A stretch of DNA of 64,000 nucleotides from an uncultured Actinomycetes bacterium (GCA_963755025.1 CAVWIH010000019.1:32001-96000), one strand, 5' to 3'; shown: positions 1 through 64,000, numbered from the stretch's first letter. A program made the numbers and translations. The notes: generated by a model not told the origin, from the sequence alone.

Positions 1-2
1 CG

Positions 3-245
3 GCCCTGCTCGACCTGGGTCTCTCCCGGGGCGACGACCTCGCCGAGCTGCTGCCGGCCATCCTCTCCGACCACGAGGGCCGCGCCGAGGGCGCCTCGAT
101 CTGCGGGCATCCCGACCTGTCGCTGCCCCAGGGCGAGCGCGACATGACGACGGCCAGCATGATCTGGGACCCGCGCGAGCTCACCGTCGCCGTGTGCGCG
201 GGCCCGCCGTGCGACAACGAGCGCCGGGTGTTCGGCCTGCGGTAG
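3..245 (+). CDS. C-terminal fragment of a C45-family autoproteolytic acyltransferase/peptidase (runs off the window start)
   Basis: Manual translation ...ILSDHEGRAEGASICGHPD...MTTASMIWDPRELTVAVCAGPPC...* resembles the C45 tail pattern (LSDH..SIC.H..T.AS.I.D..G.PC); TAG at 243-245. Confidence 0.6.
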   Translation, partial: ALLDLGLSRGDDLAELLPAILSDHEGRAEGASICGHPDLSLPQGERDMTTASMIWDPRELTVAVCAGPPCDNERRVFGLR

Positions 246-336
246 GCGCCCGGTGCCGGGCGCACGACGCCGGAGGCGCGATGCCCGGTCCACGAGGCGA
301 CGCGACGGGCGCTTCGGCCGGGCCGTACCGATACGA

Positions 337-342
337 TACAAT
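337..342 (+). promoter_or_regulatory. Putative sigma70 -10 box (TACAAT) for the nucleotide-sugar operon
   Basis: TACAAT in an AT-richer patch ~60 nt before GTG 405. Confidence 0.4.
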
Positions 343-404
343 CTGACATCCCGGTCGCACCGGCGGCCGGCACCCCCGACCGGTACCACGAACGGGAGCG
401 GACA

Positions 405-1671
405 GTGAAGATCGCAGTCATCGGCATGGGATACGTCGGCTTGCCCCTCGCGGTAACGTTCGCCGAGGCGGGCGTCGAGGTGGTCGGCATCGAATCCGAC
501 CCCACGCGCTGCAACGCCATCAACGCGGGCGACTCGTACATCGTCGACGTCACCGAGCGACGCCCTCAAAGCGGTGGTCGACAAGGGACTGCTCCGCGCG
601 ACCCCCGACTACGCCGCCACCGAAAGCTGCGCGGCCGACATCATCTGCCTGCCCACGCCGCTCAACGCCAACCGCGAGCCCGATCTCACGCTGGTCAAGA
701 GCGCCACCGCCATGCTCGCCGGCCACGTGCGCCGCGGCCAGCTCGTGTGCCTCGAGAGCACGACCTACCCGGGCACCACGCGCGAGGTGCTGGCGCCCCT
801 GCTCGAAGAGGGGTCGGGGCTCGTCGCCGGCACCGACTTTCACCTGGCGTTCTCGCCCGAGCGGGTCGACCCCGGTCGCACCGACTACACGACCAAGACC
901 ACGCCCAAGGTCGTCGGCGGCCTGACGGCCGCCTGCACGGCCAAGGTGGTCGAGGTCTACAGCCAGGCGCTCGACACCCTCGTGCCGGTCACCACGCCCG
1001 AAGTGGCCGAGATGACGAAGCTGCTCGAGAACATCTTCCGCAGCGTCAACATCGCCCTGGTCAACGAGCTCGCCATGCTGTGCGACCGCCTCGGCATCGA
1101 CATCTGGGAGGTCATCGAGGCCGCGGGCAGCAAGCCTTTCGGCTTCATGAAGTTCCTGCCCGGCCCCGGCCTGGGCGGCCACTGCATCCCGATCGACCCC
1201 TTCTACCTCTCGTGGAAGGCTCGCGAGGTCGACTTCTGGACCGAGTTCATCGAGCTCGCCGGCAAGGTCAACGAGAACATGCCCTACTTCTGCGTCACCA
1301 AGGTGACGCGCGCGCTCAACTCACACGCCAAGTCGCTGCAGGGCTCTCGGGCGCTCGTCATGGGCGTGGCCTACAAGGCCGACATCGACGACCTGCGCGA
1401 GTCGCCGGCCCTCAAGATCATCAAGCAGCTCGGCCGCCACGGCATGGTGGTCGACTACCACGACCCGTTCGTGACCGAGCTGCCGCAGTTCGGCATGAGC
1501 TCGGTCGACCTCACCGAGGGCGCCGGCATAAGCGCCTACGACGTAGTGATCGTGGTCACGGCGCACACCGCCATCGACTACGCCGACGTCGTCGACAAGG
1601 CGCAGCTCGTGGTCGATCTGCGCAACGCCACCGCCGGTCTCGACGGCGGCGACAAAGTCTGGAAGCTTTGA
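405..1671 (+). CDS. Nucleotide-sugar dehydrogenase, UDP-GlcNAc 6-dehydrogenase (WbpA-like); one frameshift near 555
   Basis: GMGYVGLP Rossmann start in ORF 405; ESTTYPG, SPERVDPG, KLLENIFR, GGHCIPIDP and YKADIDDLRESP in ORF 574..1671. Confidence 0.9.
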
Positions 1672-1716
1672 GGCGGCGGCCGCAGGCCGCCGCCCCGGCA
1701 AGGATGGTGACGTGCC

Positions 1717-2748
1717 GTGAGTGTTGACCCTGTCCGCATAGGCGTCGTAGGCCTCAACTACTGGGGGCCCAACCTGGCGCGCAACGTCGATCGGCTGCCC
1801 GGCGCCGAGCTCGCCTGGTGCTGCGACTTAGACGAGAAGATCCTGGCGCGCATGAAGACCCAGTTCCCCGACGCGCGCACCACGACCGACTTGGACGACG
1901 TGCTGGCCGACCCCACGGTCGAAGCGGTCATCGTGGCCACCTCGGTGCCCACGCACTACCTGCTGGGCAAGCGCGTGCTCGAAGCCGGCAAACACGCCTT
2001 CATCGAAAAGCCCATGGCCACGACCGCCGCCGACGCCGAAGACCTGGTGCGTACCGCCGACGCCCACGACCGGCGCCTCATGGTGGGCCACCTGCTCGAG
2101 TACCACCCCGCCGTGCGCAAGGTCAAAGAGCTGATCGACGCCGGCGACCTGGGGCGCATCTTCTACGTCTACTCGAACCGCCTGAACCTGGGCAAGGTGC
2201 GGCCCGACGAGAACGCCCTGTGGAGCCTGGGACCGCACGACATCTCGGTGCTCAACTACCTCACCGGCGAAGAGCCCGAAGAGGTCACGGCGCACGGCGA
2301 GTGCTACCTGCAGAACGGCGTCGAAGACGTCGTGTTCGGCTACATCCGCTACCCGTCGGGCATGGTCGGCCACCTGCACGTGAGCTGGCTCGACCCCCAC
2401 AAGACGCGCAAGATCACGGTCGTGGGCTCCGACAAGATGGCGGTCTTCGACGACATGGACGCCGACCGCAAGGTGACCATCTACGACAAATCGGCGGTGG
2501 TGCCGCAGTACCAGTCCTACGGCGAGTACGTCACGCTGCGCTTCGGCGACATCCACTGCCCCCACCTGCCCAACGACGAGCCCCTCAGGCTCGAGGTCGA
2601 GCACTTCATCGGCTGTGTGCGCGACGGCAGCCGGCCGCTGTCCGACGGGCGCGACGGCCTGAACGTGGTGCGCGTGCTCGAAGCCATGGAACGCTCGCTG
2701 CGCAACGGCGGTCAGCCCGTGCGCACCGCCGACCTCACGGTCGGGTAG
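1717..2748 (+). CDS. Gfo/Idh/MocA oxidoreductase (WbpB-like sugar 3-dehydrogenase)
   Basis: N-terminal Rossmann fold, FIEKP motif, ALWSLGPHDIS; operon context. Confidence 0.88.
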   Translation: MSVDPVRIGVVGLNYWGPNLARNVDRLPGAELAWCCDLDEKILARMKTQFPDARTTTDLDDVLADPTVEAVIVATSVPTHYLLGKRVLEAGKHAFIEKPMATTAADAEDLVRTADAHDRRLMVGHLLEYHPAVRKVKELIDAGDLGRIFYVYSNRLNLGKVRPDENALWSLGPHDISVLNYLTGEEPEEVTAHGECYLQNGVEDVVFGYIRYPSGMVGHLHVSWLDPHKTRKITVVGSDKMAVFDDMDADRKVTIYDKSAVVPQYQSYGEYVTLRFGDIHCPHLPNDEPLRLEVEHFIGCVRDGSRPLSDGRDGLNVVRVLEAMERSLRNGGQPVRTADLTVG

Positions 2749-2752
2749 CGCC

Positions 2753-3466
2753 GTGGCCCTTCATGCCTCCGAGCTGGCCCCCAACCTGCTGCTCGGCTCC
2801 AACGTGATCGTGGGCGCCGGCGTGGTCTTCGGCGCCAACGTCGTCGTGCACGACGACACCGAGATCGGCGACGGCTGCTTCATCCAGGACAACGCCGTGC
2901 TCGGCAAGGTGCCCTCGCTGTCGCCGAGCTCGACCGCCAAGAAGGGCGAGCTGCCGGGCCTGCGCCTGGGCGCCGGCTGCGTCGTGTCGACGGGCGCGGT
3001 CGTCTACCGCGGCGTCGCCATGGGCCCCGGTTGCGTGATCGGCGACCTGGCCAGCGTGCGCGAACGCTGCCTGCTCGGCGAGCGCGTCGTGGTGGGCCGC
3101 GGCACGTGCGTCGAGAACGACACCATGATCGGCGACTTCACCAAGATCCAGTCCAACGCCTACATCACGGCGTACATGACGATCGAAGACCACGTCTTCG
3201 TGGCGCCCTGCGTGCAGACCACGAACGACAACTTCATGGGCCGCACCGAACAGCGCCACGCGCTGATCAAGGGCGCGACCATCCGCCGCGGTGCGCGCAT
3301 CGGCGGCGGCGTGCTGCTCTGCCCGGGCGTCGAGGTGGGCGAAGAGGCCTTCATCGCGGCCGGCGCCGTGGTCACCAAAGACGCGCCCGCCCGCAAGGTG
3401 CTCATCGGCATGCCGGCGCGCGTGGTGCGCGACGTGCCCGCCGAGGAGCTGCTCGAGAACCAGTAG
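2753..3466 (+). CDS. Hexapeptide-repeat N-acetyltransferase (WbpD-like)
   Basis: Left-handed beta-helix repeats; [31 protein letters not shown]. Confidence 0.88.
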
Positions 3467-3504
3467 GCCGCCGCGCGGTCGGCACACGACCAAGGAGCCG
3501 CTTC

Positions 3505-3666
3505 ATGCAGAAGTACATCTGTACGCTGTGCGACTGGGTCTACGATCCCGAGATCGGCGATCCCGACAACGGTGTCGAGCCCGGCACCGCGTTCGACGAC
3601 CTGCCCGACGACTGGGTCTGCCCCGACTGCGGCGCCGGCGTCGACATGTTCGAGCCGCTCGCCTAG
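3505..3666 (+). CDS. Rubredoxin
   Basis: [44 protein letters not shown]; two CxxC; AAGGAG RBS. Confidence 0.95.
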
Positions 3667-3729
3667 CAGGCATACCCGTCGCGCGACCGCCGGCGCCCGG
3701 TCCGCCGCGACCGGCCGCCCTCACGCGCC

Positions 3730-4767
3730 TCAGGGCACGAGCACCAGCTTGCCCACGGCCGGCCCTGCCATGATCTCGCGATGGGCGGTCGCCGCTTCGG
3801 CGAGCGGCAGCTCGCGGCCCACCAGAGGGCGCAGGCGACCGGCCCCCAGACCCTCGCCGACGGCGGCGTAGGCTGCGGCGAGCGCCGCCGGTGGGGCCAC
3901 GAACAGCAGGATGCCGCGCACATCGGCGTCGCGGCTCATGAGCTCGCGGGGCGCTATCTCGACCGGCCCGCGGCTGCCCACCACGACCACCCGGCCGCCG
4001 CGCGCCAGCAGCCCCAGGTCGATTCCCAGGCTCGCGTGGGCCGCCATCTCGACGATGACGTCGTAGCCGCGTCCGCCGGTGAGGGCGAGCAGCTCGGCCG
4101 CCGAGTCGGGCGCCGTGTGGTCGACGACCTCGGCGGCGCCCTGCGCGGCGACCAGCCGGCGGCCGTCCTCGGAGCCCGCCGTGCCGTGTACGGTGAGGCC
4201 GGCGCCCACCGCGAACTGCACCGTAGCCAGGCCCACGCCGCCGCTCGCGCCGTGGACGAGCACCAGGTCGCCCGCGCTCGCCTGCCCGCGCTGGAACAGG
4301 GCGCGGTAGGCCGTCGCGTACGGTACCCCCAGCGCCGCGCCGGCGGCGAAGCCGATGGCGGCGGGCAGGGCGTGGACCTGCTCGGTCCGGCACAGCGCCG
4401 CCTCGGCGTAGGTGCCCGTGAGCGAGCCCGAGGTGTACACGCGGTCGCCCACCGCCGGGCCGCGAGCGCCGGCCACGCCGGCGGGCGCGGCCTCACTCGC
4501 CGCCGCGCCTTCGCCGCCGGCGCCCTCGCCGTGCGCGTCGCCTGCGCCGACCGCTTCGACGACACCGGCGCCGTCACTGCCCGGCGTGTAGGGCAGCGGC
4601 GGCAGGGCGGCGTACTGTCCGGAGCGCATGTAGGCGTCGACGGGGTTCACGCCGGCGGCGTGCAGCCGCACGAGCACCTCGCCGGGGCCCGGTGGCCGCA
4701 GGTCGGCGATCTCTTCGACCTTCAGGACGTCGGGTTCTCCGAAGCTGTGGACACGGACCGCGCGCAT
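3730..4767 (-). CDS. NADPH:quinone reductase (zeta-crystallin/MDR family)
   Basis: GVNPVD, LPYTPGSDGAG, VLVHGASGGVGLA, GKLVL. Confidence 0.9.
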   Translation of the reverse strand: MRAVRVHSFGEPDVLKVEEIADLRPPGPGEVLVRLHAAGVNPVDAYMRSGQYAALPPLPYTPGSDGAGVVEAVGAGDAHGEGAGGEGAAASEAAPAGVAGARGPAVGDRVYTSGSLTGTYAEAALCRTEQVHALPAAIGFAAGAALGVPYATAYRALFQRGQASAGDLVLVHGASGGVGLATVQFAVGAGLTVHGTAGSEDGRRLVAAQGAAEVVDHTAPDSAAELLALTGGRGYDVIVEMAAHASLGIDLGLLARGGRVVVVGSRGPVEIAPRELMSRDADVRGILLFVAPPAALAAAYAAVGEGLGAGRLRPLVGRELPLAEAATAHREIMAGPAVGKLVLVP

Positions 4768-4853
4768 CGTTTCTCCTTGGTCTGACGACGGACGTGCAGC
4801 GAGCCTCAGTGTTCCCGCCCGGGCCCAAAAGAGGGAGCGGCGCCGTCTGGGCG

Positions 4854-4902
4854 CCGCGGTCTCGGCGGCCGCGGTCGCGCGCCGCGGTCGCCGAGACCGC
4901 GG
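4854..4902. terminator. GC-rich inverted repeat downstream of purB (possible terminator)
   Basis: ccgcggtctcggcggccgcgg ... ccgcggtcgccgagaccgcgg, 21-bp stem with one mismatch; no U-tract. Confidence 0.4.
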
Positions 4903-4960
4903 TTGGGAGACGTCGGTCGAGGTGCCGCGGTCGAGGAGCGCCGGGCGCGGCGCCGGCCGC

Positions 4961-6262
4961 CTAGAACGTGAGCTGCTCGAGGCGCCCGAAGATGACCTGC
5001 CGCCCGGCGCGGTACTGGTCGGGGTCCATGGCGGCGTCGACTTCGGCGACCGACAGCACGGCGGCCGCTTCGGGGTCGTCCTTGATGAGCGCGCCGAAGT
5101 CGACGCCCTCGCGCCAGGCGCGCATGGCGCAGTCCTGCACCACCCGGTAGGCGTCGTCGCGCAGCATGCCGTGGTCGACCAGGGCGAGCAGCACGGCGCC
5201 GCTGAACACGAGGCGCTGCGAGAGGGCCAGGTTGCCGCGCATGCGGCCTTCGTCGACCACCAGCGTCTCGAATAGCCGGGTCGTCTTTTGCAGCATGTAG
5301 TCGAGCAGGATGCAGGAGTCGGGAAAGACGATGCGCTCGGCCGAGCTGTGCGAGATGTCGCGCTCGTGCCAGAGCGCCATGTTCTCCATGCCCACGAGGG
5401 CGTTGCCGCGCAGCACGCGGGCGCAGCCGGCCATGCGCTCCGAGAGGATCGGGTTACGCTTGTGAGGCATGGCCGACGAACCCTTCTGGCCTTTGCCGAA
5501 AGCCTCTTCGGCCTCGCGCACTTCGGTGCGCTGCAGGTGGCGCACCTCGAGCGTGAACTTCTCGAGCGAGCCTCCCACGATGGCGAGCGCCGACAGGAAG
5601 GCGGCGTGGCGGTCGCGCTGCACGACCTGGTTGGCGATGGGCTCGTAGCCCAGGCCGAGCTCGGCGCAGACCAGCTCTTCGACCCGCGGGTCGATGTTGT
5701 TGTAGGCGCCGACGGCGCCGCTCAGCTTGCCCACGGCGGCGCCCTCGGTGACGCGCCGCAGGCGCTCGAGGTCGCGCTCGACCTCGAAGGCCCACATGCC
5801 GAGCTTCATGCCGAACGTGATGGGCTCGGCGTGGATGCCGTGCGTGCGGCCTACCTGCACGGTGTCGCGAAACTCGAAGGCGCGCCGTTTGAGCACCTCA
5901 CCGAGGGCCACGAGGTCGCGCTGCAGGAGCTCGCCGGCGCGCTTGATCTGCAGCGCGAGGCCGGTGTCGAGCATGTCGGAGCTCGTCATGCCGTAGTGGA
6001 TGTACTTGGAGGCGTCGCCGACGTACTCGGCCACGTTGGTCAGAAAGGCGATGACGTCGTGGTTGGTGGTCTCTTCGATCTCGGCGACGCGGGCGGCGTC
6101 GAAGGCGGCCCTGACCTCGATCTCGGCGACGGCGGCGTCGGGCACCTTGCCCAGCCGGTTCCAGGCGCGCACGGCGGCGAGCTCGACCTCGAGCCAGGCC
6201 TGCAGCTTGGCCTCTTCGGCCCAGATGGCGCCCATCTCGGGCAGGGTGTAGCGAGCGATCAT
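4961..6262 (-). CDS. purB: Adenylosuccinate lyase
   Basis: MIARY, HDVIAF, HYGMTSSD, GRTHGIHAEP, GSSAMPHKRNP. Confidence 0.97.
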   Translation of the reverse strand: MIARYTLPEMGAIWAEEAKLQAWLEVELAAVRAWNRLGKVPDAAVAEIEVRAAFDAARVAEIEETTNHDVIAFLTNVAEYVGDASKYIHYGMTSSDMLDTGLALQIKRAGELLQRDLVALGEVLKRRAFEFRDTVQVGRTHGIHAEPITFGMKLGMWAFEVERDLERLRRVTEGAAVGKLSGAVGAYNNIDPRVEELVCAELGLGYEPIANQVVQRDRHAAFLSALAIVGGSLEKFTLEVRHLQRTEVREAEEAFGKGQKGSSAMPHKRNPILSERMAGCARVLRGNALVGMENMALWHERDISHSSAERIVFPDSCILLDYMLQKTTRLFETLVVDEGRMRGNLALSQRLVFSGAVLLALVDHGMLRDDAYRVVQDCAMRAWREGVDFGALIKDDPEAAAVLSVAEVDAAMDPDQYRAGRQVIFGRLEQLTF

Positions 6263-6412
6263 GGATGCCCTTCGGTCGCGGCCGTCACGGACGCGCAGAT
6301 TCTCTCATAAAGAGGGCGGGTCCGGTCGAGGCCGGCTCGTCGCGGGGCCGCGGTGCGCGGCGCCGTGGTCTGCATGGTCCGGCGGCCGCGGACCGCCGCG
6401 GGCCGCCTCCGG

Positions 6413-6928
6413 TCACTGCCTGGTGAGCAGCGTCTCGAGCGGCGGCCGGCCGTCGCCGTAGGTGACTCGCGCGCGGAGCTGGTCGCGGTTGATGAACGAC
6501 AGCGAGAGCTGCCACGACACGCCGTTGTCGGCGACGCCGCTGGCCGTCAGGCTGTCGTCTTTGACCTGCGCGGTCGTCACGCGCTGCCCGAGAACGCGCA
6601 CGCCGGACAGCGTGTAGACGCCGGCGCCGCTCTTGGCGATGTGGGTCACGGTCGTGCCGAGCGAGGTGTCGGCCGAGCCCCAGGTGCCGGCCAGTTGCTG
6701 GCCCGAGGCGGTGATGCCGACGTACTGCAGCAGCCCGAAGCCGCCGAGCAGGAAGAAGCCGGTGACCAGGAAGATCGCGAAGAAGAGGATCAGGGCCAGG
6801 ATCGGCGCCAGCCACCAGGCGTCGCGCAGCCGGCGGCGGCGCTTGCCCGACGCGCCGGCGGCGGGCGTGGCGGACGCCGCGCCCGCCGCCGACTTGTAGA
6901 TCGTCCGTGCAGGTCTCTGTTCGCTCAC
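6413..6928 (-). CDS. Hypothetical membrane-anchored protein, possible lipocalin-like beta-barrel
   Basis: One N-terminal TM helix, then LAGTW...WQLSL...LTRQ. Confidence 0.7.
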   Translation of the reverse strand: MSEQRPARTIYKSAAGAASATPAAGASGKRRRRLRDAWWLAPILALILFFAIFLVTGFFLLGGFGLLQYVGITASGQQLAGTWGSADTSLGTTVTHIAKSGAGVYTLSGVRVLGQRVTTAQVKDDSLTASGVADNGVSWQLSLSFINRDQLRARVTYGDGRPPLETLLTRQ

Positions 6929-6935
6929 CGGCAGG

Positions 6936-7316
6936 TCATTCCCGCATGGCGATGGCTTCGATCTCGACCTTGGCGCCCTTGGGCAGGGCTGCCACGGCGA
7001 CCGTGGAGCGCGCCGGGAACGGCTTCTCGAAGAACTCGGCGTAGACGTCGTTGACCGCGGCGAAATCGTTCATGTCGGTCAGGAAGATCGTGGTCTTGAC
7101 GATGGCGTGGTTGGTGATGGCCCCGGCGGCGAGCAGATGGCCCAGGTTGGCGAGCGCCTGGCGGGCCTGCTCGGCGGCGGTGTCGCCGACGAGCGCTCCG
7201 TTTGCGTCGAGCGGCACCTGGCCCGAGAAGAACACGAGGTCGTCGGTCTGGATGGCCGGGGAGTAGGGGCCGATCGCGGGAGCGGCCGCCGGCGACGACA
7301 GGGTCTGCTTGATCAT
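6936..7316 (-). CDS. ridA: RidA/YjgF family enamine/imine deaminase
   Basis: APAIGPYS, SGQVPLD, VKTTIFLTDMNDF..VN.VY, PARSTVAVAALP, VEIEAIA. Confidence 0.93.
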   Translation of the reverse strand: MIKQTLSSPAAAPAIGPYSPAIQTDDLVFFSGQVPLDANGALVGDTAAEQARQALANLGHLLAAGAITNHAIVKTTIFLTDMNDFAAVNDVYAEFFEKPFPARSTVAVAALPKGAKVEIEAIAMRE

Positions 7317-7362
7317 CTCGGACTCCTTGGCTTGCGGGGTTCGGGCGTCGGCCGGGCGACGG

Positions 7363-7533
7363 TCAGCCGACGAGGCGCAGCAACAGGCCGATCAACGCCA
7401 GCACGATGATGAAGCTGAGGCCGCTCACGGCCATGACCAGCACGTGGCGCTGCTGGCCGGGCGGCATGAGCGAGCGGCGTGGCTGGTCGCTCGTCGCCTC
7501 ACCTTCGGGTCGGTCTCGCGGGTCGCCGGCCAT
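7363..7533 (-). CDS. Small (56 aa) single-TM hypothetical protein, below the ORF-track cutoff
   Basis: Manual translation MAGDPRDRPEGEATSDQPRRSLMPPGQQRHVLVMAVSGLSFIIVLALIGLLLRLVG*; starts 3 nt after the purE stop. Confidence 0.6.
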   Translation of the reverse strand: MAGDPRDRPEGEATSDQPRRSLMPPGQQRHVLVMAVSGLSFIIVLALIGLLLRLVG

Positions 7534-7536
7534 GCC

Positions 7537-7986
7537 TTAGACGTCGAGGATCTTGGCCGCGAGGATGGCCGCGTTGCGGGCGCCGTTGATGGCCACGCAG
7601 GCGACCGGCACGCCGGGCGGCATCTGCACGATCGACAGCAGCGAGTCGAGCCCGCCCAGGTCGCTCGTCTTGATGGGCACGCCGATCACCGGCAGGTTGG
7701 TGTACGACGCGATCACGCCGGGCAGGGCGGCCGCCTTGCCGGCGCCGGCGATCAGCACCTTGAGGCCGCGCGCCTGGGCGGTGCGCGCGTAGTGGGCCAC
7801 CTTGTCGGGGTCGCGATGCGCCGACATGACCTGGATCTCGTAGCGTATGCGGCGCTCGTCGAGCTCGCGGCCGGCGGCCGACATGATCTCGCGGTCGGAT
7901 TCGCTGCCCATGACGATGCCCACGAGCACGGGTTCGAACTGGATGCCGACCAGCAGCGCTTCGACTTCGGTACTGGTCTTCTCCAC
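7537..7986 (-). CDS. purE: N5-carboxyaminoimidazole ribonucleotide mutase
   Basis: [43 protein letters not shown]; GTG at 7986 with GGGAG RBS. Confidence 0.95.
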
Positions 7987-8116
7987 CGGCCTGGCTCCCT
8001 TCGGGTGCGAACGACGTGCGTGATCCACGGCAGAGCTTACCCCGCCGGGCACGCGCGAACCAGAACCTGTTCGTGAGGCGCGGCGCGCGCCGCGCCTCGC
8101 GCCGCGCCGCGCCGGC

Positions 8117-8575
8117 TCACTTGCGGGTGAGCGACAGGTGCGCCGACAGCGCGCCGGTGGACGGGTAGTAAAAGCGCAACGCGGCGGCCGGCGGGTCGTC
8201 GAGGCTCAGCTGCCAGTAGCCTATGCCCTGCCCCACGTCGGGAGTCTCGAAGCCGAGGAACAGGGGGGTGACCTCGCCCGCTACCGCCGCGCTCGAGACG
8301 CCCGGAAAGCCGGTCATCGAGACCCGCAGTCCGTGCGCGTCGTCGGTGACGCGCACGACACCGGCGGCCGCCGCCGTGCGTTGCACGAGGCGATGGTCGG
8401 CCACGCCGACCATGGGGGCGGTGAAGCGCCAGGTGCCCACGTACCAGTCGGCGACGTGGCGCGGCGCGGGGGTGCCCGGGGTGAGCGCGCTCACGAGGGC
8501 GAGCGCGACGACTACGGCGCCGGCCGCCCAGAAGGCCGCGGCGACGATGTCCCGCCGCCGGCCCGCGAGCGACAC
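8117..8575 (-). CDS. Hypothetical membrane-anchored/secreted protein, possible lipocalin-like beta-barrel
   Basis: N-terminal hydrophobic helix, YVGTW...WQLSL...LTRK; abuts the purD stop. Confidence 0.65.
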
Positions 8576-9892
8576 TTAGTCGGTCCAGTCGGCGGGAAAG
8601 AGGTCGATCTCGCCGGCCTCGGCGCGCACGGCGCGTGCCGCGATGTCGGGGCGCGCCTGCTGGCCGGCGAAGGTGATGCGCGAGAGCGCGCCGTAGGCGC
8701 GCTCTCGCGCATCGGCGAAGTGCTTGCCCAGGGCGCTGACGGCCAGCACGCGGCCGCCGGCGGTGACGATGTCGTGGCCGTGCGCGGCCGTGGCGGCGTG
8801 GTAGATGGTGACGTCGGGCAGCGCGGCGGCTTCGGACAGGCCACCGATCACGTCGCCCTTGGAGCTCGACGCCGGGTAGCCGGCCGAGGCCATGACGATC
8901 GATACGCAGGCCTCGGGCTTGAAGCGCAGCGCGCCGGGGTCGAGCTCGCCGCGCGCGGCCGACAGGCAGGCCTCGAGCAGGTCGCTGTCGAGGCGCGGCA
9001 GGATGGCCTGCGTCTCGGGGTCGCCGAAGCGGCAGTTGAACTCGAGCAGCTTGATGCCGTGCTCGGTGACGATGAGCCCGCCGTAGAGCACGCCGCGGTA
9101 CTCGATGCCGCGCCGCCGCAGGGCTTCGAGCACCGGGCGAAAGAGGTCTTCGGCCACGGTCTCGGCGACTCCGGGCGTGAAGCCGGGCACGGGGCAGTAG
9201 CTGCCCATGCCGCCGGTGTTCGGGCCCTGGTCGTCGGCGAAGATGCGTTTGTAGTCCTGGGCCGGGGCCATGGGCACCACGCGGGTGCCGTCGCACAGCG
9301 CGAGCAGCGAGACCTCGGGGCCGCTCAGGAACTCCTCGATCAGCACGGTGCCGCCGGCCTCGCCGAAGGCGCGGTCCGCGAGGCAGAGCCGCACGGCGGC
9401 GCGCGCCTCGTCGACGTTCTGGCAGATGATGACGCCCTTGCCGGCGGCCAGGCCGTCGGCCTTGATCACGAGCGGCCAGGTGTCGCGCGCGTCGAGCTCG
9501 CGCAGCGCCGAGTCGAGGGCGTCGTGGCGGCTGTAGCGGCCGGTCGCCACGTGGGCGTCGGCCATGATCTCTTTGGCGAAGGCCTTGCTGCCCTCGAGCC
9601 GCGCGGCCTTGGCCGACGGGCCGAACACGAGCAGGCCGTTGTCGGTGAACAGATCGGCGATGCCCGCCACGAGCGGCGCCTCGGGGCCGACCACGGTCAG
9701 GTCGATGCGTTCGCGCCGGGCAAACGACAGCAGCCCCTCGAGGTCGGCGCCGTCGATGTCGATCGAGTCGGCCTCCTGGGCGATGCCGGCGTTGCCGGGC
9801 GCGCAGAACACCTGGCTGGCGAGCGGCGAGGCGCAGAAGGCATGAACGAGGGCGTGCTCGCGGCCACCGCCGCCGACAACCAGAACGCGCAT
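8576..9892 (-). CDS. purD: Phosphoribosylamine--glycine ligase
   Basis: MRVLVVGGGGREHAL, LEGSKAFAK, KADGLAAGKGV, GPNTGGMG, EFNCRFGDPE. Confidence 0.97.
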   Translation of the reverse strand: MRVLVVGGGGREHALVHAFCASPLASQVFCAPGNAGIAQEADSIDIDGADLEGLLSFARRERIDLTVVGPEAPLVAGIADLFTDNGLLVFGPSAKAARLEGSKAFAKEIMADAHVATGRYSRHDALDSALRELDARDTWPLVIKADGLAAGKGVIICQNVDEARAAVRLCLADRAFGEAGGTVLIEEFLSGPEVSLLALCDGTRVVPMAPAQDYKRIFADDQGPNTGGMGSYCPVPGFTPGVAETVAEDLFRPVLEALRRRGIEYRGVLYGGLIVTEHGIKLLEFNCRFGDPETQAILPRLDSDLLEACLSAARGELDPGALRFKPEACVSIVMASAGYPASSSKGDVIGGLSEAAALPDVTIYHAATAAHGHDIVTAGGRVLAVSALGKHFADARERAYGALSRITFAGQQARPDIAARAVRAEAGEIDLFPADWTD

Positions 9893-9993
9893 GCGGTCTC
9901 CTTGCGGGAAGGACGCGCGTCGCGCACCGCCGGCGGCCGCCAAGGGCCGCCCGCGGGGCGAGCGGGCACGCGTCGGACTTTCGTGGCGAAAGT

Positions 9994-10305
9994 CTACGCG
10001 CGCCGGCGGGGGTGCGAAAGCTCGGGAGCGTCGTCTGTCGAGCGCACGTCCACGCGAGCCGCCTCGCGGTGACCGCGGGAGAGGCGGTAGGCGGTCAGGC
10101 TGAGGGCGGCGGCGCCGGTCAGCACAAGGAGCACGACCAGGTAGAAGCCCGACGTATAGCCGTGGCCGTCCTGGGCGGCGAACGAGCCCAGCGTGAGGCC
10201 GTGGGGATAGAGGGCGAGCGCGGCCGTGTGCACGACGCGCCCGGCGACGACTGCGAGCACGGCGAACCCGAAGAGCGCGAGCCCTCCGGCTACCTTTGAC
10301 TGCAT
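9994..10305 (-). CDS. Small two-TM hypothetical membrane protein
   Basis: MQSKVAGGLALFGFAVLAVVAG...FYLVVLLVLTGAAALSL; GGAGG RBS before ATG 10305. Confidence 0.6.
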   Translation of the reverse strand: MQSKVAGGLALFGFAVLAVVAGRVVHTAALALYPHGLTLGSFAAQDGHGYTSGFYLVVLLVLTGAAALSLTAYRLSRGHREAARVDVRSTDDAPELSHPRRRA

Positions 10306-10560
10306 GACATCCTCCGGCGTCGTACTCGGGTGGCCGACGTGTGGTCGGTGCAACACCATTCGGCAGTGACGATACCCACGGCGTATGAAGCTCCCGTGAA
10401 CATGGCTGAGAATGACCTGTGAGTTTGCGGCGGCCCGGACGCGCTTTGGGCGGCGCGGGTCTGGGCGGGCGCGGCTCCGCCGGCCCGCCTCACGCGCCTC
10501 GCCGCCCGCCGCGACCAAACGGCGCCCGCGCGCCCGCCAACGGGTACGTAGGCGGTCGTC

Positions 10561-11262
10561 ATGGACGTCATCATCATTCCGGGGTTCTGGCTGAACGCCG
10601 CGTCGTGGGCCGACATCGTGCCCGCGCTCGAGGCGGCCGGGCACCGGGTGCGCGCGCTCACGCTGCCCGGCCTGGCGTCGGTCGACGACGAGCGGGCCGG
10701 CATAGGCTTGGCCGATCACGTCGCCGCGGTCGTGGCGGCCGTCGACGAAGCAGACGGGCCGGTCGTGCTGGTCGGTCACAGCGGCGGTGGGGCGATCGCC
10801 CACGCGGCGGTCGACGCGCGCCCCGACCGGGTCGCTCGCGTGGTCTACGTCGACGCCGTGCCGCTCGGCGACGGCGACACGATCAACGACAAGCTGCCGG
10901 TCGTGAACGGCGAGATCCCGTTGCCCGACTGGTCGGTGTTCGGCGACGAGGACCTGGCCGATCTCAGCGACGACCTGCGCGCGCACTTTCGTGAGACGGC
11001 GATCCCCGAGCCCGTGGGTGTGGCGACCGACCACCAGACGCTGCGCGACCCGCGTCGCTACGACGTGCCGATCACCGTGATCACCTGCGAGTTCCCGGCC
11101 GAGACGATGCGCGACCTGATGGCGAACGGCCACTGGTACACGGCGGAGCTCGCCAGGGTGCGGGACGTGCAGATCGTCGACCTGCCGACCGGGCATTGGC
11201 CGATGTTCACCAAACCGGCCGAGCTTGGGGCGACGATCGTCGCCGTCCTCGCCCTCGCCTGA
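10561..11262 (+). CDS. Alpha/beta hydrolase (esterase-like)
   Basis: GHSGGG nucleophile elbow, C-terminal TGHWPMF. Confidence 0.9.
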   Translation: MDVIIIPGFWLNAASWADIVPALEAAGHRVRALTLPGLASVDDERAGIGLADHVAAVVAAVDEADGPVVLVGHSGGGAIAHAAVDARPDRVARVVYVDAVPLGDGDTINDKLPVVNGEIPLPDWSVFGDEDLADLSDDLRAHFRETAIPEPVGVATDHQTLRDPRRYDVPITVITCEFPAETMRDLMANGHWYTAELARVRDVQIVDLPTGHWPMFTKPAELGATIVAVLALA

Positions 11263-11273
11263 GGGTGAGGCGC

Positions 11274-13963
<2,690 letters not shown>

Positions 13964-14101
13964 AGTCGGTCAGTCCAAGGTAGCGCGGGGGGAGTAAAAG
14001 AGAAGGAACTTCCCTTTCAGAGATAGTAGTGGCTGCGCGCCCGCGACTCAACAGTCACCTGATACCATCGCCGCTCCCGTGCATCTCGAGGAGGAAGCTT
14101 C

Positions 14102-14605
14102 ATGGACGATCCCGTCCTCGCGCGGCGCAGCATCCGCGCCTATACGGCCGAACCGGTCGCCGACGAGCAGGTCGAGCGCCTGCTGCGCGCCGCCATGGCG
14201 GCGCCCTCGGCCGGCAACCAGCAGCCCTGGCGCTTCGTCACGGTCACCGACCGCGCCCTGCTCGCGCAGATCCCTCCCGTGCACCCCTACGCCCGCATGC
14301 TCGACCACGCCCCGCTGGCGATCGTCGTGTGCGGCGTCGACAGCGACATCCGCTGGCCGGCGCTCTGGCCCCAGGACTGCGCCGCCGCGGTCGAGAACAT
14401 CCTGATCGAGGCGGTGCTGCTCGAGCTGGGCGCCGTGTGGCTCGGCGTCTATCCGATCGACGAGCGCGTGGCGGCGCTGCGGCGGCTGTTCGCCCTGCCC
14501 GACGAGGTCACGCCCTTCGCGGTGGTCGCCGTCGGTCACCCCGCCGCCGCCAAGCCGCCGGCCGAGCGCTACCGGGTCGAGTGGGTGCACCGCGAGCGCT
14601 GGTAG
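14102..14605 (+). CDS. Nitroreductase family protein
   Basis: RRSIRAY, AMAAPSAGNQQPWRF, QDCAAAVENIL, LGAVWLG. Confidence 0.92.
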   Translation: MDDPVLARRSIRAYTAEPVADEQVERLLRAAMAAPSAGNQQPWRFVTVTDRALLAQIPPVHPYARMLDHAPLAIVVCGVDSDIRWPALWPQDCAAAVENILIEAVLLELGAVWLGVYPIDERVAALRRLFALPDEVTPFAVVAVGHPAAAKPPAERYRVEWVHRERW

Positions 14606-14699
14606 GCCGCTCCCGCCCGAGGGGCCGTTTCGGGCGTGGTAAGGTGTCGCTTCCGCTCGGCGGCCTCCGGCGCCGCCTGAGCGCCTGACTGGAGGACGC

Positions 14700-15008
14700 G
14701 TGGCAGACACCTGGATCAAGGTCGCTTCCGAGGGCGCGGTGCCCGACGGCGGCGTCCTGCCCGTCTACCCCCGGGGACTGGGCGTGCTGCTCATCAAGGC
14801 CGACGGCGCGGTCTACGCCATCGCCAACCGCTGCGCCCACATGGCCTGCCCGCTCGAAGGCGGCGAGCGCGACGGCTTTCTCATCACCTGCCCGTGCCAC
14901 GACTGGCGCTTCGACGTGCGCACCGGCGCCTTCGCCGCGGCGCCCGAGATCACCATCCCGACCTACCGCGTCCGCATCGAGGGCGGCGAGGTCTTCGTCG
15001 AGCTCTGA
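14700..15008 (+). CDS. Rieske-type [2Fe-2S] ferredoxin
   Basis: CAH...CPCH Rieske ligands; GGAGG RBS; TGGTAAGGT extended -10 upstream. Confidence 0.9.
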   Translation: MADTWIKVASEGAVPDGGVLPVYPRGLGVLLIKADGAVYAIANRCAHMACPLEGGERDGFLITCPCHDWRFDVRTGAFAAAPEITIPTYRVRIEGGEVFVEL

Positions 15009-15020
15009 AAAGGTGGAAGC

Positions 15021-15278
15021 GTGAGCGACCCCGTGTTCGTCTACTCCCTGAGCACCTGCCCCTGGTGCCGCAAGGCCAAGCAGTACTTCGAAGAGAACGC
15101 CGTCGCCTTCGAGGCGGTCGACGTCGACCTGTTGCCCGACGACGAGAGCGACCGGCTGGCCGACGAGGCCTACACGCTCTCCGGCTCACGGGCTTACCCG
15201 GTCGTCAAGATCGGCGGCGAAGTGATCGTGGGCTACGCGCCCGAGCGCTTCGCCACCCTGCTGGGGATCGAGGCCTGA
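15021..15278 (+). CDS. Glutaredoxin/NrdH-like redoxin
   Basis: YSLSTCPWC active site, YPVV, IVGY. Confidence 0.9.
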   Translation: MSDPVFVYSLSTCPWCRKAKQYFEENAVAFEAVDVDLLPDDESDRLADEAYTLSGSRAYPVVKIGGEVIVGYAPERFATLLGIEA

Positions 15279-15616
15279 TGGCCCACGAAGCGCGCATCGC
15301 GGCGCTGCGCGAGTTCTTCACGCCGCTCGTCGGGGCGCTGGGCTACAAGTTCACACCCGACACCGAGCTCGCCGATTTTCTGCTCGAACAAGAGGCCGTG
15401 CTCGAAGAGAACAAGGGCGCGCCGTACTGTCCCTGCCAGGGCCGCACGCGCACCCGCGAGCACGACATGAAGATCGTCTGCCCGTGCATCCCCTACCACC
15501 GGGCGCACTTCGACGCCATGCGCCGCTGCTGGTGCGGCCTGTTCGTGCACGCAGACGTGACCGACCCCGGCCTGCTGCCGCAGATCGCGGCGAGCGAGCT
15601 CGGGGTCGAGGAATGA
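15278..15616 (+). CDS. Ferredoxin-thioredoxin reductase catalytic-subunit-like protein
   Basis: YCPCQ...VCPC...CWCGLF triple Cys-pair pattern; ATG overlaps the glutaredoxin TGA. Confidence 0.88.
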   Translation: MAHEARIAALREFFTPLVGALGYKFTPDTELADFLLEQEAVLEENKGAPYCPCQGRTRTREHDMKIVCPCIPYHRAHFDAMRRCWCGLFVHADVTDPGLLPQIAASELGVEE

Positions 15617-15622
15617 GGCGCC

Positions 15623-16009
15623 ATGTGGACTGAAGTCGCCAAGGTCGACGACCTCGCCGCCGGAGGCCTGAAGTTCGTCAAGCTCGGCGCCGCGCAGGCG
15701 ACGCTCGCCAACTGCGGCGGCACCTTCTACGCCGTCGGCCGCCGCTGCGGCCACATGAACGCGCCGCTCGACCAGGGTTCCCTCTCCGGGTACGTGCTCA
15801 CCTGCCCGCTGCACTTCGGCCAGTTCGACGTGCGTGACGGTTCGGTGCTGGCCTATCCGCTCGACCGCTACCTCGGCGACGAGGCGTTGCCGGCGCCGGC
15901 CCGGCGCGCGCTCGACGTCGAAGCGCGGCTGCAGCGCAAGATCCGCGTCGATGGCCTCGCCACCTGGCCGGTGCGCGTGGTCGGCGACGCGGTCGAGGTC
16001 GACGTCTAA
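15623..16009 (+). CDS. Second Rieske-type [2Fe-2S] ferredoxin
   Basis: CGH...CPLH ligands; FDVRDG. Confidence 0.88.
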   Translation: MWTEVAKVDDLAAGGLKFVKLGAAQATLANCGGTFYAVGRRCGHMNAPLDQGSLSGYVLTCPLHFGQFDVRDGSVLAYPLDRYLGDEALPAPARRALDVEARLQRKIRVDGLATWPVRVVGDAVEVDV

Positions 16010-16106
16010 CGCTCGCGGCGCGACCGCCGCGCCCCCTCTCGTTCACCGAGGGGCGCCCTTCGCGCTCGTACAGGTTCGCAAACGTAAGCGACAAGGAGGG
16101 AACACC

Positions 16107-16700
<594 letters not shown>

Positions 16701-16729
16701 CGCGCAGGGCGCCGCGCCGCCGGCGGGCC

Positions 16730-17761
16730 TTGCCCGCCGCCGGCGCGGCGCTTGCCCGCCGCCGAGCGCCGCGCCGCCGGCCTCGCCCCGCCCGCCGTTT
16801 CCAAACAAGCGTCGCCGAGCCCCAGCCGGGTAAGGTTTTCCCGAGAGTCCGAGCGCGAAGGGGACTGGCCATCTACCGACGGACAGCGGCTGCGGCCCAC
16901 AACGACGACGCCGAAGAGCCCCGCAGCGGGGGCGGCGTCGAACACTGGCCCGGGTTCGGACCCGGGCGCCAGATCCTGCTGACGATCAGCCCGCCCGCCC
17001 TGGCGGCTGTGCTGGCCGCGGCCGGCTTTCCATCGCTGCGCGTCTGCCTTGTCGGCATCGCCGCCGTCGCCGCCGGGGCGCCCGCCGTCTACGCCGGGCG
17101 CGGGGCGCTCGACCGGCGCCTCGCGCGCTCCTCTTCGCACTCCGGGCTTGCCCGCCCGGTCCGGCTGGGCACCGGCTGGGTCGTGGCCCTGGCCGTGCTG
17201 TCGGCGGCGCTCGCGCTGGTCCTTTCGCCGCTCTGCCTCGCCCTGTACGCGGCGGCCGTGGCGAGCGCCCTGGTCGCTCGCCTGCTGCGTGCGGTGACCG
17301 CCTGGGAGACGGTGGCGGCGGGGGTCTCGGTCGGCCTCGCCGGCCTGGCCGGCTGGGCCGCCGTCGCGCCGCTTGCGCCGCGCGTGGTGACCGTCTTTGC
17401 CTTCTTCGCCCTGTGGACGGTCGGCGGCTGCGCGATCGCCGAAGACCTGGCCAACCTCGACCGTGACCGCTTTCGCGGACTGACCACCGTCGCCACGGTG
17501 CACGGCGCCCTCGCCGCGGCGCGCGCCGCCTGCGTGCTCAGCTTCGCCGCCCTCGCCGCGACCATCGCGCTGCCCATGCCCGGCGGCTTCGCCAACGACC
17601 TCGCCCTGGTGATCGGGGTGGTCGTGGTGGCCGTGCCGGGGGCGCAGCTGTGGCACCGGCCCACGAGCGCCGAGGCGGTCGCCTTCTTCGACCGGGTGAG
17701 CCTCTACCCCGCGGCGGTGCTGCTCGTGGCGCTGCTGCCGGCCGTGCTCAAGGCTCTGTAG
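16730..17761 (+). CDS. Degenerate UbiA-family prenyltransferase-like membrane protein (start uncertain, possibly a pseudogene)
   Basis: Multiple TM helices; second Asp-rich motif partly kept (EDLANLDRDRFRGLTT), first eroded (VYAGRGALDRRL); no good start codon near the homologous part (~16960). Confidence 0.55.
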   Translation: MPAAGAALARRRAPRRRPRPARRFQTSVAEPQPGKVFPRVRARRGLAIYRRTAAAAHNDDAEEPRSGGGVEHWPGFGPGRQILLTISPPALAAVLAAAGFPSLRVCLVGIAAVAAGAPAVYAGRGALDRRLARSSSHSGLARPVRLGTGWVVALAVLSAALALVLSPLCLALYAAAVASALVARLLRAVTAWETVAAGVSVGLAGLAGWAAVAPLAPRVVTVFAFFALWTVGGCAIAEDLANLDRDRFRGLTTVATVHGALAAARAACVLSFAALAATIALPMPGGFANDLALVIGVVVVAVPGAQLWHRPTSAEAVAFFDRVSLYPAAVLLVALLPAVLKAL

Positions 17762-17782
17762 GCGTGGTCGCGCGTCGGTCGC

Positions 17783-19628
17783 GTGGTAGTGTCTGCTGAC
17801 AACGAAGGGGCTCGCGCCCAGAAGGGACCCGGCGTGCCGCTGCTGCGCCTCGACGAAGACCCCGGCCAGCTCGTCCTGCACGTGCAGGGCGCGGTCTGCG
17901 CTACCACGCGCGAGGTCGTCGAGAGCGAACCCTTCGCGCGCCTGCTCGCGCTCTACCTCGCCCATCTCGCCGCCCACGACGGGCCCTTGCTCGACGCCCT
18001 CTGCCTCGACGCCGGCAGCGGGCCTGCCTGCGCCGATCTGCTCGACCTGTTGCGCCTGCTCGCCCACAACCCGCTCGAGCGGGTGGTGCGCATGTCTCCC
18101 GAGCGCGCCCCCCTGCTCGACCACCGCCCCGCCCTGCACCGCTTCATCGAAGGGCTCTACGACTTCTGGCGGCGGTTCGACCGCTTTCTCATCGACCACG
18201 CCGTGGCCGGCAGCGCCGGGCACGGCGCCGCCACCTACCGCGCCTTCAGCTCGAGCCTCGAGGCGCTCGCCGCGCTGGTGCGCGACCTCTACCGCGACGT
18301 CGCCGAGAACGTGACCGGCGCGCACCCGCTGGTCTATCGCCAGGTGCACGCCGGGGCCGAGCTCGGCGTCGTCGTCGCCGCGCGGCCCTGGCCGGGGCCG
18401 CGCGCCTACCGCGCGCTGCTCGGCGACCTGCCGTTCGTGACCCGCGTCGTCATGTATCCGCCGGTGGTCCTCGACCCGCCGACCAACACGCGCGCCGGCA
18501 TGTTCACCGAGGTGACCGACGACCCGCTCGCCGGCCTGCGGCTCGACCCGGAGCGCTGGTTCTGCTACCCGGCCGTCGTCGGGCGCCTCGTCGTGTTCGT
18601 CTACGTCGAGCAGCGCTTCATGGGCCTGGGGCTGTCGCTGGCCAACCTCTTCGAGCTCGCCGGCGACGAGCAGGTCGCCGCCGGGCCCGACGCCGTCCTG
18701 CTGTTCGGCGCTCCGCCCGACGCGCTGCGGCGCTTCGGCGAGCCGCCCACCGTGTTCCACGCCGACAGGGCCAACGGCCTGCTGACCGGCGTGGTGCCGC
18801 TCGACGACCGCTTCGCCTACTTCGGCTACCTCAAGAAGATGATCCTCACGCTGCACAACGTGGCCGCCATGGAGCGCGGCATCATGCCGTACCACGGCGC
18901 CTTCACGAGGCTCGTGCTGCGCGGCGGCGCCGCCGCCGGCGTGCTGCTGGTCGGCGACACGGCGACGGGCAAGTCGGAGACCCTCGAGGCGCTGCGCCTC
19001 GACCCCGGCGGCCGGGTCGCCGAGCTGCGCATCGTGGCCGACGACATGGGTACCCTCGAGGTGGTGAGCCCGCGACGGCCGCCCGGTGGTGCTCGGCTAC
19101 GGCACCGAGATCGGCGCCTTCGTGCGCCTCGACGACCTGCAGCAGGGCTACGCCATCGGGCAGATCGACCGCGCCATCATCATGAGCCCGCAGAAGGTCA
19201 ACGCCCGGGTGGTGCTGCCGGTGACCACGCTGCACGAGGTGCAGCGGGGCTGAGCCGTCGACGTGCTGCTCTACGCCAACAACTTCGAGCCGGTCGACGA
19301 CGACCACCCGCTGATCGAGCGGTTCGCCGACCTGGACGCCGCCCTCGCGGTGTTCCGCGAGGGCCGCGCCCTGTCGAAGGGCACGACCGCCGCCAGGGGC
19401 CTGGTGGCCAACTACTTCGCCAACATCTTCGGCCCGGCGCAGCGCCCGGAGCAGCACGACGTGGTCGCCGAGCGGGCCTTCGCGGCCGCCTTTGCCGGCG
19501 GCGTGTTCGTCGGCCAGCTGCGCACCAGGCTGGCGTTGCCCGGCTTTGCCGCCGAAGGGCCCCGCGCCGCCGCCGCGGCGCTGCTCGAGCTGATCGATCA
19601 GATCACGAAAGGAGAGGCACGTACGTGA
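17783..19628 (+). CDS. PEP carboxykinase/HPr-kinase-superfamily P-loop protein; frameshift near 19069 and in-frame TGA at 19251
   Basis: FGYLKKMILTLHN, PYHGA, GDTATGKSETLEA (Walker A), IVADDMG, then in the shifted frame GTEIGAFVRLDDL...LLYANNFE...FFGP-like NIFGP. Confidence 0.75.
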
Positions 19629-20500
19629 AGGCGCTCTATGAGACCAACGAGACCGACCTGGAGCTCGTGAGTCGCGGCAAGGTGCGCGATGTCTACGCGC
19701 TCGGCGACGACACGCTGGTGATCGTCGCCACCGACCGCATCTCGGCGTTCGACGTGATCCTGCCGACGCCCATCCCCGGCAAGGGCGAGGTGCTCACCCA
19801 GCTCTCGAACTTCTGGTTCGAGCGTACGCGCGACATCATCGCCAACCATGTCGTCGACCCCGAACCGTTCGCCAACCGACCCGCCAAGGCGCATCTCCAG
19901 GGCCGTTCGGTCGCGGTGCGGCGCTGCGAGGCGCTGCCCATAGAGGCCATCGTGCGCGGCTATCTCACCGGCTCCGGCCTCAAGGACTACGAGCGCAGCG
20001 GCCAGGTCTGCGGCATCGACCTGCCTCCCGGCCTGGTCGACGGCAGCCGGCTGCCCGAGACGATCTTCGCGCCCTCGACCAAGGCGGCGCTGGGCGCCCA
20101 CGACGAGAACATCGCCTTCGATGCGGTGGCCGGCCTGATCGGCCCCGGCCTTGCGGCGCAGGTGCGCGACGTGGCCGTGGCGCTCTACGAGTGGGGCGCT
20201 GCCTACGCCCTCGAGCGCGGCATCATCATCGCCGACACGAAGTTCGAGTTCGGCCTGCTCGACGGCGAGCTCCTGCTGATCGACGAAGCCCTCACCCCCG
20301 ACTCGTCGCGCTTCTGGCCGGTCGACGGCTACGAGCCGGGACACGCCCAGCCCAGCTACGACAAGCAGTTCGTGCGCGACTACCTCGAGACGCTCGACTG
20401 GGACAAGAAGGCCCCGGGCCCCGAACTGCCGCCCGACATCGTGGACCGCACCGCCGCCAAGTACGCCGAGGCCCAGCGCCGCCTCACCGACAGGTCGTAG
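19625..20500 (+). CDS. purC: SAICAR synthetase
   Basis: RGKVRDVY, TDRISAFD, RGYLTGSG, IADTKFEFG, DEALTPDSSRFW, SYDKQFVRD; AAAGGAG RBS, GTGA overlap. Confidence 0.97.
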   Translation: MKALYETNETDLELVSRGKVRDVYALGDDTLVIVATDRISAFDVILPTPIPGKGEVLTQLSNFWFERTRDIIANHVVDPEPFANRPAKAHLQGRSVAVRRCEALPIEAIVRGYLTGSGLKDYERSGQVCGIDLPPGLVDGSRLPETIFAPSTKAALGAHDENIAFDAVAGLIGPGLAAQVRDVAVALYEWGAAYALERGIIIADTKFEFGLLDGELLLIDEALTPDSSRFWPVDGYEPGHAQPSYDKQFVRDYLETLDWDKKAPGPELPPDIVDRTAAKYAEAQRRLTDRS

Positions 20501-20549
20501 CCGAGACGGATCGTCACGCCACAGCCGAGCTAGACAGGGAGGCGCGCGC

Positions 20550-21068
20550 ATGCGCCTGAGCCGAGCGACCTTCTGGGGCGCCGTGGTGCTCACGATCGTG
20601 CTGGTCGGGGTGGGCATCTGGTTCTACGTGCGCGACGACTACCCGTTCCAGATCGGTTCGAGTGAGATCACCGGGATGGTGTATCACTCGGTGGCCTCGG
20701 GTCGCCCGGTGGCGGGCTACGTCGGCAACCCTCCCGCCGAGCTCGCCACCTGGATCAGCGGCATGGAGGAGACCTCGACGCCCGAGTCGTCTCCGGCCAC
20801 CACGGTCGTGACGATCGTGCGCTCCGACGGACCGTCGCTGCGCATCGCCATGGACGGGTCGCGCGGCTATGCGAGCTGGGTGAGCGCCGACGGCACGGCG
20901 ACGCCGGCGGTCGGCCTGCATCTGAACGAGTCGTTCGTCTGGTACGTGCGCGGCGTGGGCGACGCGTTCGCCACGACGCGCCACGGCGTGACGCCTCGCA
21001 CGGCCCCGAGCGCCACCGGCGCCTCGCCCCGGGCGAGCGTGTCGCCACAAGGGAGCGCGTCGCCCTGA
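20550..21068 (+). CDS. Hypothetical membrane-anchored protein with Ser/Pro-rich tail
   Basis: N-terminal TM helix, GGGAGG RBS. Confidence 0.65.
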   Translation: MRLSRATFWGAVVLTIVLVGVGIWFYVRDDYPFQIGSSEITGMVYHSVASGRPVAGYVGNPPAELATWISGMEETSTPESSPATTVVTIVRSDGPSLRIAMDGSRGYASWVSADGTATPAVGLHLNESFVWYVRGVGDAFATTRHGVTPRTAPSATGASPRASVSPQGSASP

Positions 21069-21104
21069 GCGAGCGCGTCGCCCTGAGCGAGCGCGTCGCC
21101 CTGG
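21033..21104 (+). repeat. 18-bp tandem repeat (4 units) spanning the stop codon of ORF 20550
   Basis: gcgagcgtgtcgccacaa gggagcgcgtcgccctga gcgagcgcgtcgccctga gcgagcgcgtcgccctgg. Confidence 0.85.
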
Positions 21105-21342
21105 GCCAACACTGCGCGACCGAGCTTTCTCGCCAAGAAGCGCCTCGCCGCGAACGAGCCTGTCGCCCCAGGTGGACGCTCCGCCGAGGCCCCGATCCGG
21201 GCCTGCGGTCCCCAGAGTACGAGGCGGGCTTGGGCTGCCCCGCGGCTGGGTAGAAGACGCCTTGCTCGCGAGCGCCGTGGGCCGGCCATGCACTGCCGGC
21301 GCTCCGCCGGGCGATCCGCCGAGATCAAAGAAGGAGGGCACC

Positions 21343-21762
21343 GTGCTGAAAGGCTTCAAGGAGTTCATCTTACGCGGCAACGTGGTCGACCTGGCCGTGG
21401 CGGTGGTCATCGGCGCGGCCTTCGGCGCGGTCATCACGGCCTTCGTCGCCGACATCATCACGCCGCTCATCGCGGCCATCTTCGGCAAGCCCGATTTCTC
21501 GGCGCTGACGTTCACGATCAACCACAGCACGTTCAAGTACGGCTCGTTCATCAACGCCGTGATCGCCTTCGTGCTGATCGCGGCCGCGGTCTACTTAGTC
21601 ATCATCGTGCCGATGAACTCGATCGCCGCCAGGCGCGCCCGTGGCGAAGGTCCGCAGGACCCCACGACCAAAGAGTGCCCGCAGTGCCTGAGCGAGATCG
21701 CCATAGGCGCGCGGCGCTGCCCGCACTGCACCTCTGAGCTCGCCCCGGCGATCGGCGGCTGA
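21343..21762 (+). CDS. mscL: Large-conductance mechanosensitive channel with C-terminal CxxC-CxxC zinc ribbon
   Basis: LKGFKEFILRGNVVDLAVAVVIGAAF; tail KECPQCLSEIAIGARRCPHCTS; AAGGAGG RBS. Confidence 0.95.
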   Translation: MLKGFKEFILRGNVVDLAVAVVIGAAFGAVITAFVADIITPLIAAIFGKPDFSALTFTINHSTFKYGSFINAVIAFVLIAAAVYLVIIVPMNSIAARRARGEGPQDPTTKECPQCLSEIAIGARRCPHCTSELAPAIGG

Positions 21763-21771
21763 GGCTCGCCG

Positions 21772-21858
21772 GACCGGTCGACCCCGAGACCAGTAGACCG
21801 CAAGACCGGTCGACCGCGAGACCAGTAGACCGCGGACTGGTCGACCGCGAGACGGCAG
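21772..21858. repeat. GACC-initiated 8-bp tandem array with 32-bp higher-order period
   Basis: gaccggtc gaccccga gaccagta gaccgcaa gaccggtc gaccgcga gaccagta gaccgcg gactggtc gaccgcga gacggcag. Confidence 0.85.
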
Positions 21859-21970
21859 GCCGCGGGGCGGAGGGCCGCGCGCTTTGCGCCTGGCCTGCCG
21901 CCCCGCTCTGCTGTTGTGCCGGGAACGAGGCGCCGCGGCGTCGACGGAGGCGTCGGGACTCGATCGCGCG

Positions 21971-23129
21971 TCAGGGCACCAGCTTGTAGATCTTGCCGTC
22001 CAGGCTCGACAGGAAGAGCTCGCCCTTGGCGTTCTGTCCGAACGAACTCACGTTGGGCAGCTTCTGCGAGATGCCGGTCAGGATGTGCGCGGCGGCCCCC
22101 GGGCTGGTCTTGAACCAGACGCGGGCGGTGCCGTAGTCGGCGAACAGGTAGTCGCCCTTGAGGGCCGGGATGGCGCTGCCGCGGTAGACGTAGCCGCCGA
22201 TCACCGCGTCGCCGACGGCGTGCGAGTACTCGCTCACCGGATAGACGAGGCGCGTGCGTACGATCGCCTGCGGCTTGTAGACGTGGTCGCCCTCGTAGTA
22301 GCTCCAGCCGAAGTTGGTGCCGGCCGTCGGTGCCGGCCTTCAGGAAGTCGATCTCTTCCCACTTGTCCTGGCCGACGTCGCCGATCCACAGGTTGCCGGT
22401 CGCCGAGTCGAACGAGAAGCGCCAGGGGTTGCGCAGGCCGTAAGCGTAGAGCACCGGCGTGGGCGACGCGCTCGAGACGTCCATGGTCCAGATCTTGGCA
22501 TAGGGCACGTTCACGTTCTGGCCGTAGAGGTTGGGGTCGCCCTCGCCGCCGCCGTCACCGACGCCTATGTAGAGCCGGCCGTCGGGGCCAAAGGCCAGCT
22601 GGCCGCCGTTGTGGTTGGCGTGGGCGTGGTGAGCCACGGTCCACAAGACCTTCGCCGAGCTCGCGTCGGCCACGTTGGCGTTAGAGCTGACCGTGTAACG
22701 CACCACCTTGATGTCGCCGTTGCGAGCCGTGTAATAGACGTAAAAGCGGCCGTTGGTCGCGTACGCCGGGTCGAAGGCGACCGAGAGCAGCCCCTGTTCG
22801 GTGCCCGCCGACACGCGGCTGTGCACGTTCAGGAACGGCTTGGCGAGCAGCTTGCCGTTGAGCAGCACCCTGATGTAGCCGGTCTTCTCGACGATGAACA
22901 GCCGCCGCGAGTCGACTGGCGACGCCGTCAGGGCGAGGGGCTTCGACAGGTCCGAGACCACGAGATGCAGGCGCACCGTGGGCGCCTTGACGGCGTTGGC
23001 GGCCGTCGGGGTCGGGGTCTGGGCTGCCGCACGGTCGCCGGCGCCGATGGCTACCAGTGCGGCGGTGGTAAGGGCGGCGGCGGCCACGACTGCGACCGCG
23101 GCCCGTACGAGCGATCTGCGCGCTCTCAT
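21971..23129 (-). CDS. Secreted PQQ-dependent sugar (glucose/sorbosone) dehydrogenase; frameshift near 22325
   Basis: EQGLLSVAFDP, NHNGGQLAFGPDG.LY, YGLRNPWRFSFD, GDVGQ..WEEID; C-terminus in ORF 21971..22237; RRSLV signal-like N-terminus. Confidence 0.88.
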
Positions 23130-23227
23130 GCTTCACCTCGGAGGTCGGCTACGGGGGATGGTCGCAAGGTGCCCGCGAAGCGCCCGGGGTAAGCGCGGCC
23201 GGCGGGGGGTGGAGGCGACGGCAGAAG

Positions 23228-24184
23228 TTAGAGGTAGCGCTCGCGGAACGTGACCGCGGCGGCCTGCTCGGCGGTGGCGATGAGCAGCCGCAGGCGCTGC
23301 AGCATGGCGTCGTCGACGCGCAGGGCGTGATCGTCGACCGCGGCGACCGCCACGATGCCGCGCACGCTGCTCGTGAGGAACATGGCGTCGTCGGCGCGCA
23401 GGTCGGCCACGCGTCCGTAGGCTTCGACTACGGCGATGCCGTCGGCCTCGGCGACCCGTTCGAGCGCGGCGCGCATGACGCCCGGCAGGATGGCGCCTTC
23501 GGCCGGGGTGGTGACCAGCGCCCCGCCGCGCGCCAGGAAGATGTTCGAGGTGGCGCCCTCGAACATGCGGCCCTCGTCGTCGACGAAGATGGCGTCGTCG
23601 GCGCCGGCGGCGAGCGCCGCGCGCTGCGCCAGGTACGATTGCATGAAGGTCATCGCCTTGAGCGCGCCGCTCACGCGGATGCCGCGGTGCGAGATGACGC
23701 GCAGTGGCCGCGTGGGCTGCTCGCGCACGTCGTTGCGGATGAGGACCGAAGGCTCGCCCCAGGAGGCGCCGCCGGTGACCAGCACGCGGCAGCCGCCGTT
23801 GGCGATGCCGCCCGCGGCCGCGAGAGCTCGACGATGGCACGGGCGATCGTGGCCCGGTCCCACGGCACGGCGATCTCGAGGACCTCGAGCCCCGACTGCA
23901 GGCGGTCCATGTGCTCGTCGAAGAACACCGGCACGCCGGCGGCGAGCTTGAAGGTCTCGTACAGGCCGATGCCGTGCGTGACGGCGCGGTCGAGCGCCGG
24001 CACGACGGCTTCGCGTTCGGGCAGCAGGACGCCGTTCAGGCTGACCAGGGGCGCGGCCGCCGGGCCTGCGGGGCCGGCCGCGGCGGCGCTCGGCGAGGCT
24101 GCGGCGCCGGCCCGCGCGCGCGGCCGCGCGCGCCGGGCGCCGCGCGCCGCGTCGGCGCTGACCGGTCGGCTCGCTAGAAGTCAT
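23228..24184 (-). CDS. Class IV PLP aminotransferase (IlvE/PabC/Dat family); frameshifted, start uncertain
   Basis: DRAVTHGIGLYET, EHMDRL in one frame; LKAMT, EGATSNIF, ILPGVMR, FLTSSVRGI in another (switch ~23820). Confidence 0.85.
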   Translation of the reverse strand: MTSSEPTGQRRRGARRPARAAARAGRRRSLAERRRGRPRRPGGRAPGQPERRPAARTRSRRAGARPRRHARHRPVRDLQARRRRAGVLRRAHGPPAVGARGPRDRRAVGPGHDRPCHRRALAAAGGIANGGCRVLVTGGASWGEPSVLIRNDVREQPTRPLRVISHRGIRVSGALKAMTFMQSYLAQRAALAAGADDAIFVDDEGRMFEGATSNIFLARGGALVTTPAEGAILPGVMRAALERVAEADGIAVVEAYGRVADLRADDAMFLTSSVRGIVAVAAVDDHALRVDDAMLQRLRLLIATAEQAAAVTFRERYL

Positions 24185-25559
24185 AGCGGCTGGCCTCTTC
24201 GGCTTTGAGCGTGCGGAACTTGGTGTAGTCGCGCACGAAGCCGAGACGGGCGATGTTGGTGGGGCCGTTACGGTGCTTGGCGATGTCGACCACCACGACG
24301 CCCTTGGCGTTTTCGTCGCGCGGCTCGTAGATGAAGATGACGAGGTCGGCGTCTTGTTCGATTGCGCCCGATTCGCGCAGGTCGGACAGCAGCGGCTTCT
24401 TTTCGGCGCGCGACTCGACCTCGCGGTTGAGCTGCGAGACGGCCAGCACGGGCACGTCGAGCTCGCGGGCGAGCTGCTTGAGCGAGCGTGAGATGCCGGC
24501 GACCTCTTGCTGGCGGTTGTCGGCGCGGCCGTCGCCCATCATGAGCTGCAGGTAGTCGATGATCACGAGGCCCAGCTTGGGTTCGACGCGGCTCGCCAGG
24601 CGGCGCGCCTTGGCGCGCAGCTCGAAGACGTTGAGGCCGGCGGTGTCGTCGACGTAGATGGGCGCCTTTTCGAGCTCGCCGGCCACGGTGATGAGCTTGT
24701 AGTAGTCGTCGTTGGGGAGCGTCTGGCCGGAGCGCAGCCGGTGCGAGGCGACCCGCGCGGCCGAGCACAGCATGCGCTCGCTGATCTCCTGCTTGCTCAT
24801 CTCGAGGCTGAAGATGGCCACCGACTGCTGGCCGGTCATGCCGATGTTGTGGGCGATGTTCAGGGCCAGCGAGGTCTTGCCCACGCCGGGGCGCGCTGCC
24901 AGCACGATGAGGTTCGACGGCTGAAAGCCGCCGGTGGTCTTGTCGATGTCGGCAAAGCCGGTGGGCACGCCCGAAAGCTGGGCGCCGTCGCGGATCATGT
25001 CGATGCGCGCGAAGGTCGACTTGACGAGGTCGCTCATGGCCTCGAAGTCGGCGGAGCTGCGGTGCTGCGAGATGGCGAAGACCTTCTGCTCGCAGGTGTC
25101 GAGCAGCGTGCGGGCTTCGTCGGGGTGGTCGTAGCCGAGCTCGGCGATCTCGTTGCCGACCTTGATCAACTGGCGCAGCACGCTCGTCTCGCGCACGATC
25201 TCGGCGTACTGGCGCACGTTGGCGGCGGCCGGCACGATCTCGACCAGGGTGTGCACGAAGGCCTTGCCGCCCACCCGCTCGAGCACGCCCTGCTGTTCGA
25301 GGGCGGCCGAGAGCGTGACGGCATCGACCTCTTTGCCGAGGCCGTACATGTCGCGGATGGTGCGAAAGACGATGCGATGCGTGTCGCGGTAGAAGTCGTC
25401 TTCGACGACGAGCTCGGTGGCGATGGGCAGTGCGTTAGGGCTCACGACCATGGCGCCGAGGAGCGACTCCTCCGCGTCTAAGTCGTGCGGCTGCATGTGA
25501 CGACCGTCGCTCTGGACGATGCCGGTTGTCACGCTGCTGCCCCTCTCTGCGGCGCCCAT
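24174..25559 (-). CDS. dnaB: Replicative DNA helicase
   Basis: PHDLDAEESLLG, LAARPGVGKT, FSLEMS, IIDYLQLM, SDLRESGAIEQDAD, KHRNGP. Confidence 0.97.
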   Translation of the reverse strand: MGAAERGSSVTTGIVQSDGRHMQPHDLDAEESLLGAMVVSPNALPIATELVVEDDFYRDTHRIVFRTIRDMYGLGKEVDAVTLSAALEQQGVLERVGGKAFVHTLVEIVPAAANVRQYAEIVRETSVLRQLIKVGNEIAELGYDHPDEARTLLDTCEQKVFAISQHRSSADFEAMSDLVKSTFARIDMIRDGAQLSGVPTGFADIDKTTGGFQPSNLIVLAARPGVGKTSLALNIAHNIGMTGQQSVAIFSLEMSKQEISERMLCSAARVASHRLRSGQTLPNDDYYKLITVAGELEKAPIYVDDTAGLNVFELRAKARRLASRVEPKLGLVIIDYLQLMMGDGRADNRQQEVAGISRSLKQLARELDVPVLAVSQLNREVESRAEKKPLLSDLRESGAIEQDADLVIFIYEPRDENAKGVVVVDIAKHRNGPTNIARLGFVRDYTKFRTLKAEEASRYDF

Positions 25560-25569
25560 GGGCGCCTCG

Positions 25570-26016
25570 TCACTCGGGAACGACGATGACCTTGACCGTG
25601 GCCACGACGCCTTCGAAGACGTCGATCTCGACCATGTGGTCGCCGACGCTCTTGATGGGCTCTTCGAGGCGCACCTTGTGCTTGTCGACCTTCACCTTGC
25701 GAGCGCTCCAGATGGCGTCGGCGACGTCGGCGTTGGTGACCGAACCATACAGCCGGTCGCCCTCGCCCGCGTGGGCGCCGATGGTGACGACGGTCTTGTT
25801 GAGCGTGGCCGCGACCTCGAGCGCGTGCTCGGCGGTGCGGATCTCGCGCGCCTTGCGCTCTTCCATGAGCCGGCGGACTTCGTCGAGCCGGCCCGGGTTG
25901 GCGACTTCGGCCAGGCGCTTGGGCAGCAGGTAGTTGCGGGCGTAGCCGCGCGACACGCTGGCGAGGTCGCCCTTTTCGCCCACGCCGTCGATGTCCTGGA
26001 GCAGAATGATGTCCAC
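25570..26016 (-). CDS. rplI: 50S ribosomal protein L9
   Basis: MDIILLQD, GYARNYLLP, LYGSVT. Confidence 0.97.
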   Translation of the reverse strand: MDIILLQDIDGVGEKGDLASVSRGYARNYLLPKRLAEVANPGRLDEVRRLMEERKAREIRTAEHALEVAATLNKTVVTIGAHAGEGDRLYGSVTNADVADAIWSARKVKVDKHKVRLEEPIKSVGDHMVEIDVFEGVVATVKVIVVPE

Positions 26017-26025
26017 GATCGCCTC

Positions 26026-26292
26026 CTAGCGGTCTGCGTACGGCAAGAGCGCCATCTCGCGAGCGCGCTTGATGGCCACGGTGACCTGGCGCTGGTGACA
26101 GCGGCAGGCGCCGGTGACGCGGCGCGGGCGGATCTTGCCTTTCTCGGAGACGAAGCGCTTGAGGACCGTGTTGGCCTTGTAGTCGACGTCCTCGATCTTC
26201 TGTTGACAGTAATAGCAGTAGCGGCGGCGCGCCGTGCTCGGGGCCCCGGCCCTGAGCCGCTTCTCGCGCCGCGTGCCCTGTGATGCTGGCAT
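26026..26292 (-). CDS. rpsR: 30S ribosomal protein S18 (zinc-binding C+ type)
   Basis: CYYC...DYK...[17 protein letters not shown]...[12 protein letters not shown]. Confidence 0.96.
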
Positions 26293-26324
26293 GTCGGCCT
26301 CTCTGACCTTTTTGCGTTGCCTTC

Positions 26325-26366
26325 GGCCGGCGGGTGCGCCTGTGCGGGGCGGCGCACCCGCCGGCC
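26325..26366. other. Perfect 16-bp inverted repeat between ssb and rpsR
   Basis: ggccggcgggtgcgcc ... ggcgcacccgccggcc. Confidence 0.5.
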
Positions 26367-26375
26367 GCGTCTAGC

Positions 26376-26822
26376 TCAGAACGGGATGTCGTCGTCGCCG
26401 GCGAAGTCGGCTTCGGCGACGTCGGCCGGCGGTGCGAACCTGGCGCCGCCGGACTCGCGCGGCGCTCCGCCCTGGGGCGCTCCGCCCTCGCGCGGCCCGA
26501 TGAACTGCACGTTGTCTGCGACCACCGAGACGGCCGAGCGCTTCTGGCCGTCCTGGGTCTCCCACTCACGCCAGCGCAGCTTGCCTTCGACGGCGACCTG
26601 GCGGCCTTTCGCCAGGTACTTGCCGCAAAGCTCGCCCTGGGAACCGAACACGTCGACGTCGAAGTAGTTGGGGCGGTCGCCCCACTCACCACTGCTCTGG
26701 TCTTTGACCCGATCGTTGACCGCGAGCCGCAAGGTGCACACGGTGGTCGAGCCCGCCTGGCGGGTCTCGGGGTCGCGAGTCAGGTTACCGATGAGGATGA
26801 CGCGATTGATGGATCCGGCCAT
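26376..26822 (-). CDS. ssb: Single-stranded DNA-binding protein
   Basis: INRVILIGNLTRDPE; acidic C-terminal DDDIPF; AAAGGAG RBS. Confidence 0.97.
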   Translation of the reverse strand: MAGSINRVILIGNLTRDPETRQAGSTTVCTLRLAVNDRVKDQSSGEWGDRPNYFDVDVFGSQGELCGKYLAKGRQVAVEGKLRWREWETQDGQKRSAVSVVADNVQFIGPREGGAPQGGAPRESGGARFAPPADVAEADFAGDDDIPF

Positions 26823-26847
26823 GTCGTTCGCTCCTTTGCGGTTGGCG

Positions 26848-27144
26848 CTAGTCTTTGAGGCGCACCGTCTGGAAGCGCATGACGTCGTCGGTGATGCGCA
26901 GCACACGCTCGACTTCGGCCAGAGTGTCTGGCTCGGAGCTGAACGTGACGACGCTGTAAAGGCCTTCGCCCTGGCCGGCGATCTCGTAGGCCAGCTTGCG
27001 CTTACCCCAGTCGTCGACCGACGCGACCTTGCCCTCGCCCTTCTCGACGGTCGCCGTTAGGCGATCGAGGATCTCGGACTGCCGGCCGTCTTCGATGCCG
27101 GGATTGAGCATGAGCATCAATTCGTACTTGTTCGTGGAACTCAC
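26848..27144 (-). CDS. rpsF: 30S ribosomal protein S6
   Basis: YELMLML, DDWGKRKLAYEI, LRITDDVMRF. Confidence 0.96.
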   Translation of the reverse strand: MSSTNKYELMLMLNPGIEDGRQSEILDRLTATVEKGEGKVASVDDWGKRKLAYEIAGQGEGLYSVVTFSSEPDTLAEVERVLRITDDVMRFQTVRLKD

Positions 27145-27192
27145 CTCCTGTGGTCTTGGCGGCCCCAGCCTTGCTGCTGGAGCAGGGGTGAA
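27142..27192 (-). ncRNA. S6:S18 ribosomal-protein leader (rpsF cis-regulatory RNA)
   Basis: Minus strand CCCCUGC-[UCCAGC..GCUGGG hairpin]-GCCGCCAAGACCACAGGAGGUG matches the known layout (anti-SD pyrimidines, inner hairpin, CCG loop, SD). Confidence 0.75.
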
Positions 27193-27224
27193 AAACGCCG
27201 CCCCTTCGGCGGCGCAACCTCGGC

Positions 27225-27233
27225 ATGATACCA
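27225..27233 (-). promoter_or_regulatory. Extended -10 promoter (TGGTATCAT) for the rpsF operon
   Basis: TGn-TATCAT ~80 nt upstream of rpsF. Confidence 0.55.
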
Positions 27234-27338
27234 GTGCGCGGCGTCCGCCTCAAGAATGAGGCCCGCCGACGGTCGGGGAAAGGGCGCCGGCGGGCGAGCG
27301 AGGTGACGCACCGCCGGCGAGGCGGGGTACGACTGCCC

Positions 27339-27388
27339 GCGACGCGGGCGACGGTCAGGCCAGCGACGCGGGCGACGGTCAGGCCAGC
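27339..27388. repeat. 24-bp tandem duplication covering the inferred stop codon of the ATPase gene
   Basis: gcgacgcgggcgacggtcaggcca x2. Confidence 0.8.
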
Positions 27389-28306
27389 AACGCCTGGTCG
27401 GCGGCCTCTTCGCGCAGGCAGGATCTCGCCGTCGGCGTCGAGCCCGTCGACGCCCCAGATGGCCCCGAGGCGTGGCTGACCGCGCTCATCGCTGCGCATG
27501 TGGGCCAGCGCCGGCCGCGTGTCGCCGACGAGCCGGCGAGCCTCGGGCGCGGCGACGCGCAGCTCCATCTGGCGCAGGAGCTTGGCGACCGCCTGCTGCA
27601 CGGAGTCGGCGCGGACGGTGCAGAAGCCGCCGGTGTCGGGCCGGCGGCGCAGCTCGGTGAGGAAGTAGAGGATCTCGTCGGCGTGGATCTCGCCGACGAT
27701 GATGCGGCTGGGCTGCATCTTCATGGCTTTCGCGAAGATGCCGGGCACGTCGGCGTCGTCGTCGACCGAGAGGCGCACGCAGAACGAGCGGTCTTCGAGG
27801 GCGGGCAGGTGGTCGGAGTGCTCGATCGAGACGAGGCGTTCGTCGACCGAGAGGAGCTCGAGCAGGGCGTTCAGCAGGGTGGACTTGCCGGTGGCGCGGT
27901 CGCCGAAGATGAGCAGCGTGCGCCGTTCGGAGACGTAACTCGCCAGGCGCGCCGCCTGGGCGGTCGTCATGGTGCCGCCCTGGATGAGGTCGCGCAGGGT
28001 GGTCGGCACCGGGCCGTCGGGGCTGAGCTCGCCGGCGTACATGCTCGAGGTGGTGGAGGAGAGCGCGTCGCGGCGGCTGGTGACGTACGACAGGTACGCC
28101 GTGGCTTGCGAGCGCAGCAGGACGCGCAGGGCGTCGAGGTACTCGCGCGGCTCCTCGCCGAGCGGCTGCGCGGCGAGCTCGTCGATCATGGCGTCGAGCC
28201 GCATGACCACGTCGCGTTGTATGCGGGCCATGACGTTGTTGCGCGCCCGGCGCTCCTCGCGGTCGTCGGCGCTCTCGCGAGACTGGATGATGTCGGTGTC
28301 GGTCAA
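27379..28306 (-). CDS. Orphan VirB11/TrbB/TadA-like secretion ATPase with degenerate motifs; likely frameshift near 27418
   Basis: Walker A IFGDRATGKSTLLNALL, RLVSIE, AMKMQPSRIIVGEI; removing one base near the 3' end gives ...ILLREEAADQALLA* ending at 27379. Confidence 0.75.
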
Positions 28307-28583
28307 GTGGCGTCCCCTGAGCCTTCGCAGCGCAAGCGCTGCCCCACGTAGGGCCTATCGGCCGCCCGGGGGCCTTCGATAAGGGCTAGTCGGTCTGTCG
28401 CGCTCGCCGCCCCGTTTTCACCTTCGCCACGCCCTTTTCCACCATCTCTATGAGGTTATCGGCCTCGCGGGCGCGGGTACCTTCCGTGCAGCCGCAGGCG
28501 CGGTCGCCGGAGCGCGACCAGGAGCGCGCGGTCAGAAGGGATGCACCGCGCGGCCAGGGGCCGCGCGCCGTACCGGGAGGATT

Positions 28584-30177
28584 GTGGTGTCAACCGTCCA
28601 GCAGGACCTCAAGTCGTATCAGATGTACATCGCCGGCAAGTGGACCGGCGCCGCAAGCGGCGAGACCTACGAAGTCGTCGACCCCTCGACCGAGCGGCCG
28701 TTCGCCGTCGTACCTAAAGGCGGCCTGGCCGACGCCAAGCGCGCCGTGGCCGCGGCCCGCAAGGCCTTCGACGAAGGCCCCTGGCCGCACACGCTGGCCA
28801 CGGAACGGGCCGAGCTGCTGCACGCCGTCGCCGCCCGCATCCGCGAGCACGCCGACGAGCTCGCCATGCTCGAGACCCGCCAGATGGGCAAGCTGCTCGG
28901 CGACTCACTTATCGACGTGAACGACGCCGCCCACACTTTCGACTACTACGCCGGCCTCGCCGTCGAACAGCACGGCCAGACCCTCGAGGTGCCGGGCGAG
29001 AGCATGAGCATGGTGGTGCGCGAGCCGATCGGCGTGACGGCCGGCATCACGCCGTGGAACTTTCCGCATCCTGATGGCCGCCTGGAAGGTGGCGCCGAGC
29101 CTCGCCGCCGGCAACGTCATGATCTTGAAGCCGGCGTCGGTGTCGCCGCTCACCTCGATCGAGCTCGCCCGGATCTTCGCCGAGGTCGGGCTGCCCGAGG
29201 GCGTCTTCCAGGTCCTCACCGGGCCGGGCGGGCAGGTCGGCGACTACCTCGCCTCGTCGCCCGACATCGACATGGTGGCCTTCACCGGCAGCGTCGAGGT
29301 CGGCAAGAGCATCATGCGGGCGGGCGCTGAGAACGTGAAGAAGGTCGGCCTGGAGCTCGGCGGCAAGAGCCCCAACTTGGTCTTCGAAGACGCCGACTTC
29401 GAGGCCGCCATCGACGGCGCCCTGGTGGGCATCTTCGCCGGCAGCGGCGAGGTCTGCTCGGCCGGCTCGCGCCTGCTCGTGCAGCGCTCGATCTACGACC
29501 GCTTCGTCGGCGAGCTCGTCTCGCGGGCCATGGCGATCAAGGTCGGCGCGCCCGCCGACGAGGCGAGCGAGATGGGTCCGCTGGTCTCGCAGCAGCAGCT
29601 CGACACGGTCGAGCGCTACGTCAAGATCGGCAGCGAAGAGGGCGCCAAGCTGGCCACCGGTGGCCGCCGCCTCGAGGGCAGCGGCTACTACTACGAGCCC
29701 ACCATCTTCGTCGACGTCGACAACTCGATGAGGGTCGCCCAGGAGGAGATCTTCGGCCCGGTCCTCGTCGTCATACCGTTCGACTCAGAAGACGACGCCG
29801 TGCGCATCGCCAACGACACGATCTACGGCCTGGCGGCCGGCGTGTGGACCAAAGACGTCACGCGCGCCATGCGGGTCATCAAGGCGCTGCGCGCCGGCAT
29901 CACCTGGATCAACACCTACCACCCCACCTACAGCGAGGCGCCGTGGGGCGGCTACAAGCAGAGCGGCGTCGGGCGCGAGCTCGGCACCTTCGGCCTCGAC
30001 GAGTACCAGGAGGTCAAGCAGATCAACATCGACCTCACCGACAAGCCGCTGGGCATCTACCAGCACGGCAAGGAAGAGCCCGAAGCGGGTAAGGTCGTGT
30101 CGCTGAGCGACCGCCGGCCGTTCAACGAGGAGCACCGGTCCGACGAATGGGTCGGGTACTGCCGGAACTGCCGCTAG
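28584..30177 (+). CDS. NAD(P)+ aldehyde dehydrogenase (betaine-aldehyde-DH-like); frameshift near 29066; C-terminal extension ending CRNCR
   Basis: ITPWNFP, KPAS, FTGS, LELGGKSP, GEVCSAGSR, EEIFGPV, PWGGYKQSG. Confidence 0.92.
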
Positions 30178-30245
30178 GCGCGCCGGGTCGCGCCGGCCTT
30201 CAAGCGGAAACGACGAAGTCGTCCGACGGTCGAGAAGGAGTGCCC

Positions 30246-31739
30246 GTGGTCGTAGATGTCACCGCACGAGTAGCGAAAGGGTTGCGGATCGCCGGTCCCC
30301 AGGGGACCGGCGATCCGCTCACCGTGCACAGCCCCTGGGACGGCAGCGAGGTCGCCGTCATCAACACCACGCGGGTCGATGAGGTCGACGCCGTCCTCGA
30401 CCGGGCCGTCGCGGCCTTCGCCGAGTGGCGCTGGACGCCGGCCTGGAAGCGCGCCCAGATCCTCGAGCGCACGTCGCACCTGCTCGAGGACCACGCCGAA
30501 GAGGTCGCCCGGCTGATCGCCCTCGAGGGCGGTAAACCGCTCAAAGACGCCCGTGTCGAGGCGCGACGCGGGGCCTCGACGTTCCGCTGGGCGAGCGAAG
30601 AGGCCAAACGCACGGCCGGCGAGATCATCGAGATGGACGCCGACCAGGGCGGCGAGAACCGCTTCGGCTGGACGATCCGCGAGCCGCGCGGTCTGATCGT
30701 CGCCATCTCGCCCTTCAACTTCCCGCTCAACCTGGTCAGCCACAAGGTGGCCCCGGCGCTGGCGGCGGCCAACGTCGTCGTGCTCAAGCCCGCGTCGTCG
30801 ACCCCGCTCACCGCGCTGCGCCTGGCCGAGTTCTTAAGCGAGGCCGGCCTGCCCGACGGTGTGCTGCAGGTCGTCGTAGGCCCGGGCTCGACCCTGGGCA
30901 CCAAGCTCGTCAAGGACGAGCGGGTCAACATGGTGACCTTCACCGGCAGCCCGCCGGTCGGTCGCCAGATCGCCAGCGACGCCGGCATGAAGATGGTCAC
31001 CCTCGAGCTGGGCAACAACTCGGCGACCATCATCGAGGAAGACGCCGACCTCGACCTCGCCCTCCAGCGCGTAGTCGCCGGCGGCTTCACCAACTCGGGA
31101 CAGGTCTGCATATCGGTGCAGCGCGTGGTCGTGCACGAGAAGGTCTACGACGAGTTCCTGGCGGCCCTTGTGGCGTCGGTCGCGGCGCTCAAGGTCGGCG
31201 ACCCGCTCGACGAGACGACCGACGTGGCCGCCCTGATCGACGACAACGAGACGGCCCGCGTGAAGGCCTGGGTCGCCGAGGCGGTCGAACAGGGTGCGAC
31301 GCTCGCCGTGGGCGGCATCGACGCGGCCGGCGACCTGCGCCCGACCGTGCTCGCCGACGTGACGCGCGACATGAAGGTCTGCGCCAACGAGGTCTTCGGG
31401 CCGGTCCTCGCGGTGCAGAAGGCGCGCGACATCTGTCACGCCATCGAGATCTCCAACGACAGCGACTACGGCCTGCAGGCCGGCATCTTCACGCGCGACC
31501 TGAACAAGGCCCTGTACGCCGCCCGTCACCTCGAGGTCGGCGGCGTCATGATCAACGAGGTGCCGACCTTCCGGGTCGACCACATGCCCTACGGCGGCAT
31601 CAAGAGCTCGGGTATGGGCCGCGAGGGCGTCAAGTTCGCCATCGCCGAGATGACCGAGCTCAAGATGGTCATGATCCGCGAGATGGACTGGGGCAGCCCG
31701 GGCTCGCCGCTCGGAGCCTGCAAACGCGAGGGGATGTAG
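30246..31739 (+). CDS. Aldehyde dehydrogenase (GapN/lactaldehyde-DH-like clade)
   Basis: ISPFNFPLNL, HKVAPALAA, LELGNNS, SGQVCISVQR, RVDHMPYGG; AAGGAG RBS. Confidence 0.92.
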   Translation: MVVDVTARVAKGLRIAGPQGTGDPLTVHSPWDGSEVAVINTTRVDEVDAVLDRAVAAFAEWRWTPAWKRAQILERTSHLLEDHAEEVARLIALEGGKPLKDARVEARRGASTFRWASEEAKRTAGEIIEMDADQGGENRFGWTIREPRGLIVAISPFNFPLNLVSHKVAPALAAANVVVLKPASSTPLTALRLAEFLSEAGLPDGVLQVVVGPGSTLGTKLVKDERVNMVTFTGSPPVGRQIASDAGMKMVTLELGNNSATIIEEDADLDLALQRVVAGGFTNSGQVCISVQRVVVHEKVYDEFLAALVASVAALKVGDPLDETTDVAALIDDNETARVKAWVAEAVEQGATLAVGGIDAAGDLRPTVLADVTRDMKVCANEVFGPVLAVQKARDICHAIEISNDSDYGLQAGIFTRDLNKALYAARHLEVGGVMINEVPTFRVDHMPYGGIKSSGMGREGVKFAIAEMTELKMVMIREMDWGSPGSPLGACKREGM

Positions 31740-31787
31740 AGGCCGGGGCATCAGCCCGAACGCACGAACGAGCCACGAGAGGTCTCC

Positions 31788-31988
31788 ATGATCAGCGCCC
31801 GTAACCAGCTGCCAGGCACCGTCAAGTCGGTGACCCTCGGCGCCGTCATGGCCGAGGTCGTCATGGACGTGGGCGGCACCGAGGTCGTCGCCGCCATCAC
31901 CCGCCACTCCGCGGAGTCGCTGGGTCTCACCGAGGGCGACAAGGTGAAGGCCGTCATCAAGGCCACCGAGGTGATGGTGCAGAAGTAG
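31788..31988 (+). CDS. Mop/TOBE molybdate-binding protein
   Basis: SARNQLPG, AITRHS..LGL.EGD.V.A.IKATEVM. Confidence 0.92.
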   Translation: MISARNQLPGTVKSVTLGAVMAEVVMDVGGTEVVAAITRHSAESLGLTEGDKVKAVIKATEVMVQK

Positions 31989-31991
31989 GGG

Positions 31992-32032
31992 CGGCGCGGC
32001 GGCGCGCGCCTTTCGCGCGCGCCGCCGCGCCG
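31992..32032 (+). terminator. Perfect 18-bp inverted repeat after mop (possible terminator)
   Basis: cggcgcggcggcgcgcgc-ctttc-gcgcgcgccgccgcgccg. Confidence 0.5.
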
Positions 32033-32091
32033 GTGACGCGCGCCGCCGCGCCGTGTGACGCGCGCCGGGCCGGAGCGCTACACTTGTGGAG

Positions 32092-33054
32092 ATGAGCGCC
32101 TCTCCTCCACGCCGCGTCGACTACCTGCGCCTGTCGGTCACCGACCGCTGCAACCTGCGGTGCGTGTACTGCATGCCCGCCGAGGGCGTGCCGTCGCGCG
32201 CGCACGCCGACATCCTCTCCTACGAAGAGCTGCTGGCCTTCGCCGCCGCGGCCGTGGCGGCCGGTATCACGCGGGTCCGCGTGACCGGCGGCGAGCCGCT
32301 GGTGCGCAAAGGCTTCGTCGACTTCATCGCACGCCTGGCGGCGCTCGACGGCCTCACCGACCTCTCCCTCACGACCAACGGCATCCTGCTGCCGGGCTGC
32401 GCCGCCGAGCTGCGCGCGGCCGGCCTCAGGCGCGTCAACGTGAGCATCGACAGCTTAGACGCGGGCCGCTACGCGCGGCTCACGCGCGGCGGTCGCCTGG
32501 CCGACGCCCTCGCGGGGCTCGACGCGGCCTTCGCCGCGGGCTTCGCGCCGGTCAAGGTCAACGCCGTGCTGCTGGCCGGCGCCGCCGACGAGGTCGACGG
32601 CTTCGTCGAGCTCACCCGGCAGCGCGACGTGCACGTGCGCTTTATCGAGTACATGCCGCTCGACCGGCGCCTGGCGGGCGAGCGCGAGTTCGTGCCCGCC
32701 TGGACCGTGCTCGAACGCCTGCGCGCCGACCATCACGTCGAAGACGTCGAGGGCCCGTTCGGCCTGGGGCCGGCGAGCTACTACCGCGTGCCGGGCGCGC
32801 TGGGCACGATCGGCTTCATCTCCGGGGTGTCCGACCATTTCTGCGCGCGCTGCAACCGCCTGCGCCTCATGTCGGACGGGCGCCTCAAGACCTGCCTGTT
32901 CTCGGCGCCTGAGCGCGAGCTCGACGTGCGCCCGCTCATCGGCGATCCGCGCAAGCTGGCCGCCGCCATCGCCGACGCCATCGACGGGAAGCGGTTCGAT
33001 CGTCTGGTCGAAGCCCCCGACGCCGGTCGCGGCATGTCCCAGATCGGAGGGTAG
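32092..33054 (+). CDS. moaA: GTP 3',8-cyclase (radical SAM)
   Basis: [38 protein letters not shown]-terminal MSQIGG; TACACT 7 nt before ATG 32092. Confidence 0.96.
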
Positions 33055-33064
33055 GATCGCACCC

Positions 33065-33553
33065 GTGAACGGACTCTCTCATCTGGACGAGCAGGGCCGC
33101 GCCCGCATGGTCGACGTCGCCGGCAAGCCCGAGACCGAGCGCGTCGCGCGCGCCGAAGCGCGCGTGCTCATGGCCCCGGCGACGCTCGACGCCATTCGCG
33201 ACGCGCGCGTGCCCAAGGGCGACGTCGTGGCCACCGCGCGCCTCGCCGGCATCATGGCCGCCAAACGCACCCACGAGCTGATCCCGCTTTGCCACCCGCT
33301 CGCGCTGACCTTCGTCGGCGTCGAGGTCGAGGCCGACGACGAGGCGCCCGGGCTGCACGTCACCACCGAGGCGCGTCTCGTCGGGCGCACCGGGGTCGAG
33401 ATGGAGGCGCTCGTGGCCGCGTCGGTCGCCGCCCTCACGGTCTACGACATGTGCAAGGCCATCGACCGCGGCATCGAGGTCACCGGCGTGCGGCTGCTCG
33501 AGAAGTCGGGCGGCGCGAGCGGCCACTGGCGGCGCGAGGGCGTGCAGCCATGA
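33065..33553 (+). CDS. moaC: Cyclic pyranopterin monophosphate synthase
   Basis: [36 protein letters not shown]. Confidence 0.96.
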
Positions 33554-34074
33554 CGGCCCCCGGGCTGCCGCGGGGCAGCGTGGTGTCGGTCAACGTGGCC
33601 GCCACCAAAGGTGTGCGCAAGAAGCCCTGCGCCGCGATCGAGCTGGTCGCCGGCCACGGCGTCGATGGCGACGGTCACGCCGGCCCCTGGCATCGCCAGG
33701 TGAGCCTCCTGGCCATCGAGAGCATCGACACCATGCGCGCCAAGGGGCTCGACGTGGGTCCCGGCGACTTCGCCGAGAACGTGACCACACAGGGACTGGC
33801 CGTGGCCGAGCTGCCGCTGGGCACGCGCGTGCGGCTGGGCGACTGCCTGGTCGAGCTCACCCAGATCGGCAAGGTCTGCCACGACCACTGCGCGATCTAC
33901 CGCGCCGCCGGCGACTGCGTCATGCCGCGCGAAGGCATCTTCGTGCGCGTGCTGCAAGGAGGAGCGCTGCAGGCCGGCGACGAAATCGTGGTGACCGCGA
34001 TGGGCACCGGAGCCAGGGGACCGGGCGCGCAAGAGGCGTCCGACCAAGCACACGAAAGCGAGGAGCGGCCATGA
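33550..34074 (+). CDS. MOSC-domain protein
   Basis: [44 protein letters not shown]; ATGA overlap with moaC. Confidence 0.9.
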
Positions 34075-34583
34075 GCGAGACGGTCGGCATTCGGGCCGTT
34101 GTGATCACGCTGTCCGATTCGGGTCACGCCGGCCGCCGCGAAGACGAGAGCGGCGCCGTGCTCGAGGGCCTGCTGAACGGGCTCGGGGCCGAGTACGTCG
34201 AGCGCGTGCTGCTGCCCGACGAGAAGCTGCTGCTCTCCGAGAAGCTCATGCACTACGCCGACCGCACGCCGGCCAACCTCATCCTCACCACCGGCGGCAC
34301 GGGCTTCACGTCGCGCGACGTGACCCCCGAAGCCAGCAAGCTGGCCTTCGACCGCGAGGCGCCGGGCTTCGCCGAAGCCATGCGCGCCGCTTCCCTGCTG
34401 AAGACCCCCCACGCCATGCTCTCGCGCGCCGTGAGCGGCCTGCGCGGCACCACCCTCATCATCAACTTCCCGGGCAGCCCGACGGCCTGCCGCGAGCAGT
34501 TCGAGGTGATCCGCGAGGCCCTGCCGCACGCCCTCGAAAAGCTCGCCGACCTGGGCGGCGACTGCGCCCGCCTCACCAACTAG
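34071..34583 (+). CDS. mog: Molybdopterin adenylyltransferase (MogA/MoaB)
   Basis: TLSD, REDESG, TTGGTGFTSRDVTPEA, INFPGSP. Confidence 0.92.
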   Translation: MSETVGIRAVVITLSDSGHAGRREDESGAVLEGLLNGLGAEYVERVLLPDEKLLLSEKLMHYADRTPANLILTTGGTGFTSRDVTPEASKLAFDREAPGFAEAMRAASLLKTPHAMLSRAVSGLRGTTLIINFPGSPTACREQFEVIREALPHALEKLADLGGDCARLTN

Positions 34584-34628
34584 CTCGCCGCCTCTTCGGC
34601 ACGAGCGAAGCCGAAGTCCCGCGGCTTT

Positions 34629-35038
34629 AGCGAAGGCCGGGGTGAGGCCGCGGCAGGTGATAGGCCCGCACGCGACAGCGAAAGCCGGGGTAACGCTGCG
34701 GCTGGAAGTCCTGCTTGGCTTTAGCGAAGGCCGGGGTGAGGCTGCGCTCGGGGCCAGCGCCGCATGTACGATAGCGGAGGCCGGGGTAAGGGCGGAAGGT
34801 CGGCCTGCGAGGTGCCAACGCTCCCACAGAGCGCAGCGTACCGTAACCGAGACAGCTCCGACCTGTAGCCCTTGCCCCGGCCGGAGCGCCATCCCAGTGT
34901 GAGCGTAACGTCGACCGCCTTATGCCCCAGCCGGAGCGCCCCCCGAGACAGCTCCGACCTGTAGCCCTTGCCCCGGCCGCAGCGACCTCCCAGTGTGAGC
35001 GTAACGTCGCCGCCTCATGCCCTAGCCGGAGCGCCCCC
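34629..35038. repeat. Mirror-symmetric REP/BIME-like array: 4 direct plus 4 inverted copies of a ~17-20 bp motif at ~48-bp period; right half is a 96-bp tandem duplication
   Basis: AGCGRARGCCGGGGTRASGS at 34629, 34677, 34723, 34773; inverted-like GCCYYnnGCCCYRGCC at ~34868, 34917, 34964, 35012; 34847-34942 duplicated from 34943. Confidence 0.8.
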
Positions 35039-35608
35039 CTACGCGCCGAGGGCGATGGCCAGGTACGCGGCGATCGTGGCGTCGGCGTCTTCGACGGTGC
35101 GCCACTGCGCCGCCGCGAGCAGCTCTTCGAGGTCGTCGTGAGCCATGCCGAGCTCGGCTGCCGCCGCGGCCCGGTCCTCGTGCCCGCGCACGGTGCGCAG
35201 CGCGCGCCACTGGGCGTCGGTGCGGGCGCGCACGAGCGGCTCGAGCAGGGCGCAGTAGGCGTTCAGCAGCAGGTCGCCGGCCAGGCCGGTGCCGCGATAG
35301 TGCACGAGGCGGTCGGCCTGCCAGGCGGCCACGAAGGCCTCTTCGGCGGCGCCATCGAGCGCCACGCCGACGCGCACCTGCAGCGGCGCGACGAGCTCGC
35401 GCAAGACGCTCACGCAGAGCGGCGCCTGGGCGGCGTCGGCCAGGGCCCCTTCGACGGCGTCGACCTCGACCACGGCGAACGGCGCCGCGAGCCCGGGCGC
35501 GAAGAGCTCGTTCAGCCGGGTCACGCCCTCGCCGAGCACGCGCTGCAGGGCCTGCGGGTCGTCGAGCTGCCGTGAGCCGATGACGTCGGCGTGGATCGCA
35601 GCACGCAT
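35039..35608 (-). CDS. SatD-family-like protein (divergent)
   Basis: AIHADVIGSR start, LNELF..LAAPF, VRVGV, C-terminal HTH-like T..QW..AAAELGM; AAGGAG RBS. Confidence 0.65.
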   Translation of the reverse strand: MRAAIHADVIGSRQLDDPQALQRVLGEGVTRLNELFAPGLAAPFAVVEVDAVEGALADAAQAPLCVSVLRELVAPLQVRVGVALDGAAEEAFVAAWQADRLVHYRGTGLAGDLLLNAYCALLEPLVRARTDAQWRALRTVRGHEDRAAAAAELGMAHDDLEELLAAAQWRTVEDADATIAAYLAIALGA

Positions 35609-35849
35609 GAGGGTCGTCTCCTTGGTCACTGGGCGGGCGGTAGTCGACCTACAGTACGCCGCGCGATGCCCGAGTCCTGTAGTCTGGCCGTCCGGCGGCG
35701 CCGCACGAGCGGCTCGCCGGCGCCGTCGCCGGACTGTCGGCGGGCTGCCGTCGAGCCGCCCCCGTCGCCGCCGAACGGTGACGCCCGCGCTCTGACCGTC
35801 TACATTTGAAGCGGCCGAGCGATCCGGCGACCGTGGAGGGGACCAGCAC

Positions 35850-36272
35850 ATGAGCAAAAAGGCGCAGCGGCGTCTCATCGCGGCCACCGTCATCCTCGTC
35901 GTCGTCTTCGCCGCGGCGATCGTCTACGTCGTCGTCTCGCAGGGGGCCTACTACCGCCAGGTGTCGGCGCTGACGAGCGCCGACAACGGCCGCAACGTCA
36001 AGGTCGGCGGGGCGGTCGTGCACGGCACCATCGTGCGCGACGCGGGCGGCGTGCAGTTCACGATCGAAGACCTGACCGGCCGCGCGAGCACGGTCAGGGT
36101 CGACTACGACGGACAGATGCCGGCCACCTTCGCCGCCGGCGTGCAGGTCGTGGTGACCGGCAAGTTCGCGTCGAGCAACGACCTGATCAGCGCCGCCCAG
36201 CTCGAGACCAAGTGCCCCTCGAAGTACGCCGGCAAGGCGAGCCCCCTGCCGCAACCGAGCATCGGCGGGTAG
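35850..36272 (+). CDS. ccmE: Heme chaperone CcmE, CxxxY variant
   Basis: N-terminal TM, VKVGG.V, Y.G.MP.TF..G..VVV.G, TKCPSKY. Confidence 0.9.
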   Translation: MSKKAQRRLIAATVILVVVFAAAIVYVVVSQGAYYRQVSALTSADNGRNVKVGGAVVHGTIVRDAGGVQFTIEDLTGRASTVRVDYDGQMPATFAAGVQVVVTGKFASSNDLISAAQLETKCPSKYAGKASPLPQPSIGG

Positions 36273-36278
36273 GGCGCC

Positions 36279-38258
36279 GTGATCGTCCTCGGGCGCTTCG
36301 CCCTGTTCTGCTGCCTGGCCTTCTCGCTCGCCGCGGTGGCGCTCATAGCGCTCGGCGTGCGCCGCCGCAGCGGCACGCTCGTGCGCTGGGGCTACCTCGC
36401 CGTGTACGGACTCTTCTTCGCGGTCGTCGTGGCCGCCGCGGTACTGCTCGAGGCCTTTGTGGCGCGCGACTTCACCTTTGCCTACGTCGCCCAGAACTCC
36501 GACACGAGCCTCTCGTTCTTCTACCGCGTGGCCGGCTTCTGGGCCGGCCAGCAGGGTTCGTTCCTGCTCTGGCTCCTGCTGCTCACCGTCATCACGGTGG
36601 TCGTCGCCCTGCGCGACGTCGAGACGCTCGACCGCCTGACGGCGACCGCCGTCGGCGTGCTCAGCGCCGTGGCCGCCGTCTTCGCCACGCTCATGGTGGC
36701 CGACCCGGGCTCGAACCCGTTCGTGTCGGCGGCCCCGGCCTCTGCCGGCCAGGGTCTGAACCCGCTCCTGCTGCACCCGGCCATGGTGCTGCACCCGCCC
36801 GCGTTGTTCGCCGCCTACGCCGCGCTCACCGTGCCGTTCGCCTACGCCACCGCCGCGCTGCTGCTCGGCGACGGTGGCCGCGACTGGGTGCTGGGCGCGC
36901 AGCGCTGGGCGGTCGCCGGCTGGGTCTTCCTGTCGCTGGGCATCGGCCTGGGCGCCTGGTGGGCCTACGTCGTGCTGTCGTGGGGCGGTTACTGGGGCTG
37001 GGACCCGGTCGAGAACACCTCGCTCATACCTTGGCTGGCGGCGACCGCGATGCTGCATGCCATGATCGTCTTTCGCCGGCGTGGCCGCCTGCGGCGCTCC
37101 ACGCTGGCGCTCGCCTGCGCCACCTTCTGGCTGACCATCGTCGCCACCTGGACCACGCGCACCGGACTGATCAGCTCGGTGCACGCCTTCGCCCGCAACG
37201 ACACCCTCATCGTCATCCTCTCGAGCCTGCTCGGCGTGGTCGCCGCCCTGTCGGTCGGCCTGCTGGCGCTGCGCTGGCGGCGCTTCGGCACGCACGGGGA
37301 GCCGCTTTTCGCCTCGGCCGGCGACGTCGCCCATCACGCGCTCGACCTGGCGCTCAGCGCCTTCGCGGCGGCGCTGCTCGCGGCCACCGTCGTCGTGCCG
37401 CTCGTCAGCGACCGCACGGTCGGCCCCGACACTTACCGCCTGTTCGCCGAGCCGCTGGGCGTCGCCGTGGTGTTCGCCGTCGCGCTTTGCCCGCTGCTCG
37501 CCCTGGGGCGCGGCGCCGGCGGCTTCTGGCGCGCCGCGCGCTGGCCGCTGCTGGCGGCGCTCGTCGCGCTGCCCGTGCTGCTACTGACCGGCGACTGGCG
37601 CTCGAGCGTGTTCGGCCTGATCGGCCTCGAGGTCTGCGTCTTTGCCGCCGCGGCCGTCGTGACGTTCGTCGTGGCCGCCGCGCGGCGGGCCGCCGGTGAG
37701 CAGGGACTGCTCACCGGCCTGCGCCGCGCGCTCACCGCGAGTCGCACGCGCACGGCCGCCTGGGTGGCTCACGCCGGCGTCATCCTCATACTGGCGGGGC
37801 TGCTGGGCTCGAACGTCTACAAGATCGAGCGCGGCGCCTACCTGCCGGCCAAGGCCGGCGCCACGGCGAGCGTGGCGGGCTACACGCTGCGCTTCACCGG
37901 CTTCACCCAGGACAGCGGACCGCAGAGCTCGCAGCGCTTCTTCGCCCACTTCGTCGTCAGCCGCGGCGGACGGCAGATCGGCTTGCTGGCGCCGCATACC
38001 GACGTCTACCCGGTCGACGGCGCCGCCGTGCGCGCCGTCATCCTGGGCAGCCTGCCGCGCGACCTGTTCGTCGTGGCGCAGGACCCGTTCGACACGTCGA
38101 GCACCCATCTGCGGCTGCAGCTCGACGTGTTCCCGCTCGTCCGCCTGGTCTGGCTCGGCGTGCTCGTGCTCGTGGTCGCCGGCGGCGTGTCGCTGTGGCC
38201 GCGCCGCGCGCGGGCGCCGGCGGCGGCGCGCGACGCGGCCCGCAGCGAGGCCGCCTGA
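36279..38258 (+). CDS. ccmF: Cytochrome c biogenesis protein CcmF
   Basis: WAGQQGSFLLW, GLNPLL, HPPALF, WGGYWGWDPVEN, TRTG..SVHAF. Confidence 0.95.
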   Translation: MIVLGRFALFCCLAFSLAAVALIALGVRRRSGTLVRWGYLAVYGLFFAVVVAAAVLLEAFVARDFTFAYVAQNSDTSLSFFYRVAGFWAGQQGSFLLWLLLLTVITVVVALRDVETLDRLTATAVGVLSAVAAVFATLMVADPGSNPFVSAAPASAGQGLNPLLLHPAMVLHPPALFAAYAALTVPFAYATAALLLGDGGRDWVLGAQRWAVAGWVFLSLGIGLGAWWAYVVLSWGGYWGWDPVENTSLIPWLAATAMLHAMIVFRRRGRLRRSTLALACATFWLTIVATWTTRTGLISSVHAFARNDTLIVILSSLLGVVAALSVGLLALRWRRFGTHGEPLFASAGDVAHHALDLALSAFAAALLAATVVVPLVSDRTVGPDTYRLFAEPLGVAVVFAVALCPLLALGRGAGGFWRAARWPLLAALVALPVLLLTGDWRSSVFGLIGLEVCVFAAAAVVTFVVAAARRAAGEQGLLTGLRRALTASRTRTAAWVAHAGVILILAGLLGSNVYKIERGAYLPAKAGATASVAGYTLRFTGFTQDSGPQSSQRFFAHFVVSRGGRQIGLLAPHTDVYPVDGAAVRAVILGSLPRDLFVVAQDPFDTSSTHLRLQLDVFPLVRLVWLGVLVLVVAGGVSLWPRRARAPAAARDAARSEAA

Positions 38259-39094
38259 TGGCCGCCGAGGGGCGCGCGGCCCACGAGCGCTCCAGCGACC
38301 CGGCGCTCGAGCGCCCCGGCGACACGACGCCCGAGCACCCCGCCGACGCGACGGCCGGGCACTCCGGTCCCACCGCGAGCGCCGCCCCTGAGATCTGCGT
38401 CGAAGGGCTGGGCAAGGCCTTCGGCCGTCGCGACGTGTTGCGCGACGTATCGTTCACCGTGCCCCGGGGCGGCTTTCTGACGCTCTTCGGACCCAACGGC
38501 GCCGGCAAGACGACCACGCTGCGCCTGCTGGCGACGCTGCTCAAGCCTTCGGCGGGCAGCGTCTCGGTGGCCGGCCACGACCTGCGCGGCGACCCCGCAC
38601 CGGTGCGCCGCGCCATCGGCTTCATCTCGCACGACTCGCTGCTGTACCGCGACCTCACCGCCCACGAGAACCTGCGCTTTTACGCCGACATGTACGGCGT
38701 CGCCGACGCCGAGCGGCGCATCGCCGGCCTGCTCGAGCGCGTCGAGCTCAGCCACCGCCGCAACGACGTCGTGGCCACGTTCTCGAAGGGCATGCAGCAG
38801 CGCCTGGCGATCGCCCGGGCGTTGCTCCACGAGCCCCGCGTGCTGCTGCTCGACGAGCCCCATTCGGGCCTCGACCCCCACGCGGCCGACCTGCTCGACG
38901 GCCTGCTCGGCGAGATCCGCGCCGAGCACACCTTCGTGATGGCGACCCACAGCCTGCGCCAGGGGCTCGGCCTCGCGGACCAGGTGCTCATTCTCGACGG
39001 CGGCAGGGTCGTCTTCGCTCACGGCGGCGGCATGGCCGAGGCCGACTTCGCCGCCACCTATCGCGAACACGTGCGTGAAGGGGCGCTGGTCTAG
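38258..39094 (+). CDS. ccmA: Heme ABC exporter ATP-binding protein
   Basis: GPNGAGKTT, FSKGMQQR, LLLDEP; TGATG overlap. Confidence 0.9.
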   Translation: MAAEGRAAHERSSDPALERPGDTTPEHPADATAGHSGPTASAAPEICVEGLGKAFGRRDVLRDVSFTVPRGGFLTLFGPNGAGKTTTLRLLATLLKPSAGSVSVAGHDLRGDPAPVRRAIGFISHDSLLYRDLTAHENLRFYADMYGVADAERRIAGLLERVELSHRRNDVVATFSKGMQQRLAIARALLHEPRVLLLDEPHSGLDPHAADLLDGLLGEIRAEHTFVMATHSLRQGLGLADQVLILDGGRVVFAHGGGMAEADFAATYREHVREGALV

Positions 39095-39097
39095 GCC

Positions 39098-39781
39098 ATG
39101 GGCTGGCGGCAGTTCAAAGCCCTGGTGCGCAAAGACGTCGTCTCGGAGCTGCGCACGCGCGAGACGGTCGTCTCGATGTTCCTCTTCGTCGTGCTGGCGA
39201 TGGTCGTCTTTCACTACGCGTTCACGGTGTCGGGCGGCGGTCGCCTGTCGTTCTACACCGGCGGCATGCTGTGGGTCGTGTTCGTCTTCGGCGCCCTGCT
39301 CGGGCTCAACCGCTCGTTCGCCCACGAAAAGGACGACGGCTGCCTCGACGGCCTGCTGCTCTGCCCGGTCGACCGGGTGACCATCTTCCTGGCCAAGATG
39401 ACCGCCAACCTGCTCTTTCTGGGAGCCATCCAGGTGGTCGCCGTGCCTGTGTTCGCGCTGTTCTTCGCCTCGGGCCGCATGGCGACCCACCTGCCGGCGT
39501 TCCTCGCCCTGGTCGTGCTCGGCGACCTGGGCATCGCGGCGCTGGGCACGCTGCTCGCCACCATCACCATGAACACGCGCTCCCGCGACCTGCTGCTGCC
39601 CATCGTCTTCCTGCCGCTGGTCGTGCCCTTGCTGATCGCCGCCGCCTCGGGCACGAGCGCCGTGCTGTCGGGCGCGGCGGGGTCGCCTTCGGTGCTCGGC
39701 CGGCTCGCGTTTTTGCTGGTATACGATGGGGTCTTCCTGGTGCTGGCCTACGGCACCTACGACGTCGCGATCGGAGAGTGA
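39098..39781 (+). CDS. ccmB: Heme exporter permease CcmB
   Basis: KD...ELR, LNRSF..EKDDGCLDGLLL, LLLPIVFLPL. Confidence 0.92.
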   Translation: MGWRQFKALVRKDVVSELRTRETVVSMFLFVVLAMVVFHYAFTVSGGGRLSFYTGGMLWVVFVFGALLGLNRSFAHEKDDGCLDGLLLCPVDRVTIFLAKMTANLLFLGAIQVVAVPVFALFFASGRMATHLPAFLALVVLGDLGIAALGTLLATITMNTRSRDLLLPIVFLPLVVPLLIAAASGTSAVLSGAAGSPSVLGRLAFLLVYDGVFLVLAYGTYDVAIGE

Positions 39782-40527
39782 CGAGGGTGCAGAGCGCCGC
39801 GACCGTCGTTACCGACTCAGAACAGAGCGTCGCGCGTGCGGCTGCGCCCCGCTGGGCCACGACCGGCGCGATCCTCGCCGCCGCCGCCGCGCTGCTGGCC
39901 GCCGGGCTGCTCGTGGGGTTCTGGATCGCGCCCACCGACGCCTCGACCCTGGGCTTCAGCCAGAAGATCTTCTACATCCACGCGCCCATCGCCGAGACCG
40001 CTCTGCTCGCCTACGGCGTGGCCTTCGTGGCCGCCATCCTCTACCTGCGCCGCGGCGACGCCCGCTACGACCGCCTCGGCGTGGCGGCGGTGCGCCTGGG
40101 CCTGCTGTTCAGCGCGCTCGTCATGGTCACCGGCGTGATCTGGGGACGGGCGGCCTGGGGTGTGTGGTGGGCCTGGGAGCCGCGCCTCACCACGTTCCTG
40201 CTGGCCTGCCTGCTCTACAGCGGCTACTTCGTGCTGCGCGGCTCGGTCGACGACGAAGCGCGGCGCGCCACCTACGGCGCCCTGTTCGCCATCATCGCCT
40301 TCGTCGACGTGCCCATCACCTTCTTTGCCACGCGCTTCCTGCCCGCGGGGCTGCACCCCGTCGTCATCGGGCCGTCGGGCAGCGGCATGGACTACCGTGA
40401 CCTCATCGCCTTTCTGGCCGGCATGGCCGGCATGACCCTCCTGTTCGTCGGACTCCTGCGCGTCGAGCTGGGCATCGAATCCCTGCACGAGCAGCTCCGC
40501 GAGCTCAAGTACCGTCTGGGGAGATGA
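39778..40527 (+). CDS. ccmC: Heme exporter/cytochrome c assembly protein CcmC
   Basis: KIFYIHAP, TGVIWGRAAWGVWWAWEPRLT (WWD domain), LHP; GTGA overlap. Confidence 0.92.
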   Translation: MTRVQSAATVVTDSEQSVARAAAPRWATTGAILAAAAALLAAGLLVGFWIAPTDASTLGFSQKIFYIHAPIAETALLAYGVAFVAAILYLRRGDARYDRLGVAAVRLGLLFSALVMVTGVIWGRAAWGVWWAWEPRLTTFLLACLLYSGYFVLRGSVDDEARRATYGALFAIIAFVDVPITFFATRFLPAGLHPVVIGPSGSGMDYRDLIAFLAGMAGMTLLFVGLLRVELGIESLHEQLRELKYRLGR

Positions 40528-40530
40528 CCG

Positions 40531-40692
40531 ATGCCGCTCGCCGAAGCCGCCAAGTACGTCGCCGCCGCCTATGCCGCCGTGCTCGTCGTGCTCATCGCCT
40601 ATCTGGGCGTGGCCGGCCGACGCATAGGGCGTCTGCAGCGCGACGTCACCCTTCTCGACGAAGAGCTCGCCCGTCGCAAGAACGACGCTTGA
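40531..40692 (+). CDS. ccmD: CcmD-like small membrane protein (missed by ORF track)
   Basis: MPLAEAAKYVAAAYAAVLVVLIAYLGVAGRRIGRLQRDV...*; Y..AAY pattern, TM plus charged tail, directly after ccmC. Confidence 0.8.
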   Translation: MPLAEAAKYVAAAYAAVLVVLIAYLGVAGRRIGRLQRDVTLLDEELARRKNDA

Positions 40693-40725
40693 CGCATGGC
40701 GGCGGTGGGTAGGAAGGACCTCTGC

Positions 40726-42126
40726 ATGCATCCGGTCGTGCTCGGCATCTCTCACAAGACGGCGCCGCTCGAACTGCGCGAGAGGCTCGCCCTGCCCTGC
40801 GCCGACGCCGTCGCCCTGGCCGGCCGGCTCCTCGACTGCGAGACCGTCACCGAGGCCGTCGTGCTCTCCACCTGCAACCGCACCGAGCTCTACCTGCTGG
40901 CCACCGACCCGGCCGCCGCCCGGCAGGCCGCCGTGGCGCGCCTGGCCGAGCGCGGCGGCGTGTCCGTGGCCGCGCTCGCCGAGGCCTCGAGCGCCGCCGA
41001 CGGCGACGCCGCCATCGCCCACCTCTTCCGGGTGGCCGCCAGCCTCGACAGCCTGGTCGTCGGCGAGGCGCAGGTCCTCGCCCAGCTCAAGGGCGCCTAC
41101 GAGGCCGCCCGCGCCGCCGGCTGCACGGGGGCGGTCTTCAACCGGCTCTTCCGTCAGGCGCTCGAGGTCGGCAAGCGCGTGCGCTCAGAGACGGCCATCG
41201 GCGAGCACCCGGTGTCGGTGAGCTCGGTGGCCGTCGACCTCGCTCGTGCGGAGCTGGGCAGCCTCGACGATCGCGTCGTGCTCGTGCTGGGCGCCGGCGA
41301 GACCGGCGAGCTCACGGTCAAGCACCTGAAGGCCGGCGGCGCGGGCGCCGTGGTGGTCGCCAACCGCACGCTGGCCGCCGCCCGGGCGGTGGCCGACCGC
41401 TGCGACGGGCGCGCCGCCTGCCTCGCAGCGCTCGACGCCGAGCTGGCCGGCGCCGACATCGTGATCTCCTCGACGGCCGCTCCCGGCTTTCTGGTCGACC
41501 GCGACCGCCTGGCGGCCGTCATGGCCGCGCGCCACCGCCGTCCCCTGTTCCTGATCGACATCGCCGTGCCGCGCAACCTCGACCCCGCCATCGCCGACCT
41601 TGAAGACTGCTGCCTCTACGACATCGACGACCTGCGCGGCGTGGTGGCCGCCAACCGCGGCGAGCGCGAGCGCGAGGTCGCCCAGGCCGAGCGCATCGTG
41701 GGCGAAGAGGTCGCGCGCATGAGCGACTGGCTGGCCGGCCTTGCCGTGGTGCCCACCGTCGCCGCCCTGCGGGGCTCGATCGAGCAGATCCGCCAGGCCG
41801 AGATCGCCCGCCTCGACTGCCGCCTGGCCCGGCTTCCCGAGGCCCACCGCGCCGCGGTCGAGCAGCTCACCCAGGCGATCGTCAACAAGATCCTGCACGT
41901 GCCCACGGTGCGCCTCAAGGAGCTCGCCGCCGAGCCCGACGCCTACGTCTACGTCGAGGCCCTGCAGCTGTTCGACCTGGGCGACCGGGCGCCGGCCTGC
42001 GAGCGCGAGCGGCGCGGGGCCGAGCGCGAACGCCTGGTCGCTCCGCGCGCGCCTGCGCCCGTCGCACTCGTGCCGCCCGCGCCGGCGCCGCGCTGCTGCG
42101 CGCCGCCGACCCCGCGCCCGACGTGA
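40726..42126 (+). CDS. hemA: Glutamyl-tRNA reductase
   Basis: GISHKTAP, LSTCNRTE, SLDSLVVGEAQ, GAGE, DIAVPRN. Confidence 0.95.
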   Translation: MHPVVLGISHKTAPLELRERLALPCADAVALAGRLLDCETVTEAVVLSTCNRTELYLLATDPAAARQAAVARLAERGGVSVAALAEASSAADGDAAIAHLFRVAASLDSLVVGEAQVLAQLKGAYEAARAAGCTGAVFNRLFRQALEVGKRVRSETAIGEHPVSVSSVAVDLARAELGSLDDRVVLVLGAGETGELTVKHLKAGGAGAVVVANRTLAAARAVADRCDGRAACLAALDAELAGADIVISSTAAPGFLVDRDRLAAVMAARHRRPLFLIDIAVPRNLDPAIADLEDCCLYDIDDLRGVVAANRGEREREVAQAERIVGEEVARMSDWLAGLAVVPTVAALRGSIEQIRQAEIARLDCRLARLPEAHRAAVEQLTQAIVNKILHVPTVRLKELAAEPDAYVYVEALQLFDLGDRAPACERERRGAERERLVAPRAPAPVALVPPAPAPRCCAPPTPRPT

Positions 42127-42162
42127 CGCCCGACGATCCGCCGCCGCGGCGCCGACCGCCCG

Positions 42163-43131
42163 GTGAGCGCCGCGCGCGTCGCCATCGGCTCGCGCGCCAG
42201 CACCCTCGCCCTCGTGCAGGCCGAGACGGTGGCCGCCCTGCTGCGCGCCGCCCACCCCGCACTCGAGGTGACGATCGTCAAGATCGCCACCACCGGCGAC
42301 CGCATCCTCGACGCCCCGCTCTCGCAGATCGGCGACAAGGGCCTCTTCACCAAAGAGCTCGAACACGCCCTGCTCGAGGGCCGCATCGACTGCGCCGTGC
42401 ACTCGGCCAAGGACCTGCCCACCACCCTGCCCGCCGGTTGCGTCGTGGGCGCCTTCACGGCTCGCCAGGACCCGCGCGACGTGTTCGTGGCCGGCGCCGC
42501 CCAGGCGCCCGCCGGCCTCGCCGCGCTGCGCCCCGGCGCGCGCGTGGGCAGCTCGAGCCTGCGGCGGCGCTCGCAGCTGCTCGCCCTGCGCCCCGACCTT
42601 GCGCTCCTCGACCTGCGCGGCAACGTCGAGACCCGCCTGCGCAAGGTCGCCGAGCAGGGCCTGGACGGCACGGTGCTGGCCGCCGCCGGTCTGGCCCGCC
42701 TGGGGCGCGCCGCCCTGGCCGCCTTCGCCTTCTCCTTCGAGGAGATGCTGCCCGCCGTGGGCCAGGGCGCCCTGGCCGTCGAGGTGCGGGCGGGCGACGA
42801 GCGCACGGCGGCGCTGCTCGACTGCTTACACGACGAGCCCACCGCCCTGGCCGTGCGCGCCGAGCGCGCCCTGCTGGGCGCGCTGCAAGGCGGCTGCCAG
42901 ATCCCCATCGGCGCCCACGCCGAGTCGCGCGACGGCGCCGAGCTCACCCTGCGCGCCTTCGTCGGCTCGCTCGACGGCGCCGACACCCTGCGCGACTCGC
43001 TCGCCGGCCCGGCGGCCGACCCCGAGGCCCTGGGGTGCGCCCTGGCCGAACGCCTGCGCGGCGCCGGCGCCGAGCGCATCCTGGCGGCGGTGCGCGAGGC
43101 AAGCGGCCTGGTGCCGGGGAGCGCCCGGTGA
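42163..43131 (+). CDS. hemC: Hydroxymethylbilane synthase
   Basis: GSRASTLALVQA, GLFTKELE, VHSAKD, GSSSLRR, LRGNV, GGCQIP. Confidence 0.96.
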   Translation: MSAARVAIGSRASTLALVQAETVAALLRAAHPALEVTIVKIATTGDRILDAPLSQIGDKGLFTKELEHALLEGRIDCAVHSAKDLPTTLPAGCVVGAFTARQDPRDVFVAGAAQAPAGLAALRPGARVGSSSLRRRSQLLALRPDLALLDLRGNVETRLRKVAEQGLDGTVLAAAGLARLGRAALAAFAFSFEEMLPAVGQGALAVEVRAGDERTAALLDCLHDEPTALAVRAERALLGALQGGCQIPIGAHAESRDGAELTLRAFVGSLDGADTLRDSLAGPAADPEALGCALAERLRGAGAERILAAVREASGLVPGSAR

Positions 43132-44003
43132 GGGCGCCTCACGGGCCCGAGGCCGGCCGGCGCGCCGGATCGCGCGCGCCGGCGGCGGCGCCGGCCGGCG
43201 CCGCCGACCCCGCCGAGCAGGCAGAGTCGGCGCTGCCGCTCTCGGGGCGCTGCGTGGTCGTGACGCGGCCGCGCGGCCAGGCCGACGGCCTGGCCGCGCT
43301 CCTCGAGCGCGGCGGCGCCCGGGTGCTCGTCTGCCCGGTCATCGAGGTCGTGCCGGTCGGCCTGAACGCCGAGTTGCGCGCCGCGATCGACGGCCTCGCG
43401 GGCTACGACATGGTGATCTTCACGAGCGCCAACGGCGTGAGCGCCTTCTGCGAGCGCCTGCGCGACTGCGGTGCCGAGGCCGCGGCGCTCGCGTCGTGCG
43501 AGCTCGTCGCCATCGGGCCGGCCACCGCGCTGGCCCTCGAGGAGCACGGGCTGCTGCCCAGCATCGTGCCCGAGGAGTACGTGGCCGAAGGCGTCCTGGC
43601 CGCCGTCGAGCAGCGGGCCACGCGCCTGGCCGGGCGCCGGGTGCTCCTGCCGCGCGCCCGCGAGGCCCGGTCTGTGCTGCCCGACGAGCTGCGCCGGCGC
43701 GGCGCCACGGTCGACGACGTCGTCGTGTACGACACCGTGCCGGTCACCTCCCTCGCCTGCCCGGCCGCCGCCATCGAGGCGGCCCACTACGTCACCTTCA
43801 CGTCGAGCTCCACCGCCCGACGCTTCGCGGCGCTGCTGGGCGCCGACGGCCTCGCGGCGCGCCTGCGCGCGGTGCGGCTCGCGTCGATCGGCCCGGTGAC
43901 GAGCGCTACGCTGGGCGAGCTCGGCCTGCCGGTGACCGTCGAGGCGAGCGTCCACTCGGCGGCCGGCCTGGCGGCGGCGATCGCCGCCGACGCCGCCAGC
44001 TAG
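43128..44003 (+). CDS. hemD: Uroporphyrinogen-III synthase
   Basis: VVVTRP, IFTSANGV, AIGPATA, VYDT, TFTSSST, SIGPVT; GTGA overlap with hemC. Confidence 0.92.
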   Translation: MRAPHGPEAGRRAGSRAPAAAPAGAADPAEQAESALPLSGRCVVVTRPRGQADGLAALLERGGARVLVCPVIEVVPVGLNAELRAAIDGLAGYDMVIFTSANGVSAFCERLRDCGAEAAALASCELVAIGPATALALEEHGLLPSIVPEEYVAEGVLAAVEQRATRLAGRRVLLPRAREARSVLPDELRRRGATVDDVVVYDTVPVTSLACPAAAIEAAHYVTFTSSSTARRFAALLGADGLAARLRAVRLASIGPVTSATLGELGLPVTVEASVHSAAGLAAAIAADAAS

Positions 44004-44107
44004 CCGCCGCAGCGCTCCGCGAGCCCGACCGGCGGGTCACGTCGGGGCGGCGCACCGGAGCCCCCGGTCGTCACGCCCATCGGCGCGGTTCGGGTACACT
44101 GTGCCTC

Positions 44108-44920
44108 GTGACCGCACCGCGCCCCATCTGCTTTCTGTCCGACTACGGCTACGAAGACGACTTCGCCGGCACCTGCCGCGGCGTCATCGCGCGCTTTGCC
44201 CCCGACGTGCGGGTGATCGACGTGACGCACGGCATTGCCCGGCACGACCTCATCGGCGCCGCCTTCGTGCTGCGCAACACGGCGTCCTACCTGCCCGACG
44301 GCGCCGTCCACCTGGCCGTCGTCGACCCCGGCGTGGGCGGCCCGCGCCGCGCGATCGCCCTTCGTTCGGCCGGCGACCGCTATTTCGTGGGGCCCGACAA
44401 CGGCATGCTCGTCCTGGCCGCCGAAGCCGACGGCGGCATCGCCGGCGCCTGGGAGATCACCAACGACGAGCTCTTCATCGCGCCGCTCTCGGCGACCTTT
44501 CACGGCCGCGACGTCTTCGCGCCGGTCGCCGCCCGCCTGGCTACCGGTCTGCCGGCCGCGCAGCTCGGCCCCGCCATCGACCCGGCCGGCCTGGTGCGTC
44601 TCGAGATCCAGCCGCCGGAGGCGACGGGCGCCGGCCTGCGCGCCGCGGCCGTGCTGATCGACCGCTTCGGCAACGTGGCCCTCAACCTGGACGCCGAGCG
44701 CCTCGAAAAGGCGCAACTCGGCGACCCGATCGAACTGGTCTGCGGCGGCGAACGCTACCTTGCGCGGCTGGCCCGATCGTTCGTAGAAGTGCGCCCCAGC
44801 GATATCATGGTGCTGGTAGACAGCTATGGTCAGGTGGCGCTGGCCGTCAACACCGGTTCGGCCGAGGAAGTCCTTGGTCTTGCGCCGGGCGACAACGTAG
44901 AGTTGCGTCGCCTCTCGTGA
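44108..44920 (+). CDS. SAM hydroxide adenosyltransferase / SAM-dependent halogenase family (DUF62)
   Basis: FLSDYG..D, IDVTH, VVDPGVG..R, VGPDNG, SATFHGRDVFAP, IDRFGN; TACACT 7 nt upstream. Confidence 0.92.
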   Translation: MTAPRPICFLSDYGYEDDFAGTCRGVIARFAPDVRVIDVTHGIARHDLIGAAFVLRNTASYLPDGAVHLAVVDPGVGGPRRAIALRSAGDRYFVGPDNGMLVLAAEADGGIAGAWEITNDELFIAPLSATFHGRDVFAPVAARLATGLPAAQLGPAIDPAGLVRLEIQPPEATGAGLRAAAVLIDRFGNVALNLDAERLEKAQLGDPIELVCGGERYLARLARSFVEVRPSDIMVLVDSYGQVALAVNTGSAEEVLGLAPGDNVELRRLS

Positions 44921-44960
44921 CCGGGTATCATACCCCCTCGCGCATTCAAGGAGTTTTCGC

Positions 44961-45395
44961 GTGAAGACCTTCGTAGCAAAGCCCGCGACAATCGAAAAGA
45001 AGTGGTACGTAGTCGACGCCGACGGCCAAACGCTCGGCCGCCTGTCGACTGTCGTCGCCGACGCCCTGCGCGGCAAGCGCAAGGTGATCTACACGCCCAA
45101 CATCGACACCGGCGACTTCGTCGTCATCGTCAACGCCGAGAAGATCGCCGTCACCGGCAAGAAGCTCGACGAAAAGATGTACTGGCGCCACTCCGGGTAT
45201 CCGGGCGGCATCAAGGGCGAAGCGCTCAAAGACCTTCTGGCCCGGCGCCCCGAAGAAGTCGTGCGCCGCGCGGTCAAGGGCATGCTGCCGCACAACAAGC
45301 TCGGAGCGGCCCAGTTGCGCAAGCTCAAGGTCTACGCAGGTCCCGAGCACCCGCACGTGGCCCAGAATCCCGCACCGCTCGCGATCAAGGAGTAA
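44961..45395 (+). CDS. rplM: 50S ribosomal protein L13
   Basis: [36 protein letters not shown]. Confidence 0.97.
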
Positions 45396-45400
45396 GACGC

Positions 45401-45793
45401 GTGGCCTCAGTCACCTACACCGGCACCGGCAGGCGCAAGACCAGCGTCGCGCGCGTCATCCTCACTCCCGGCGTGGGCCGCGTGGTCGTGAACGGCAAGG
45501 AGCTCGACGACTACTTCGGTAGGCGCGTGCTGCAGACCATCGCCGTCATGCCCTTCGAGGCCACCCACACGCAGGCCAAGTTCGACGTGCGCGTCAACGT
45601 GAACGGCGGCGGCATGGCCGGTCAGGCCGGCGCCATCCGTCACGGCATCGCCCGGGCGCTCATCGTCGCCGACGAAAGCCTGCGCACGCCGCTCAAGCGC
45701 GCCGGTTTTCTCACGCGCGACGCACGGGTGAAAGAGCGCAAGAAGGCCGGCCTCAAGAAGGCCCGCAAGCGCCCGCAGTTCTCCAAGCGCTAG
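45401..45793 (+). CDS. rpsI: 30S ribosomal protein S9
   Basis: [40 protein letters not shown]. Confidence 0.97.
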
Positions 45794-45964
45794 CCCGCGA
45801 CCCCTTCGCCATCTGTGGTGCCACCGCCCGCGTTGTGGGCCTGAGCTTCCGCATGGCCCTGTCGCGGCCGAGAAGCGCCTCGGTCTCTGTTGTCGCACGC
45901 TCGACCCCGGGGGTAGCATGGCCACCGTCATGTCCGTACCTGCATCGCACAGGCGTTCGTAACC

Positions 45965-47311
45965 GTGGCCCTCTTCGGTACCGACGGCATCCGCGGCCTG
46001 GCCGGCGACGAGCTCACGCCCGAGCTCGCCCTGCAGGTCGGTCGCGCCGCGGCGTACGTGCTGGCCCAGCACCGCGGCCCGGGCCCCCGGTTCCTGATCG
46101 GCCGCGACACGCGCGTCTCGGGCGCCATGCTCGAAGCCGCCCTGGTGGCCGGCATCACGAGCGGCGGCGGCTCGGTCGAGAGCGCCGGGGTCATTCCCAC
46201 GCCGGGTCTGGCGGCGCTCGTGGTCGAGCACGGCGCCGACGCCGGCGTGGTCGTGTCGGCGTCGCACAACCCCTTCGCCGACAACGGCATCAAGATCTTC
46301 AGCCACCTCGGCATCAAGCTCTCCGACGACGAAGAGGCCGAGATCGAAGCGCACGTGGGCCGCCACGACCTCGTCTCGTTGCGCGGCGATCAGGTGGGGC
46401 GCGCCGACGTCGTCGAGCGCGCCGTCGAGGACTACGTCGCGACCGTCGTCGGACGCATACCGCTCGACCTCTCCGGCGTGCGCATCGCCGTCGACTGCGC
46501 CAACGGCGCCATGTACCAGGCGGCGCCGCTCGCCTTGTGCGAGTCGGGCGCCGACGTCGTGCTGCTGCACACCGCGCCCGACGGGCTCAACATCAACCAC
46601 CAGTGCGGCTCGACCCACGTGGCGGCCCTGCAAGAGGTCGTGCGGGCCGACGGCTTCGACCTGGGCCTGGCCTTCGACGGCGACGGCGACCGCGTGCTGG
46701 CTGTCGACTCACACGGCGCCCTGGTCGACGGCGACTTCGTCATCGCCATCCTCGCCAGGCACCTCAAGGGCAAGGGCGCGCTGCGCGCCGACACGGTCGT
46801 CACCACGGTCATGACCAACCTCGGCTTTCACCTCGCCATGCGCCGTGAGGGCATCGCCGTGGTGACCACCGCCGTCGGCGACCGCTACGTCATCGCCGAG
46901 ATGCTCAAGCACGACTACGTGCTCGGTGGGGAGCAGTCCGGGCACGTGATCAACCGCGACGTCTCCACCACCGGCGACGGCCTCGCCACCGCGCTCCTTC
47001 TGCTGCAGGCCCTGGGCGAGATGGACCAGCCCTTAGACGAGGCCGCCAAGGTCATGGAGCGCCTGCCGCAGAAGCTCGTGAACGTGCGGGTGCGCGACCG
47101 CGACGCGCTCGCAGGCGCCGCCGCGGTCTGGCAGGCCGTCGAGCGCGAGACGACGCGCCTTGCCGGACTGGGCCGCGTGCTGGTGCGGCCCTCGGGCACC
47201 GAACCCCTGGTGCGCGTCATGGCCGAAGCCGCCACACAAGACGACTGCGACGCGGTCTGCGACCGCATCGTCGCGGTCGTGCAAGAAGAGCTCGCAGGAG
47301 GACCGGCGTGA
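45965..47311 (+). CDS. glmM: Phosphoglucosamine mutase
   Basis: FGTDGIRG, SASHNP, FDGDGDR, MTNLG, GGEQSGH, VRPSGTEP. Confidence 0.96.
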   Translation: MALFGTDGIRGLAGDELTPELALQVGRAAAYVLAQHRGPGPRFLIGRDTRVSGAMLEAALVAGITSGGGSVESAGVIPTPGLAALVVEHGADAGVVVSASHNPFADNGIKIFSHLGIKLSDDEEAEIEAHVGRHDLVSLRGDQVGRADVVERAVEDYVATVVGRIPLDLSGVRIAVDCANGAMYQAAPLALCESGADVVLLHTAPDGLNINHQCGSTHVAALQEVVRADGFDLGLAFDGDGDRVLAVDSHGALVDGDFVIAILARHLKGKGALRADTVVTTVMTNLGFHLAMRREGIAVVTTAVGDRYVIAEMLKHDYVLGGEQSGHVINRDVSTTGDGLATALLLLQALGEMDQPLDEAAKVMERLPQKLVNVRVRDRDALAGAAAVWQAVERETTRLAGLGRVLVRPSGTEPLVRVMAEAATQDDCDAVCDRIVAVVQEELAGGPA

Positions 47312-47958
47312 ACGTCGTGGCCATCAACGGCAGCCCGCGCAAGGCGTGGAACACCGCGACCCTGCTGCAGAGCGCGCTCGACGGTGCGGCCTCGCAAGGC
47401 GCGCAGACCGAGCTCGTGCACCTCTACGACCTCGACTTCAGGGGCTGCGTCAGCTGCTTTGCCTGCAAGACGCGGCAGGGCAAGAGCTACGGGCGCTGCG
47501 CCCACACCGACGACCTCACCCCGGTGCTGCGCGCCATCGAGAGCGCCGACGCCCTCCTGCTGGGCTCGCCCATCTACTTCGGCGCCCTCTCCGGCGAGAT
47601 GCGCTGCTTCATCGAGCGTCTCGTCTTTCCCTACCTGGTCTACAGTGACCCGCCGCAGACGCTCTACACGGGCGCCCTGCGCGTGGGCTGCATCTACACC
47701 ATGAACCTGCCTTCGGCCGAGGTCATGAAGGCCTGGGGCCTGGCCGACCACCTCGCGCTCGGCGAGCGCACGCTGGGGCGCGTGTTCGGCAGCTGCGAGT
47801 CGCTGGCGAGCTTCGACACCTACCAGTTCCGCGACTACGGCAAGGTCGTCGCCGACCGCTTCGACGAGGCCGCCAAGGCGCGCCGCCGCGACGCCGAGTT
47901 CCCCAAGGACTGCGAGAAGGCCTTCGCGATGGGCGCCGGGCTGGTCTCGGCGCAGTAG
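47308..47958 (+). CDS. Iron-sulfur flavoprotein / multimeric flavodoxin family
   Basis: NGSPR..NT, GCVSCFACK...C, GSPIYF. Confidence 0.9.
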   Translation: MNVVAINGSPRKAWNTATLLQSALDGAASQGAQTELVHLYDLDFRGCVSCFACKTRQGKSYGRCAHTDDLTPVLRAIESADALLLGSPIYFGALSGEMRCFIERLVFPYLVYSDPPQTLYTGALRVGCIYTMNLPSAEVMKAWGLADHLALGERTLGRVFGSCESLASFDTYQFRDYGKVVADRFDEAAKARRRDAEFPKDCEKAFAMGAGLVSAQ

Positions 47959-48006
47959 CCCGTTACGGGGTTCGCGCCCCTGCGGCCGGGGCACACACCC
48001 ATCGCC

Positions 48007-48618
48007 ATGTCGCAGCGCGTCAACATAGCCGCTCCCCGGTTCGACTACGACGCCGACGACCCCGAGGGGTTCCGCGCGGGCATGTTCCGCTTTGGCCCGC
48101 TGCTCGGCGCCGCCCAGCTCGGCGCCAGCCTCTACGAGCTGCCGCCCGGGCAGGCCATCTGTCCCTATCACTACGAATACGCCGAAGAGGAGTGGCTCCT
48201 CGTGCTCGTCGGGCAGCCGACGCTGCGCCGTCCCGAGGGCAGCGAGATTCTCGCCCCCTGGGACGTCGTGTGCTTCGCGACCGGCCCGCAGGGCGCGCAC
48301 GGCGTGCGCAACGAGACCGCCGAGACCGTGCGGGTGCTCATGTGGTCGACGGTCCGCCACCCCGCCGCCACCGTGTACCCCGACTCCGACAAGATAGCGA
48401 TCTGGACGGGCAACCACGACGACGACGTCATGGTGCGCCGCGCGAGCGCCGTCGACTACTTCGACGGCGAGAGCGGTGCGAGTACGAGCGGCCGCGGCGA
48501 GACCGCCGCGCCGGACGTCGACGGCGCCGGCGCGAGCGTCGACGGCGCCGGCGCGGGCGGCCGCGGTGCGGCCGCCGATGAAGACGTCGGCGACTTCGAG
48601 GAACCCGCCGGCCCGTAG
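48007..48618 (+). CDS. Cupin-domain protein
   Basis: PGQAICPYHYE..EEEW...GAH cupin motifs; low-complexity tail. Confidence 0.85.
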   Translation: MSQRVNIAAPRFDYDADDPEGFRAGMFRFGPLLGAAQLGASLYELPPGQAICPYHYEYAEEEWLLVLVGQPTLRRPEGSEILAPWDVVCFATGPQGAHGVRNETAETVRVLMWSTVRHPAATVYPDSDKIAIWTGNHDDDVMVRRASAVDYFDGESGASTSGRGETAAPDVDGAGASVDGAGAGGRGAAADEDVGDFEEPAGP

Positions 48619-48756
48619 GCGCCCGGCGGCAGGCGCCCCCGCGCCCGCGGCAAAAAGGTTAGAATGCCGTGAGCCAAGCGAGGAGGTGCCTTCCAACAAA
48701 GCATCTGCGACGACGGTCCCAGACGCGCCCGGCAGTGTGAGCTTCGACCATCTTTC

Positions 48757-48902
48757 ATGAGCGCCAGACCCCTCGGCGACCAGTCCGAGAGGTGACGAGG
48801 CGGAGGTTCATCGAAGTCTTCGGCGGATGCCTCCCGGCCCGACACGGTCGTGATCGAACCGACAAACCCCACCGGTAACGGTGGCCACAAAACGGTTCGA
48901 AC
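48757..48902 (+). ncRNA. glmS ribozyme (GlcN6P-activated self-cleaving riboswitch)
   Basis: AGCGCCAG at 48760, P1 hairpin, GACGAGG-CGGAGGUUCAUCGAA..UUCGGCGGAUGCCUCC core, P4 with ACAAA and ccaccg-GUAA-cggugg; directly 5' of glmS; TAGAAT -10 at 48660. Confidence 0.93.
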
Positions 48903-48950
48903 GTGTCGCTCTCACCACCGCGCGCCCGTTTTGAAGCGAAGCGAGGTCCC

Positions 48951-50782
<1,832 letters not shown>

Positions 50783-50788
50783 GCGCAC

Positions 50789-51262
50789 GTGGACCTGCCG
50801 CCGGGCGTGACGGGCGTGGGCATCGACGCCGTCGAAGTCGACGCGCCTGCGGCGCCTGCTCGAGCGCCTGCCGCGGGCCTACGACCGCCTCTTCTCGGGC
50901 CAGGAGCGCGCTACGCCGACGGCTACGCCGATCCGTTCCCGCGTTACGCGGCGCGCTTTGCCGCCAAAGAGGCGGTGGGCAAGGCGCTGGGCATCGGCAT
51001 CATCGGCTTCGTCTGGCGCGAGATCGAGGTGCTGTCGGGCGGCAAGCCGCGGGTGGCGCTGCACGGCCACGTCGCGCAGATCGCTCGACGACTCGGCGTC
51101 ACGAGGGTAGAACTGTCTCTGAGCCACACCGGCGGCATGGCCTACGCCATGGCCGTCGCGGTACGCGATGCCGCCGGCCCCCGCGCGGGCGCCGGCCGCG
51201 ACGAACACGATGCCGTCGGCGCCGACGCGGGCGCCGGCTTCACAGAAGGCGAGGGACGATGA
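50789..51262 (+). CDS. acpS: Holo-ACP synthase (compensating frameshifts ~50841-50905)
   Basis: GVGIDAVE, YAARFAAKEAVGKALG, GKP, LSLSH. Confidence 0.9.
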   Translation: MDLPPGVTGVGIDAVEVDAPAAPARAPAAGLRPPLLGPGARYADGYADPFPRYAARFAAKEAVGKALGIGIIGFVWREIEVLSGGKPRVALHGHVAQIARRLGVTRVELSLSHTGGMAYAMAVAVRDAAGPRAGAGRDEHDAVGADAGAGFTEGEGR

Positions 51263-52827
51263 TGCTCGAGTCACTGTCGGTCGGTCTGCTGACCGCCGAG
51301 AAGATGCGCGCCACCGACGCGGCGGCGATCGAGGGCGTCGGCATTCCCGGCGGCCACCTCATGGAGCGCGCCGGCGCGGCCGTGGCCCGCGAGCTCATGC
51401 TGGCCTTCGACGCCGAGAGCGTCGTGATCTATGCCGGCAAGGGCAACAACGGCGGCGACGGGTTCGTCGTGGCCCGCGAGCTCTTCAACGCCGGCGTCGA
51501 GGTCACCGTGTTCGCCGTCGCCGGGCGCGACGTCTACAAGGGCGACGCCCGCCTCAACCTCGAGATCGCCGAACAGCTGGGCGTCGAGATCGTCGACGGC
51601 GTCGAACCCGTCGGCGACGCCGACGTCGCGCTCGACGCCGTGTTCGGCACCGGCTTCGCCGGCGTGGCCGAAGGCGCCGCCGCCGAGGCCATCGCCGAGA
51701 TGAACGCCGCGGCCGGCGCGGTCGTCGCCCTCGACATCGCTTCGGGCGTCGACGCCTCGACCGGCGAGGTCGCCGGTCCCGCCGTGCAGGCCGACCTCAC
51801 CGTGGCGCTGCACGCGCCCAAGGTCGGCCACTTCGTCAGCCCCGGCGGGCGCCACGCCGGCCACATCGTGGTCGTGCCGATCGGCATACCGCCCTCGTGC
51901 GACGAGGAGCCCGACGTCTTCGTGCTCACGAGCCTCGCCGCCGGCCTCGTGGTGCGGCCCAAGACCGAGGCCGACCACAAGCGCTCGGTAGGCACCGTGC
52001 TGGTGGCCGGCGGCTCGCGCGGCATGAGCGGCGCGGCGGCGATGGCCTCTCTGGGCGCCCTGCGTTCGGGCGCCGGCCTGGTGCACTGCCTGCTGCCCGC
52101 CGACCTGGTGGGCGAGAAGCCGTATCTCGAAGTCATCAACGTGCCGGGCGCGAGCAAGGGTCGCCTGGGCCACGGCGACCTCGCCGCGCTGCGCGCCCAG
52201 ATGGGCGGCCTCAAGGCGACCGCGCTCGGCCCCGGCATGGGGCGCGACGACGACACGGCCGCGCTGGTGCGCGAGGTCGTCGTCGCCGAGCCCGCGACGC
52301 CGCTCGTGATCGACGCCGACGGCCTGCATGCCCTGGGCGGCGACCTCGAACTGCTCACCGCCCGCATCGGCCCGACCGTGCTCACCCCGCACGAGGGCGA
52401 GCTCGCCCGCCTGCTCGGCACGACCGCCGACCAGGTCGCCGCGCACCGCCTGGGGTCGGCGCGCGAGGCCGCCCGGCGCAGCGCCGCGACGGTGCTGCTC
52501 AAGGGCGCGCGCACCATCGTCGCCGATCCCGGCGGCACGGCCTTCATCGTGCCGACCGGCAACCCCGGCCTGGCGACGCCGGGCACCGGCGACGTGCTCA
52601 CCGGCATCATCGCCGGTCAGCTCGCCAAGGGCCTTACGGCCACCGAGGCGGCCTGCCTGGGCGCCTACGTGCACGGCCTGGCCGCCGACCTCGCGGTCGA
52701 GACCTCGGTCAGCGCCGATGGCATGATCGCCAGCGACCTGTTCGACTTTCTGCCGCTGGCGGTCGAGCGCCTCGTGCGCGGCGACGACGACGAGCACGAC
52801 CACGAGCACGAGCACGACCACGACTAG
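51259..52827 (+). CDS. nnr: Bifunctional NAD(P)H-hydrate epimerase/dehydratase with His/Asp/Glu-rich tail
   Basis: LMERAG, GKGNNGGDG, DAVFGTG, HKRSVG, GPGMG, DADGL, TPHEGE, GTGDVLTG; tail DDDEHDHEHEHDHD. Confidence 0.94.
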   Translation: MMLESLSVGLLTAEKMRATDAAAIEGVGIPGGHLMERAGAAVARELMLAFDAESVVIYAGKGNNGGDGFVVARELFNAGVEVTVFAVAGRDVYKGDARLNLEIAEQLGVEIVDGVEPVGDADVALDAVFGTGFAGVAEGAAAEAIAEMNAAAGAVVALDIASGVDASTGEVAGPAVQADLTVALHAPKVGHFVSPGGRHAGHIVVVPIGIPPSCDEEPDVFVLTSLAAGLVVRPKTEADHKRSVGTVLVAGGSRGMSGAAAMASLGALRSGAGLVHCLLPADLVGEKPYLEVINVPGASKGRLGHGDLAALRAQMGGLKATALGPGMGRDDDTAALVREVVVAEPATPLVIDADGLHALGGDLELLTARIGPTVLTPHEGELARLLGTTADQVAAHRLGSAREAARRSAATVLLKGARTIVADPGGTAFIVPTGNPGLATPGTGDVLTGIIAGQLAKGLTATEAACLGAYVHGLAADLAVETSVSADGMIASDLFDFLPLAVERLVRGDDDEHDHEHEHDHD

Positions 52828-52892
52828 GCGACAGATCGCGAGCCCCACGAGGGCGAGCTCATTCACAAAGACGAAAGCGGGACGGTGACCAG

Positions 52893-53456
52893 GTGACCGA
52901 CGACAGCAGCGCACAGGCCGGGTACGACGCGACGGCCGACACAGAGGCGACCGGCGAGCAGGCGGCAGGCGACGAAGCGGCCAGAGCGGGCCGGGCGGCG
53001 GGCGACGACCCGCGCGTGGCCGACGTCATGGAACGCGACGTCGTGACGATCGGTCCCGAGGCGACGGTGCACGAGCTCGTGCTCCTGCTGCGCCAGAAAG
53101 ACCTGGGCGGCGTGCCGGTGGTCGACGCCGAGCGGCGCCTGCTGGGCATCGTCACCGAGGGCGACCTCGTGATCGAAGACGCCGATGTGCGCGCGCCGCA
53201 CTACTTCGAGCTGCTCGGCAACCTGGTCTACCTGGGCAGCCAGCGCAAGTTCGAGGAACGCCTCAAGAAGATGGTGGGCAACGCCGTGGGCGACGTCATG
53301 ACGACCGACGTGTTCACGGTGGGCCCCGACGACCCGGTCGGCCGGGCCGCCAACATCATGGTCGACAAGAAGGTCAACCGCGTGCCCGTGGTCGACGACG
53401 GCCGCCTCGTCGGCATCGTCGCGCGGCACGACGTGATCCGCATGCTGGGGCTCTAA
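52893..53456 (+). CDS. CBS-domain protein
   Basis: Two CBS repeats (VADVM..GVPVVD..GIVTEGD; VGDVMT..RVPVVD..GIVARHD). Confidence 0.9.
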   Translation: MTDDSSAQAGYDATADTEATGEQAAGDEAARAGRAAGDDPRVADVMERDVVTIGPEATVHELVLLLRQKDLGGVPVVDAERRLLGIVTEGDLVIEDADVRAPHYFELLGNLVYLGSQRKFEERLKKMVGNAVGDVMTTDVFTVGPDDPVGRAANIMVDKKVNRVPVVDDGRLVGIVARHDVIRMLGL

Positions 53457-53457
53457 C

Positions 53458-54672
53458 GTGCTCGACGACCGACAGCGCGCCCTGGCCACGGTCGACCTGT
53501 CGGCCGTGCGCCACAACATCGCCCACCTCGTCTCGCTGCTGCCCGCCGGCACGGCGCTGTGCGCCGTGGTCAAGGCCAACGGCTACGGCCACGGCGCCGT
53601 GCCCGTGGCCCGGGCGGCGCTGCAGGCGGGGGCGTCGTGGCTCGGCGTCGCCACCGTGGCCGAAGCCGAAGAGCTGCGCGAGGCGGCCATCGCCGCCCCC
53701 CTGCTCATCTTCGGGCCGCTCACCGGCGCCGAGCTTACGCGCGCCGTCAAGGCGCACGTCGACGTCGCCGTGTGGTCGCAGGCGTTCCTTGCCGAGGCCC
53801 TGCGCCGCCGCGCCCACGTGCACGTCAAGTTCAACTCAGGCATGGGCAGGCTGGGCGTGCGCGAGCGCGACGCCGCCGCCCTGGCCGCCGCCGCCGGCGA
53901 CCGCCTGTCGGGCCTCATGAGCCACTTCGCCACCGCCGACGAGGACGACCCTGCGTTCTTCGCCCTCCAGCTCGAGCGCTTCACGGCGCTCGCCGCCGAC
54001 CTCAAGGCGAGCTATCCGAACCTCACGGCGCACACCGCCAACAGCGCCGCGACCATGCGCGAGCCGGCGAGCCATTTCGACATGGTGCGCACCGGCATCG
54101 CCATCTACGGCCTGTCGCCCTTTGGCGACGACCCCGAGCCCCGCGGCTTGCGGCCGGCGCTACGCCTGAGCTCGTATGTGGCCGCCGTCCGCGAGGTCGT
54201 TCCCGGCGAGTCGGTGGGGTACGGCCGGCGGTACGTGGCCGAGCGCCCGGCGCGCCTCGCCATCGTGCCGATCGGCTACGCCGACGGCGTCACTCGCGCG
54301 CTCACCAACCGCGGCGACGTGCTCATCGCCGGCCGGCGCTGCCGCATCACGGGCACGATCAGCATGGACCAGCTCACCGTGCTGCTGCCCGACGACCCGG
54401 CCGCCGTGCGCCCCGGCGACGAGGTCGTGTTCATCGGCCGTTCGGGCGCCGAGCGCATCCTGGCCGAAGACGTCGCCCGGCTGCTCGACACGATCAACTA
54501 CGAGGTCGCCTGCGACATCGCGCCGCGCGTCGTGCGACGCTACGTCGAGGCGCCCGTCACGTCCGAGGCCGCACACGTGACGGCCGTCTCCCGCGTGCCC
54601 GCGGCGACGCCTGCGCCGGGCGTGCGCTCCGCCACGACGCCGCCCGACGACGGCCCTCCCGACTCGGCCTGA
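53458..54672 (+). CDS. alr: Alanine racemase
   Basis: AVVKANGYGHG, GMGRLG, SHFATAD, GYG, IGYADG, ISMDQ, TINYE. Confidence 0.96.
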   Translation: MLDDRQRALATVDLSAVRHNIAHLVSLLPAGTALCAVVKANGYGHGAVPVARAALQAGASWLGVATVAEAEELREAAIAAPLLIFGPLTGAELTRAVKAHVDVAVWSQAFLAEALRRRAHVHVKFNSGMGRLGVRERDAAALAAAAGDRLSGLMSHFATADEDDPAFFALQLERFTALAADLKASYPNLTAHTANSAATMREPASHFDMVRTGIAIYGLSPFGDDPEPRGLRPALRLSSYVAAVREVVPGESVGYGRRYVAERPARLAIVPIGYADGVTRALTNRGDVLIAGRRCRITGTISMDQLTVLLPDDPAAVRPGDEVVFIGRSGAERILAEDVARLLDTINYEVACDIAPRVVRRYVEAPVTSEAAHVTAVSRVPAATPAPGVRSATTPPDDGPPDSA

Positions 54673-54686
54673 CGGCGCCGCAACGC

Positions 54687-56193
54687 ATGCTCGATACCCA
54701 CGCCATCGCCGCCGCCGCCGCGCCGGCCGCCGCCGCGAGCGGCGGCGCCTGGCTCGTGGGCGGCGCCGTGCGCGACGGGCTGCTGCACCGCGAGTGCGAC
54801 GACGTCGACTTGGCGGTGGCCGGCGACGCCGAGAGCTTCGCCCGCACCCTGGCCGCGGCGCTCGACGCGCCCGCCTTCTCCTACTCGGAGCGCTTCTCGG
54901 CCTGGCGGATCGTCTGCGAGGGCGGCCACGTCGACGTGACCCCGCTGCGCGGCCCCACCATCGCCGACGACCTGCGCGGCCGCGACTTCACCGTCAATGC
55001 CATGGCACGGGCGCTGGCGCCGGGCGAAGGGGCGGGCGCCGCGGCGGCCGACGCGCCGCCAAGCGCCGCGGCGGCCGACGCGCCGCCAAGCGCCGCGGCG
55101 GCCAACGTGGCGCCGGGCGACCCGGGTGCGGCGTCGGGCGCCCTGATCGACCCCTGCGGCGGCCTCGCCGACCTGCGCGCGCGGCGCCTTGTGGCGTGCG
55201 CTCCGGGCGCCTTCGGCGACGATCCCGTGCGCGTGGTGCGCCTGGCGCGCCTGCGCCACGAGCTCGACCTGACCGTGGCGCCAGGGGTCGAGCAGGCGGC
55301 CCGAGCGGCCGCGGGGCGCCTTGCCGCGGCGAGTCCCGAGCGTCTCGAGCACGAGCTGTCGACCCTGCTCGGTCTGCCCTGCGTGGCGCCGGCCGTTCGC
55401 AGCCTCGCCGACCTCGGCGTCCTCGAGGTCGTGCTGCCCGAGGTGGCGGCCTGTCGCGGCGTCACGCAGAACCCCTATCACCACCTCGACGTCTTCGAGC
55501 ACACCCTCGAGGCGCTCTCGTTCCTTTCGCAGGTCGTGAGCGCGCTCGGCGGCGCGCGCTACCTGGCGGCGCCGGCAGAGTGCGGCCTGCCGGGCGCTCC
55601 CGCCCTGGCGCCGCTCGCCTGGGCGGTGCTGCTCCACGACGTCGGCAAGCCGCTGGCTCGCCAGGTCGACGACCAGGGGCGGGTCATGTTCCTCTCGCAC
55701 GATCGCCTGGGCGAGCAGATCGCGCGCGACATCTGCCGCCGGCTGCGCATGAGCCGGCGGTTCGAGCAGTTCCTCGCCGAGCTGGTGCGCCAGCACCTGC
55801 GGCTCGGCTTTCTGGTGCGCGAGATGCCGCTCACGCGTCGCGCGCTCGTGCGCTTTCGCCGCGACGCGCAGCCCTTCGTCTTCGAAGCCATCGTACTGTC
55901 GCTGGCCGATCGCGTGGCGACCCGCGGCGAGCGCACGCCGCCGCAGTCGCTGGCGCGCCACTTTCGCATAGCGCGCGACGTCTTCGGCGACACGCCCTCG
56001 CCGCCGCGCCGCCTCCTGGGGGGCGAAGAGGTCATGACGCCTGCTGGGGGTGGGGCCGGGCGCCACCGTGGGCCGCGCGCTCGAGGTGCTGCAAGAGGAG
56101 ATCGAGTGTGGCGACGTGGCCACGCCCGACCAGGCGCGCGCGTTCCTGCGCGGCTGGTGGGCGCACGAACAGGAGGGTGCCCGCGATGCCTGA
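54687..56193 (+). CDS. tRNA nucleotidyltransferase/poly(A) polymerase with HD domain; frameshift near 56040
   Basis: LVGGAVRD, DVD, RDFTVNAMA, DDPVR, HHLDVFEHT, LLHDVGKP; stop overlaps the mutM start. Confidence 0.88.
55036..55106 (+). repeat. In-frame 27-bp tandem repeat (~2.6 copies) in the nucleotidyltransferase
   Basis: gcgccgcggcggccgacgcgccgccaa repeated; encodes AAAADAPPS. Confidence 0.8.
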
Positions 56194-57091
56194 GCTGCCC
56201 GAGGTCGAGACCGTGCGCCGCCGCCTCGAGGCCTGCCTGCCGGGCCTGGTCGTCGACGAGGTGATCGTGCACGACGCCCTCGTCTCCAACCAGACCGCCG
56301 CCGACCTGCGGGCGGCGCTCGTGGGGCGTCGCGTGGTCGCCCTGCGCCGGCGTGGCAAGTACCTCATCATCGAGCTCGAGGGCATGCTGCTCGTCGTGCA
56401 CCTGCGCATGACCGGCTGCCTGCTGCTCGCCCCCGAGCCCGGGGGGCGAGCGCCGCGCTTCGTCGCGCACCTGCGGCCCGGCGCCGAGCTGCTCTTCTAC
56501 GACACGCGCCGCTTCGGCCGGGTGTGGGCGGTGCCGGCCGCCGACGAGAACGCCTTCTTTGCCGCGCTCGGCCCCGAACCGTTCAGCGACGCCTTCACGA
56601 GCACGTACCTGCGGCGAGCGCTCGAGGGCCGCACGGCGCCGCTCAAGTCGTTCCTGCTCGACCAGCGGCGCATCGCCGGGGTGGGCAACATCTACGCCGA
56701 CGAGACGCTGTTCCGGGCTCGCCTGCACCCGCTGCGCACGGCCGGCACGCTCGGCCCCGGCGAGATCCAGCGTCTGCACGACGCCCTGCTCGAGACCCTG
56801 CAGCTCGGCATCGACCGCGCCGGCGCTTCGATCGACACCTTCGTCGACCCCAACGGCGCGAGCGGCGACTTTCAGGCCATGCTCAATGTCTACGGTCGCA
56901 CGGGCGAGCCGTGCCGGGTGTGCGGCACGCCGATCGAACGGGTCGAGCTCGGCGGGCGTGGCACGCATTTCTGTCCCGTCTGCCAGACCCTGCCGCGCGG
57001 CAAGCGCCTCGCCGCCGGCGGCCGCGAGGCGTTGGCCCGCGAACGAGCCGCACGCTTGCGTCGCCGGGCCCGCGTGGCGCAGCGACGGTGA
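56186..57091 (+). CDS. mutM: Formamidopyrimidine-DNA glycosylase
   Basis: MPELPEVE, RRGKY, HLRMTG, LLDQ..IAGVGNIYADE, CRVC...FCPVCQ. Confidence 0.96.
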   Translation: MPELPEVETVRRRLEACLPGLVVDEVIVHDALVSNQTAADLRAALVGRRVVALRRRGKYLIIELEGMLLVVHLRMTGCLLLAPEPGGRAPRFVAHLRPGAELLFYDTRRFGRVWAVPAADENAFFAALGPEPFSDAFTSTYLRRALEGRTAPLKSFLLDQRRIAGVGNIYADETLFRARLHPLRTAGTLGPGEIQRLHDALLETLQLGIDRAGASIDTFVDPNGASGDFQAMLNVYGRTGEPCRVCGTPIERVELGGRGTHFCPVCQTLPRGKRLAAGGREALARERAARLRRRARVAQRR

Positions 57092-57771
57092 CGACACGGC
57101 GCGAGGCAGACCCGCCGGGGGCGGCCGCGCCGCTCCGCTGCCGCTTCACGAGCCGCCGCGTCGCCGCTTGCGCGCCGCGCCGCTTGGCCTCTGCGTCGCC
57201 TGCCTCTGCGCCGCCCGCCTCCGCTTCGCGAGCCGCCGCGCCACCCGCCGACCTCAACGCCCTCTACGTCGTGGCGACTCTCGTGCCGCGACGCGAGACG
57301 ATCGTGGTGGGGGCATTCGGGTCGGTCACCTTCGCGCGTGGCTGGCAGGCTTACGTGGGCAGCGCGCGCCGCGGGCGCGCCGCGCGCGTCGCGCGCCACC
57401 GCCGCGCCGACAAGCCGCTGCGCTGGCACGCCGACTACCTGTTCACACGCCACCCGGCGACGCGCGCCTGGCTGCTCGACACGCCGCTCTCCGAGTGCGA
57501 GCTGGCCGCGTTGCTGCGGGCCGGCGTCGCGGGCGCGGCGCCCGGGGCCCCGGTGGCGTCCGGCGGCCCGGCGTCCGGCGGCAGGTCGGCGCCCAGCGGA
57601 GCGACGGCGACCGACGACCCCGCGCCGCGCTTCGGCGCCTCCGACTGCGGCTGCGCCGGCCACCTGGTGGGCGCGCGCCGTCTCGGCGCGCTGCAAGCGG
57701 CGCTCGGTGCGGCAGCGGCCCACGGTGGTACGCTGCGGGCGTTGCCTGTCGAACGACGAAAGCGAGATTAA
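57088..57771 (+). CDS. GIY-YIG (DUF123/Uri superfamily) nuclease-like protein
   Basis: G.QAYVGSA, RVARH, RWHADYL, EC.LA, FGASDCGCAGHL; GTGA overlap with mutM. Confidence 0.82.
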   Translation: MTTRREADPPGAAAPLRCRFTSRRVAACAPRRLASASPASAPPASASRAAAPPADLNALYVVATLVPRRETIVVGAFGSVTFARGWQAYVGSARRGRAARVARHRRADKPLRWHADYLFTRHPATRAWLLDTPLSECELAALLRAGVAGAAPGAPVASGGPASGGRSAPSGATATDDPAPRFGASDCGCAGHLVGARRLGALQAALGAAAAHGGTLRALPVERRKRD

Positions 57772-57999
57772 GTGAACGCGGTCACCCTGTACGGCGTCGT
57801 GGCCGTCACGTTCATGATGCTCATGTACGCGCTCGAAAAGCGCGGCCCCGCCTTCATCGCCGCCTTCGCCCTGGGCTGCGCGCTGTCGAGCACCTACGGC
57901 TTTCTGTCGGGCGCTTGGCCGTTCGGCGTGGTCGAGGGCATCTGGACGTTCGTCGCGCTGCGCCGCTACCTCGCCGTGCGCGCGGAGTCGTCACCCTGA
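57772..57999 (+). CDS. Small conserved membrane protein
   Basis: Three hydrophobic segments, YALE, YGFLSGAWPFGVVE. Confidence 0.75.
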   Translation: MNAVTLYGVVAVTFMMLMYALEKRGPAFIAAFALGCALSSTYGFLSGAWPFGVVEGIWTFVALRRYLAVRAESSP

Positions 58000-58060
58000 C
58001 TCCACGCGAACGGCGCCCCGCGCGCCGCGGGCGCAAAGGCCTCCGCGGCGGCGCGCCGAC

Positions 58061-59374
58061 TCAGCGCGCCTTCTCCCACTTCTGCAGGTAGGCGACCTCG
58101 GCGAGCGTCTTGCCGCCATCGATCTCGCCGCGCAGGCGGTTCTCTTTTTCGAGCACGTCCATGGCGCGGTTGGCGAGCTCGACGGCCTGCGCTCGGGGCA
58201 GCACGATCACGCCGTCGTCGTCGCCCACCACCCAGTCGCCGGGCTCGACCGTCTGGCCGGCGATCGAGACCGGCACGTTGATCTCGCCGAACCCTTTGGG
58301 CTCACCGGCGTTAGCGCTCACGAGGCTCGAGAAGGCCGGGAACCTCATGCGGGCGATCTCGGGGGTATCGCGGATGGCGCCCCACACGACCAGGCCGGCG
58401 AGGCCCTTGACCACGGCGCTGTGCGTGGCGAGCTCGCCCCAGATGGCCGGATAGCTGTTGAAGGCATCGACCACCAGCACGTCGCCCGGGCGGCACTCGT
58501 CGATCGCTTCGACCGGCTTGGCCCAGTCGCCGGGGTAGGTGCGCACGGTGACCGCGGGGCCGCACATGTGGGCGCCGGGCAGCAGCGGCCTGATGCCGTG
58601 CAGCGACGGCTGGCGGTGCCAGGCGTCGGAGATGTTGGCCGTGGAGACCTGCTCGAGGACGCCGCGGATGTCGGCCTCGCCGGCCCGCTTGTAGAGGGTC
58701 GTCTCGATGGCGACGCCGGTGTCGACGGCGCGGCGGATCTCGGCGGCGGCCGCGGTGGCGTCGGCCGCCTTGGTGATGGCGCCGCCCACGACGACGATGC
58801 CGGCGCCGGCCGCCACGGCCGCCGCGGCGGTCTCGGAGTTGATGCCGCCCGCCGCGCTCACGGGAATGGCCACGGCTTCGGCCACGGCGCGCAGCGTGGT
58901 GAAGGGCGCCTCGCCGCGCATCTGCTGGTCGATCGCCGTGTGGATGCCCACGTAGTCGGCGCCCCAGGCCTCGGCCTGCCGCGCCCGGGCGACCGGGTCG
59001 GCGACCTCGATCATGTCGACGATCAGCTTGCAGCCGTAGTTGTGGGCCGCCTCGATGCACTCCTTGATGGTCGAGTCGCTGGCCGCGCCGAGCACGCCGA
59101 CCAGGCCGGCGCCCGCCTTGGCGGCGTACTCGACCTCGATGCGGCCGGCGTCCATCGTCTTCAGGTCGGCGAAGACGAGCTTGTCGGGAAAGGCGGCCTT
59201 GAGCTCGCGCACGGCGCGCAGGCCCTCGGCCTTGATGAGCGGCGTGCCGGCCTCGACCCAGTCGACGCCGCCGGCGACCGCCTCGCGGGCGATCTCGATG
59301 GCGCGCGGCAGGTCGACGAAGTCGAGCGCGACCTGCACGACGACGCGCCCGCCGGTACCCGGTGCGTCGCTCAT
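58061..59374 (-). CDS. hxlA: 3-hexulose-6-phosphate synthase fused to an RraA/HMG-aldolase-like domain
   Basis: HPS motifs QVALD, EAGTPLIK, ADLKTMDAG, HTAID; C-domain STANISDA, GPAVTV, WGE-x20-RD, GDDDGV. Confidence 0.92.
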   Translation of the reverse strand: MSDAPGTGGRVVVQVALDFVDLPRAIEIAREAVAGGVDWVEAGTPLIKAEGLRAVRELKAAFPDKLVFADLKTMDAGRIEVEYAAKAGAGLVGVLGAASDSTIKECIEAAHNYGCKLIVDMIEVADPVARARQAEAWGADYVGIHTAIDQQMRGEAPFTTLRAVAEAVAIPVSAAGGINSETAAAAVAAGAGIVVVGGAITKAADATAAAAEIRRAVDTGVAIETTLYKRAGEADIRGVLEQVSTANISDAWHRQPSLHGIRPLLPGAHMCGPAVTVRTYPGDWAKPVEAIDECRPGDVLVVDAFNSYPAIWGELATHSAVVKGLAGLVVWGAIRDTPEIARMRFPAFSSLVSANAGEPKGFGEINVPVSIAGQTVEPGDWVVGDDDGVIVLPRAQAVELANRAMDVLEKENRLRGEIDGGKTLAEVAYLQKWEKAR

Positions 59375-59826
59375 ACGCCCATCACCTGCACGATCAGCTC
59401 GCGCTGCCGGGGGCGCGCGTCGAAGTCGCAGAAGACGATGGTCTGGTAGCGCCCCAGCGTCGGGCGGCCCGCGACGAAGGGCACGGTGAGCGAGGGGCCG
59501 ACGAGGCCGGCGCGCACGTGCGAGTGGCCGTTGCCGTCGCGCAGGTTGTCGTTGTGCGCGTAGTGGCGGCCGGGCGGCGTGAGCTGGTCGAGCGCCTCCT
59601 GCACGTCGTGCACCACGCCGGGCTCGAACTCGAGGGTGGTGACCGCGCCGGTCGCGCCCGGCACGAAGATCGTCACGGTGCCGTCGTGCAGCCCCGAGCG
59701 GCGCACGACTTCGGCCACCTCGTCCGAGATCGCGATGATGTCGGCGTCGCCGCGGCTGGGGAACGCGATCGTGTCGGTCACGACGCGCACCACGCCTTCG
59801 CGTTCCGTAGCCTGTGTGCCGTTCAC
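59371..59826 (-). CDS. YjbQ (UPF0047) family protein
   Basis: GATGAVTTLEFEPG, Y.HN..DGNGHSHVRA, LGRYQ..DFD.RPR.R; 4-bp overlaps with both neighbours. Confidence 0.9.
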   Translation of the reverse strand: MNGTQATEREGVVRVVTDTIAFPSRGDADIIAISDEVAEVVRRSGLHDGTVTIFVPGATGAVTTLEFEPGVVHDVQEALDQLTPPGRHYAHNDNLRDGNGHSHVRAGLVGPSLTVPFVAGRPTLGRYQTIVFCDFDARPRQRELIVQVMGV

Positions 59827-60850
59827 TGTCCATGACTGTCGCCACGCTGCCTCTCCTTGTCGTGCGATGCCGGCCCGCGGCGCGGGTCCGGCTCGGGTGA
59901 TGTCGTGTACGTCGTCGCGGCCTGCGCCGCCGCGCCGATCGCTACGTTGTCGAGCAGCCGGGTGCTCGCCGAGCCGCACGGCGGCCACGATGAGGTCGTC
60001 GGGGCGCAGGGCGTCGGGGCGCCGCCGGGCGTCGGTCTGGCGCGCATCGTCGGACAGGCGCGCATCTTCGGCCGTGGCGCCGCCGACCGCCGTGAAGCTG
60101 TCGGGGTCGACGACAGCGACGTAGTCGATCGCCAAGCCGGCGGCCTGTAGCTCGTCGGTGACCCTGGCCACGACGGCGGCGGCGCCGTCGGCCGCGACCG
60201 CGCGGCCGGCGGTCAGGGCGCGGTGCAGCCCGGCCGCCTCGGCGCGCTGCGCCGCGCTCAGGTAGGCGTTGCGCGAGCTGCGGGCGAGGCCGTCGGGCTC
60301 GCGCACCGTGTCGACCGCCGCGATCTCGACCGGCAGGTCGAGGTCGGCGACCAGGCGCCGCACGACGGCGAGCTGCTGGGCGTCTTTGCGCCCGAAGTAG
60401 GCGCGGTCGGGGGCGACGATCGTGAACAGCTTGGTCACGATCGTGGCCACGCCGTCGAAGTGGCCGGGCCGCTCCGCCGCCTCGTAGCCCACGGCCGGCG
60501 GACCTTCGACGTGCACGGTCGTGGCGGCGCCCGGCAGGTACATCTCGGCGACCGGCGGGGCGAAGACGAGCGTCGCGCCGGCGCCTGCGGCCAGCGCCAC
60601 ATCGCGGGCTTCGTCGCGCGGGTAGCGCGCGAGGTCGTCGCTGGGGCCGAACTGCGTGGGGTTCACGAAGATCGACACCACGACGGTGGCGCACTCGCGC
60701 GCGGCCGCCGCTATGAGGGCCAGATGGCCGTCGTGCAGCGCCCCCATGGTCGGCACCAGGCCGAGCGGGCGCTCGCCGGCGGCCACGGCCGCGCGCGTCT
60801 CGGCGACCGTGCGCACGACGGCCGTCGGTGACGTGGCGCGCGGCGCTCAC
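59823..60850 (-). CDS. panC: Pantoate--beta-alanine ligase; frameshifts near 60828 and 59965
   Basis: VPTMGALHDGH, SIFVNPTQF, RPGHFDGV, FGRKDAQQ, REPDGLARSSRN, RLLDN. Confidence 0.95.
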
Positions 60851-61736
60851 AGGCGTCCCTCGGGGCGGTCGAGCAGCTCGCGCAGCGTGCGCACCGTGTC
60901 GTCGTCGAGCCGCGGCGCGGCCAGGTGCAGCGCCTGGAGCGAGAGCGAGCGGTAGGTGTCGGCAAAGCGCGGCGCCTGCTCGGCGAGCAGCGCCAGGTGG
61001 GCGCGCACGGTGCCGACGTCGCCGCGCGCCACCGGGCCGGTCAGCGCCTGCGACGGTCCGCGCGCGGCGACGTTGGCGGCGGTGGTGGCCACGAGCGGTC
61101 CGAGCAGGCGGGCGGCGGCGGCGGGCGGCACGCCCGCCGCCGCCGCCATCAGCTCGCCAGCTTCGCTCTGCAGGGCCACGAAGAGGTTGCTCGCCGCCGC
61201 GGCGGCGAGGTGGTAGAGGGGCTTGGCTTCGTCGGCCAGCGCGAAGGGACGGCAGCCGAGGCGTTCGGCGAGCCAGATGCCGAGCTCGACGTCGGCCGGC
61301 GTGTCGCCGGTGACGGCCATCGGCACGCCGCGCAGCACGGTCTCGTCGCCCGGCGCGGCGAAGCTCTGCAGGGGGTGCAGCGAGAGGATGCCGGCCACGC
61401 CGCCGCGCAGCGGGGCGAGCAGGTCGAGCGAGCCCAGGCCGCTCGAGTGGATGGCGACGACCGGGCCGTTCGAGCGGCGTCGCGAGCGCCGCGGCGACGT
61501 CGTGGGCGACGGCCTCGATGCCGTCGTCGGGCACGGTGATCCAGACGACGTCGGCGCGCGCCACGGCGTCGGCCAGCGCGAGGCGGGGAGGGTCGGCTGC
61601 GGGGTCGAGTGGCACGGCCGGCGAGGCGACCACCGCGGACACGGCGATGCCGGCCTGCCTGAGCGACACGACGAGCGTCGCGCCCAGGCGGCCCGGTCCG
61701 ATCACACATACACGCAGCGCTTCGTCGTGGAAGCAA
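60847..61736 (-). CDS. Rossmann-like/DUF2520 protein (PanG-type ketopantoate reductase); frameshifted
   Basis: IGPGRLG, ITVPDD.I, HSSG, SLHPLQSF, K.LYH.AA..ASN, ALTGPVARGD.GTV..H; TTG after an AAGGAG RBS. Confidence 0.88.
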
Positions 61737-61816
61737 GGCGTCGGCTCCTTGGCTGCAGTCCCCCCGTGGCGGGCGGTACCGCGCCGGCCTAACGTCCCGG
61801 CGCACTTTCATGCGGT

Positions 61817-61855
61817 CGTCCTCGTCTCCGGCCCCTGGGGCTCGAAGCGAGGACG
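61817..61855 (-). ncRNA. pan RNA motif-like hairpin in the 5' UTR of the pan operon
   Basis: Minus strand GUCCUCG-CUUCG-A-GCCCCAGGGGC-CGGAG-A-CGAGGAC: stem with one bulged A on each strand incl. GAG; upstream of pantothenate genes. Confidence 0.6.
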
Positions 61856-61879
61856 TCGGGCAAATCATCCAGCATGTGG

Positions 61880-61895
61880 GCGATTGCACAATCGC
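61880..61895. promoter_or_regulatory. Palindrome GCGATTG-CA-CAATCGC over the predicted pan operon start site (candidate operator)
   Basis: Perfect 7-bp inverted repeat immediately downstream of the minus-strand -10. Confidence 0.45.
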
Positions 61896-61896
61896 A

Positions 61897-61926
61897 AGCT
61901 TAGGGGCAGGTGCCCGGCACCGTCAA
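61897..61926 (-). promoter_or_regulatory. sigma70-type promoter of the pan operon (TTGACG-N18-TAAGCT)
   Basis: cgtcaa at 61921-61926 and agctta at 61897-61902 on the + strand. Confidence 0.6.
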
Positions 61927-62041
61927 TTCTGCCGTAGGGACCGCGTGGACAAACGTGCGCGGCCGGGCTGGACGCGAGTGGCTGGCGCGGCCGGCGGAGC
62001 TGGCCACTTGACGCAGCCGCTTCCTCTGATGGAATGGGACC

Positions 62042-63001
62042 ATGAACGGATCCACGATCGGCACAGGAGCCGCGGCCGGCAGCGAGCCCGACGACGGCCT
62101 TCGAGGCCTACGGGCGCTCGATCTCGCCGGGCTGAGTCCCGAAGGCCTGTTCACTCTCCCAAGCACCATGCTCGTCGCCGGCTGGCTGCTTGTGTACCTT
62201 GCGCTGTCGGTCGCGTCGCCGAACTGGGTCGACCGCGGCTGGATCGGCCTCTTGGCGGTCTCCTGGACCCCGGCGTTGGTGGTGGAGTGGCTCTTGCTTA
62301 AACCGCGGCAGGGCTCCTGGACGTCGCGACCCTCGAGGTCGAGCGCGGTCGGGTTGGCGTCGACTGGCGCGCTCGTGGTGCTCTGGATCGTGCTGGGTGT
62401 GGGCATCGGGCGCGCCTTCGTGCCTCCCGGCTTCACCGGCGACGCCAGTTCCTACGACATCGCGTTCGCGGTCGTCGCGGGCGCGGCAGGCAGCTACTAT
62501 GCGGGCGCCTTGGCGTGGCCGCGCAGGTGGTACATGGCCGGCGCGGTAGCGTCGCTGCTGTTCGCCGCGCTGTTCGCCCTGTTCGGCACGTGGATCGCGG
62601 TGCCGTTGGTCGCGGTCGGCGTCGTCGTCTTCGCTCTCGGAGTGCGACGCATCGTACGGGTGGTCCGCGCCACGCCTCGAGCGCGCGCGCCGCGTGCCGG
62701 AAGCGAATGGCAACCCGCCAGCGCGAGTGGCTCTGGCACAACGAGCAGCGACGCCTTTCGCGACATCATGGCGAGCCTGTACCTCGTCGGCACCGCTGAC
62801 GACGTGTACCTCGCGCGCAAGACAGGCTTGAGCTGGCCCGACCTCTGTCGCCACCTGTACTGGCTCGAAGGGTGGGGGTACCTGGCGGCGAACTCGGGGT
62901 ATCGGAGTGGCAGGTTGCGAGTATCTGGCGTGCGTCTGACGCCGTGGGGTCGCGGCGAGTTCGCCGCCTCGCTCGAGCAAGCCGGGGTCGGAGCGGCGTA
63001 G
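62042..63001 (+). CDS. Polytopic membrane protein fused to a C-terminal winged-helix (HTH_34/MarR-like) domain
   Basis: About six hydrophobic segments, then RDIMASLY...LARKTGLSWPDLCRHLYWLE..GYL...RLTPWGR.EF. Confidence 0.65.
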   Translation: MNGSTIGTGAAAGSEPDDGLRGLRALDLAGLSPEGLFTLPSTMLVAGWLLVYLALSVASPNWVDRGWIGLLAVSWTPALVVEWLLLKPRQGSWTSRPSRSSAVGLASTGALVVLWIVLGVGIGRAFVPPGFTGDASSYDIAFAVVAGAAGSYYAGALAWPRRWYMAGAVASLLFAALFALFGTWIAVPLVAVGVVVFALGVRRIVRVVRATPRARAPRAGSEWQPASASGSGTTSSDAFRDIMASLYLVGTADDVYLARKTGLSWPDLCRHLYWLEGWGYLAANSGYRSGRLRVSGVRLTPWGRGEFAASLEQAGVGAA

Positions 63002-63122
63002 CCGCTTCCGCGAGCGCGGTCGCTGCGCCGCGCCACCGCAGCTCGCGGAAGCAGCCCTCGGAAAGACCATCGCTCCGCCCCCGATCAGCCGCCGCCTCGA
63101 GGCTCGGTGGTACACTGTCGCC

Positions 63123-63338
63123 ATGCCTATCTACGAGTTCATCTGCGAGCATTGCGAGCTGCGCTTCGAAGAGCTCGTGCGCAACGGCGACAAGCCGAAG
63201 TGCCCCGAGTGCTCCACCAACGACGTCCGCCGCATGCTCTCGAGCTTCGCCGTCCACTCCACATCGGCCAACCTCGGCGGCGGCGGGAGCAAGAACTGCG
63301 CGTCGTGTGGGGGCTCCTCCTGTGGCACCTGCCACTGA
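63123..63338 (+). CDS. FmdB-family zinc-ribbon protein
   Basis: MPIYEFICEHC...CPEC...CASCGGSSCGTCH; TGGTACACT extended -10 6 nt upstream. Confidence 0.9.
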   Translation: MPIYEFICEHCELRFEELVRNGDKPKCPECSTNDVRRMLSSFAVHSTSANLGGGGSKNCASCGGSSCGTCH

Positions 63339-64000
63339 CGACCCGGTCGTAGCCGAGCTCGAGCGGCTGCGGCGCCGAAGCCGAGACCTGCGAGAAGTGC
63401 CTGCTCGTCGGCCACGCGCACCCGCGTGGTGTTCGGCGAGGGCGACCCGCACAGCGACCTCATGTTCGTCGGCGAGGCGCCCGGCTACCACGAAGACCAG
63501 CAGGGCCGGCCCTTCGTCGGCCAGGCCGGCAAGCTCCTCGAGCAGCTCCTGCAGACCATCGGCCTGTCGCGCGAGCAGGTCTACATCGCCAACGTGCTCA
63601 AGTCGCGCCCGCCCAACAACCGCGACCCCAAGCCCGAAGAGATCGCCGCCTGCGAGCCCTACCTCGTGCGCCAGGTCGAGATCATCGCGCCGCGCGTCGT
63701 GTGCACGCTGGGCAACTTCGCCACCAAGCTGCTGTCGGGCAGCCAGACCGGCATCACCCGCGTGCACGGCATCCCACAGCGCACGCACGTGGGCGGCCGC
63801 GACCTCTACCTCTACCCGATCTTCCATCCGGCGGCCGCCCTCTACACGCCTGCCATGCTCGAGACGCTCAAGCAGGACGTGCTGCGGCTGCCCGAGGTGC
63901 TCGGCCTGCCGCTCGACGGCGACGCCCTCGAGCGGCGGTGCCGCCGACGGGCCGGTCGCGCCGCGCGACGATCCGCCGGCAAGCCGTCCGGTCGTGTTGC
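63322..64000 (+). CDS. Family 4 uracil-DNA glycosylase (frameshifted near 63372-63406; runs off the window end)
   Basis: CEKC, VVFGEG, FVGEAPG..ED..G.PFVG.AG, NVLKSRPPNNRDP, LGNFA, IFHPAAAL. Confidence 0.9.
   Translation, partial: MAPATDDPVVAELERLRRRSRDLREVPARRPRAPAWCSARATRTATSCSSARRPATTKTSRAGPSSARPASSSSSSCRPSACRASRSTSPTCSSRARPTTATPSPKRSPPASPTSCARSRSSRRASCARWATSPPSCCRAARPASPACTASHSARTWAAATSTSTRSSIRRPPSTRLPCSRRSSRTCCGCPRCSACRSTATPSSGGAADGPVAPRDDPPASRPVVL

Follow-up and report, generated by a model that had tools for sequence, protein, structure and literature searches.

A candidate PanB-independent ketopantoate synthase: an HPS::RraA fusion encoded in a pantothenate operon of a Thermoleophilia-type actinobacterium

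Gene content of the locus

The DNA analyzed here (the window) is a 64,000-nucleotide stretch from an uncultured Actinomycetes bacterium (GCA_963755025.1, CAVWIH010000019.1:32001-96000). From 61705 to 58061 on the minus strand lies a pantothenate operon, that of an actinobacterium of Thermoleophilia type, in which genes for a PanG-type reductase (DUF2520) and PanC are followed by a module of yjbQ and a gene that fuses HPS to an RraA-like domain (HPS::RraA). Pfam and NCBIfam domains place the four co-directional genes in the order given in a preliminary description of the sequence, and a search agreed with that description that panB, panD, and hxlB are absent from the window. The features are as follows.

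61897..61926, minus strand: possible promoter, TTGACG (61926-61921), 18 nt, TAAGCT (61902-61897); recognized by eye, weak
61880..61895, no strand: 16-nt palindrome GCGATTG-TG-CAATCGC, probably the hairpin of the preliminary description
61729..61856, minus strand: conserved structured 5' leader RNA, candidate cis-regulator without an Rfam family (covariation)
60847..61705, minus strand: PanG-type ketopantoate reductase candidate, start GTG 61705, stop TGA 60849-60847 (Pfam on two pieces)
59823..60850, minus strand: panC (pantoate-beta-alanine ligase), start GTG 60850 overlapping the reductase stop, stop TGA 59825-59823 (Pfam, NCBIfam)
59371..59845, minus strand: yjbQ (UPF0047), stop TGA 59373-59371 (Pfam, NCBIfam)
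58061..59374, minus strand: HPS::RraA-like fusion, 436 aa (437 codons with the ATG counted), its ATG overlapping the yjbQ stop (ATGA) (Pfam, NCBIfam, PDB)

The assembled contig shifts frame in the reductase gene near 61462 and in panC near 60827 and 59964. Public contigs of two to three independent runs are without the single letters at 61461/61463, 60827, 59964, and 59814, and the frame breaks in the operon are therefore one-letter insertions of the assembly; other genes on this contig, groEL and glmS among them, show breaks of the same kind. Among the 4-bp overlaps described earlier, GTGA at 60850-60847 (reductase/panC, after removal of the extra letter) and ATGA at 59374-59371 (yjbQ/fusion) stand. 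The 'GTGA' between panC and yjbQ (59826-59823) is probably an artefact; without letter 59814, the yjbQ start moves to GTG 59845 or ATG 59833.

The first gene carries a Rossmann-like domain (PF10727) and DUF2520 (PF10728, Pfam E 8e-33), which share one frame after correction, as in PanG (Francisella FTT1388-type). Scanned as a separate piece, the N-terminal domain scores 21.7 bits, just below the Pfam cut-off of 23, and PanG activity is assigned here as a candidate. The one extra letter (about 61461-61463) is missing from public contigs, and genome G146 reads through the break site in frame. DUF2520 is linked to PanG in the relevant passage of PMC4572677. The second gene, panC (Pfam E 5.4e-89; TIGR00018, 265 bits vs a cut-off of 212.75), contains two extra letters, at about 60827 (missing in contigs X1 and X2) and 59964 (missing in X1, X2, and X3), and two 86% identical relatives (P0273 and P0274) read its frames joined at both ends. 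The third, yjbQ (UPF0047, E 6.4e-32; TIGR00149, 90 bits vs a cut-off of 67.75), has one extra letter near 59814, missing from public contigs X1 and X18, and its N-terminus lies in a single frame in G146; its likely start is GTG 59845, with AAGGAG ahead of it at 59858-59853, or ATG 59833. NCBIfam labels YjbQ 'secondary thiamine-phosphate synthase' with no primary function assigned, and its closest solved structures are all uncharacterised 'hypothetical' YjbQ proteins (PDB comparison).

Upstream of the operon, the single promoter and pan-type RNA hairpin reported previously were not recovered. A strict sigma-70 scan returned no site in 57900-62300, and distant relatives carry a TTGACC...TACGCT pair about 40 nt nearer the leader. 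No Rfam family matched 61600-62200 at E up to 10, the Rfam pan motif had no match at gathering score in the 64-kb window, and the palindrome at 61895-61880 is not kept in relatives from the same genus or family. The leader RNA is indicated by an alignment of 11 sequences and 30 pairs, in which 97% of cells are paired vs 31-42% with slid partners. Eight pairs change on both sides (reached in 7 of 500 shuffles), and five such pairs lie in helix 1. Besides the single copy in its own genome, a covariance model built on the leader finds just one more, ahead of the same operon in G008 (L018, 70 bits). Letters 61837 and 61727 of this region are missing from public contigs.

The HPS::RraA fusion protein

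The fusion consists of an HPS domain (residues ~10-215) and an RraA-like aldolase domain (residues ~228-425). The HPS half scores 225 bits with TIGR03128, above the HPS equivalog cut-off of 200, and the RraA half 162 bits with PF03737 (cut-off 24.5, E 1.5e-47). Positions 4-429 of the 430 in NF005442 are aligned at 583.8 bits, which is below the curated cut-off of 593, so that the architecture is shared and the equivalog name is not licensed; relatives in the class mostly score 560-592 bits and exceed the cut-off in 13 of 151 genomes. The gene is covered piecewise by public contigs, with no letter listed as left out or put in. No PF02548 (PanB) match was found with Pfam, and the fusion is not a member of the PanB family.

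The nearest solved structures are 9LJ9 (an HPS-PHI, E 5e-59) and 3AJX (E 1e-44) for the HPS half and 3NOJ (E 2.3e-27) for the RraA half. Residues E40, D69, K71, D74, H144, D148, R334, and D335 are invariant across nine full-length relatives (43-51% identity); the first six match E, D-x-K-x-x-D, H, and D, which we take to be the catalytic residues of the OMP-decarboxylase suprafamily. The E-x20-R-D motif noticed earlier is present at its spacing (E313...R334-D335), with E or G at the first position in relatives. The Arg-Asp pair at the metal/pyruvate site of the HMG/CHA aldolase 3NOJ, R123-D124, has R334-D335 as its counterpart in the alignment. Of the operon's genes, the fusion is the best conserved within the genus (92-95% identity vs 66-69% for PanC), which suggests a role not made redundant by PanB.

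Distribution of the fusion and panB

The preliminary description called the locus panB-less and proposed that the fusion replaces PanB. The first holds for the operon and fails for the genome, in which a genome search found panB on another contig (G000:C28:~88973-89800). The second agrees with the comparative profile and the gene slot after panC given below, and is at odds with the panB retained here: since both genes are present here and in 12 more genomes of the class, nothing is 'replaced' in them.

Among 151 genomes of the class, a full-length fusion is present in 67, all in three families (f1, f4, and f6), panB over its cut-off in 94, and both in 13, which leaves 54 of 67 fusion genomes without panB. 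Families lacking the fusion have panB in all 76 genomes, family f6 has it in 0 of 24, and it is present in each of the five f1 and f4 genomes that lack the fusion (G050, G062, G110, G022, and G046). The only one of 147 panC genomes without both panB and a full-length fusion is G060, which has a fusion fragment at a contig end next to panC. All but one of the 12 other genomes with both genes belong to f1; elsewhere both are also found in G333 and G151.

Gene order in the class follows the same division. In all 20 fusion-less genomes compared by hand, the gene immediately after panC, on the same strand, is panB, and in f1 and f6 that slot is held by (panD-)yjbQ-fusion. In f4, a full-length PanG-type reductase gene directly precedes yjbQ and the fusion, convergent with panC. 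Throughout the Actinomycetota loci the yjbQ-fusion module is linked to panC, panD, or the PanG-type reductase; outside this phylum, the fusion is within 8 kb of panC in 0 of 60 loci.

The 151 Planctomycetota genomes include 51 with the fusion, 90 with panB, one with both, and 11 with neither. panB is absent from 50 of the 51 fusion genomes vs 11 of the 100 others, panC is present in all 51, and six genomes have panC without panB or the fusion. In a Desulfobacteria-like class (121 genomes), panB is absent from 5 of 5 fusion genomes vs 6 of 116 others. Fusion genomes of about ten other phyla, a set of 50 picked by fusion presence, have panB in 1 and panC in 42. Related genomes within these counts are not independent. 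The phylogenetic profile, which had been suggested as a check, comes out strongly in favor of the proposed replacement, with near-exclusive occurrence of fusion and panB in three independently sampled clades that keep panC. The fusion had a match in only one of 14 control genomes, Methanosarcina acetivorans, in which panB had no match. Four of five fusion-positive, panB-negative genomes examined have SHMT, so that folate C1 metabolism is not lost along with panB.

The partner of the fusion differs between groups. PHI directly neighbors it in 18 of 80 loci, and 37 of the 50 fusion genomes of other phyla have a PHI gene, whereas in the class studied here yjbQ takes the place that PHI holds elsewhere. 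In 27 of the 80 loci yjbQ is transcribed together with the fusion, and a 28th copy (L043) lies close by in the opposite orientation. None of the 151 class genomes gave a PHI match at E<=1e-15, and the best PHI match in the present genome scored 29.4 bits vs a cut-off of 160 (the genome is 84% complete; completeness figures cover only genomes before G151).

Proposed function and alternatives

Because the fusion occurs almost only where PanB is missing, in several unrelated groups, it may be an unrecognized PanB replacement. We lean, with some reserve, toward the fusion being a PanB-independent ketopantoate synthase, a candidate assignment in which all chemical steps are inferred. The HPS half would hold or release formaldehyde as hexulose-6-phosphate (Hu6P <-> Ru5P + HCHO), and the metal-dependent, RraA-like class II aldolase half would add it to the C3 enolate of 2-oxoisovalerate, for a net reaction of Hu6P + 2-oxoisovalerate -> Ru5P + ketopantoate. 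Ketopantoate would then be converted to pantoate by the reductase and to pantothenate by PanC. Type II metal-dependent aldolases including KPHMT are described as joining 2-oxoacids, also C3-branched ones, with free formaldehyde (PMC7611260, in the passage concerned). The 2-oxoacid used by the fusion could instead be pyruvate.

In most phyla Hu6P would come from fructose-6-P via PHI, and in this class, where no PHI was found, via the co-transcribed YjbQ, or free formaldehyde would be used. The 'sugar-derived formaldehyde' of the preliminary description does not carry over to this organism, since with no PHI found in the class, though it is a neighbor in other phyla, this step is without a known enzyme. 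If reverse RuMP were the main pentose route, the formaldehyde flux would, we infer, far exceed the need for ketopantoate. For the present genome the proposal implies two coexisting ketopantoate routes, PanB and the candidate fusion.

The best-surviving alternative, which we judge unlikely, is that the fusion is a RuMP-type enzyme only, serving pentose-phosphate synthesis or formaldehyde handling. The RraA-like half would then add formaldehyde to pyruvate (giving 4-hydroxy-2-oxobutanoate) or decarboxylate oxaloacetate, inherited gene order would account for the pan linkage in Actinomycetota, and panB-less genomes would obtain ketopantoate by another enzyme or by salvage. The association with PHI (18 of 80 loci, 37 of 50 genomes) agrees with this, as do the lack of panC linkage outside Actinomycetota, the strong conservation of the fusion even alongside panB, the pyruvate aldolase 3NOJ as nearest solved relative, and the measured HPS activity of a homologue from archaea that the relevant part of PMC5241800 assigns to a pentose/RuBisCO pathway. 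It leaves unexplained why panB is missing from genomes that have the fusion and keep panC (50 of 51, 5 of 5, and 54 of 67), why fusion-less members of fusion families have panB, and why the module is found where panB would stand after panC, or following the PanG-type reductase; with no PHI found in 151 class genomes, a RuMP role would also be without its partner here.

It is quite improbable that the real PanB analogue is a co-inherited YjbQ, PHI, or unlinked gene and the fusion merely a lineage marker. Co-transcription of yjbQ in 27 of 80 loci and the lack of an assigned primary function for YjbQ would fit, but the fusion is the sole component common to all sampled panB-less lineages, its preceding neighbor varies (18 loci have PHI there, 28 have yjbQ, and the others have neither), and further YjbQ-family copies occur elsewhere in genomes with or without PHI. 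That the RraA-like half is a protein regulator (RNase E inhibitor), as suggested by the Pfam family shared with E. coli RraA (PF03737) and the NCBIfam name 'hexulose-6-phosphate synthase/ribonuclease regulator', is scarcely credible given scores far below the RraA equivalog cut-offs (64.8 bits vs 136; 26.1 vs 241), a far better PDB match to 3NOJ than to E. coli RraA (1Q5X, E 1.7e-6), the invariant R-D pair, and the presence of the fusion in archaea too.

The broader form of the ketopantoate synthase proposal, that HPS::RraA with PHI or YjbQ is a widespread methylene-tetrahydrofolate-independent ketopantoate synthase that uses Hu6P as hydroxymethyl donor and has displaced PanB, is put forward tentatively, at slightly under even confidence. 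If true, PanB has been displaced in Thermoleophilia, many Planctomycetota (including anammox lineages), Desulfobacterota, Omnitrophota, and others, probably also methanogens, and YjbQ is a non-homologous substitute for PHI.

Comparison with known systems

The HPS-RraA architecture is already known (NF005442); what is new, if the assignment is right, as we think slightly more likely than not, is the role of PanB substitute. PanB (KPHMT, EC 2.1.2.11, PF02548) forms the same product, ketopantoate from 2-oxoisovalerate and a C1 unit, and resembles the fusion in its metal-dependent enolate chemistry (proposed for the fusion), its gene slot after panC, and its complementary distribution. It differs in having no sequence relationship to the fusion and in its C1 donor, methylene-tetrahydrofolate rather than the proposed formaldehyde or hexulose-6-P, and a true panB is also present in this genome. 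Ketopantoaldolase is EC 4.1.2.12, and its overall reaction is that proposed for the fusion. We know of no gene assigned to it, and a full-text search of openly accessible article texts returned no paper with the term 'ketopantoaldolase' or 'ketopantoate aldolase'.

HPS-MenG proteins (NF005442, PRK07028), such as Mhun0647 of Methanospirillum hungatei, have the same two-domain architecture and align end to end with the fusion, which is 9 bits under the NCBI naming cut-off and differs in its setting, after yjbQ in a pantothenate operon and within a class for which no PHI was found. HPS activity is reported for Mhun0647, with the second domain called 'unknown', in the relevant passage of PMC5241800, which also describes a Fae-HPS fusion. 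In archaeal Fae-HPS and HPS-PHI, HPS is likewise fused to an enzyme that takes or supplies formaldehyde or hexulose-6-P, and the formaldehyde transfer proposed here is likened to the passing of formaldehyde to a second domain in Fae-HPS; in the present fusion, the place of Fae or PHI is taken by an RraA fold of the aldolase type. Among solved structures, the C-terminal half comes closest to the HMG/CHA aldolase of Pseudomonas putida (3NOJ), an RraA-like class II pyruvate aldolase / oxaloacetate decarboxylase, and differs from it in being fused to HPS; the fusion family has an invariant G-D-W-x-K-x-V (G281, D282, W283, K285, and V287) where 3NOJ has G-D-N-W-M-F-H.

Gene organization and assembly

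The assembly that holds the window (G000) is 3.37 Mb in 39 contigs with a G+C content of 72%, and is 84% complete and 5% contaminated. The names carried by near-identical proteins and loci put it in the Thermoleophilia (Actinomycetota). The features discussed here are as follows.

61705 to 58061, minus strand: operon of four co-directional genes, encoding a candidate PanG-type ketopantoate reductase, PanC, YjbQ and a two-domain HPS::RraA protein (the fusion)
61729-61856, minus strand: structured 5' leader, 128 nt, conserved in 11 family members
48749-48910, plus strand: glmS ribozyme (97 bits)
48951-50779, plus strand: glmS, preceded by the ribozyme and spanning three frames in the assembly
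54747-56160: further broken coding stretch
C19:97736-98925: further broken coding stretch, beyond the window on the same contig
C19:103029-103480: further broken coding stretch, beyond the window on the same contig
C19:104063-105641: further broken coding stretch, beyond the window on the same contig

The reductase matches DUF2520 (E 8e-33) and, through a 78-residue N-terminal piece, a Rossmann-like domain at 21.7 bits, just missing the cut-off of 23. A search for PanE/ApbA gave only a weak match (25.7 bits). PanC (PF02569, E 5.4e-89; TIGR00018, 265 bits, cut-off 212.75) and YjbQ (PF01894, E 6.4e-32; TIGR00149, 90 bits, cut-off 67.75) were identified, and the fusion, 436 residues with an HPS domain and an RraA-like domain, matches TIGR03128 (225 bits, cut-off 200) and PF03737 (E 1.5e-47).

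As assembled, the reading frame shifts in the reductase near 61462 and in panC both near its start and 50 codons before its end. The preliminary description does not mention these breaks, which sequence comparisons show to be one-letter insertions of the assembly; pseudogenes are ruled out by public contigs, by relatives that read through, and by other genes broken alike. In public contigs from independent runs, 92-99% alike to the window, single letters are missing at 61461/61463 (runs X3, X1), 60827 (X1, X2), 59964 (X1, X2, X3) and 59814 (X1, X18), as are two letters of the leader, 61837 and 61727 (X2, X18); for the fusion gene, which these contigs cover piecewise, neither a missing nor an extra letter is listed. 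X18 is an RNA-library run whose contigs span parts of the operon, which is not proof of transcription. The same-genus genome G146 has panC in one frame and likewise the site of the reductase break. Two PanC proteins (P0273 and P0274, 86% identical) begin VSAARH... at the GTG overlapping the reductase stop and finish ...RLGETRLLDNVAIG...DSHGQ, and their ends equal the panC frames of the window joined exactly. The genes for GroEL, GlmS (twice) and the CCA-adding enzyme and two more genes of contig C19 are split likewise, with about six breaks in ~14 kb of non-pan coding sequence on that contig, and many one-letter insertions occur assembly-wide (~0.4 per kb of coding sequence). The gene meant as a gauge of assembly errors, rpoB, is absent from the assembly. 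Every gene call in G000 needs frame-aware reading. With the extra letter at 59814 taken out, yjbQ probably starts at GTG 59845 (after AAGGAG 59858-59853) or ATG 59833, and the GTGA between panC and yjbQ is therefore probably an artefact; the two other 4-bp overlaps of the preliminary description, GTGA 60850-60847 and ATGA 59374-59371, stand.

The fusion protein

Over its whole length the fusion matches NCBIfam NF005442, 'bifunctional hexulose-6-phosphate synthase/ribonuclease regulator', at 583.8 bits, 9 below the curated cut-off. The closest solved structures to the HPS half are 9LJ9 (E 5e-59) and 3AJX (E 1e-44), and E40, D69, K71, D74, H144 and D148 of this half are kept in 9/9 full-length relatives (43-51% identity). 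For the RraA half the best match is 3NOJ, an HMG/CHA pyruvate aldolase (E 2.3e-27), with E. coli RraA well behind (E 1.7e-6), and R334-D335 align with R123-D124 of 3NOJ. HPS activity has been measured for an archaeal HPS-MenG, and its second domain is given as of 'unknown' function (PMC5241800). Metal-dependent type II aldolases, KPHMT included, accept free formaldehyde for addition of 2-oxoacids, C3-branched ones among them (PMC7611260). Within the genus, the fusion is the most conserved product of the operon (92-95%, PanC 66-69%), and its lead over PanC hints that it does more than duplicate PanB.

A second, stand-alone RraA-like gene is present in the genome (G000:C14:38215-38805, minus strand), matching the C-terminal half of NF005442 at 136.8 bits. 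Five divergent fusion-like proteins (P0190, P0195, P0199, P0210, P0222), 24-28% identical, have lost the R-D pair along with several of the HPS residues; they may be inactive or new in function.

Distribution of the fusion and panB

Within the class Thermoleophilia, 151 genomes were searched for the fusion (full length, E<1e-100), panC, panB and PHI (6-phospho-3-hexuloisomerase, hxlB). The full-length fusion is found in 67, namely 23/26, 23/25 and 21/24 members of three families (f1, which includes the genus of G000, f4 and f6, respectively) and 0/76 members of other families. A panB gene over the cut-off is present in 94: all 76 genomes of the fusion-less families, 15/26 of f1, 3/25 of f4 and 0/24 of f6, and every f1 or f4 genome without the fusion, five in all (G050, G062, G110, G022, G046), carries panB. 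Both genes occur together in 13 class genomes, the genus of G000 included, with panB unlinked to the fusion. PanC is encoded in 147/151, and 54/151 keep panC with panB not seen. Three genomes have neither panB nor the fusion, two of which (G066, G132) are also without panC and the third of which (G060) has a fusion fragment at the end of its panC-bearing contig; thus no panC genome in the class is without both.

The preliminary description spoke of a panB-less operon. The genome itself is not panB-less: a search located panB on another contig of G000 (PF02548, G000:C28:~88973-89800), where the match spans three frame changes; panB lies in one frame in 3/3 same-genus genomes.

Gene order follows the same division. 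In 20/20 fusion-less class genomes compared by hand (G063, G135, G147, G015, G051, G057, G129, G111, G099, G003, G009, G123, G021, G105, G017, G005, G089, G107, G013, G133), panB sits downstream of panC in the same orientation, at a distance of at most 80 nt in 16 and 450-530 nt in 4. The operon order is reductase-panC-yjbQ-fusion in f1 and panC-panD-yjbQ-fusion in f6, and in f4 a unit of a full Rossmann+DUF2520 gene, yjbQ and the fusion is convergent with panC. No panD was found in the 84% complete G000. In f4 (L021:12234-13337 and L025:8946-10340, both minus strand), a Peptidase_S58 (DmpA-type) gene lies ahead of panC, and in one genome a class-III aminotransferase gene separates panC from the fusion; both might provide beta-alanine where panD is absent.

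At least 598 fusion-encoding loci came out of a pattern scan that took one genome per species; they are spread over Thermoleophilia, Desulfobacterales/Desulfobaccales, Planctomycetota including anammox lineages, Omnitrophota, Elusimicrobia, Poribacteria, Altiarchaeales, Nitrososphaerota and others. Among 50 genomes from other-phylum loci, a set picked by fusion presence in which G153 and G156 are still Actinomycetota-type, 1 has panB and 42 have panC, and 41 keep panC with panB not seen; because it was chosen by the fusion, this set needs unbiased controls. In an even sample of 151 Planctomycetota (six of which recur from the 50), 51 carry the fusion, 90 panB and 143 panC; a single genome (G333) has both the fusion and panB, 11 have neither, and 56 keep panC with panB not seen. 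All 51 fusion genomes have panC, and the 143 panC genomes divide into 50 with the fusion only, 86 with panB only, 1 with both and 6 with neither. Among 121 genomes of the class around G160 (one shared with the 50), 5 have the fusion and 110 have panB, and the 11 panB-negative genomes include all 5 with the fusion. Of 14 named control genomes, only Methanosarcina acetivorans matched the fusion, and it gave no panB match. The anti-correlation between the fusion and panB anticipated in the preliminary description is seen in Thermoleophilia, Planctomycetota and the G160 class, in profiles that count relatives as if they were independent and include many incomplete genomes. Recurring in three phyla, with exceptions inside families, this pattern looks like non-orthologous displacement. 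Serine hydroxymethyltransferase is present in 4/5 fusion-positive, panB-negative genomes tested, so panB has not been lost together with folate one-carbon metabolism as a whole.

PHI and YjbQ as partners

PHI is the immediate neighbour of the fusion in 18/80 loci (L041, L044-L046, L048, L050, L051, L055, L057, L058, L060, L064, L065, L068, L072, L083, L104, L106) and is encoded in 37/50 genomes of the fusion-chosen set. A PHI step in the organism itself, part of the preliminary description, did not hold up: in the 84% complete G000 no score exceeds 29.4 bits, where the cut-off is 160, and PHI was found in 0/151 genomes of the class. There, yjbQ lies directly before the fusion; outside the class loci, yjbQ is linked to the fusion at L066, L067, L070, L086, L043 and L049. 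Of the six yjbQ-linked genomes in the 50-genome set (G153, G156, G167, G168, G169, G183), none has PHI, and in no PHI-holding genome is yjbQ next to the fusion; YjbQ and PHI are therefore mutually exclusive in the same place. Anywhere in the genome, the YjbQ family is found in 4/5 PHI-less vs 5/5 PHI-holding fusion genomes, so its mere presence is uninformative here. Going by the positional pattern, YjbQ may be the source of hexulose-6-P in genomes that have no PHI, replacing 6-phospho-3-hexuloisomerase without being homologous to it.

Anammox-type fusion loci have PTPS and McsA/McsB-like genes as conserved neighbours, with no evident link. In a Poribacteria genome, a serine hydroxymethyltransferase gene (G173:C1:3575276-3576403) is ~1 kb downstream of the fusion (L075) on the same strand.

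Proposed role

Coenzyme A is made from pantothenate, and PanB is credited with the first committed step of pantothenate synthesis. Methanogens have long been noted as having no recognisable enzyme for this step. We lean slightly towards the fusion being a PanB substitute, in which the HPS half would release formaldehyde or hold it as hexulose-6-P, the aldolase half would add formaldehyde to 2-oxoisovalerate, and the PanG-type reductase and then PanC would complete the pathway. The phylogenetic profile and gene order strongly back this centre of the preliminary description, whereas its details of panB, PHI and the RNA motif were wrong. Against PanB substitution, besides the conservation of the fusion within the genus, 13 class genomes including G000 carry both panB and the fusion, and pan linkage is limited to one phylum: panC was not found within 8 kb of the fusion at any locus examined outside Actinomycetota. 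It is possible that the fusion is instead a pyruvate-specific, formaldehyde-scavenging aldolase of a reverse RuMP route, but this would leave the panB pattern unexplained.

The fusion family is already known, and a role in pantothenate synthesis is new to the searchable literature: full texts, subscription journals and supplements aside, held no link of the fusion or of RraA-like aldolases to ketopantoate. If PanB substitution is true, it would explain what the 'unknown' half of HPS-MenG does and supply a gene for the reaction of ketoisovalerate and formaldehyde to ketopantoate, with a sugar phosphate instead of folate as the one-carbon carrier. It would also correct false calls of vitamin B5 'auxotrophy' in metabolic models of uncultured anaerobes and provide the first physiological lead for YjbQ.

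Upstream region and leader RNA

A strict sigma-70 promoter scan returned no site upstream of the operon; TTGACG-N18-TAAGCT at 61926-61897 was read by eye. Within 600 bases around the operon start no Rfam family matched (E up to 10), and relatives do not share the 61895-61880 palindrome, so the pan-type RNA hairpin first described here is not supported. The 128-nt leader, found before the reductase-panC-yjbQ-fusion operon of one Thermoleophilia family, has a consensus of 30 pairs in which 97% of cells are paired vs 31-42% with partners slid. Eight pairs change on both sides, five of them in the first helix, and 7/500 shuffles reach eight. Besides the window, it occurs at L018:7878-7993, L022, L023, L028-L031, L033, L034, L036 and L103; the L018 copy, ahead of the same operon in G008, is the one further copy returned by the covariance model, which had no match in f4 or f6 loci and a single copy in G000. 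With consensus pairing and covariation but no Rfam match, this is a structured leader and not the known pan motif, and it is a candidate for a new cis-regulatory RNA of pantothenate genes.
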